A stretch of DNA of 6,070 bases, taken from the IMG/VR virus record IMGVR_UViG_2529292869_000013; one strand, written 5' to 3'. Position numbers and translations under genes: made by a program. Positions within the stretch are counted from its first letter, which is position 1. Every line of letters begins with the position of its first letter. This stretch comes from a virus. Its lineage: Duplodnaviria; Heunggongvirae; Uroviricota; Caudoviricetes. Below, one piece after another: positions 1 to 6,070 of the stretch. The notes below the pieces were generated by a model. That model searched no databases, was not told the origin of the DNA, and saw only the letters and a program-made list of their open reading frames with translations.

Positions 1-1184
1 ATTTCCGGTGCCTTACCACTGATGAAGGCTGAGGTGCGCCCGGCTGCGTTCAGAATAGCGGTTGCCAGACGATCCGGAATAATGCTCCTGCGCGCCCATG
101 AACTGAAATGTGTCGGGCGGTTTGATGATACCTGGTTTCCATTCGTTCTCGATGCCGCACCGTAATATCCTGATGCCGGAATATCCGGATCTTCTGCCGG
201 CGCGTTAGTGGCGGTATTGACGCCGTTACCGTCTGTCATGAAGGGCACAAAATAAACGCCCTCACTCTCCCTGTTTTTATACCCGCCGTACACGGTGTCG
301 TACTGGGTAGCGTATGTATTTTTCCAGTAATACGTCGTGTCACCACAAATCCACGGCACATCTGCAGCACTGCCACCATGGCACTGCGCGTTAAACACGG
401 AGAGGTCAGCACGAAACTGTGCCAGCATGGCTGTAAACAGCGCAGGTTGCTGTGCGTGGGTGGCGGCGCTCATGTCAAACTCTCCCTGCATCCAGCACAC
501 CGCCAGCAACACATTTTTCGGGTTCTTCTGTAATGCAGCTTTAGTGCGCGCAATCAGGTCCTGATATAACGGTTTACCCACACCCCAGCGCGCCGAATCC
601 TGGCTGGCCCCCGCGTCCGCACTGAATGTCCCCTCAGCGCCCTGGGTGAATGCAGAACCACCACGACAGCATGGTACCAGCAGGATCCCCGCGTTATTCG
701 GGATATACGGAAGCAGTTTTTTGGCAATATGTAAGCCCTGGCCGACACAGCCGTACTGCCCTTTGCTCAGGTCTGCCTTCGGATGATTCAGCGTACTCAT
801 ATCCTGCACATCATGCAGGCAGTGGTCAGCCGGAATGATGTCGTTATACGTACAACTCTCTCCACCCGGAGTTACCGTGCTGCGGCGCGCCAGCTGTTTA
901 ATGCGCGGATCCGGAGCATCGTAAGAATCCGGTAACGGAAGCCCTTCACCGTAGGCCATGCCGTTGGACTGTCCGGCAAGCACAACCACGTAGAACCAGT
1001 CCGGCTTAGATGAAGGGCCGACCTGTGGATCTCCTTCAATAGCCACCGCCTGCATCAGTGTGTACGGCGTAATGGCAACCGGTCCGCCGTATGGCTGCCA
1101 GCCCTCTTTCAGTTTGTGTGTCAGCTTTTCCGCAAGGTCTGACGGCGACGCCGCCCTGACAACATCATAGTGTTTAAATGCCAT
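1..1184 (-). CDS. NanS-p-like sialate O-acetylesterase (DUF1737-type N-terminal domain fused to SGNH/SASA esterase domain); partial, 3' end runs off the window start
   Basis: ATG at 1184..1182 preceded by SD GGGAGGA. Translation begins MAFKHYDVVRAASPSDLAEKLTHKLKEGWQPYGG and contains VLAGQSNGMAYGEG (GQSN catalytic-Ser block of SGNH esterases). The frame stays open to position 1 (no complete minus-strand ORF is listed here in the track, consistent with an edge-truncated gene). Family assignment is from memory of prophage NanS-p proteins. Confidence 0.7.
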   Translation of the reverse strand, partial: MAFKHYDVVRAASPSDLAEKLTHKLKEGWQPYGGPVAITPYTLMQAVAIEGDPQVGPSSKPDWFYVVVLAGQSNGMAYGEGLPLPDSYDAPDPRIKQLARRSTVTPGGESCTYNDIIPADHCLHDVQDMSTLNHPKADLSKGQYGCVGQGLHIAKKLLPYIPNNAGILLVPCCRGGSAFTQGAEGTFSADAGASQDSARWGVGKPLYQDLIARTKAALQKNPKNVLLAVCWMQGEFDMSAATHAQQPALFTAMLAQFRADLSVFNAQCHGGSAADVPWICGDTTYYWKNTYATQYDTVYGGYKNRESEGVYFVPFMTDGNGVNTATNAPAEDPDIPASGYYGAASRTNGNQVSSNRPTHFSSWARRSIIPDRLATAILNAAGRTSAFISGKAPE

Positions 1185-1377
1185 GAATCCTCCCGGCCGG
1201 GATAATATTGTGAGTAAAATGAGGAGCGGGCTGAAGTCCGGAAGTTACAGGACAATGGCAGAAGAGAGACAACAGCCCGCAATACGAAAAAGGCCGCGCT
1301 ATTGCGCAGAGTGATTACTGTCGGATATTATTCGCCAGCTGAAATATTACTTCACGTTTTGTTGTTTATTCCTTGCC

Positions 1378-1406
1378 GCCCGCGTCTCCCTGCGCGGGCT
1401 TTTTTT
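1378..1406 (+). terminator. Intrinsic terminator, plus-strand orientation
   Basis: Perfect 7-bp GC stem GCCCGCG (1378..1384) / CGCGGGC (1393..1399) with an 8-nt loop, followed by T7 (1400..1406). Confidence 0.5.
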
Positions 1407-1408
1407 GT

Positions 1409-1437
1409 CCATAAGAAAGCCCCTCCGGAGAGGGGCT
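1409..1437 (-). terminator. Hairpin with weak U-tract, minus-strand orientation (possible terminator)
   Basis: 8-bp stem AGCCCCTC / GAGGGGCT (1418..1437) with 4-nt loop. On the minus strand it is followed by TTCTTAT. Lies back-to-back with the plus-strand terminator. Confidence 0.3.
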
Positions 1438-1633
1438 GGAGAGTGGCGCTATGTGCCATTGCATGGTGCCGGGTGCCTCCCGGTGAATTCAGTACCAGCA
1501 CCTGAATCCGCGATTATCCCATATACCTACTCGCTGATTGCCCCTCCGCACAGGGGGATTCACCATGCCAGTTTCTTTTAACAAACTCCCCGCAAACCAG
1601 ACAACAGTCAACCGCCTGAATTGTGAGACATTT

Positions 1634-1659
1634 AAAAAAAAGGCCCGCAAAAGCGAGCC
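1634..1659 (-). terminator. Intrinsic terminator 14 nt downstream of the tRNA cluster
   Basis: Minus-strand reading GGCTCGC-TTTT-GCGGGCC (7-bp stem including one G.U pair) followed by T8 (complement of the A8 run at 1634..1641). Confidence 0.55.
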
Positions 1660-1673
1660 AGGGAAAATAAGTG

Positions 1674-1750
1674 TGGCGCGTTGTACTGGATTCGAACCAG
1701 TGACCGATTGCTTAGAAGGCAATTGCTCTGTCCGGCTGAGCTAACAACGC
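1674..1750 (-). tRNA. argO: tRNA-Arg, anticodon UCU
   Basis: 77-nt cloverleaf folded by hand: perfect acceptor stem GCGTTGT/ACAACGC, D-arm GCTC...GAGC, anticodon stem ATTGC/GCAAT with loop CTTCTAA, T-arm ACTGG-TTCGAAT-CCAGT, discriminator G, encoded CCA. Symbol assigned by position in the ileZ-argN-argO cluster recalled from 933W-type phages. Confidence 0.85.
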
Positions 1751-1763
1751 AGGATACAGATAA

Positions 1764-1840
1764 TGGACCGCCTTCGGGGACCCGAACTCCGCGCAACCAG
1801 CTTCGAAAGCTGGCGCTCTTTCCTGATGAGCTAATGGCGG
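1764..1840 (-). tRNA. argN: tRNA-Arg-like, anticodon UCG by hand folding; imperfect stems
   Basis: D-arm GCTC/GAGC and anticodon stem CCAGC/GCTGG are perfect, loop TTTCGAA, encoded CCA. The acceptor stem has an A-A mismatch (6-67), the T-stem has an A-C mismatch and the T-loop is TTCGGGT. Symbol is positional only. Confidence 0.5.
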
Positions 1841-1847
1841 TATGTGA

Positions 1848-1923
1848 TGGTGGCCCTTGCTGGATTTGAACCAGCGACCTGGCGATTATGAGTCGCTCGC
1901 TCTCACCACTGAGCTAAAGGGCC
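1848..1923 (-). tRNA. ileZ: tRNA-Ile2-like, anticodon CAU (ileX/ileZ type, presumed lysidine-modified)
   Basis: 76-nt cloverleaf: acceptor GGCCCTT/AAGGGCC, D-arm GCTC-AGTGGTGA-GAGC, anticodon loop CTCATAA, T-arm GCTGG-TTCAAAT-CCAGC, encoded CCA. Closely resembles the E. coli ileX sequence as I recall it. Confidence 0.85.
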
Positions 1924-1951
1924 GGGTCAAAAAATAATAATCAGATGAAAA

Positions 1952-2665
1952 TCAATAATCAAGCCCTTGCCTGGATACATATCTGTCTGGCGGGAAGCCA
2001 TAATAGCGGTGAAATACAGAAATAAAGTAGGACCAGCTTGAATAACCACATTTTTCTGCTACAGCCTGTCCATATCCATACCGGGAACATAACATATTGA
2101 CAGCAACACGCATCCGCTCTTCCAGCAACAAGCGACTGAACATGTGCCCTTCATTTTTCAGTTTTGTCTTTAACAAACTCTCACTCATATGCAGGCGTAA
2201 CGCAATCGCACCAAGCGTCCAGCTTGCTGATATATCTGTCTGAATTATCGCCCTGACTTTGGCACTTATACTGGATAAACATCCACTTAAAAACAATGAC
2301 ATCCGTTCATCTGTTTCAAACAGAGACAGGCAGGCCATCATAAGAAACATATCCGTGACCTCTCCGGAAAATCCCTGGCTGGTAATTAAAGCCGCAGCCA
2401 ACGCAGGATTGTTGGGTTCCAGCAACAGGTAAAGCGGAATGTCAGTCAGATGAGTTCTTGTCAGCTTATGCTGAATTTCCAGATATTGACTTACTATGGA
2501 ATGGTTTATATCGAAAATTTTAACTTTGCCATAATGCATAAGGAAAAGCGCCCTGATGCATTTGGTGGCCAGAACGACTGAGCCTGGCTTAAGTGACAAC
2601 GTATCCTTTTCAAGAAAAATATTAATTGGGGAGCAAACCATGATAACTGAACAGACAACAGCCAT
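1952..2665 (-). CDS. AraC-family transcriptional regulator, AppY/GadX/YdeO-like
   Basis: 237-aa ORF. N-terminus MAVVCSVIMVCS parallels AppY MDYVCSVV as recalled. C-terminus has the AraC-type HTH signature (LCSRYGYGQAVAEKCGYSSWSYFISVFHRYYGFPP). AT-rich, roughly 30% G+C on a hand-counted line. Confidence 0.75.
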   Translation of the reverse strand: MAVVCSVIMVCSPINIFLEKDTLSLKPGSVVLATKCIRALFLMHYGKVKIFDINHSIVSQYLEIQHKLTRTHLTDIPLYLLLEPNNPALAAALITSQGFSGEVTDMFLMMACLSLFETDERMSLFLSGCLSSISAKVRAIIQTDISASWTLGAIALRLHMSESLLKTKLKNEGHMFSRLLLEERMRVAVNMLCSRYGYGQAVAEKCGYSSWSYFISVFHRYYGFPPDRYVSRQGLDY

Positions 2666-2790
2666 TATAATTTTACTTTCATTAGCAATTGGTTAGCTCA
2701 ATTATAGCCCCAAAAGGTAAATTATCATCAACACATAAGCAAAGGACTGACAGGTGCCGCTAACACCCACCAGCCGCCCATTTACCACAA

Positions 2791-2816
2791 ATAAAAAAGC
2801 CTTCAGGACTGAAGGC
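2791..2816 (-). terminator. Intrinsic terminator overlapping the stop codon of the small ORF
   Basis: 7-bp stem GCCTTCA/TGAAGGC (2799..2816) with 4-nt loop, followed on the minus strand by TTTTTTATTT (2798..2789). Confidence 0.5.
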
Positions 2817-3000
2817 GTCTGTAACAACCGAACTGATAGTCTGCCAGACCCGCCATAACCAGCTGGGTCAGTATTAACTGGCAGCGTTCGCGTGAAAGGT
2901 AAGTATTCTGCGCAATCTCCCCGACTGTCGCCGGTTCGGTAACGCTTAATTCATTAAACACCACTCTGGCGGTTTCTGTCATATCCTGCTGTTTCAGCAT
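2803..3000 (-). CDS. Small (65 aa) putative winged-helix DNA-binding protein; family uncertain, possibly PapI/FaeA-like
   Basis: Complete ORF with ATG at 3000 and its own downstream terminator. The segment PATVGEIAQNTYLSRERCQLILTQLVMAGLA has the look of a helix-turn-helix recognition unit. No family could be assigned with confidence. Confidence 0.5.
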   Translation of the reverse strand: MLKQQDMTETARVVFNELSVTEPATVGEIAQNTYLSRERCQLILTQLVMAGLADYQFGCYRRLQS

Positions 3001-3124
3001 GTCTTTTTACCCTTTCCGGTTAACGTGACACACCAATAACTCTTGTCGAAAAAGCCAGCAAGCTGAAAGACCGGTATTAATAACCACCAGCGACATTTAA
3101 CGCACTGCGCTACTTTGCGGGCAC

Positions 3125-3146
3125 AAAAAACCCGCTCAGAGGCGGG
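3125..3146 (-). terminator. Intrinsic terminator downstream of the CPBP gene
   Basis: Minus-strand reading CCCGC-CTCTGA-GCGGG followed by T6 (complement of A6 at 3125..3130). Confidence 0.45.
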
Positions 3147-3287
3147 GTCAAGCTATGCGGCGAAATAACCACTCTTAACAGCATACCTGATTTTTTACGT
3201 ACGTAAATGCTTTGCCGTGCATATTTTTCATGCAAATGTCACGTCCTGCTATTTTTCAGTCTTATAAATTTAAAACCATAGAAAAAA

Positions 3288-4106
3288 TCAATTATGTTTT
3301 AAAAATGGATAGGTAAAGAATAACAAGTGACACAGATTCAAACCAAAATGGAAAAGGGTGGCAACCCACAAACGCCCACTCCACATCCATGACAATCCAT
3401 ACACAACACCAGATAACGTGGCAAATAATACAAGTAAAGCACCACCTGAATAGTGATAAAAACCAAACAACAAAGCCGCCACAATTAATGCAACCAATGG
3501 AGACGTTACTTCTGATAGCCGTGATTGAATATACCCTCTAAATAATGATTCCTCTGCCAGAGACACAAAAAACAAATTAGCCAATATAAACTCTGGCAAC
3601 CACTCAGGAAAATGAATCTCTGGCTTTAATCCACCAAAAAAAACAGCCAAAAACAGGATAAGAGGAACAGAGAGCGACAGAGCCCCCCACTTCCACAAAG
3701 ACACTTCTGATTTTACTTCTTTTTTAAACAAAGAAGATGTACACAGGACTAACAAAAATGGCACCAGCGCTTTATCAAAATTAAAATACATTGTATAGGG
3801 AGTACTTTGAGGGCCAACAGTAACAGAATTTAGCACTACAGGATTGTGAAACCCTGGCCATAGATGGAAAAATAATGCTATGGCTGATAAAACTATGCCA
3901 ACTTCATATATAGATTTAGCCCAGGCGTTATATTTCCAGTTGAACTTCAAAATAATAAAAAAAACGATTGTAGCAACAAAAAATAACACCGACCAATCAA
4001 TAATATCATTAAGCACAGCCAGGACAACAGACACCGTCAACAATGAAAAAGCCACTACCTTATGCCAACTGAGAGTTGACAGTGACAGTACTAACACAAT
4101 CCACAT
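3288..4106 (-). CDS. CPBP-family intramembrane metalloprotease (CAAX protease / Abi domain), multi-pass membrane protein
   Basis: Highly hydrophobic translation with multiple predicted TM segments. All three CPBP signature motifs are present in order: EESLFR (EExxxR), FGFYH (FxxxH), HFGLN (HxxxN). Start chosen as ATG 4106..4104 with SD AAGGAG 5 nt upstream; the track's GTG at 4112 directly abuts the SD. Roughly 30% G+C. Confidence 0.75.
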   Translation of the reverse strand: MWIVLVLSLSTLSWHKVVAFSLLTVSVVLAVLNDIIDWSVLFFVATIVFFIILKFNWKYNAWAKSIYEVGIVLSAIALFFHLWPGFHNPVVLNSVTVGPQSTPYTMYFNFDKALVPFLLVLCTSSLFKKEVKSEVSLWKWGALSLSVPLILFLAVFFGGLKPEIHFPEWLPEFILANLFFVSLAEESLFRGYIQSRLSEVTSPLVALIVAALLFGFYHYSGGALLVLFATLSGVVYGLSWMWSGRLWVATLFHFGLNLCHLLFFTYPFLKHN

Positions 4107-4137
4107 AAGCACTCCTTTTATTTAATGATGAAGATTG

Positions 4138-4166
4138 ATTATCAATATTTTCAATTCACCAGGCAA
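4138..4166 (-). promoter_or_regulatory. Candidate sigma70 promoter (TTGCCT-N17-GATAAT) between Q and the CPBP gene; possibly the late promoter region
   Basis: Minus-strand -35 TTGCCT (4166..4161) and -10 GATAAT (4143..4138), about 30 nt upstream of the CPBP start. A second TATAAT sits at 4222..4217 with a poor -35. Hexamer match only. Confidence 0.25.
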
Positions 4167-4257
4167 CATTTTATCTACCTTCCACAATACATGACCATCA
4201 AAAAATAAACATGTTAATTATAAACACAGAAAACATAACCCTCATCACTATATATCC

Positions 4258-4629
4258 CTACCGCATATCCATATCTAACCGGACATTCAGAGCCATAAGC
4301 ATTCCTTCAATAATACCTTCCGCTTTATAAAGCCTTTTACCAATAAGCCCATCAGAACATCTATGCTTACGTGCAAGAGCCATAAATGTCATTCCACCTA
4401 CGTAATAATCCACCAACAAATCGTGCAAATACTGATTATTCTTGTTTAATCGTGCCATACAACCACAAATTATCATGGCGTCATCATCAGAACACTTAGG
4501 ACGTGATTTCACTTTAGTCGGGATTAATCCTTTAAAACCAGCAGCTATCGAGGGCCATGTTACATCTTCATGATTATTTGCTGCCCATGCCCCCCATCGC
4601 TCAAGAACCATCTGGATATCACGCGCCAT
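4258..4629 (-). CDS. Phage late-gene antitermination protein Q (short QuuD/phage-82-like type)
   Basis: 123 aa from ATG 4629..4627 (SD GAGGTGG upstream; the GTG at 4638 abuts the SD). Cys-rich ([21 protein letters not shown]), consistent with a zinc-binding Q. Sits immediately after rusA with overlapping stop/start, as in DLP12. Confidence 0.7.
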
Positions 4630-4989
4630 CGTTACCACCTCTGATTTCGTAAATCTTCACGCCCAGCCGTCCACCTGGCACAGGCTGACCGCGCACAATA
4701 TTGATTTCATCAAACTGCTCGTCATCAATGAGCACTTCCGCATGCGTCAGCGCATCCAGCGGTGCTTTCAGAATGTTGTCCAGGTCACGGCGGCGCTTAT
4801 CCGGTGGTTCTGCAATAATTTTTATGCCAGCCGTCCGGACAGGCTTAATTTCAGCCGCTGCTGGCGAACAATAAGCGCCACAGCCCGGCGATAACGCTCA
4901 CCGGCTTTTGATACAAAATATGTGCTGCCACGACGTCGCCAGTAGGTGTTCACCGTCGGCGGGTAAGGCAAAACAAACTCTATACGCAT
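4619..4989 (-). pseudogene. rusA: rusA Holliday-junction resolvase, interrupted by a -1 frameshift near 4822..4826
   Basis: ATG 4989 with SD AAGAGGT gives MRIEFVLPYPPTVNTYWRRRGSTYF...LSGRLA then TAA at 4824..4822. The +2 frame continues [68 protein letters not shown], matching the RusA C-terminal half, to TGA at 4621..4619. The break sits at a run of five T (4819..4823). Confidence 0.65.
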
Positions 4990-5001
4990 CAGTAACCTCT
5001 T

Positions 5002-6051
5002 TTACCCGAGCACGCCGGTTGCAAAGGCGTGATCAAGAAAACGAAAAATTAAATCAACCTGGGAACCATGCTTTTCTTCGAACGCCAGCGGATCCGCATG
5101 AAGCTCGTTGTGATGCTCCCGACACAGCGGTAGCGTGAAAATATCGTGGGATTTTGTTCCCATTCCCCCCTGACCATGACCAATCAGATGATGAGGATCG
5201 TCCGCTGGCTTACCACAACACGCACACGGCTGTGTCTTTACCCAGCGTGTGTATTTCTCATTTACCCAGCGGCGACGTTTAGGTCGTTTCATGAAGGATT
5301 CCGGAGACTCCGGATCAACGGCAATGCTGACCACCGTCTTTTCCTGTGGTGGGTTCTGTTGCTGGTGGGTGTGAGGCGGTAGCGCAATATTTTTTGTGCG
5401 CTGCTTCAGTATGCTGGTGGCGGTCTGTTCTCCCGGTATGATGTCGCTTTCACGGTATACGGAGCGGATTTTTTCCGCACGCAACCCCAGCGAACGACGT
5501 AATACCGCTTCCGGTAGCGCGTCCGCCACCTGATTGCGGACCGCCCACCAGGATAATTCAGCCAGAGATAATTCACGCTCCTGTGCGCCATTCATTGCGT
5601 GACGGATGATGTCAATCATCCAGGCGGCCAGATTCTGTTGAGCAAGTTGATCCAGTGAATCAGATGTCTGCTCCCGCAGCTGGTTGTCGCAGTGCCAGCA
5701 CAACACCATCGCGCCGGTACCGTAACGGTGAATAACGGTTTCGCTGTGATGATAATCACCGTGTGGCCACTGGCAGGATTTCACGTGACGTAATAACCAG
5801 TCAGACAGTGCACCAGCGCCGCCAGCTGCACGAATCACCCGCTCATCGCTGAAAAATGGCAGCAGTGATTTATCTTCCGCCAGCGGCTGGCGAACAGCAG
5901 GAACCGCTCCAGATGGCAGCGCCCGCATGTTTTTCGGTTCCGGCTCCACCAGCACCCTGCCGCGATGAAAAACTGGCAATGATTCACGACCGGGCTTAAG
6001 GACCACCAGCCCGAGTTCCGGAACCAGAACAGGTCGAAGTAATACCCGCAC
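5002..6051 (-). CDS. DUF968-like prophage protein (YdfU-like) with C-terminal HNH-like Cys/His motif
   Basis: 349-aa ORF ending TAA at 5004..5002, 12 nt before rusA. C-terminal region PCACCGKPADDPHHLIGHG...LPLCREHHNELH has the CxxC...HH...C...HH spacing of HNH-type zinc fingers. The 5' start (GTG at 6051, SD GGAGGT only 4 nt upstream) lies 20 nt from the window edge and is uncertain. Confidence 0.6.
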   Translation of the reverse strand: MRVLLRPVLVPELGLVVLKPGRESLPVFHRGRVLVEPEPKNMRALPSGAVPAVRQPLAEDKSLLPFFSDERVIRAAGGAGALSDWLLRHVKSCQWPHGDYHHSETVIHRYGTGAMVLCWHCDNQLREQTSDSLDQLAQQNLAAWMIDIIRHAMNGAQERELSLAELSWWAVRNQVADALPEAVLRRSLGLRAEKIRSVYRESDIIPGEQTATSILKQRTKNIALPPHTHQQQNPPQEKTVVSIAVDPESPESFMKRPKRRRWVNEKYTRWVKTQPCACCGKPADDPHHLIGHGQGGMGTKSHDIFTLPLCREHHNELHADPLAFEEKHGSQVDLIFRFLDHAFATGVLG

Positions 6052-6070
6052 ATTACCTCCAGACGCGCTG

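Follow-up and report, generated by a model that had tools for sequence, protein, structure and literature searches.

We analysed a 6,070-nt stretch of DNA from a Caudoviricetes record (IMG/VR IMGVR_UViG_2529292869_000013), hereafter the window, and conclude with high confidence that its interval 1185-1673 is the sRNA dyad of a Sakai Sp4-type lambdoid prophage: two genes for Hfq-binding sRNAs, situated between nanS-p and the tRNA genes of the late region, face each other and end at back-to-back intrinsic terminators. The finding is real, both genes having been detected experimentally in identical DNA. It is not new, as it repeats results published in 2014 and 2021. Our analysis rests on sequence identity, Rfam membership, the mapping of published CRAC peaks, Northern probes and RIL-seq coordinates onto the window, and the conservation of promoters and terminators. 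The experimental evidence on the dyad comes from papers on identical or near-identical DNA, and we infer where transcription begins, that a short isoform exists and how targets are regulated. Beyond the published EcOnc08/21/42 RNAs, we add a conserved internal promoter, compensatory changes in the terminator, a predicted ~68-nt form and an allelic relation to the anti-sRNAs.

The interval between the tRNA genes and nanS-p

Prophage Sp4 of E. coli O157:H7 Sakai (argO1 to ECs_1088) is 100% identical to window positions 1150-1760. The interval lies where an earlier note on this DNA had placed it, between tRNA-Arg(tct) (1674-1750, minus strand) and the start codon of the SASA/NanS-p esterase gene (ATG at 1184; Table 1). 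In the late region it follows Q, the tRNA genes and the moron and precedes nanS-p and the lysis genes, an order also seen in Stx2a and Stx1 phages. The note described the slot as gene-free, which it is not, as both a minus-strand STnc100 gene recognised by Rfam and a published plus-strand Hfq-binding RNA are present. It correctly stated that sRNAs are reported from the corresponding region of EHEC prophages: in Sp3, 4, 5, 9, 10, 11, 15 and 17, the space separating the moron CDS from the next ORF downstream holds a pair of convergent sRNAs (Tree et al. 2014, PMC4104026).

Table 1. Features mapped in and around the 1185-1673 interval, in window coordinates
Feature	Position	Strand	Basis
5' part of nanS-p, SASA-family sialate O-acetylesterase gene (ECs_1088); ATG 1184..1182	1..1184	-	RefSeq annotation, identical DNA
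Plus-strand sRNA, long isoform (EcOnc21 + EcOnc08; EPEC E2348C_1409.E2348C_1408.IGR), same terminator as short form	1178..1406; 5' end ~1213-1225	+	promoter scan; EPEC RNA-seq; CRAC; Northern
Conserved terminator-like hairpin, CUGCGCAAUAGCGCGG then CCUUUUUCG, upstream of nanS-p	1284..1309	-	terminator scan; conservation
Putative sigma-70 promoter of short sRNA: -35 TTGCGC 1302-1307, 18-nt spacer, -10 TATTAT 1326-1331	1302..1331	+	conservation; AsxR/AgvB likeness
Plus-strand sRNA EcOnc08, predicted short form of ~68 nt (66-70)	1337..1406	+	CRAC peak; target motif; variants; fold
STnc100 terminator; stem 1437..1418, tail UUUCUUAUGG	1408..1437	-	terminator scan; hairpin within Rfam consensus structure
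STnc100-family sRNA gene (EcOnc05 of Sakai Sp4; related to PasD)	~1624..1407 (Rfam part 1597..1407)	-	Rfam; CRAC; Northern
Intrinsic terminator directly 3' of argO tRNA-Arg(tct); stem 1659..1642, T8 1641..1634	1634..1659	-	terminator scan
Late-region tRNA cluster: ileZ (CAT), argN (TCG), argO (TCT)	1674..1923	-	ARAGORN, Rfam; Sakai + PV15-279 annotation

The interval appears to be non-coding, in line with the note's statement that it holds no credible ORF. None of its seven ORFs of 32-77 aa has a Pfam match above threshold, and the only recurrent one, inside STnc100, varies from 11 to 45 codons among homologues, with frame changes. A PGAP pseudogene fragment at 1453-1578 (plus strand) and ribosome footprints on some EDL933 STnc100 copies might suggest a decayed stx locus or a small-protein gene, but we consider this reading almost certainly wrong. 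The homologous interval is intact downstream of stxB in Stx phages, and blastn and tblastn searches with stx2AB returned only chance matches, none of them in 1185-1673. We therefore rejected both the stx remnant, which the note had named among the outcomes that would overturn its proposal, and small-protein coding, on the basis of these searches, the Pfam result and the variability of the ORF. The note's view of the interval as the stx slot holds in that stxAB of Stx phages does lie between argO and STnc100. However, stx does not replace the interval: it is inserted at the tRNA-proximal end (~1600-1673), and the remainder is kept downstream of stxB.

Scanning positions 1000-2100 gave six terminator-like sites, compared to 1.2 +/- 1.2 in shuffled sequences. 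These include the three hairpins with T runs that had been noticed before: the minus-strand structures after argO and at 1437..1418, and a plus-strand stem at 1378-1399 followed by T7 at 1400-1406. The back-to-back terminators are separated by 2-5 nt. The minus-strand member of this pair is more than the mere partner it was taken for, as it is the STnc100 gene's own terminator. We also identified a fourth conserved terminator-like hairpin, absent from the earlier note, on the minus strand at 1309..1294. Its complement holds the TTGCGC -35 of the putative plus-strand promoter, and it is kept in EcOnc08-type, AsxR/AgvB-type and EcOnc04-type loci. In PasD/EcOnc04-type loci, the PasD 3' end sequence identifies the equivalent hairpin as the terminator of an STnc100-like RNA. 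We propose that, as long as no Q-modified polymerase passes them, the three minus-strand terminators would prevent expression of nanS-p and the lysis genes.

The minus-strand gene matches the complete STnc100 covariance model (RF02076, positions 1-206 of 206) at window 1597..1407, with 138 bits against a gathering score of 47 and an E value of 2.4e-31; its fold has an energy of -83 kcal/mol (z -1.82). STnc100 corresponds to EcOnc05, EcOnc27 and sRNA103 in EHEC and is related to EPEC PasD; the window element is full-length, at the same location and identical to the Sp4 copy. The EcOnc05 Hfq-CRAC peak, present in 5 of 5 data sets, maps to 1536..1428 on the minus strand (Tree et al. 2014, PMC4104026). 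On Northern blots EcOnc05 runs at ~222 nt, within the 170-250 nt expected of this Hfq-associated class, and the probe is exactly window 1505-1539 on the expected strand (PMC4104026). STnc100 copies are also transcribed in EDL933, one of them Northern-positive. Compared with the Stx-phage copies, the central variable loop is shorter in the window (191 versus 206-215 matched nt), and the gene is preceded by a tRNA terminator rather than by stxB.

The last Ts of the argO terminator and the following AAAT form a -10-like TTAAAT (1635..1630), and such a hexamer is kept 5-7 nt upstream of the conserved CTCACAATTC block across unrelated upstream contexts. This hexamer probably serves as the STnc100 -10, with a start at about 1624 and a length of about 216 nt. 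The EcOnc05-type RNA would then run from ~1624 to 1409, stopping at the 1437..1418 hairpin. A TTGACT box at 1606..1601 was rejected as the -35, as it lacks a -10 at 16-18 nt downstream and sits inside the ~222-nt RNA.

Isoforms, promoter and conservation of the plus-strand RNA

The earlier note proposed a plus-strand Hfq sRNA of 65-80 nt. An Hfq-associated RNA ending at the 1378-1406 terminator is borne out by EcOnc08 CRAC and EPEC RIL-seq data, but the experimental species, at ~271 nt and 182 nt, are longer than the proposed size. The EcOnc08 Hfq-CRAC peak, again in 5 of 5 data sets, maps to 1332-1404 on the plus strand (Table S2, Tree et al. 2014, PMC4104026), and the EcOnc21 peak, upstream of it, maps to 1241-1326 on the same strand (PMC4104026). 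The published Northern probe is exactly window 1298-1332 on the expected strand and detects a band of ~271 nt (PMC4104026). Because the Sakai record changed version, probe-based mapping was needed; our use of Tree's table depends on the probes landing on the peaks, with a shift of +142 at Sp5 and none at Sp4.

Over 1130-1554, only 2 SNPs separate the window from the EPEC PP6 locus, and there is no difference across 1225-1406. RIL-seq identified an sRNA there, E2348C_1409.E2348C_1408.IGR, whose RNA-seq estimate (182 nt, 1444797-1444978) corresponds to window 1225-1406 and which the authors call a homologue of EcOnc08/21/42 (Pearl Mizrahi et al. 2021). The window therefore carries the sequence of these published RNAs, with 100% identity to Sp4 and no change across the sRNA in EPEC PP6. 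The EcOnc08-type RNA has no Rfam family and no RefSeq annotation.

The sizes given for this RNA disagree (~271 nt on Northern blots, 182 nt from EPEC RNA-seq, 68 nt by prediction), and we suggest that two forms share the terminator at 1378-1406, both antisense to the late operon and Hfq-dependent. The long form, of ~180-270 nt, would start near or upstream of 1213-1225, and our promoter scan found a promoter-like ATGCCA-N17-GATAAT at 1178-1206. It is antisense to the nanS-p 5'UTR and does not fold better than shuffled sequences (z -1.08). The short form would start at about A1337 from a TTGCGC-N18-TATTAT promoter and comprise a conserved 5' GCUGAA, the CUUCACGUUU core, the G/U-rich stretch, CCUUGCC (1371-1377), the stem and U7; its predicted fold has an energy of -18.1 kcal/mol (z -2.77). 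This ~68-nt form remains a prediction because the published probe sits upstream of its predicted start.

Both the G/U-rich stretch (1353-1375) and the promoter noticed earlier, TTGCGC (1302-1307)-N16-GATATT (1324-1329), are present in the sequence. Only the first half of that promoter holds up: the mapped promoters of AsxR and AgvB, which lie at the homologous position, likewise have TTGCGC as their -35, but GATATT is GGTATT in many variants. Judging from the sequence, TATTAT would be the better -10. Diverged homologues with differing spacers (L068, L051, L053, L073 and L010) retain these hexamers at a spacing of 18 nt (19 in L010). Across our comparative sets of 37 promoter-plus-sRNA variants and 18 sRNA variants, the -35/N18/-10 arrangement, the CUUCACGUUU core and the U-tailed hairpin are all retained. 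Per-sequence folding recovered the terminator hairpin in 18 of 18 variants, at -10.5 to -20.1 kcal/mol; we chose this over counting pairs in the MAFFT alignment, which placed the L053 hairpin out of register. The terminators of L053, L051 and L010 carry double compensatory substitutions, and the rho-independent terminator at 1378-1406 appears to be under selection. CCTTGCC, immediately 5' of it, is kept in 16 of the 18 variants.

Of 5426 complete E. coli genomes, 991 (about 18%) carry the plus-strand module. Beside STnc100 in an IMG/VR sample of 120 contigs, the EcOnc08-type cassette is ~3x commoner than the AsxR/AgvB type (36 versus 11). A search of genome contigs with the 14-mer TTCCTTGCCGCCCG found no true homologue, its 120 matches being chance ones from unrelated phyla.

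Relation to known sRNAs and mode of action

The plus-strand RNA is a convergent, Hfq-bound partner of an STnc100-type sRNA in the moron slot, as are the anti-sRNAs AsxR (RF02703) and AgvB (RF02702) and EcOnc03, which lie at exactly this position and are Hfq-dependent. All share the promoter architecture, a start (predicted for the window RNA) ~6 nt after the -10 and a short U-tailed terminator. The transcribed parts, in contrast, can be aligned only as a terminator shape, and the anti-sRNAs are 51-60 nt long compared with a predicted 66-70 nt or more for the window RNA, all of whose reported species are longer. The known partners differ as well: AsxR and AgvB act on core sRNAs, whose seeds members of this family block by pairing through a variable 5' region, whereas the partners listed for the EPEC sRNA are mRNAs (Pearl Mizrahi et al. 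2021). As a side observation, the RNA could pair with the 5' region of AgvB at -10.8 kcal/mol, with 17 of 300 shuffles as good, which is suggestive only.

Other resemblances are looser. The G/U-rich single strand GUUUUGUUGUUU resembles GcvB in its capacity to pair with a C/A-rich element, AAACAACAAA, that directly precedes the start codon of dppA, a GcvB target (PMC4104026) that is also a RIL-seq partner of the EPEC sRNA. However, there is no homology to GcvB, the predicted pairing does not exceed that of shuffles and the RIL-seq motif favours CCUUGCC over the G/U run, leaving a resemblance only. StxS (EcOnc15), the short pR'-tR' transcript of Stx phages, is likewise an Hfq-binding late-region sRNA, and StxS and the dyad 'bookend' stx (PMC7873438). 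It differs in lying upstream of the tRNAs and stx, outside the interval, and in running in the sense direction from pR'. One sequence-level likeness was dismissed: the Spot 42 model scores only 11 bits (E 8) in Rfam, which is chance level. The shared element is presumably UUACUUCACGU, common to Spot 42 and the plus-strand RNA.

We propose that the plus-strand RNA acts in trans. Its Hfq-binding module would be the U-tailed terminator with the adjoining U-rich single strand, and its seed would be CCUUGCC, which immediately precedes the hairpin, perhaps together with the G/U-rich run. Among the mRNAs that this seed would pair with are tir, espC and, in their 5'UTRs, cfa and dppA. The partners of the EPEC sRNA include the 5'UTRs of cfa (767 chimeras) and dppA (197 chimeras) (Pearl Mizrahi et al. 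2021), and the common RIL-seq target motif, GGCAAGG, is complementary to CCUUGCC, as expected of a seed. A review gives the targets as 'unknown' (PMC7873438). Energy-based prediction was dropped as evidence because shuffles did as well: against 22-nt windows of the EPEC dppA and cfa leaders, 92 of 200 and 136 of 200 shuffled sRNAs formed duplexes as good, and unrestricted duplex folding gave 77 of 300 and 150 of 300.

Three other accounts of the plus-strand RNA deserve consideration. That it belongs to the AsxR/AgvB family and sponges a core sRNA seems highly improbable to us. It shares their position, orientation, U-tailed terminator, Hfq binding and promoter scaffold, with the -35 TTGCGC inside the conserved hairpin and an 18-nt spacer, but its transcribed region lacks their conserved 3' block GUAUCUCAUGC...UUGCCCGAACCCA; the window does not contain the conserved 3' region of ~42 nt (GUAUCUCAUGC..UUGCCCGAACCCAnUCGGGC). 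Neither of the two Rfam models, for AsxR and for AgvB, had a match at E<=1 in the whole window or at E<=10 in 1280-1420, while the positive control, AsxR in Sakai Sp5, scored 88.1 bits. The missing 3' motif and the failing models led us to reject homology, and the mRNA partners listed for the EPEC sRNA also speak against a sponge. The hairpin could instead be a mere insulator, half of a bidirectional terminator that blocks stray antisense transcription into STnc100 and the tRNAs, with the Hfq-bound RNA a functionless by-product. The tight spacing of the two terminators, the lack of a validated target or phenotype (review PMC7873438) and the chance-level pairing in silico fit this account. Yet we regard it as quite improbable. 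A dedicated promoter lies upstream, its hexamers and their spacing conserved, and the untranslated blocks CUUCACGUUU and CCUUGCC are better conserved than a terminator alone would require. Also against it are the Hfq enrichment in all five CRAC sets and in RIL-seq, with a common target motif, and the spread of the module among E. coli genomes.

It also appears rather unlikely that the RNA acts mainly in cis, with its trans contacts secondary. Here, being complementary over its whole length to the late transcript between STnc100 and nanS-p, it would affect that transcript by base-pairing (RNase III processing or destabilisation) or by transcription interference, and would thereby tune esterase and lysis-gene expression or uncouple the upstream moron or stx message from the lysis cassette. 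The overlap with the nanS-p 5'UTR favours this account, as an RNA of ~271 nt would cover the RBS and the start codon at 1184 too. At least eight Sakai prophages carry the dyad at one fixed place, after the late promoter and before the lysis genes, for a reason that the review PMC7873438 calls 'unclear'. In EDL933, ncR1641710 lies beside a copy of STnc100 and may be antisense to the start of the esterase gene. However, AsxR and AgvB act from the same position in trans on core sRNAs (PMC4104026), and the RIL-seq chimeras of the EPEC copy with core mRNAs are abundant. Moreover, the late transcript is terminated upstream in the lysogen, so the cis target is normally absent, and conservation is highest in the seed-proximal 3' module and the promoter, not opposite the RBS.

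Within the trans-acting reading, we tentatively suggest, as a possibility that may well not hold, that the plus-strand gene is a third, unnamed allelic cassette of the 'anti-sRNA slot'. It would combine the AsxR/AgvB promoter scaffold with a ~68-nt Hfq sRNA whose G/U-rich run and CCUUGCC seed address mRNAs of the GcvB regulon (dppA, cfa). The ~68-nt form would then have escaped detection because the sole published probe lies upstream of its start.

Implications for prophage sRNA dyads

In EHEC and EPEC, prophage sRNA dyads rewire the regulation of the core genome: AsxR affects haem use and AgvB amino-acid uptake. Dyads adjoin stx, and a recent study connected SNPs in STnc100/EcOnc27 with the risk of HUS (PMC12711010). 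For annotation pipelines, our results mean that this 'empty' intergenic region should bear two ncRNA features. The locus is a reasonable candidate for functional work because its plus-strand RNA is found in ~18% of complete E. coli genomes, stands outside Rfam and RefSeq annotation and is without a validated target. If the third-cassette reading is true, the same locus would be filled with a GcvB antagonist (AgvB) in some prophages and with a GcvB-like regulator in others.

Two facing sRNA genes between argO and nanS-p

The window is a lambdoid prophage late region lying on the minus strand, and the interval studied comprises the 489 bases from tRNA-Arg(tct), argO, to the start codon of the sialate esterase gene nanS-p. 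Pfam matched none of the seven ORFs in it (32-77 aa) above threshold. Nevertheless, the interval is not the gene-free slot described in the earlier note, because an Rfam 15 scan of the window returned a full-length match to the sRNA STnc100 (RF02076) at 1597..1407 (-), scoring 138 bits (E 2.4e-31) against a gathering score of 47. A terminator scan recovered all three terminators where they had been proposed and added a fourth; the 1000-2100 region holds six terminator-like sites, compared to 1.2 +/- 1.2 in shuffles. One hairpin, previously read as half of a back-to-back pair, is STnc100's own terminator.

Features of the window, with Hfq peaks from Table S2 of PMC4104026
Feature	Window position	Strand	Basis or Hfq data sets	Sakai coordinates	Northern
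DUF968, RusA, Q antiterminator	4258-4638	-			
CPBP protease	3288-4112	-			
HTH/AraC-type regulator	1952-2665	-			
tRNAs, anticodons CAT, TCG, TCT	1923..1674	-			
nanS-p (SASA-family sialate esterase)	ATG at 1184	-			
Terminator, T8	stem 1659..1642	-	terminator scan		
Terminator of STnc100	stem 1437..1418	-	terminator scan		
Terminator, T7	stem 1378-1399	+	terminator scan		
Fourth terminator-like hairpin	1309..1294	-	terminator scan		
EcOnc05 (inside STnc100)	1536..1428	-	5/5	1179806-1179914 (+)	~222 nt
EcOnc08	1332-1404	+	5/5	1179938-1180010 (-)	~271 nt, shared probe
EcOnc21	1241-1326	+	3/5	1180016-1180101 (-)	~271 nt, shared probe

Positions 1150-1760 are 100% identical to prophage Sp4 of E. 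coli O157:H7 Sakai, from argO1 to ECs_1088 (window = 1181342 - Sakai coordinate; strands flipped). Hfq has been UV-crosslinked in Sakai (Tree et al. 2014, PMC4104026), revealing convergent sRNA pairs between a moron CDS and a conserved downstream ORF in prophages Sp3, 4, 5, 9, 10, 11, 15 and 17; the pair of the Stx2 phage Sp5 is EcOnc27 and AsxR. This bears out the earlier remark that regulatory sRNAs have been reported from the equivalent region of EHEC prophages, and the sRNA suggested at 1330..1406 is a near base-exact match to Hfq-bound EcOnc08. The EcOnc05 probe matches 1505-1539 exactly and the 'EcOnc08/21/42' probe is the exact complement of plus-strand 1298-1332; both fall on their peaks only with unshifted coordinates at Sp4. 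Since the current NC_002695.2 record differs from the 2014 coordinates by +142 bp at Sp5 (stx2, AsxR; shift determined from stx2B and the AsxR core) and not at all at Sp4, published EcOnc coordinates need local calibration before transfer.

Upstream of the Rfam match, STnc100 homologues share a block, CTCACAATTCAG..GTTGAC, with a -10-like hexamer (TTAAAT, TGTAAT, TTACAT or TGAAAT) 5-7 nt before it; farther upstream lies the tRNA terminator, the end of stx2B or stx1B, or other DNA. Block and hexamer place the STnc100 start near 1624, and the predicted RNA of ~216 nt agrees with the ~222 nt seen by Northern. In the window this hexamer, TTAAAT, shares bases with the T8 run that ends the argO terminator (1630-1641, -). 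The equivalent hexamer keeps its distance from the CTCACAATTC block despite stx2B, stx1B or unrelated upstream DNA (L001, L002, L003, L037, L085, L219), a pattern suggesting that STnc100 carries its own promoter core along. Only one ORF, MVNPP..., recurs within STnc100, and since its length in homologues ranges between 11 and 45 codons, it does not encode a conserved peptide. All 11 STnc100 copies of EDL933 are transcribed, one of them with Northern confirmation; PasD of EPEC and STnc100 have a common ancestry; and overexpression of the Stx2-phage copy EcOnc27/sRNA103, which carries HUS-associated SNPs, increases fimZ and espA transcripts.

RefSeq PGAP annotates neither sRNA, placing instead a partial 'hypothetical protein' pseudogene, probably spurious, at 1453-1578 (+), within and antisense to STnc100. 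The tRNA at 1848-1923 (-) is tRNA-Met (CAT) according to ARAGORN and ileZ, a tRNA-Ile with a CAT anticodon that is presumably lysidine-modified, in Sakai and RefSeq.

Predicted promoter and isoforms of the plus-strand RNA, and its partners

Two IMG/VR scans yielded 220 loci; with its promoter, the plus-strand sRNA comes in 37 distinct sequences there, and by itself in 18. Five diverged loci (L068, L051, L053, L073 and L010) have a -35 of TTGCGC, TTGCAA or TTACAC (window 1302-1307), a spacer of 18 nt (19 in L010) with different sequence, and a -10 of TATTAT (window 1326-1331; TAGTAT in L010). They also keep GCUGAA at the predicted start (~A1337), the CUUCACGUUU core and, usually, CCUUGCC. The -10 proposed earlier, GATATT, has to be replaced: it is GGTATT in many variants, while TATTAT is invariant among close ones. 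All 18 sRNA variants form a U-tailed hairpin (-10.5 to -20.1 kcal/mol), with double substitutions that preserve the stem (window GCCCGCGU/GCGCGGGC to AACCGCUC/GAGCGGUU in L053) and compensatory pairs in L051 and L010 as well. Of 5426 complete E. coli genomes, 991 carry the module, in 1-6 copies each; in 12 records drawn from across the ranking, nothing was annotated beneath it.

The size suggested earlier, about 65 to 80 nt, needs correction, as the reported species measure ~271 nt (Northern) and 182 nt (EPEC). The long form probably starts from a promoter-like ATGCCA-N17-GATAAT at 1178-1206, and would then measure ~192 nt, near the EPEC figure; ~271 nt would imply a start near 1134, within nanS-p. 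Because the Northern probe lies upstream of the predicted start, a ~68-nt species could not have been detected; this short form is inferred. Its predicted sequence, 1337-1406, has a folding energy of -18.1 kcal/mol (z = -2.77), compared to an unremarkable z = -1.08 for the long form, 1213-1406. The main stem of the latter fold is an 8-bp inverted repeat, GCGGGCTG / CAGCCCGC (1226-1233 and 1273-1280), which falls within the nanS-p 5'UTR, the long plus-strand RNA and the EcOnc21 Hfq peak, and reaches ~12 bp in AgvB-type loci (GGGCTGTAGTCC / GGACTACAGCCC). The core UUACUUCACGU at 1348-1358 (+) also occurs in a single-stranded region of Spot 42; we regard this likeness as chance, the Rfam Spot_42 model giving only 11 bits (E 8).

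RIL-seq in EPEC E2348/69 (Pearl Mizrahi et al. 2021, PMC8550237) identified a new accessory-genome sRNA, E2348C_1409.E2348C_1408.IGR (NC_011601 1444797-1444978, -, 182 nt), whose annotation there names EcOnc08/21/42 as homologous. It maps to window 1225-1406 (+), and its locus is identical to 1130-1554 save two SNPs, both outside the sRNA. Its chimeric partners include the 5'UTRs of cfa (767 chimeras) and dppA (197), along with emrA, tir, espC and pcm (PMC8550237). The targets' common motif, GGCAAGG or GGCAGGG, is complementary to CCUUGCC at 1371-1377, directly 5' of the terminator. Predicted duplexes fall where expected (cfa UCGGCAAGGGU with 1369-1378; a C/A-rich element of dppA with 1357-1377), yet shuffled sRNAs pair just as well, and the predictions carry no weight. 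In this EPEC prophage, PP6 (L347, NC_011601 1444300-1445500), ISEc13 cuts off the 5' part of STnc100 at the equivalent of ~1554. The plus-strand sRNA, the species detected by RIL-seq, is intact; therefore, the plus-strand gene needs no complete partner.

The anti-sRNA slot and the position of stx

In Sakai Sp5 the place of the plus-strand module is taken by the anti-sRNA AsxR, which as a positive control scored 88.1 bits in Rfam and abuts STnc100. A four-way alignment is a mosaic, in which the flanks are common (STnc100 on one side; everything from the CUGCGCAAnnGCGCGG-CCUUUUU hairpin to nanS-p on the other) and the segment between is swapped. AsxR and a second anti-sRNA, AgvB, share the window's -35, TTGCGC, inside the complement of the conserved hairpin, and its 18-nt spacing; their -10 is TAAAAT, and their mapped starts lie ~6 nt past it. 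We rejected membership of the AsxR/AgvB family, since the transcribed parts lack homology, the window has no GUAUCUCAUGC...UUGCCCGAACCCA block, and neither Rfam model matches the window, or 141 bases of it at E<=10. The window RNA thus works and sits like an anti-sRNA-slot cassette, outside that family. Of 120 IMG/VR contigs retrieved with the STnc100 core, 36 bear this cassette, 11 the AsxR/AgvB type and 75 neither; five more STnc100 copies were too near a contig end for classification.

The hairpin CUGCGCAAUAGCGCGG + CCUUUUU at 1284-1309 (-) is kept in every locus type. It appears to terminate the STnc100-like RNA in PasD/EcOnc04-type loci, which lack a convergent partner, and its opposite strand carries the -35 of the AsxR, AgvB and EcOnc08 promoters, making it a dual-use element. 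Across the esterase gene, just past the nanS-p 3' end and outside the window, L002 and L003 have weak Esr41-like Rfam hits (476-552, +; ~30 bits against a gathering score of 102), where EPEC is reported to have PasA.

The earlier note took the interval for the slot that stx occupies. It was right that stx lies between argO and nanS-p; the order in a Stx2a phage and VT1-Sakai is argO, stxA, stxB, STnc100, plus-strand module, nanS-p, with STnc100 beginning 75 nt after stx2B (also PMC12370729). Homology of these loci with the window spans 1185 to ~1630, so stx is inserted at the tRNA-proximal edge and the interval is retained. The window holds no stx remnant.

Proposed mode of action

Taken together, we consider it highly likely that the locus encodes two convergent sRNAs, each Hfq-dependent, trans-acting and with a promoter of its own, and that back-to-back terminators insulate them. 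The U-tailed hairpin and U-rich single strand would form the Hfq module of the plus-strand RNA, CCUUGCC, perhaps with the G/U run, would be its seed, and cfa, dppA or virulence mRNAs are candidate trans targets. Its orientation makes it antisense to the late transcript, and it might act there in cis; we hold this less likely but still a live alternative, and it would be compatible with the trans role to which the RIL-seq chimeras point. That the element is purely an insulator is more improbable still: it does bear one of the facing terminators, and it also yields an Hfq-bound RNA.

The Hfq sRNA deduced from sequence alone is a real RNA, and that observation was largely correct. Papers of 2014 and 2021 had reported the locus itself before; a review from 2021 enters EcOnc42/21/08 under 'Northern probing; Hfq-CRAC; targets unknown' and calls the reason for the dyad arrangement unclear (PMC7873438). 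Our analysis adds a predicted short isoform, and it relates the plus-strand gene to AsxR and AgvB as allelic cassettes.

Follow-up and report, generated by a model that had tools for sequence, protein, structure and literature searches.

The closest described counterpart of the locus reported here is found in prophage Sp4 of Escherichia coli O157:H7 Sakai, where ECs_1084-ECs_1087 are followed by the tRNA genes ileZ1-argN1-argO1, and in the equivalent locus of strain EDL933. One of the Sp4 genes, ecs1087, is psrA, which is repressed in an hnrS deletion strain and induced, along with gadE, by a pulse of HnrS (PMC13502914), whereas reviews place PsrA at z1789 in O-island 50 of EDL933. PsrA and PsrB activate gadE, yhiF and hdeA and repress type III secretion (T3SS) (PMC10877973, PMC8565820), and psr regulators tie prophage carriage to acid resistance and T3SS control in enterohaemorrhagic E. 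coli (EHEC), a link already present in the literature. Another described system that resembles this locus is the late region of Stx phages (H-19B, 933W-like phages and Sp5), in which the late promoter overlaps the end of Q and the PR'/tR' region, whose cognate Q comes from the same Pfam family as the Q studied here, is the source of the small RNA StxS.

The window (the whole stretch of 6,070 nucleotides that was analysed) is 98.2% identical to Sp4 across 6063 bases, covers ECs_1082-ECs_1088 in unchanged order, and has the same genes, order and strand as the Sakai and EDL933 loci. The minus strand carries, in this order, Q, a CPBP protease gene, the late promoter pR' with its leader hairpin, a winged-helix ORF, a terminator, psr with its own predicted promoter, ileZ-argN-argO and a second terminator. 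Gene identities, synteny, homology breakpoints and the homology of pR' were established directly, and the interval is very likely the Q/late-region junction of an Sp4/CP-933M-type lambdoid prophage of EHEC, in which two independent AT-rich morons flank conserved phage backbone. Q, the CPBP gene and the region between them show zero nucleotide differences from Sp4. The psr allele, however, differs by 21 nucleotides (12 amino acids), which cluster in its central part, rusA has lost 1 nt, the DUF968 gene has diverged by 6.8%, and the winged-helix ORF is intact in the window but frameshifted in Sakai and EDL933. The strain from which the window derives has a recombinant PsrA/PsrB allele together with an intact small gene that is disrupted in the reference O157 strains.

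Three segments between Q and the tRNA genes

A preliminary description of this DNA had placed three genes between Q (4638..4258) and the tRNAs (1923..1674), and we confirmed three ORFs there, all on the minus strand: the CPBP gene (4106..3288), a 65-aa ORF (3000..2803) and an AraC-type gene (2665..1952). Its expectations that Q lies close to the tRNAs in 933W-type phages (about 440 nt in Sp5) and that this interval holds accessory genes of deviating composition were also borne out, and these genes are present or absent between related phages. The interval is indeed lower in G+C than its flanks, but the earlier hand-counted value of about 30% was too low, as computation gives 40.3% for 1950..4257 against 54.2% (1..1949) and 51.7% (4258..6070) outside. 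Moreover, only Q (42%) and the segments of CPBP (35.9%) and psr (40.8%) are low in G+C, and the middle block with the small gene reaches 48.2% (50.5% for the winged-helix gene alone). Morons are autonomous genes added to a phage genome that bring a promoter and a terminator of their own, and the deviating composition that characterizes them is found in the CPBP and psr segments when these are set against flanks of 52-54%.

The 2.3 kb is not the single three-gene insert that had been proposed. Homology breakpoints divide it into a cassette of Q and CPBP (about 3136..4643), a conserved block with pR' and the winged-helix gene (about 2729..3207) and the psr segment (1927..2728). Q and CPBP are exchanged as one cassette for a DUF1133-type Q in the second O157 prophage, L006. 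In phiP27 and WGPS2 the psr segment, with breakpoints at 1926/1927 and 2729-2731 (2729/2731 against these two phages), is occupied by a DNA methyltransferase, and in place of the CPBP gene there is a GIY-YIG nuclease or a pair of reversed ORFs. The CPBP gene is missing from L006, L004, phiP27 and WGPS2; psr and the winged-helix gene occur without it in L006 and in the Stx2k phage L004, and the Q-CPBP-holin loci L016-18 have it without the winged-helix gene or psr. Presence and absence between homologous phages with sharp breakpoints, as expected of morons, was therefore found for both the CPBP gene and psr. As for transcription signals of their own, both have consensus matches to promoters (4166..4138 and 2728..2701, the latter 10/12), the hairpin that follows the CPBP gene is that of the pR' leader, and the psr terminator is unconvincing. 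The earlier suggestion of one intrinsic terminator per gene stands for two of the three, the hairpin at 2816..2799 and the hairpin with U6 at 3146..3131, which lies 142 nt after the CPBP gene and yet is part of the pR' leader, and fails for the AraC gene, where the candidate at 1973..1960 has a fold no more stable than that of shuffled sequence (z = -0.09).

Other phages also carry different genes close to this position. In phiP27 a GIY-YIG nuclease lies between Q and the late-promoter element, as the CPBP gene does here, although the cargo differs, and in the stretch of phage 434 that was compared, which excluded Q, an nmpC porin pseudogene is located directly upstream of the late-promoter element, on the opposite strand, unlike the CPBP gene.

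The same distribution bears on whether the three genes are one horizontally acquired, undescribed accessory or anti-phage defence unit in the late operon, which we regard as scarcely credible. The genes do co-occur in 540 genomes, the CPBP and psr segments are AT-rich, a studied function of the CPBP and winged-helix proteins was not found, and CPBP/Abi proteins are bacteriocin immunity factors in Gram-positive bacteria, all of which would fit such a unit. Nevertheless, the genes have separate histories (psr plus winged helix in L006 and L004, CPBP alone in L016-18, winged helix alone in 57 phage records), pR' splits the CPBP gene from the other two, and psr is a characterised host-regulator gene (PMC10877973). 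Furthermore, the search of PADLOC-DB 2.0 returned zero matches for the CPBP or AraC protein and, for the 65-aa protein, weak partial matches (E 0.003 and 0.055) to the winged-helix portions of larger proteins, and the defence module was rejected as this search gave nothing meaningful. This modular distribution already largely refutes the one-unit reading.

Nor is this a new three-gene module for defence, the locus being already sequenced and annotated in Sakai Sp4: of 5426 complete E. coli genomes, 540 contain at least 80% of the 2.3 kb, the order ECs_1085-1087 is the same in these genomes as in Sp4, and the AraC gene is psrA (PMC13502914). The preliminary description had itself allowed for the genes and their arrangement being conserved and characterised, which turned out to be so for the conservation and for the regulator but not for the CPBP and winged-helix proteins: our literature search found neither a functional study of these two proteins nor a mention of ECs1085 or ECs1086.

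Q and the late promoter pR'

The Q gene (4258..4638, minus strand; ECs_1084 in Sakai) encodes an antiterminator of the PF06530/Q21 structural family (E 8.7e-52, 174.5 bits against a cut-off of 26), which also matches the Q21 structures 6p18/6jnx in PDB (E 1e-7). The PGAP start of Q is located 9 nt further in, giving 123 aa. Neither this Q allele nor the CPBP gene was detected, by megablast or tblastn, in 50,697 records of isolated phages, and both were seen in prophages and IMG/VR contigs only.

The late promoter was located by homology at 3180..3207 (minus strand), with the -35 hexamer TTTACG (3207..3202) inside a perfect palindrome, TTTACGTACGTAAA (3207..3194), a 16-nt spacer and the -10 hexamer TATGCT (3185..3180), so that transcription would start at about 3173. 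The leader (3125..3176) comprises a conserved AAGAGTGGTTA box (3176..3166) and the hairpin CCCGCC-TCTGAG-GGCGGG at 3146..3131, followed by U6. The hexamers match only 8/12 of the consensus and are absent from the promoter-scan list, and the motif occurs once within the window. In an alignment of the window with H-19B, phi345, 434, phiP27, WGPS2 and three other CPBP loci, the -35 palindrome, the -10, the leader box and the hairpin are conserved (the hairpin keeping its stem with a variable loop), and the element 3207..3125 aligns with the Q-abutting promoter of H-19B, phi345, Sp5, 434, phiP27 and WGPS2. In phi345 the homologous site, at the end of Q, is annotated as Promoter and Terminator. In the case of Sp5, the homologous promoter would start transcription 258 nt ahead of the terminator, which is the mapped PR'-to-tR' distance (PMC7547250). 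The Q proteins of H-19B, phiP27, WGPS2 and the window all belong to PF06530, and both parts of a Q21-type late antitermination unit, a Q of this family and a downstream cognate promoter with its leader, are found here. All these data indicate that 3207..3180 is pR', homologous to the Q-abutting promoter of H-19B, 933W-like phages and Sp5. The window and the Stx phages share the TTTACG -35 within a palindrome, the 16-nt spacer, a TATNNT -10, the AAGAGTGGTTA box and a GC-rich hairpin with a U-run, although the identity of the element to the Stx-phage sites is only about 75%. They differ in that the promoter is separated from Q in the window by 1.05 kb containing the CPBP gene, and in that pR' is followed by the winged-helix ORF here and by the StxS sequence in Sp5.

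We considered whether pR' could instead lie in the AT-rich region between Q and CPBP, as in lambda, which would make CPBP the first late gene and 3207..3125 a terminator with a chance promoter-like sequence. Three promoter-like sites are found in 4197..4125, and the first hairpin after Q on the minus strand is that at 3146..3131, which would fit a pR'-to-tR' unit enclosing CPBP; besides, in L020, a prophage with a lambda-type Q, the CPBP gene does follow a promoter and a terminator that come after Q. However, it is the element 3207..3125 that matches the Q-abutting element of H-19B and Sp5, and the Q-CPBP region does not, and the -35 palindrome, the -10 and the leader box are kept across phages with unrelated upstream sequence, so that a promoter next to Q is highly unlikely here. 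All predicted promoters except pR', which is identified by homology, are consensus matches in AT-rich DNA, and such sites turn up readily there, the scan having yielded 13 when 6.7 were expected.

With pR' at 3207..3180, the CPBP gene is outside the late-operon path because it is upstream of this promoter, contrary to the preliminary description, which had put all three genes in that path. Lying between Q and the cognate late promoter of Q, it would not be Q-dependent here. The corrected map alters the set of genes for which a response to Q and to induction of the prophage is expected.

The CPBP protease gene and its position after Q

The CPBP gene (3288..4106, minus strand; ECs_1085 in Sakai) starts with an ATG at 4106 preceded by an AAGGAG ribosome-binding site and encodes a 272-aa protein of the CPBP family (CAAX protease/bacteriocin-processing, Rce1-like), as had been recognised before. 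The match to PF02517 (E 1.4e-19, 70.6 bits) is above the curated threshold of 22.4, and the protein has several hydrophobic segments and the motifs EESLFR185-190, FGFYH214-218 and HFGLN253-257, corresponding to EExxxR, FxxxH and HxxxN/D. It shares these three signatures and the multi-pass membrane profile with the CPBP/Rce1-like PF02517 proteases but differs in being carried by prophages beside Q. It cannot be placed in a named subfamily because none of the curated NCBIfam subfamilies (myxosortases, ABC-permease fusion) gives a score anywhere near its cut-off, and it corresponds to PHROG 13291, where no function is assigned. In an alignment of CPBP relatives, E185, E186, R190, F214, H218, H253 and N257 are invariant and no loss of a protease motif was seen. 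As the three catalytic motifs are intact, CPBP is probably an active intramembrane protease.

The gene is single-copy and is present in 572 genomes, being at least 99% identical in 547 of them, and relatives with 55-84% identity are found directly after Q in prophages of E. coli, E. albertii and Shigella. In IMG/VR we found 44 loci with a CPBP relative, and Q is directly upstream in 41 of the 42 that have usable upstream sequence; this fixed position right after Q is the sole mildly new point of the present analysis. A pR' motif is located downstream of Q in 39 of the 40 loci that combine a PF06530-type Q with CPBP, and in 38 it comes after an intact CPBP ORF. The arrangement of L020 described above means that the position of CPBP relative to pR' is not universal.

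Upstream of the gene, in a 151-nt intergenic stretch with about 28% G+C, a sigma-70 promoter is predicted at 4138..4166 (minus strand; TTGCCT-17-GATAAT), and no terminator-like site was seen between Q and the CPBP gene. The same position has TTGTCA-17-GATAAT in the 83%-identical L016, a promoter-like ATGACA-17-TATTGT is found in the 62%-identical L014, and in L019 no CPBP promoter passes the scan. CPBP could be transcribed from this promoter in lysogens and, after induction, on the delayed-early transcript together with Q. This is a proposal from sequence, as is what is said here about the activity of the promoters, the pattern of expression and the functions of the CPBP and winged-helix proteins.

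Our best guess is that CPBP may be an enterobacterial housekeeping protease that was captured and benefits the prophage by altering a peptide or envelope substrate, for example in immunity or exclusion. A more specific proposal, that it is an immunity or superinfection-exclusion factor made in lysogens from its own promoter and destroying or blocking a membrane-active peptide (bacteriocin, microcin) or a step of phage entry, seems rather unlikely. The moron-like features of the gene (35.9% G+C, predicted promoter, presence/absence polymorphism), its retention beside Q over 55-100% protein identity and two Q families, the invariant catalytic motifs and the labels that some relatives bear in databases ('CAAX amino terminal protease self-immunity', 'lysostaphin resistance A-like') are consistent with such a role. 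Nevertheless, the protein has no PADLOC match, it is encoded by none of the isolated phages, a partner toxin gene was not found nearby, and outside phages its closest relatives belong to the conserved chromosomal complement, where they have ordinary neighbours (mod-like and gal genes in Hafnia) rather than lying in immunity loci. Hafnia and Dickeya encode full-length homologues with about 50% identity as ordinary genes of the chromosome. A literature search for CPBP or CAAX proteases in prophages of E. coli returned nothing relevant.

A broader view of the locus is also put forward tentatively, with a low expectation that it will hold. CPBP would be a widespread, unstudied lambdoid moron kept specifically in the post-Q slot with two families of Q and at protein identities as low as 55%, and may confer a selectable phenotype on lysogens, such as immunity to membrane-active peptides, superinfection exclusion or remodelling of envelope proteins. 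Separately, the winged-helix protein could be a regulator expressed in lysogens from the constitutive pR' transcript, in place of the StxS small RNA of Stx phages. The near-constant position after Q makes the CPBP gene a cheap target for knock-out and expression tests.

The winged-helix ORF, psr and the tRNA genes

The first ORF downstream of pR' (2803..3000, minus strand; ECs_1086 in Sakai) encodes a 65-aa protein of PHROG 331 (E 1e-37). The preliminary description was right about its winged-helix-like nature, as the AF2 model (pLDDT 88) shows three helices and a beta-hairpin forming a winged helix, and Foldseek gave TM 0.75-0.78 to IclR/MarR-type winged helices. Assignment to the TrmB family (PF01978) was rejected, since the score was 18.1 bits against a cut-off of 25.6; the protein is a generic winged helix and 'TrmB family' is merely a database label. 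What did not hold is its description as cargo: the gene is present in 57 phage records, including SfV, cdtI, mEp460, phiP27 and numerous Stx2 phages, in many phages with a PF06530-type Q no ORF of the late transcript precedes it, and by this distribution it is a conserved lambdoid backbone gene. An intrinsic terminator, GCCTTCAGTCCTGAAGGC followed by U6 (2793..2816, minus strand; hairpin 2816..2799; fold z = -2.4), overlaps its stop codon. The Sp5 homologue of the leader hairpin does not terminate the mapped 258-nt transcript (PMC7547250), and if the hairpin of the window leaks in the same way, the winged-helix ORF would be included in the constitutive pR'-to-tR' transcript and made in lysogens.

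The last ORF before the tRNAs (1952..2665, minus strand; ECs_1087, psrA, in Sakai) encodes a 237-aa AraC-like regulator. The earlier assignment as AppY-like was correct, with matches to PF00165 (E 3.6e-10) and PF12833 (E 3e-9) over residues 155-230, which constitute the C-terminal AraC/XylS-type double HTH, and 29% identity to AppY. It is 30% identical to YdeO and matches the DNA-binding domain of GadX (3mkl, E 3e-18); the Pfam/NCBIfam matches to YdeO (1e-29) and GadX (1e-24) are both below cut-off. With PsrA, PsrB and PatE it shares the C-terminal AraC-type HTH, the length of 237 aa and the prophage position, in contrast to its distant relationship (about 30%) to YdeO, GadX and AppY. The gene occupies the same lambdoid late-region locus as in Sp4, with Sakai pchA about 4 kb further on, outside the window. 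The protein is identical to ECs_1087 (PGAP start) at 225 of 237 residues (94.9%), the close identity expected within the Psr family, and its 12 differences from PsrA make it a mosaic: residues 1-72 (except residue 2) follow the Sp4 form, and residues 76-123, 167 and 196 the other paralog. Accordingly, it is 95.8% identical to the L006 paralog, as compared with 90.7% between ECs_1087 and that paralog, and the allele has at most 97.6% nucleotide identity to any complete E. coli genome. The naming of the paralogs as PsrA and PsrB is based here on PMC13502914 (2026) and on the fit to the reported 90% PsrA/PsrB identity. On this homology the regulator is a member of the characterised PsrA/PsrB family and, by orthology, would activate gadE, yhiF and hdeA. 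Its promoter is predicted at 2701..2728 (minus strand; ATGATA-16-TATAAT), exactly at the left breakpoint of the psr segment, and expression may be silenced by Hha/H-NS and relieved by counter-silencing.

The tRNA cluster (1674..1923, minus strand) consists of ileZ (CAT), argN (TCG) and argO (TCT), annotated in Sakai as ileZ1, argN1 and argO1, and is followed by a strong terminator (1659..1642, minus strand; fold z = -3.8). A promoter-like sequence, TTGATT-17-TATTAT (1934..1962, minus strand), overlaps the end of psr directly upstream of ileZ and is a candidate tRNA promoter; in Sp5, mapping placed a primary start site for the tRNAs between tR' and stx2AB (PMC7547250). Rfam matches (E up to 1) were limited to the tRNAs and to STnc100 at 1407..1597, outside the interval, and a StxS-like or other known RNA within the interval was rejected on this basis. 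HnrS was likewise discarded for the window, as this sRNA is encoded by Sp9, Sp10 and Sp12, not by Sp4. Finally, 1..1670 seems devoid of ORFs only through an artefact of the ORF-listing program, and the nanS-p esterase gene runs past the end of the window.

The locus and its relatives

All of the genes of interest lie on the minus strand and, in order of transcription, they encode a DUF968 protein (6051..5002), RusA (4989..about 4622), a PF06530 Q antiterminator (4638..4258), a membrane protease of the CPBP/Rce1-like type (from the ATG at 4106 to the stop at 3288), a 65-aa ORF (3000..2803) and the AraC-family protein Psr (2665..1952). These are followed by three tRNAs with CAT (1923..1848), TCG (1840..1764) and TCT (1750..1674) anticodons, a strong terminator (1659..1642) and a nanS-p type SASA esterase gene, cut off by the left end of the window after its 5' part; the gene inventory of the preliminary description was therefore correct. 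The CAT tRNA is called Met by ARAGORN and ileZ (tRNA-Ile, presumably lysidine-modified) in Sakai and by PGAP. An STnc100 sRNA (Rfam, 138 bits, E 2e-31) was also found at 1407..1597 on the minus strand, between the tRNA terminator and the esterase gene.

Over 6063 bases, the window as a whole shares 98.2% identity with prophage Sp4 of O157:H7 Sakai, in which the counterparts are ECs_1082 (DUF968), ECs_1083 (RusA), ECs_1084 (Q), ECs_1085 (CAAX protease family), ECs_1086 (hypothetical), ECs_1087 (AraC family), ileZ1-argN1-argO1 and ECs_1088, and EDL933 presents the same arrangement. Of 5426 complete E. coli genomes, 540 carry 80% or more of the 2.3 kb between Q and the tRNAs; most of these are O157, O145, O111, O26 and O103 strains. 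Because the same genes are known in Sakai Sp4 and EDL933, and ECs_1087 is psrA (PMC13502914), this is not the undescribed module that had been proposed but an EHEC prophage feature previously sequenced, annotated and in part characterised; taken as a whole, the earlier observation was confirmed in part and its interpretation is supported in part.

Modular make-up of the interval

Homology breakpoints split the interval into a Q and CPBP cassette, a psr segment and a backbone block, so it is not a single three-gene insert. A second O157 prophage (L006) shares 1633..3135 and 4644..6070 with the window, with a DUF1133-type Q replacing both Q and the CPBP gene, and the Stx2k phage shares 1633..3146 (psr and the small ORF) downstream of a lambda-type Q. 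Only about 2730..3200 and the tRNAs are common to phiP27 and Stx2a_WGPS2, which carry a DNA methyltransferase in place of psr and a GIY-YIG nuclease or two reversed ORFs in place of the CPBP gene. A group of IMG/VR viral contigs (L050-L058) contains Q, the CPBP gene, the late promoter pR' and the small winged-helix ORF, with no psr within 3 kb.

The G+C content of 1950..4257 is 40.3%, compared to 54.2% in the left flank and 51.7% in the right one, so the AT-rich contrast with the flanks is real but the value of about 30% originally estimated was wrong. Low G+C is unevenly distributed: 35.9% in the CPBP segment (3208..4257), 40.8% in the psr segment (1927..2728) and 48.2% in the block between them, with 50.5% in the small ORF and 42% in Q.

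The product of the small ORF belongs to PHROG 331 and 57 phage records carry the gene, among them SfV, cdtI, mEp460, Ayreon and many Stx2 phages, which rules it out as cargo; it is phage backbone. Its confident structural model (pLDDT 88) consists of three helices and a beta-hairpin and superimposes on IclR/MarR-type winged helices with TM of 0.75-0.78, while its score against TrmB was under the Pfam cut-off. The ORF is intact in the window and agrees with the family consensus; the Sakai and EDL933 copies have one base fewer (window base 2853), flagged by PGAP as a frameshift.

The AraC-like regulators PsrA and PsrB bind to the promoters of hdeA and gadE and raise the expression of GadE and YhiF; they also increase resistance to acid and repress type III secretion (PMC10877973, PMC8565820). 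Both psrA and gadE are repressed when hnrS is deleted and induced by a pulse of HnrS (PMC13502914). The window protein is 94.9% identical to Sakai PsrA and 95.8% to the L006 paralog, these two being 90.7% identical to each other, in line with the 90% reported for PsrA versus PsrB. It is a mosaic, with an N-terminal third like PsrA and a middle like the L006 paralog; in fact, of the 21 positions at which psr differs from Sakai, 16 fall within 2251..2500 (codons about 55-138) and match the paralog of the other O157 prophage. Judging from these comparisons, the window psr is a recombinant PsrA/PsrB-like allele, and none of the 5426 complete genomes carries it above 97.6% nucleotide identity. Identity to AppY is 29% and to YdeO 30%, which makes "AppY-like" a fair label.

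A 500-base stretch of the DUF968 gene (5500..6000) holds 58 of the 111 differences from Sakai, and the divergence of this gene (6.8%) beside identical Q and CPBP genes indicates another recombination patch. Compared to Sakai, rusA (4622..4989, minus strand) has a 1-nt deletion near 4824 (GGCAATAAAA to GGCATAAAAA), leading to a stop after residue 55, with the remainder of RusA encoded in a different frame; either the gene is a pseudogene or the deletion is a sequencing error.

The late promoter and its leader

Four otherwise diverged CPBP loci share a conserved element 3' of the CPBP gene, composed of the palindrome TTTACGTACGTAAA, a TATNNT hexamer 16 nt past TTTACG, the box AAGAGTGGTTA and a GC-rich hairpin with a U-run. 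With a sensitive search it was detected in 296 phage records; in H-19B, VT2-Sakai and 933W-like phages it is placed at the extreme end of the Q gene. In phi345 its depositors labelled it Promoter and Terminator. The -35, -10, leader and hairpin are kept across an alignment of H-19B, phi345, 434, phiP27, WGPS2 and three other CPBP loci, and the Q proteins of H-19B, phiP27, WGPS2 and the window are all PF06530. The homologous promoter of Sakai Sp5 (TTTACG-16-TATCAT) puts the start 258 nt upstream of the end of the terminator that follows, precisely the PR'-to-tR' distance determined by dRNA-seq and Term-seq (PMC7547250). This agreement, together with the homology of the element, places pR' of the prophage at 3207..3180 (minus strand), with transcription probably starting near 3173; both pR' motifs are single-copy in the window. 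As the CPBP gene is located between Q and pR', it would be outside the late operon, contrary to the placement initially suggested. In phage 434 (L024, 1..1131 and 1501..1582) the same element is found about 120 nt upstream of the genes for antiholin and holin, preceded on the opposite strand by an IS5-disrupted nmpC porin gene, another case of cargo upstream of pR'.

The perfect 14-bp palindrome (3194..3207) overlaps the pR' -35 and is exact or near-exact (TTTACGATCGTAAA) in 434, H-19B and 933W-like phages. Possibly it serves as a binding site for a protein, e.g. as a Q-binding element.

Each gene had been assigned its own terminator. Two minus-strand sites are convincing, a GC-rich hairpin with U6 at 3146..3131 and a site at 2816..2799 (z = -2.4) that overlaps the small-ORF stop, but the fold of the site 3' of the AraC gene is no more stable than that of shuffled sequence (z = -0.09). 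The first hairpin is conserved about 25-45 nt into the pR' leader (769..790 in the Sp5 locus, L025). In Sp5 the published transcript passes the homologous hairpin and extends 258 nt to a later terminator (PMC7547250), so that termination at this hairpin is apparently inefficient there, and in the window the efficient tR' may be the site at 2816..2799. A constitutive pR' transcript of about 380 nt would then include the small ORF.

The CPBP protease

The CPBP protease has several hydrophobic segments and the three family motifs, invariant among its prophage relatives; it matched neither PADLOC profiles nor curated NCBIfam subfamilies, and its gene was absent from the isolated phages of the collection searched. 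A promoter-like site, by consensus match only, lies 25-30 nt 5' of its ribosome-binding site, and the 83%-identical CPBP locus (L016) conserves it. Relatives with 55-84% identity are found directly 3' of Q in E. coli, E. albertii and Shigella prophages, one of them following a lambda-type Q. Among 44 IMG/VR loci, Q is immediately upstream of CPBP in 41 of the 42 informative ones; the pR' motif is downstream of Q in 39 of 40 with a PF06530-type Q, and in 38 of those 39 it comes after an intact CPBP ORF. Hafnia and Dickeya have full-length homologues (about 50% identity) as ordinary chromosomal genes, suggesting that the CPBP protease gene was captured from a host.

Follow-up and report, generated by a model that had tools for sequence, protein, structure and literature searches.

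The question raised by this locus is which regulator is encoded at positions 1952–2665 of the window (the whole stretch of DNA that was analysed, 6,070 nucleotides) and whether it could act on the regulons of its host. Judged by protein identity and gene order, the gene belongs to the Psr pair (prophage-encoded secretion regulators) known from EHEC O157:H7, and it is situated at the psrA locus of an Sp4-type lambdoid prophage. The explanation as a whole, namely a psrA/psrB-mosaic Psr allele with PsrA/PsrB-like function that is carried as late-region cargo with its own promoter, is assigned a probability of roughly 85%. The gene is described as follows:

1952–2665, minus strand: psr gene, encoding a 237-aa AraC/XylS-type regulator, psrA/psrB mosaic (ORF, Pfam matches and identities)

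The open reading frame was intact, with an ATG start and a stop codon within these coordinates, and its 237-aa product exceeded the Pfam cut-offs for both HTH_18 (37.5 bits against a gathering score of 33.6, residues 155–230) and HTH_AraC (40.2 bits against 26.6), in agreement with the initial annotation, which had placed an AraC regulator here. Additionally, the PHROG family phrog_1450 spanned the full product (E = 2.4e-97); the domain and family matches are far beyond chance. The AT-rich composition that had been noted was likewise borne out, with a GC content of 42.9% in the gene and 40.6% in the enclosing block (1950–4650), compared to approximately 54% in both flanks. The exact 237-aa protein corresponds to WP_000301780.1/EFX35064.1, from a draft O157:H7 genome. 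Regarding the labels attached to the gene, RefSeq (PGAP) gives only "helix-turn-helix domain-containing protein", and the source record gives "putative envelope protein", which is a mislabel. As for the start codon, the Sakai annotation reads both Sakai copies as 195-aa proteins from an internal start at Met43. This reading was ruled out because residues 1–42 are conserved in homologues as distant as 39% identity and the product aligns from residue 1 onward with GadW, YdeO, AppY and the YdeO profile, so that the 237-aa start given by PGAP appears to be the better reading.

The psr product is a two-domain AraC/XylS protein, composed of a beta-rich N-terminal domain (approximately 130 aa) followed by a double helix-turn-helix domain; as expected for this family, the two helix-turn-helix motifs lie within the C-terminal ~100 aa. 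An AlphaFold2 model was built from a 14-sequence family alignment and reached a mean pLDDT of 73.9. The predicted C-terminal domain (residues ~133–232) is helical, with pLDDT values of 84–96, and the N-terminal domain was modelled as small and beta-rich, followed by helices, at low confidence (pLDDT 46–76). The modelled DNA-binding domain superposed on that of GadX (3mkl) at 1.5 A with a target TM-score of 0.90, and a sequence search of the PDB matched the GadX DNA-binding domain to the psr product with E = 3.3e-18. The top full-length fold matches of the model were Rns, CsvR and ToxT (Foldseek E ~1e-9 to 1e-10).

When considering the regulators to which the protein had initially been compared, the likeness to AppY, YdeO and GadX was found to be real, but it did not extend to orthology. 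The product aligned over its full length with GadW (34.6% identity), YdeO of K-12 (30.4%) and AppY of K-12 (28.8%), sharing with these three the N-terminal motif M-x-V-C-S-V-I, whereas GadX was matched in the C-terminal half only (BLASTP, 41% over 129 residues). Another full-length match, at 37.9%, was the AraC-like protein ECs_0287 of Sp1/CP-933H, in which we infer PatE from the prophage and the annotation. With PatE included, these identities amount to 29–38%, and the family scores fell far below their cut-offs. For YdeO, NCBIfam NF007407 scored 103.9 bits against a cut-off of 348, although the alignment was full length, and for GadX, NF007432 scored 86.9 bits against 500 and covered residues 107–232 only; both orthologies were rejected. 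AppY was likewise rejected at 28.8% identity and with a prophage position other than the DLP12 site by ompT, as was PatE, the identity to ECs_0287, the one AraC-like gene that Sakai Sp1 contains, being 37.9%. By their alignments, GadW, YdeO, AppY and GadX appear to be paralogue-level relatives of the psr product.

The neighbourhood of the gene is composed of the following elements:

4258–4638, minus strand: late antiterminator Q (Pfam Phage_antitermQ, E = 8.7e-52)
3288–4112, minus strand: CPBP/CAAX-type intramembrane protease (Pfam Rce1-like, E = 1.4e-19; GC 37.8%)
2803–3000, minus strand: small 65-aa winged-helix-like ORF (phrog_331; weak TrmB-like match)
1848–1923, minus strand: tRNA ileZ, anticodon CAT, Ile2 type (tRNA scan and Sakai annotation), beginning 28 nt beyond the stop codon of psr
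1764–1840, minus strand: tRNA argN, anticodon TCG (tRNA scan and Sakai annotation)
1674–1750, minus strand: tRNA argO, anticodon TCT (tRNA scan and Sakai annotation)

The position directly upstream of phage tRNAs, as described initially, was thus confirmed with three tRNAs on the strand of psr. The reading of the first of them as Met(CAT) by ARAGORN was set aside in favour of ileZ/tRNA-Ile (anticodon cat), as annotated in Sakai, and tRNA-Ile, as given by RefSeq (PGAP). The protease, annotated in EDL933 as a CPBP family protease, is the first gene of an AT-rich cargo block downstream of Q. The small ORF always precedes psr, including in the Stx2k phage; it is intact in the window and in Sp11, while the Sp4/EDL933 version has lost 1 nt and carries a frameshift annotation. 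An Rfam scan of the window returned the three tRNAs and STnc100, with two sub-threshold chance matches, and none inside or antisense to psr.

Compared to O157:H7 lambdoid prophages, including that of EDL933, the window exhibited 98.2–98.6% identity and was colinear over all 6063 aligned bases. Its gene order from DUF968 to the esterase is identical to that of Sakai Sp4 and EDL933, Sp4 being arranged as DUF968, RusA, Q, CPBP/CAAX protease, the small ORF ECs_1086, ECs_1087, ileZ, argN, argO, the esterase ECs_1088, IS629 and pchA; this colinearity identifies the psrA locus of a lambdoid prophage. The colinear loci carry a PerC-family gene, which is pchA in Sakai, from ~1 kb (Z570) to ~4 kb (Sakai) past the left end of the window, and the Sp11 copy of psr is accompanied by pchB and nleG genes. 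The psr family was detected in 927 of 5,426 complete E. coli genomes, often as two copies. Likewise, the complete phage phiSTEC1575-Stx2k carries a 90%-identical psr in the same slot, in the order Q, small ORFs, TrmB-like ORF, psr, ileZ-argN-argO, and stx2k A and B.

A relationship to the AraC-like regulators of EHEC prophages had also been proposed, and the nearest homologues of the protein were indeed PsrA and the probable PsrB rather than AraC proteins of unrelated function. The protein was identical to PsrA at 225 of 237 residues (94.9%) and to the Sp11 copy ECs_2191 at 227 of 237 (95.8%), and PsrA and ECs_2191 were identical to each other at 215 of 237 (90.7%); such high identity over the full length is what defines the Psr family. 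For these comparisons ECs_1087 was extended to its upstream ATG, which yields 237 aa and the same protein as that of EDL933 at the colinear locus. The gene psrA is ecs1087 in Sp4 according to a 2026 paper of the group that named it (PMC13502914). Reviews put psrA in OI-50, at odds with the Sakai prophage that bears the OI-50 effectors, Sp6, in which a search for psr found none; the Sakai assignment to ECs_1087 (Sp4) was followed here. The second O157:H7 copy, ECs_2191, is located in Sakai prophage Sp11, and psrB was absent from Sakai Sp9 and Sp10. Sp11 also carries nleG2-3, nleG6-2 and nleG5-2, which are known from the literature as effectors of OI-57, the island of psrB/z2104. Because Sp11 bears these effectors and the 90.7% identity matches the published value of 90% for PsrA and PsrB (PMC10877973, PMC8565820; reviews), we infer ECs_2191 to be z2104, that is, PsrB, from synteny and percent identity rather than from a locus-tag table. 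A literature search by the psr locus tags (z2104, z1789, ECs1087) returned nothing further beyond the reviews.

The sequence around psr was scanned for transcription signals, of which the following were retained:

2799–2816, minus strand: terminator-like hairpin with T-run where the upstream small ORF ends (sequence scan)
2701–2728, minus strand: candidate sigma-70 promoter of psr, ATGATA-16-TATAAT (consensus scan, 10/12 matches)
1934–1962, minus strand: promoter-like element for the tRNA cluster, TTGATT-17-TATTAT (consensus scan)
1642–1659, minus strand: terminator-like hairpin and T-run after argO, the first strong terminator downstream of psr (scan)

The psr promoter candidate was the best sigma-70-like match in the scanned region (1100–4700), with a predicted 5′ UTR of ~30 nt, and its stretch is the same at every site in the window and at the psrA and psrB loci. 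The hairpin at 2799–2816 would separate the small ORF from psr unless the RNA polymerase is Q-modified. Between psr and ileZ, the sequence scan revealed no convincing terminator and only a weak hairpin (1960–1973). The −35 hexamer of the tRNA element extends over the end of psr, covering parts of its last codons and its stop codon. In Sp9 and Sp10, ileZ is preceded by a DNA methylase gene or by Q, yet the TTATTATT −10-like box is kept at an equal distance from the tRNA; given this conservation behind a different upstream gene, the tRNAs probably have their own promoter. Further promoter-like sites were found at 4125–4197, downstream of Q. The upstream position of Q places psr and the rest of the block in the phage late-transcription region. 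In the lysogen, psr would be expressed from its own sigma-70-like promoter; on induction, since the gene lies downstream of Q and no strong terminator precedes the tRNAs, read-through from the late promoter would over-transcribe it together with ileZ-argN-argO. On the strength of these predicted signals, psr is best regarded as late-region cargo, for which expression from its own promoter in the lysogen is probable and late read-through likely.

Silencing of psr by H-NS/Hha is plausible in view of the low GC content and of a report on the sRNA HnrS, in which psrA expression was lower in an hnrS mutant and rose after a pulse of HnrS, which represses hha (PMC13502914). Hha is a partner of H-NS, and the authors of that report deem the effect on psrA indirect (PMC13502914). 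A copy of HnrS encoded in the window was considered but is unlikely, given that HnrS is reported in Sp9, Sp10 and Sp12 and not in Sp4.

Comparison with both Sakai copies revealed that the gene combines the two:

~1923–3085, no strand: tract alternating psrA-locus (Sp4) and psrB-locus (Sp11) nucleotide states (alignment)

Of the 42 nucleotide sites that distinguish psrA from psrB, the window has the A state at 21 and the B state at 21, with 0 private substitutions across the whole gene. These states form 8 runs, compared to 22 expected with independent sites (z = −4.4). At the protein level, PsrA and the Sp11 copy are distinguished by 22 residues, at which the window protein shows 10 PsrA states (within residues 39–72, together with R157, H174 and W211) and 12 Sp11 states (residue 2, residues 76–123, T167 and Y196). 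The N-terminal 75 residues, except residue 2, are of PsrA type. Within the DNA-binding domain, R157, H174 and W211 of PsrA type are thereby mixed with T167 and Y196 of Sp11 type. Because it combines residue states of both proteins, the allele could differ from PsrA and PsrB in activity or specificity. The tract coincides exactly with the whole alignable zone of the Sp4 and Sp11 loci. Provided that it is not an assembly artefact, the mosaic is explained most simply by recombination between two resident prophages.

The artefact in question would be a collapsed repeat, in which the contig represents a consensus of psrA (Sp4-like) and psrB (Sp11-like) reads and the strain possesses two ordinary alleles, a reading to which we give not far short of even odds. 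The window is the whole of a short contig from a draft genome; its exact protein is a singleton, present in that contig only among ~15 billion proteins, and the ORF was found at ≥99% identity in 0 of the 5,426 complete E. coli genomes, the best value being 97.6%. The restriction of all 42 variable sites to A or B states, without a private substitution, and the extent of the tract, which matches the alignable zone of both loci, also favour a consensus. The same applies to the far end of the contig (5600–6070, the 5′ part of the DUF968 gene), which is nearer to Sp11 than to Sp4 (96.0% versus 89.7%), and to rusA, which bears a 1-nt deletion relative to all eight aligned prophage copies (five strains) that could be a sequencing error. 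The arrangement of the states in 8 blocks instead of 22 argues against a collapse, however, and both flanks of the tract run into Sp4-specific sequence (the CPBP protease and argN) that is absent from the Sp11 locus. Moreover, the finished genome of O103:H2 12009 carries another clean psr mosaic, of B type in the first two thirds and of A type in the last third, with one informative site that matches neither and with 0 private changes where psrA and psrB agree; as this genome is finished, natural recombination between psr alleles does occur. A joint reading, which we hold only tentatively and which is more doubtful than not, is that a real exchange of ~70–150 nt between psrA and psrB in one O157:H7 genome would have given rise to hybrid regulators, a repaired small ORF and a tuned GadE/LEE switch, with psr boosted by Q like stx in the same slot. 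If the mosaic is real, such hybrids recombine N-terminal segments with residues of the DNA-binding domain.

Regarding function, the effect on host regulons that had been suggested for this gene has already been the subject of experiments on PsrA and PsrB (PMC10877973, PMC8565820, PMC4456613; reviews). Both raise GadE and YhiF, and LEE type III secretion is thereby indirectly repressed (PMC10877973, PMC8565820, PMC4456613; reviews). Deletion of psrA raises secretion and deletion of psrB does not, so that the two are not fully equivalent; the psrA deletion phenotype was complemented, and PsrA contributes to persistence and colonisation in sheep (PMC10877973, PMC8565820; reviews). PsrB binds the gadE promoter and the hdeA promoter from −132 to −45, the binding reported in PMC10877973, PMC8565820 and PMC4456613 (reviews), and it increases survival in the mouse stomach as well as at low pH (same sources). 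AppY likewise targets gadE directly (PMC10057817). By homology, and given its 95–96% identity, the window Psr should act like PsrA/PsrB. It would bind AT-rich promoters within the GAD acid-fitness island (for PsrB, those of gadE and hdeA) and would activate gadE, yhiF and hdeA, with a rise in GadE and YhiF; this rise would increase acid resistance and repress the LEE operons, resulting in less type III secretion. Between psrA and psrB, dN/dS was 0.43 for the gene as a whole, with values of 0.54 for the N-terminal domain and 0.27 for the DNA-binding domain, and the selection is purifying, but not strong.

Two other views of this function were weighed against the PsrA/PsrB-like role, and both were considered improbable. 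The regulator might serve mainly the phage, acting on late genes, tRNAs or cargo such as the CPBP protease, the acid effects on the host being side effects of overexpression. The location in the late region, after Q and immediately before the tRNAs, is consistent with this idea, as are the Stx2k phage, where psr lies immediately upstream of the tRNAs and stx, and the same small HTH-like ORF that is always ahead of psr. Nevertheless, the reviews report the psrA deletion phenotype and its complementation, the binding of PsrB to hdeA and gadE and the sheep colonisation phenotype, while the nearest chromosomal homologues, GadW and YdeO, and AppY of DLP12 act on the same host regulon; the tRNA promoter, for its part, is kept in psr-free prophages. 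The gene might instead be a silent relic, shut down by H-NS/Hha and making no natural contribution, which we regard as similarly unlikely. The low GC content of the gene (42.9%) and of the block (40.6%), the rise in psrA RNA when HnrS represses Hha (PMC13502914) and the little effect on secretion of deleting psrB alone (reviews) would fit a relic, yet the ORF is intact, the dN/dS is 0.43 (0.27 for the DNA-binding domain), 927 of 5,426 complete genomes have kept the family, often in two copies, and deletion phenotypes have been reported for psrA (reviews). A regulator of the PsrA/PsrB kind is the reading adopted here.

The Psr regulator is already known, and only the block-wise combination of psrA and psrB, possibly an artefact of assembly, goes beyond the literature. 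The name Psr is the correct annotation and ties the gene to a known prophage circuit that controls acid resistance and type III secretion in EHEC; beyond this, its importance is small. If the mosaic is genuine, it provides a small, clean case of gene conversion between co-resident prophages that reshapes a virulence regulator, and it is a reminder that strain comparisons should not take psrA and psrB to be fixed entities. Since psr occupies the slot between Q and the tRNAs, just upstream of stx in the Stx2k phage, a link between prophage induction and the switch between acid resistance and type III secretion is suggested.

When compared to known systems, the psr product has the AraC double helix-turn-helix domain in common with Rns, CsvR and ToxT, at ~20% identity, and the N-terminal domain of the model is too low in confidence for a comparison of the fatty-acid pocket. 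GadW, YdeO, AppY and GadX of K-12 belong to the same AraC/XylS subfamily and have the same two-domain layout; all of them converge on gadE and the acid-fitness island, and AppY is prophage-borne as well (DLP12). PatE (z0321 of CP-933H/Sp1; candidate ECs_0287) is a full-length homologue with the same N-terminal motif; like Psr, it is an AraC-like protein encoded by a prophage, and it activates the same acid-resistance genes. In contrast to psr, it is located in another prophage, near the prophage end and outside the slot between Q and the tRNAs. PsrB (probably ECs_2191 of Sp11; z2104, OI-57) is identical to the window protein at residues 76–123, T167 and Y196, and the small ORF ahead of its gene is likewise intact and matches that of the window in type. 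However, 10 residues of the window protein are of PsrA type, and the Sp11 locus differs in having a DUF1133-type antiterminator and a TerB-like gene after the tRNAs and in lacking the CPBP protease and argN. Finally, PsrA (ECs_1087 of Sp4; z1789 in EDL933) shares with the window protein the locus, the length of 237 aa and 94.9% identity. The flanks of the two loci are the same, with Q, the CPBP protease and the small ORF upstream and ileZ, argN, argO and the esterase downstream. The differences from PsrA consist of 12 residues of psrB type, mostly within 76–123 of the N-terminal domain and including T167 and Y196 of the DNA-binding domain, and of the small ORF upstream of psr, which is intact in the window and frameshifted at the psrA locus of Sakai and EDL933.

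The contig end provides a second patch of 'wrong-prophage' sequence in the window, as the 5′ part of the DUF968 gene shares 96.0% identity with the copy in prophage Sp11 of strain Sakai and only 89.7% with that in Sp4, the prophage with which the window is otherwise colinear. This patch bears on whether the mosaic of psrA and psrB alleles reflects conversion between resident prophages or an assembly artefact. The window features considered here are as follows:

1407-1597, minus strand, strong Rfam match (RF02076) to the STnc100 prophage sRNA family
2803-3000, minus strand, 65-aa small ORF (phrog_331) with a weak TrmB-like match
3288-4112, minus strand, CPBP/CAAX-type intramembrane protease
4617-4988, minus strand, rusA with a one-base deletion at about 4824
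5600-6070, minus strand, 5′ part of the DUF968 gene, compared with the Sp11 and Sp4 copies

The deletion in rusA (TTTTTA-TGCC in the window; the eight prophage copies aligned, which come from five strains, all have TTTTTATTGCC) shifts the reading frame and leaves a 55-aa ORF (4822-4989). Either rusA is a pseudogene or the draft contains a sequencing error here. At the psrA locus the protease gene, which is very AT-rich (37.8% GC), comes first after Q; the psrB locus lacks it. The small ORF always precedes psr; it is intact in the window, Sp11, O103:H2, and the Stx2k phage, is frameshifted at the psrA locus of Sakai and EDL933, and may represent a partner or regulator of psr.

The source record gives the window protein a mis-transferred label, 'putative envelope protein encoded within prophage CP-933N'. 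Both Sakai psr genes are annotated from the internal Met43 as 195-aa products that lack a conserved N-terminus. Reviews assign psrA (z1789) to OI-50, whose effectors espK, espN, and espX7/nleL are carried by Sakai Sp6; no psr gene was found in the whole Sp6 prophage, and accounts in the accessible literature disagree on how psrA maps from EDL933 to Sakai.

Between argO and the esterase gene, the STnc100 match scored 138 bits (gathering score, 47). RefSeq records annotate nothing in this stretch except, on the other strand, a pseudogene labelled as a partial 'hypothetical protein'. A 2026 preprint connects STnc100 with the PasD sRNAs and points out the association with esterase genes.

Between ileZ and the antiterminator, which may or may not be accompanied by the small ORF, lies a slot whose cargo varies by prophage (psr in Sp4 as well as Sp11), and the tRNA promoter-like box remains constant:

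L002 (Sakai psrA locus, Sp4) 23804-24391, ECs_1087
L014 (Sp11) 9932-10519, ECs_2191
L014 9828-10978, slot, psr
L011 (Sp9) 15632-17154, slot, DNA methylase
L012 (Sp10) 19011-19780, slot, empty
L015 (phage phiSTEC1575-Stx2k) 7001-9835, psr homologue region

In phiSTEC1575-Stx2k, an IraM-like anti-adapter gene is situated just 3′ of stx. This complete phage bears a psr homologue directly upstream of ileZ-argN-argO and stx2k.

What the first reader, a model, noticed from the sequence alone, without database searches (positions are those of the whole stretch)
3288..4106. Orphan CPBP/Abi-family intramembrane protease with intact catalytic motifs
The ORF retains all three motifs that define CPBP proteases (EExxxR, FxxxH, HxxxN), so it is likely catalytically competent. 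Members of this family are linked in established literature to bacteriocin self-immunity and prenyl-protein processing, and the domain name derives from abortive-infection proteins. No bacteriocin, substrate or partner gene is visible beside it. A prophage-borne orphan of this kind could act as immunity against a bacteriocin made elsewhere or as a membrane-based superinfection-exclusion or abortive-infection factor.
Basis: partly seen in the sequence, partly recalled or inferred. Interest (0 to 1): 0.65.

Follow-up and report, generated by a model that had tools for sequence, protein, structure and literature searches.

The report
Prophage-carried CPBP membrane protease gene
The ORF is a real, intact, selectively maintained CPBP/Rce1-type membrane protease gene that lambdoid prophages of Shiga-toxin-type E. 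coli carry just after their Q antiterminator gene; databases already annotate it as such, and no evidence links it to bacteriocin immunity or phage defence.

Summary
A 272-aa ORF on the minus strand (4106 to 3288, ATG with an AAGGAG ribosome-binding site) matches Pfam PF02517 at E = 1.4e-19. It carries EExxxR, FxxxH and HxxxN once each. Its confident model matches only the two solved CPBP folds, SpdC and Rce1.

The window is an EHEC lambdoid prophage: DUF968, rusA, Q, CPBP, a short promoter/terminator element, a small wHTH gene, a PsrA/PsrB-like AraC regulator, tRNAs and nanS-p. RefSeq already names the protein a CPBP family intramembrane glutamic endopeptidase. It occurs in 572 of 5,426 complete E. 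coli genomes.

What I add:
- Every phage-borne copy examined lies directly after Q, next to two unrelated Q families.
- In a simple tree these copies form one clade inside a family of solitary chromosomal genes of Enterobacterales, which sit at a conserved modF–gpmA/gal position.
- dN/dS is 0.12–0.26.
- Here the gene probably lies between Q and the late promoter and has its own promoter.

No bacteriocin gene, partner gene or defence-system match was found in any locus. It is best read as an autonomous accessory envelope protease with an unknown substrate: a new member of a known kind, of modest interest.

The parts
3288..4106 (-). CPBP/Rce1-like intramembrane glutamic endopeptidase gene, 272 aa plus stop
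3537..3554 (-). Motif 1, EESLFR (E185 E186 ... R190), carrying the catalytic glutamates
   Evidence: Single occurrence. E185, E186 and R190 are invariant in 24 homologs.
3453..3467 (-). Motif 2, FGFYH (F214 ... H218)
   Evidence: Single occurrence. F214 and H218 are invariant.
3336..3350 (-). Motif 3, HFGLN (H253 ... N257)
   Evidence: Single occurrence. H253 and N257 are invariant.
3768..3869 (-). Subfamily-specific conserved non-helical loop, residues 80-113 (HLWPGFHNP...GPQS.P.TMYFNFDKA), with a predicted beta-hairpin
   Evidence: Invariant H81, P84, G85, N88, G98, S101, M106, Y107, N109, D111, K112 and A113. Strands at 90-95 and 104-107 in the model. It lies outside the Pfam-matched stretch 171-260. 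A periplasmic location is only inferred from positive-inside counts.
4112..4117 (-). Shine-Dalgarno sequence AAGGAG, 5 nt before the ATG at 4106
   Evidence: Read directly from the sequence.
4138..4166 (-). Candidate own sigma-70 promoter, TTGCCT-17 nt-GATAAT; predicted transcription start near 4131
   Evidence: Consensus scan. Both hexamers are retained in copies with 83-97% identical CPBP. L146 has TTGTCA-17-GATAAT, 10 of 12. This is weak evidence: the region is AT-rich and promoter-like sites are common in it.
4258..4629 (-). Q antiterminator gene (Q21 family), always immediately upstream of the CPBP gene
   Evidence: Pfam PF06530 at 8.7e-52. Weak sequence match to Q21 structures 6p18 and 6jnx. 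Linkage to CPBP in 572 of 605 genomes with this Q allele and in every phage locus examined.
3126..3207 (-). 82-nt conserved element downstream of the CPBP gene, probably the Q-responsive late promoter pR' (TTTACG 3207-3202, 16 nt, TATGCT 3185-3180), a short leader, and terminator tR' (stem-loop 3146-3131 plus T tract)
   Evidence: Terminator scan and RNA fold. In Stx2a phage L008 the core of the element, from window 3180 onward (-10-like hexamer, leader and terminator), begins 37 nt after the Q stop codon. The element lies just upstream of the holin gene in phage 2G7b. TATnnT is kept in L003, L004 and L008, while the upstream part varies with the Q allele. Similarity to the Stx1d prophage ends exactly at 3131.

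Best explanation
The ORF encodes a catalytically competent CPBP (Rce1-like, glutamic-type) intramembrane endopeptidase. It belongs to a distinct, uncharacterised subfamily of about 272 aa.

This subfamily is normally a solitary chromosomal gene in many Enterobacterales and in Pseudomonas aeruginosa. Lambdoid phages appear to have captured it once. They carry it as an accessory ('moron') gene in the variable slot between the Q antiterminator gene and the late promoter and lysis genes.

In this window the gene sits between Q and the probable pR'/tR' element. It has its own ribosome-binding site and a candidate sigma-70 promoter, and it is followed by a terminator. It could therefore be transcribed in the lysogen from its own promoter, and together with Q from the early rightward operon after induction.

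By analogy with Rce1, E185/E186 would activate water, and H218, H253 and N257 would complete the active site inside the membrane. The enzyme would cut a membrane-embedded or membrane-proximal peptide. That substrate is not encoded next to the gene, so it is most likely a host envelope component or an incoming peptide or protein.

Shown: identity, fold, motif integrity, purifying selection, Q linkage, and absence of a partner gene. Inferred: protease activity, expression pattern, and the nature of the substrate.
For: Family and fold:
- Pfam PF02517 at 70.6 bits.
- The three motifs occur once each and are invariant across homologs of 47-84% identity.
- The model has pLDDT 92.9 and pTM 0.90.

Functional constraint: dN/dS is 0.12-0.26 against six phage-borne alleles of 59-97% amino-acid identity.

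Autonomy:
- Chromosomal orthologs are single genes at modF-CPBP-gpmA in Providencia, Photorhabdus and Xenorhabdus, and at modF-x-CPBP-galTKM in Serratia.
- The gene lies between unrelated genes in Dickeya.
- It lies at gpmI-CPBP-M23 peptidase in P. aeruginosa.

Phage capture and Q linkage:
- All 42 loci, and those, have Q directly upstream.
- L139 and L140 have a CPBP copy after an unrelated Q family, PF03589.
- Phage copies form one clade in a neighbour-joining tree.

Moron features:
- The CPBP gene has 37.7% GC and the Q-CPBP spacer 28.5%, against 54.7% for DUF968.
- Other prophages hold different cargo in the same slot.
- Promoter-like and terminator-like sites flank the gene.
Against: - No biochemical or genetic data exist for this protein or any close homolog in the searchable literature.
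- Promoter prediction is weak in AT-rich DNA: 13 sites found against 6.7 +/- 2.7 expected.
- The pR' assignment of the 82-nt element rests on comparative inference, not on a mapped transcription start.
- In L139 and L140 a strong terminator lies between Q and the CPBP gene. There the gene is downstream of tR' and could be a Q-dependent late gene. Expression timing is therefore not uniform across phages, and a role in the lytic cycle remains possible.
- CPBP-fold proteins can act without proteolysis. LnsB takes part in lipoprotein N-acylation (PMC7387801, listed).
- No hit was found in 50,697 sequenced phage genomes. The carriers may be mostly defective prophages.
Confidence: 0.6

Rival explanations
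1. Immunity to a membrane-targeting peptide toxin made elsewhere, such as a class II microcin or bacteriocin. The protease would bind or cleave the peptide at the inner membrane and protect the lysogen. This mirrors the Abi/CPBP immunity proteins found in Gram-positive class II bacteriocin loci.
For: The catalytic motifs that define the family are intact. The gene is an accessory cargo gene in gut E. coli of cattle and humans. A stand-alone, 'orphan' arrangement fits protection against a toxin made by other cells. The precedent of Abi immunity proteins in Gram-positives comes from my own knowledge (Kjos et al. 2010) and was not checked here.
Against: No bacteriocin or microcin gene lies next to any of about 125 loci examined. 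Plasmid-borne homologs are mostly on chromids or mis-assigned chromosomes, and none of the features annotated under the matches is a bacteriocin gene; their flanks were not examined. Chromosomal orthologs sit at a conserved housekeeping position in several families, which suggests a general cellular role. No such immunity has been described for Gram-negative bacteria in the literature I could search.
Confidence: 0.12
2. Membrane-based superinfection exclusion or abortive infection. The protease would cleave an incoming phage's DNA-ejection or tape-measure proteins, or would trigger membrane damage on infection.
For: It is a prophage-encoded inner-membrane protein that may be expressed in the lysogen. 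The Q-to-lysis interval is a cargo slot with variable content.
Against: It matches no PADLOC model at E <= 0.1. The alternative cargo in the same slot is not recognisable defence either. Orthologs are stable chromosomal genes outside mobile or defence contexts. Steady purifying selection gives no sign of an arms race.
Confidence: 0.1
3. A lytic-cycle function. The protease would be made together with Q, or as the first late gene, and would process a phage or host membrane protein such as a holin or antiholin, a SAR endolysin, a spanin or a Hok-type toxin. This would tune lysis timing or membrane physiology during phage development.
For: The gene always lies between Q and the lysis cassette, whatever the Q family or holin type. 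No terminator is predicted between Q and the CPBP gene here, so early-operon read-through would include it. In L139 it lies after the Q-controlled terminator and just before the holin gene.
Against: Chromosomal orthologs exist with no phage genes nearby, so the activity is not specific to phage. The associated holin families differ: Phage_holin_2_1, holin_3_1, and holin_8 with holin_3_7. Most related lambdoid phages do without the gene: 2,288 genomes have the downstream backbone segment against 572 with the CPBP gene.
Confidence: 0.13
4. A non-proteolytic CPBP-fold protein. It would act as a membrane scaffold or regulator of a host enzyme or sensor kinase (as reported for SpdC and Abx1), or as part of an acyl-transfer system (as for LnsB).
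For: The closest solved structure is SpdC, which was crystallised as a partner of the glucosaminidase SagB. LnsB is a CPBP-family protein involved in lipoprotein N-acylation (PMC7387801).
Against: All catalytic residues are invariant across the subfamily, which points to retained chemistry. No partner gene is conserved next to it.
Confidence: 0.08
5. A decaying passenger gene with no current function in a defective prophage.
For: There is no hit in sequenced phage genomes. Three IMG/VR loci have frameshifted copies: L052, L057 and L058. The neighbouring rusA is frameshifted in this window.
Against: dN/dS is 0.12-0.26 over substantial divergence. The ORF is full-length in 572 genomes. The motifs are invariant.
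Confidence: 0.04

Closest known systems
CPBP / Rce1-like intramembrane glutamic endopeptidases (Pfam PF02517, formerly 'Abi'); structural prototype MmRce1, PDB 4cad
   Different: Sequence identity is only about 17%, and a profile of the subfamily finds no PDB sequence at E <= 1. To my knowledge bacteria have no prenylated CAAX substrates. The subfamily has an extra conserved loop (residues 80-113) outside the Pfam core.
Staphylococcus aureus SpdC / LyrA ('lysostaphin resistance A'), PDB 6u0o
   Different: Identity is 13-14%. SpdC works as a partner of SagB and lies in a Gram-positive envelope. No SagB-like partner is present here, and here all catalytic residues are invariant.
Abi-type bacteriocin immunity proteins of Gram-positive class II bacteriocin loci (for example PlnI, SkkI; Kjos et al. 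2010, from my own knowledge)
   Same: They share the protein family and motifs, and they are small polytopic membrane proteins.
   Different: Those genes lie inside bacteriocin operons. This one never has a bacteriocin neighbour. It is Gram-negative and phage-borne.
Myxosortases and related Mrt CPBP proteases (NCBIfam MrtP, MrtC, MrtX, MrtS, MrtJ)
   Same: There are weak domain-level matches to the shared CPBP core.
   Different: Scores are far below the curated cut-offs, for example 33 against 250 bits for MrtP and 29.6 against 100 for Mrt_core. No cognate C-terminal sorting-signal proteins are known in E. coli.
Lambdoid-phage accessory genes in the Q-to-lysis interval (stx in Stx phages, the lc/nmpC porin, the DNA methylase)
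   Same: It occupies the same genomic slot, has an unusual base composition, is variably present among related phages, and has its own expression signals.
   Different: The product is a membrane protease rather than a toxin, porin or methylase. Unlike most such cargo it has stayed linked to Q through divergence down to 55-62% amino-acid identity.

Membership tests
CPBP / Rce1-like (PF02517) | Significant match to the family profile above the curated threshold | tested here: met
   70.6 bits against a cut-off of 22.4, E = 1.4e-19, profile positions 3-92 of 93.
CPBP / Rce1-like (PF02517) | Motif 1, EExxxR, with two adjacent glutamates | tested here: met
   EESLFR at residues 185-190. E185, E186 and R190 are invariant in 24 homologs.
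CPBP / Rce1-like (PF02517) | Motif 2, FxxxH | tested here: met
   FGFYH at residues 214-218. It is invariant.
CPBP / Rce1-like (PF02517) | Motif 3, HxxxN | tested here: met
   HFGLN at residues 253-257. It is invariant.
CPBP / Rce1-like (PF02517) | Polytopic alpha-helical membrane fold like Rce1 and SpdC | tested here: met
CPBP / Rce1-like (PF02517) | Glutamate-dependent endopeptidase activity | not testable with these tools
   This needs an enzyme assay or mutant phenotypes.
Abi-type bacteriocin immunity proteins | Encoded within or next to a bacteriocin locus | tested here: not met
   No bacteriocin-like gene lies in the window, in 42 or more phage loci, or in 80 chromosomal loci.
Abi-type bacteriocin immunity proteins | Confers resistance to a cognate bacteriocin | not testable with these tools
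   This needs sensitivity assays.
Known anti-phage defence or abortive-infection systems (PADLOC-DB 2.0) | Match to a defence-system protein model | tested here: not met
   No family matches at E <= 0.1.
Known anti-phage defence or abortive-infection systems (PADLOC-DB 2.0) | Preferential location in defence islands or hotspots | tested here: inconclusive
   The phage slot holds variable cargo, but that cargo is not recognisable defence. Chromosomal orthologs lie in housekeeping synteny.
Myxosortase (Mrt) CPBP proteases | Score above the NCBIfam equivalog or domain cut-off | tested here: not met
   The best scores are 33.1 against 250 (MrtP), 31.3 against 130 (MrtS) and 29.6 against 100 (Mrt_core).
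Lambdoid-phage accessory gene ('moron') | Lies between conserved phage modules, is variably present among related phages, and differs in base composition | tested here: met
   It lies between Q and the late promoter/terminator element. Related prophages have other cargo or none there. GC is 37.7% against about 55% in DUF968.
Lambdoid-phage accessory gene ('moron') | Own promoter and terminator allowing expression from the repressed prophage | tested here: inconclusive
   There is a conserved promoter-like site at 4166-4138 and a terminator at 3146-3131. No transcript data are available.

The most novel reading that the evidence does not exclude
Lambdoid phages captured a housekeeping envelope protease that most E. 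coli genomes do not carry, and kept it welded to the Q gene for a long time, because it changes the lysogen's inner membrane to the phage's advantage. For example, it might destroy membrane-inserting peptides such as class II microcins, Hok-type toxins or foreign holins. It might instead cut the ejection proteins of superinfecting phages. Either would be the first CPBP-based immunity or exclusion mechanism described in a Gram-negative bacterium or a phage. Because the gene sits beside stx1d or the PsrA/PsrB regulator in pathogens, it could also affect the fitness of Shiga-toxin-producing E. coli in the gut.
Probability: 0.2. Interest if true: 0.6.

Novelty: new member of a known kind. Interest (0 to 1): 0.35.

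Why it matters
Bacterial CPBP proteases are very common, yet few have a known substrate, and to my knowledge almost none in Gram-negative bacteria. This one offers a clean genetic handle. It is a single autonomous gene present in about 10% of complete E. coli genomes, mainly Shiga-toxin-producing and attaching-effacing lineages. No copy was detected in the other complete E. coli genomes by DNA search, so gain-of-function tests in a strain without it should be simple.

Its constant position after Q, in one case directly upstream of stx1d, makes it part of the regulatory neighbourhood that controls toxin and late-gene expression. Its conserved chromosomal orthologs mean that a substrate found here would probably explain a whole family in Proteus, Providencia, Serratia, Enterobacter and Pseudomonas. 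As it stands, it is an annotated but uncharacterised accessory gene, not a surprise.

Tried and rejected
- PADLOC scan of the CPBP protein, the AraC regulator, the wHTH protein and the 41-aa ORF. There was nothing for the CPBP protein and only noise-level hits for the wHTH protein.
- tblastn against 50,697 phage genomes: no hit. The gene is known only from prophages.
- Literature searches for CPBP with prophage or O157, for the locus tags flanking psrA/psrB, and for recent CPBP reviews. I found no study of this gene.
- A possible P. aeruginosa ortholog, PA5132/PA14_67780. One paper reports a biofilm-related transposon hit in its promoter. I could not verify that PA5132 is the gene seen, so this remains only a lead.
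- A profile of the subfamily against PDB sequences: no hit at E <= 1. Only fold comparison links it to solved structures.
- The 41-aa ORF at 3235-3110 as a partner. I rejected this because it has no family match and overlaps the promoter/terminator element.
- The 65-aa wHTH gene (phrog_331) as a partner. I rejected this because it occurs in about 2,290 genomes, mostly without the CPBP gene, and is absent next to the CPBP gene in L005, L050 and L053.
- Locating pR' from the published Q21 binding site. The paper's text does not give the sequence, and this Q is only distantly related to Q21. I used comparative evidence instead.
- The idea that pR' lies in the Q-CPBP spacer, with the CPBP gene inside the pR'-tR' leader. 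I consider it less likely. A 77%-identical Q in L004 shares no spacer sequence but does share the 82-nt element.
- Other cargo of the same slot (the NA37 protein and two unknown proteins in FORC_069) tested against PADLOC and Pfam. No defence assignment came out.
- Membrane topology from positive-inside counts. It gives plausible cytoplasmic loops but does not place the catalytic residues consistently, so I make no claim about which side the active site faces.
Full report
**1. What is in the window**

The 6,070-base window matches lambdoid prophages of E. coli O157:H7 and other Shiga-toxin-producing or attaching-effacing lineages over its full length at 98.2-98.6% identity. All genes are on the minus strand. 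In order they are:
- a DUF968 protein (6051-5002);
- rusA, broken here by a 1-nt deletion;
- a Q antiterminator (4629-4258; Pfam PF06530 at 8.7e-52, with a distant match to the phage 21 Q structures);
- the ORF in question (4106-3288);
- a short non-coding element with a terminator (3207-3126);
- a 65-aa winged-helix gene (3000-2803, phrog_331);
- a 237-aa YdeO/GadX-like AraC regulator (2665-1952);
- three tRNA genes (1923-1674);
- the 5' part of a nanS-p-type SASA esterase gene that runs off the window.

The AraC-type gene is of the kind described as PsrA/PsrB. These are prophage-encoded regulators of acid resistance and type III secretion in EDL933 (PMC10877973, read). I did not determine which of the two it is.

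**2. Check of the observation**

The ATG at 4106 follows AAGGAG by 5 nt, and the alternative GTG at 4112 overlaps that site. The product is 272 aa, identical in extent to RefSeq WP_000265265.1, 'CPBP family intramembrane glutamic endopeptidase'.

It matches Pfam PF02517 at 70.6 bits, against a cut-off of 22.4. The motifs EESLFR (185-190), FGFYH (214-218) and HFGLN (253-257) each occur exactly once.

In an alignment of 24 homologs that share 47-84% identity with it, E185, E186, R190, F214, H218, H253 and N257 are invariant. An AlphaFold model built from that alignment is confident, with pLDDT 92.9 and pTM 0.90.

**3. Where else the gene occurs**

The DNA is present once per genome in 572 of 5,426 complete E. 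coli genomes, nearly always at 99% identity or more. A more sensitive search adds only two genomes. The listed carriers are O157:H7, O55:H7, O111, O145, O103, O121 and similar strains.

No sequenced phage genome in a collection of 50,697 encodes it. A PHROG family does exist for it (phrog_13291), and 40 prophage-derived IMG/VR contigs carry it.

Full-length homologs of about 50% identity and the same length are spread across Enterobacterales: Providencia, Proteus, Photorhabdus, Xenorhabdus, Serratia, Pantoea, Enterobacter, Cedecea, Dickeya and Erwinia. They also occur in P. aeruginosa and two Helicobacter isolates. More distant relatives occur in Vibrio, Aeromonas, Burkholderia and Xanthomonas.

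**4. The chromosomal relatives are solitary genes at a conserved position**

I called ORFs in 80 chromosomal loci and clustered the neighbours. In Providencia, Photorhabdus and Xenorhabdus the order is modABC-modE-modF-CPBP-gpmA-aroG-pnuC-nadA. In Serratia it is modE-modF-(an isochorismatase-like gene)-CPBP-galT-galK-galM.

Other genera have other neighbours. In Dickeya the gene lies between a cupin gene and an amino-acid permease gene. In P. aeruginosa it lies between gpmI and an M23 peptidase gene.

No neighbour recurs across these different arrangements; those that recur belong to the conserved modF-gpmA/gal backbone. None looks like a bacteriocin, a substrate with a sorting signal, or a defence gene. 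'Orphan' is therefore a property of the whole subfamily. It argues for an enzyme that works on its own on something common in the cell envelope.

**5. The phage-borne copies are linked to Q**

In all 42 phage loci analysed together, Q lies immediately upstream, 120-150 nt away. The same holds in several other cases:
- an Stx1d prophage, where a Q-CPBP-terminator block 87% identical in DNA to the window is followed by stx1dAB;
- E. coli and Shigella prophages whose CPBP protein is only 62% and 59% identical;
- E. albertii/E. coli prophages with the minimal order Q-CPBP-holin-lysozyme-Rz-terminase.

A copy with 55% identity follows a Q of an unrelated family (PF03589) and precedes a holin gene, in two different replication backbones. 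Of 605 genomes with this window's Q allele, 572 have the CPBP gene.

In a neighbour-joining tree the phage copies form one clade nested among the chromosomal ones. The tree has no bootstrap support, so this is only suggestive. The picture fits a single capture followed by long residence in the Q-to-lysis interval.

The gene is under purifying selection. dN/dS is 0.12-0.26 in pairwise comparisons with six alleles of 59-97% amino-acid identity. Three IMG/VR loci have frameshifts, so occasional decay occurs.

**6. Transcriptional setting**

The interval between Q and the late genes holds variable cargo in related prophages:
- In strain NU14, Q is followed within 80 nt by the terminator, then by the wHTH gene and a DNA methyltransferase gene.
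- In FORC_069, three genes on the opposite strand lie between Q and the conserved element.
- In E21845, an ORF6N pseudogene lies there.
- In phage 2G7b, an OmpC-like porin gene lies just upstream of the element, which itself lies just before the holin gene.

The 82-nt element at 3207-3126 contains TTTACG, 16 nt, then TATGCT, and about 35 nt later a GC-rich hairpin with a T tract.

Several comparisons point the same way. In an Stx2a phage, the core of the element (from window 3180 onward) begins 37 nt after the Q stop codon, leaving no other room for a late promoter. Across four loci the -10-like hexamer keeps the pattern TATnnT: TATGCT, TATCCT, TATTGT and TATGTT. The sequence upstream of it is shared only between loci whose Q proteins are similar (the window and L004, 77% identical). 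It differs where the Q proteins are 41-46% identical. Phages with a Q of another family share only the terminator and what follows it.

This is the pattern expected if the element is the Q-specific late promoter pR' with its short leader and terminator tR'. I consider that likely but not proven.

It follows that here the CPBP gene lies between Q and pR'. It is not a Q-dependent late gene. No terminator is predicted between Q and the CPBP gene, so early-operon transcripts that reach Q would continue into it.

A promoter-like site, TTGCCT-17-GATAAT (4166-4138), lies about 25 nt before the ribosome-binding site. It is kept in alleles of 83-97% identity, and one group has TTGTCA-17-GATAAT. This allows expression from the repressed prophage, but promoter-like sites are frequent in this AT-rich DNA.

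In the phages with the PF03589-type Q, a strong terminator lies between Q and the CPBP gene instead. There the gene is probably downstream of tR'. The slot is conserved; the position relative to pR' is not.

**7. What it most likely does**

The sequence and fold support a glutamate-dependent intramembrane endopeptidase of the Rce1 type. In that mechanism the paired glutamates activate water, and the two histidines and the asparagine complete the site. This mechanism comes from established work on Rce1 and was not tested here.

The subfamily also has a strongly conserved non-helical stretch at residues 80-113, with a predicted beta-hairpin. It lies outside the Pfam core and is a candidate substrate-binding element. 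Positive-inside counts across the family place loops 54-64, 124-139 and 190-203 in the cytoplasm and the conserved stretch in the periplasm. I could not place the active site consistently, so I make no claim about which side it faces.

No partner or substrate gene is linked in any context, and orthologs are stable chromosomal genes. The substrate is therefore most likely a common envelope component or an incoming peptide or protein. The gene behaves as an accessory gene that adds this activity to lineages that otherwise do not carry it.

**8.

Nothing I found supports bacteriocin immunity, superinfection exclusion or abortive infection specifically:
- There is no PADLOC match.
- No bacteriocin gene lies next to any locus.
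- Plasmid-borne homologs are mostly on large secondary replicons, and nothing annotated under those matches is a bacteriocin gene.
- The other cargo of the same phage slot is not recognisable defence.

None of these ideas is excluded either. A lytic-cycle role deserves equal standing because of the constant position before the lysis genes. A non-proteolytic role has precedent in the family, in SpdC and LnsB.

**9. Comparison with what is known, and novelty**

The protein meets every sequence and fold criterion of the CPBP family that I could test. It fails the criteria for myxosortases, with scores far below the cut-offs. It also fails the criterion for bacteriocin-locus immunity proteins, since it has no such locus. 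RefSeq already annotates it correctly, and I found no paper on it.

The new points are comparative: the long-standing Q linkage, the apparent single capture from a family of solitary chromosomal genes at a conserved position, and the probable position upstream of pR'. I rate it a new member of a known kind, with modest interest (0.35).

Noticed in passing
window 3126-3207 (minus strand): An 82-nt conserved element: TTTACG, 16 nt, TATGCT, a short leader and an intrinsic terminator. The element, or its terminator-proximal part, occurs in about 2,290 E. coli genomes and 96 phage records. Its core begins 37 nt after the Q stop codon in an Stx2a phage. It is probably the late promoter pR' with tR', and it would give a transcript of about 50 nt, comparable to the short pR' RNAs of Stx phages.
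   Followed up: partly
window 1952-2665 (minus strand): A 237-aa YdeO/GadX-like AraC-family regulator of the PsrA/PsrB type. These are prophage-encoded regulators of acid resistance and type III secretion in EDL933. I did not determine which paralog it is.
   Followed up: partly
window 4618-4989 (minus strand), deletion near 4824: rusA carries a 1-nt deletion relative to EDL933 (GGCAATAAAA becomes GGCATAAAA). This truncates the ORF to 55 aa, so rusA is a pseudogene in this strain, unless it is a sequencing error.
   Followed up: yes
window 2803-3000 (minus strand): The 65-aa winged-helix gene (phrog_331, weak TrmB-like match) is intact here but annotated as frameshifted in EDL933. It is a widespread backbone gene downstream of tR' (SfV orf47, Stx2 phages). 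Its function is unknown.
   Followed up: partly
window 1407-1597 (minus strand): A strong Rfam match to the sRNA STnc100 (138 bits against a gathering score of 47). It lies between the tRNA cluster and the nanS-p esterase gene.
   Followed up: no
window 1674-1923 (minus strand): Three tRNA genes with anticodons CAT (annotated tRNA-Ile in RefSeq), TCG (Arg) and TCT (Arg). They stand in the position that precedes stx in Stx phages, but no toxin genes follow them here.
   Followed up: no
L005 (E. coli RM8082, NZ_CP043825.1) 2987-6341: An Stx1d prophage carries the same Q-CPBP-terminator block (87% DNA identity) directly upstream of stx1dA/B. There the CPBP gene lies between Q and a Shiga toxin operon.
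   Followed up: partly
L003 (E. coli FORC_069) 5313-7704: The same slot between Q and the 82-nt element holds three genes on the opposite strand: an NA37-family nucleoid-associated protein and two proteins with no Pfam or PADLOC match. This is an uncharacterised cargo module.
   Followed up: partly
L016/L017 (Pseudomonas aeruginosa) 6001-6819: A homolog (about 60% identical over the C-terminal three quarters; 50% over the full-length alignment) lies between gpmI and an M23 peptidase/CtpA-like protease cluster. It may be PA5132/PA14_67780, for which one paper reports a biofilm-related transposon hit. I did not verify the identity.
   Followed up: partly
L148 1068-3612: An E. coli prophage that carries the CPBP gene has a CTD10-MC6-DUF2326 gene trio in its early region. 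It looks like a possible conflict or defence module unrelated to the finding.
   Followed up: no
L139/L140 5741-6001 and 4591-4851: In phages with a PF03589-type Q, a promoter-like site (TTGATT-18-TATGCT) and a strong terminator lie between Q and the CPBP gene. There the protease gene appears to be the first gene after tR'.
   Followed up: partly
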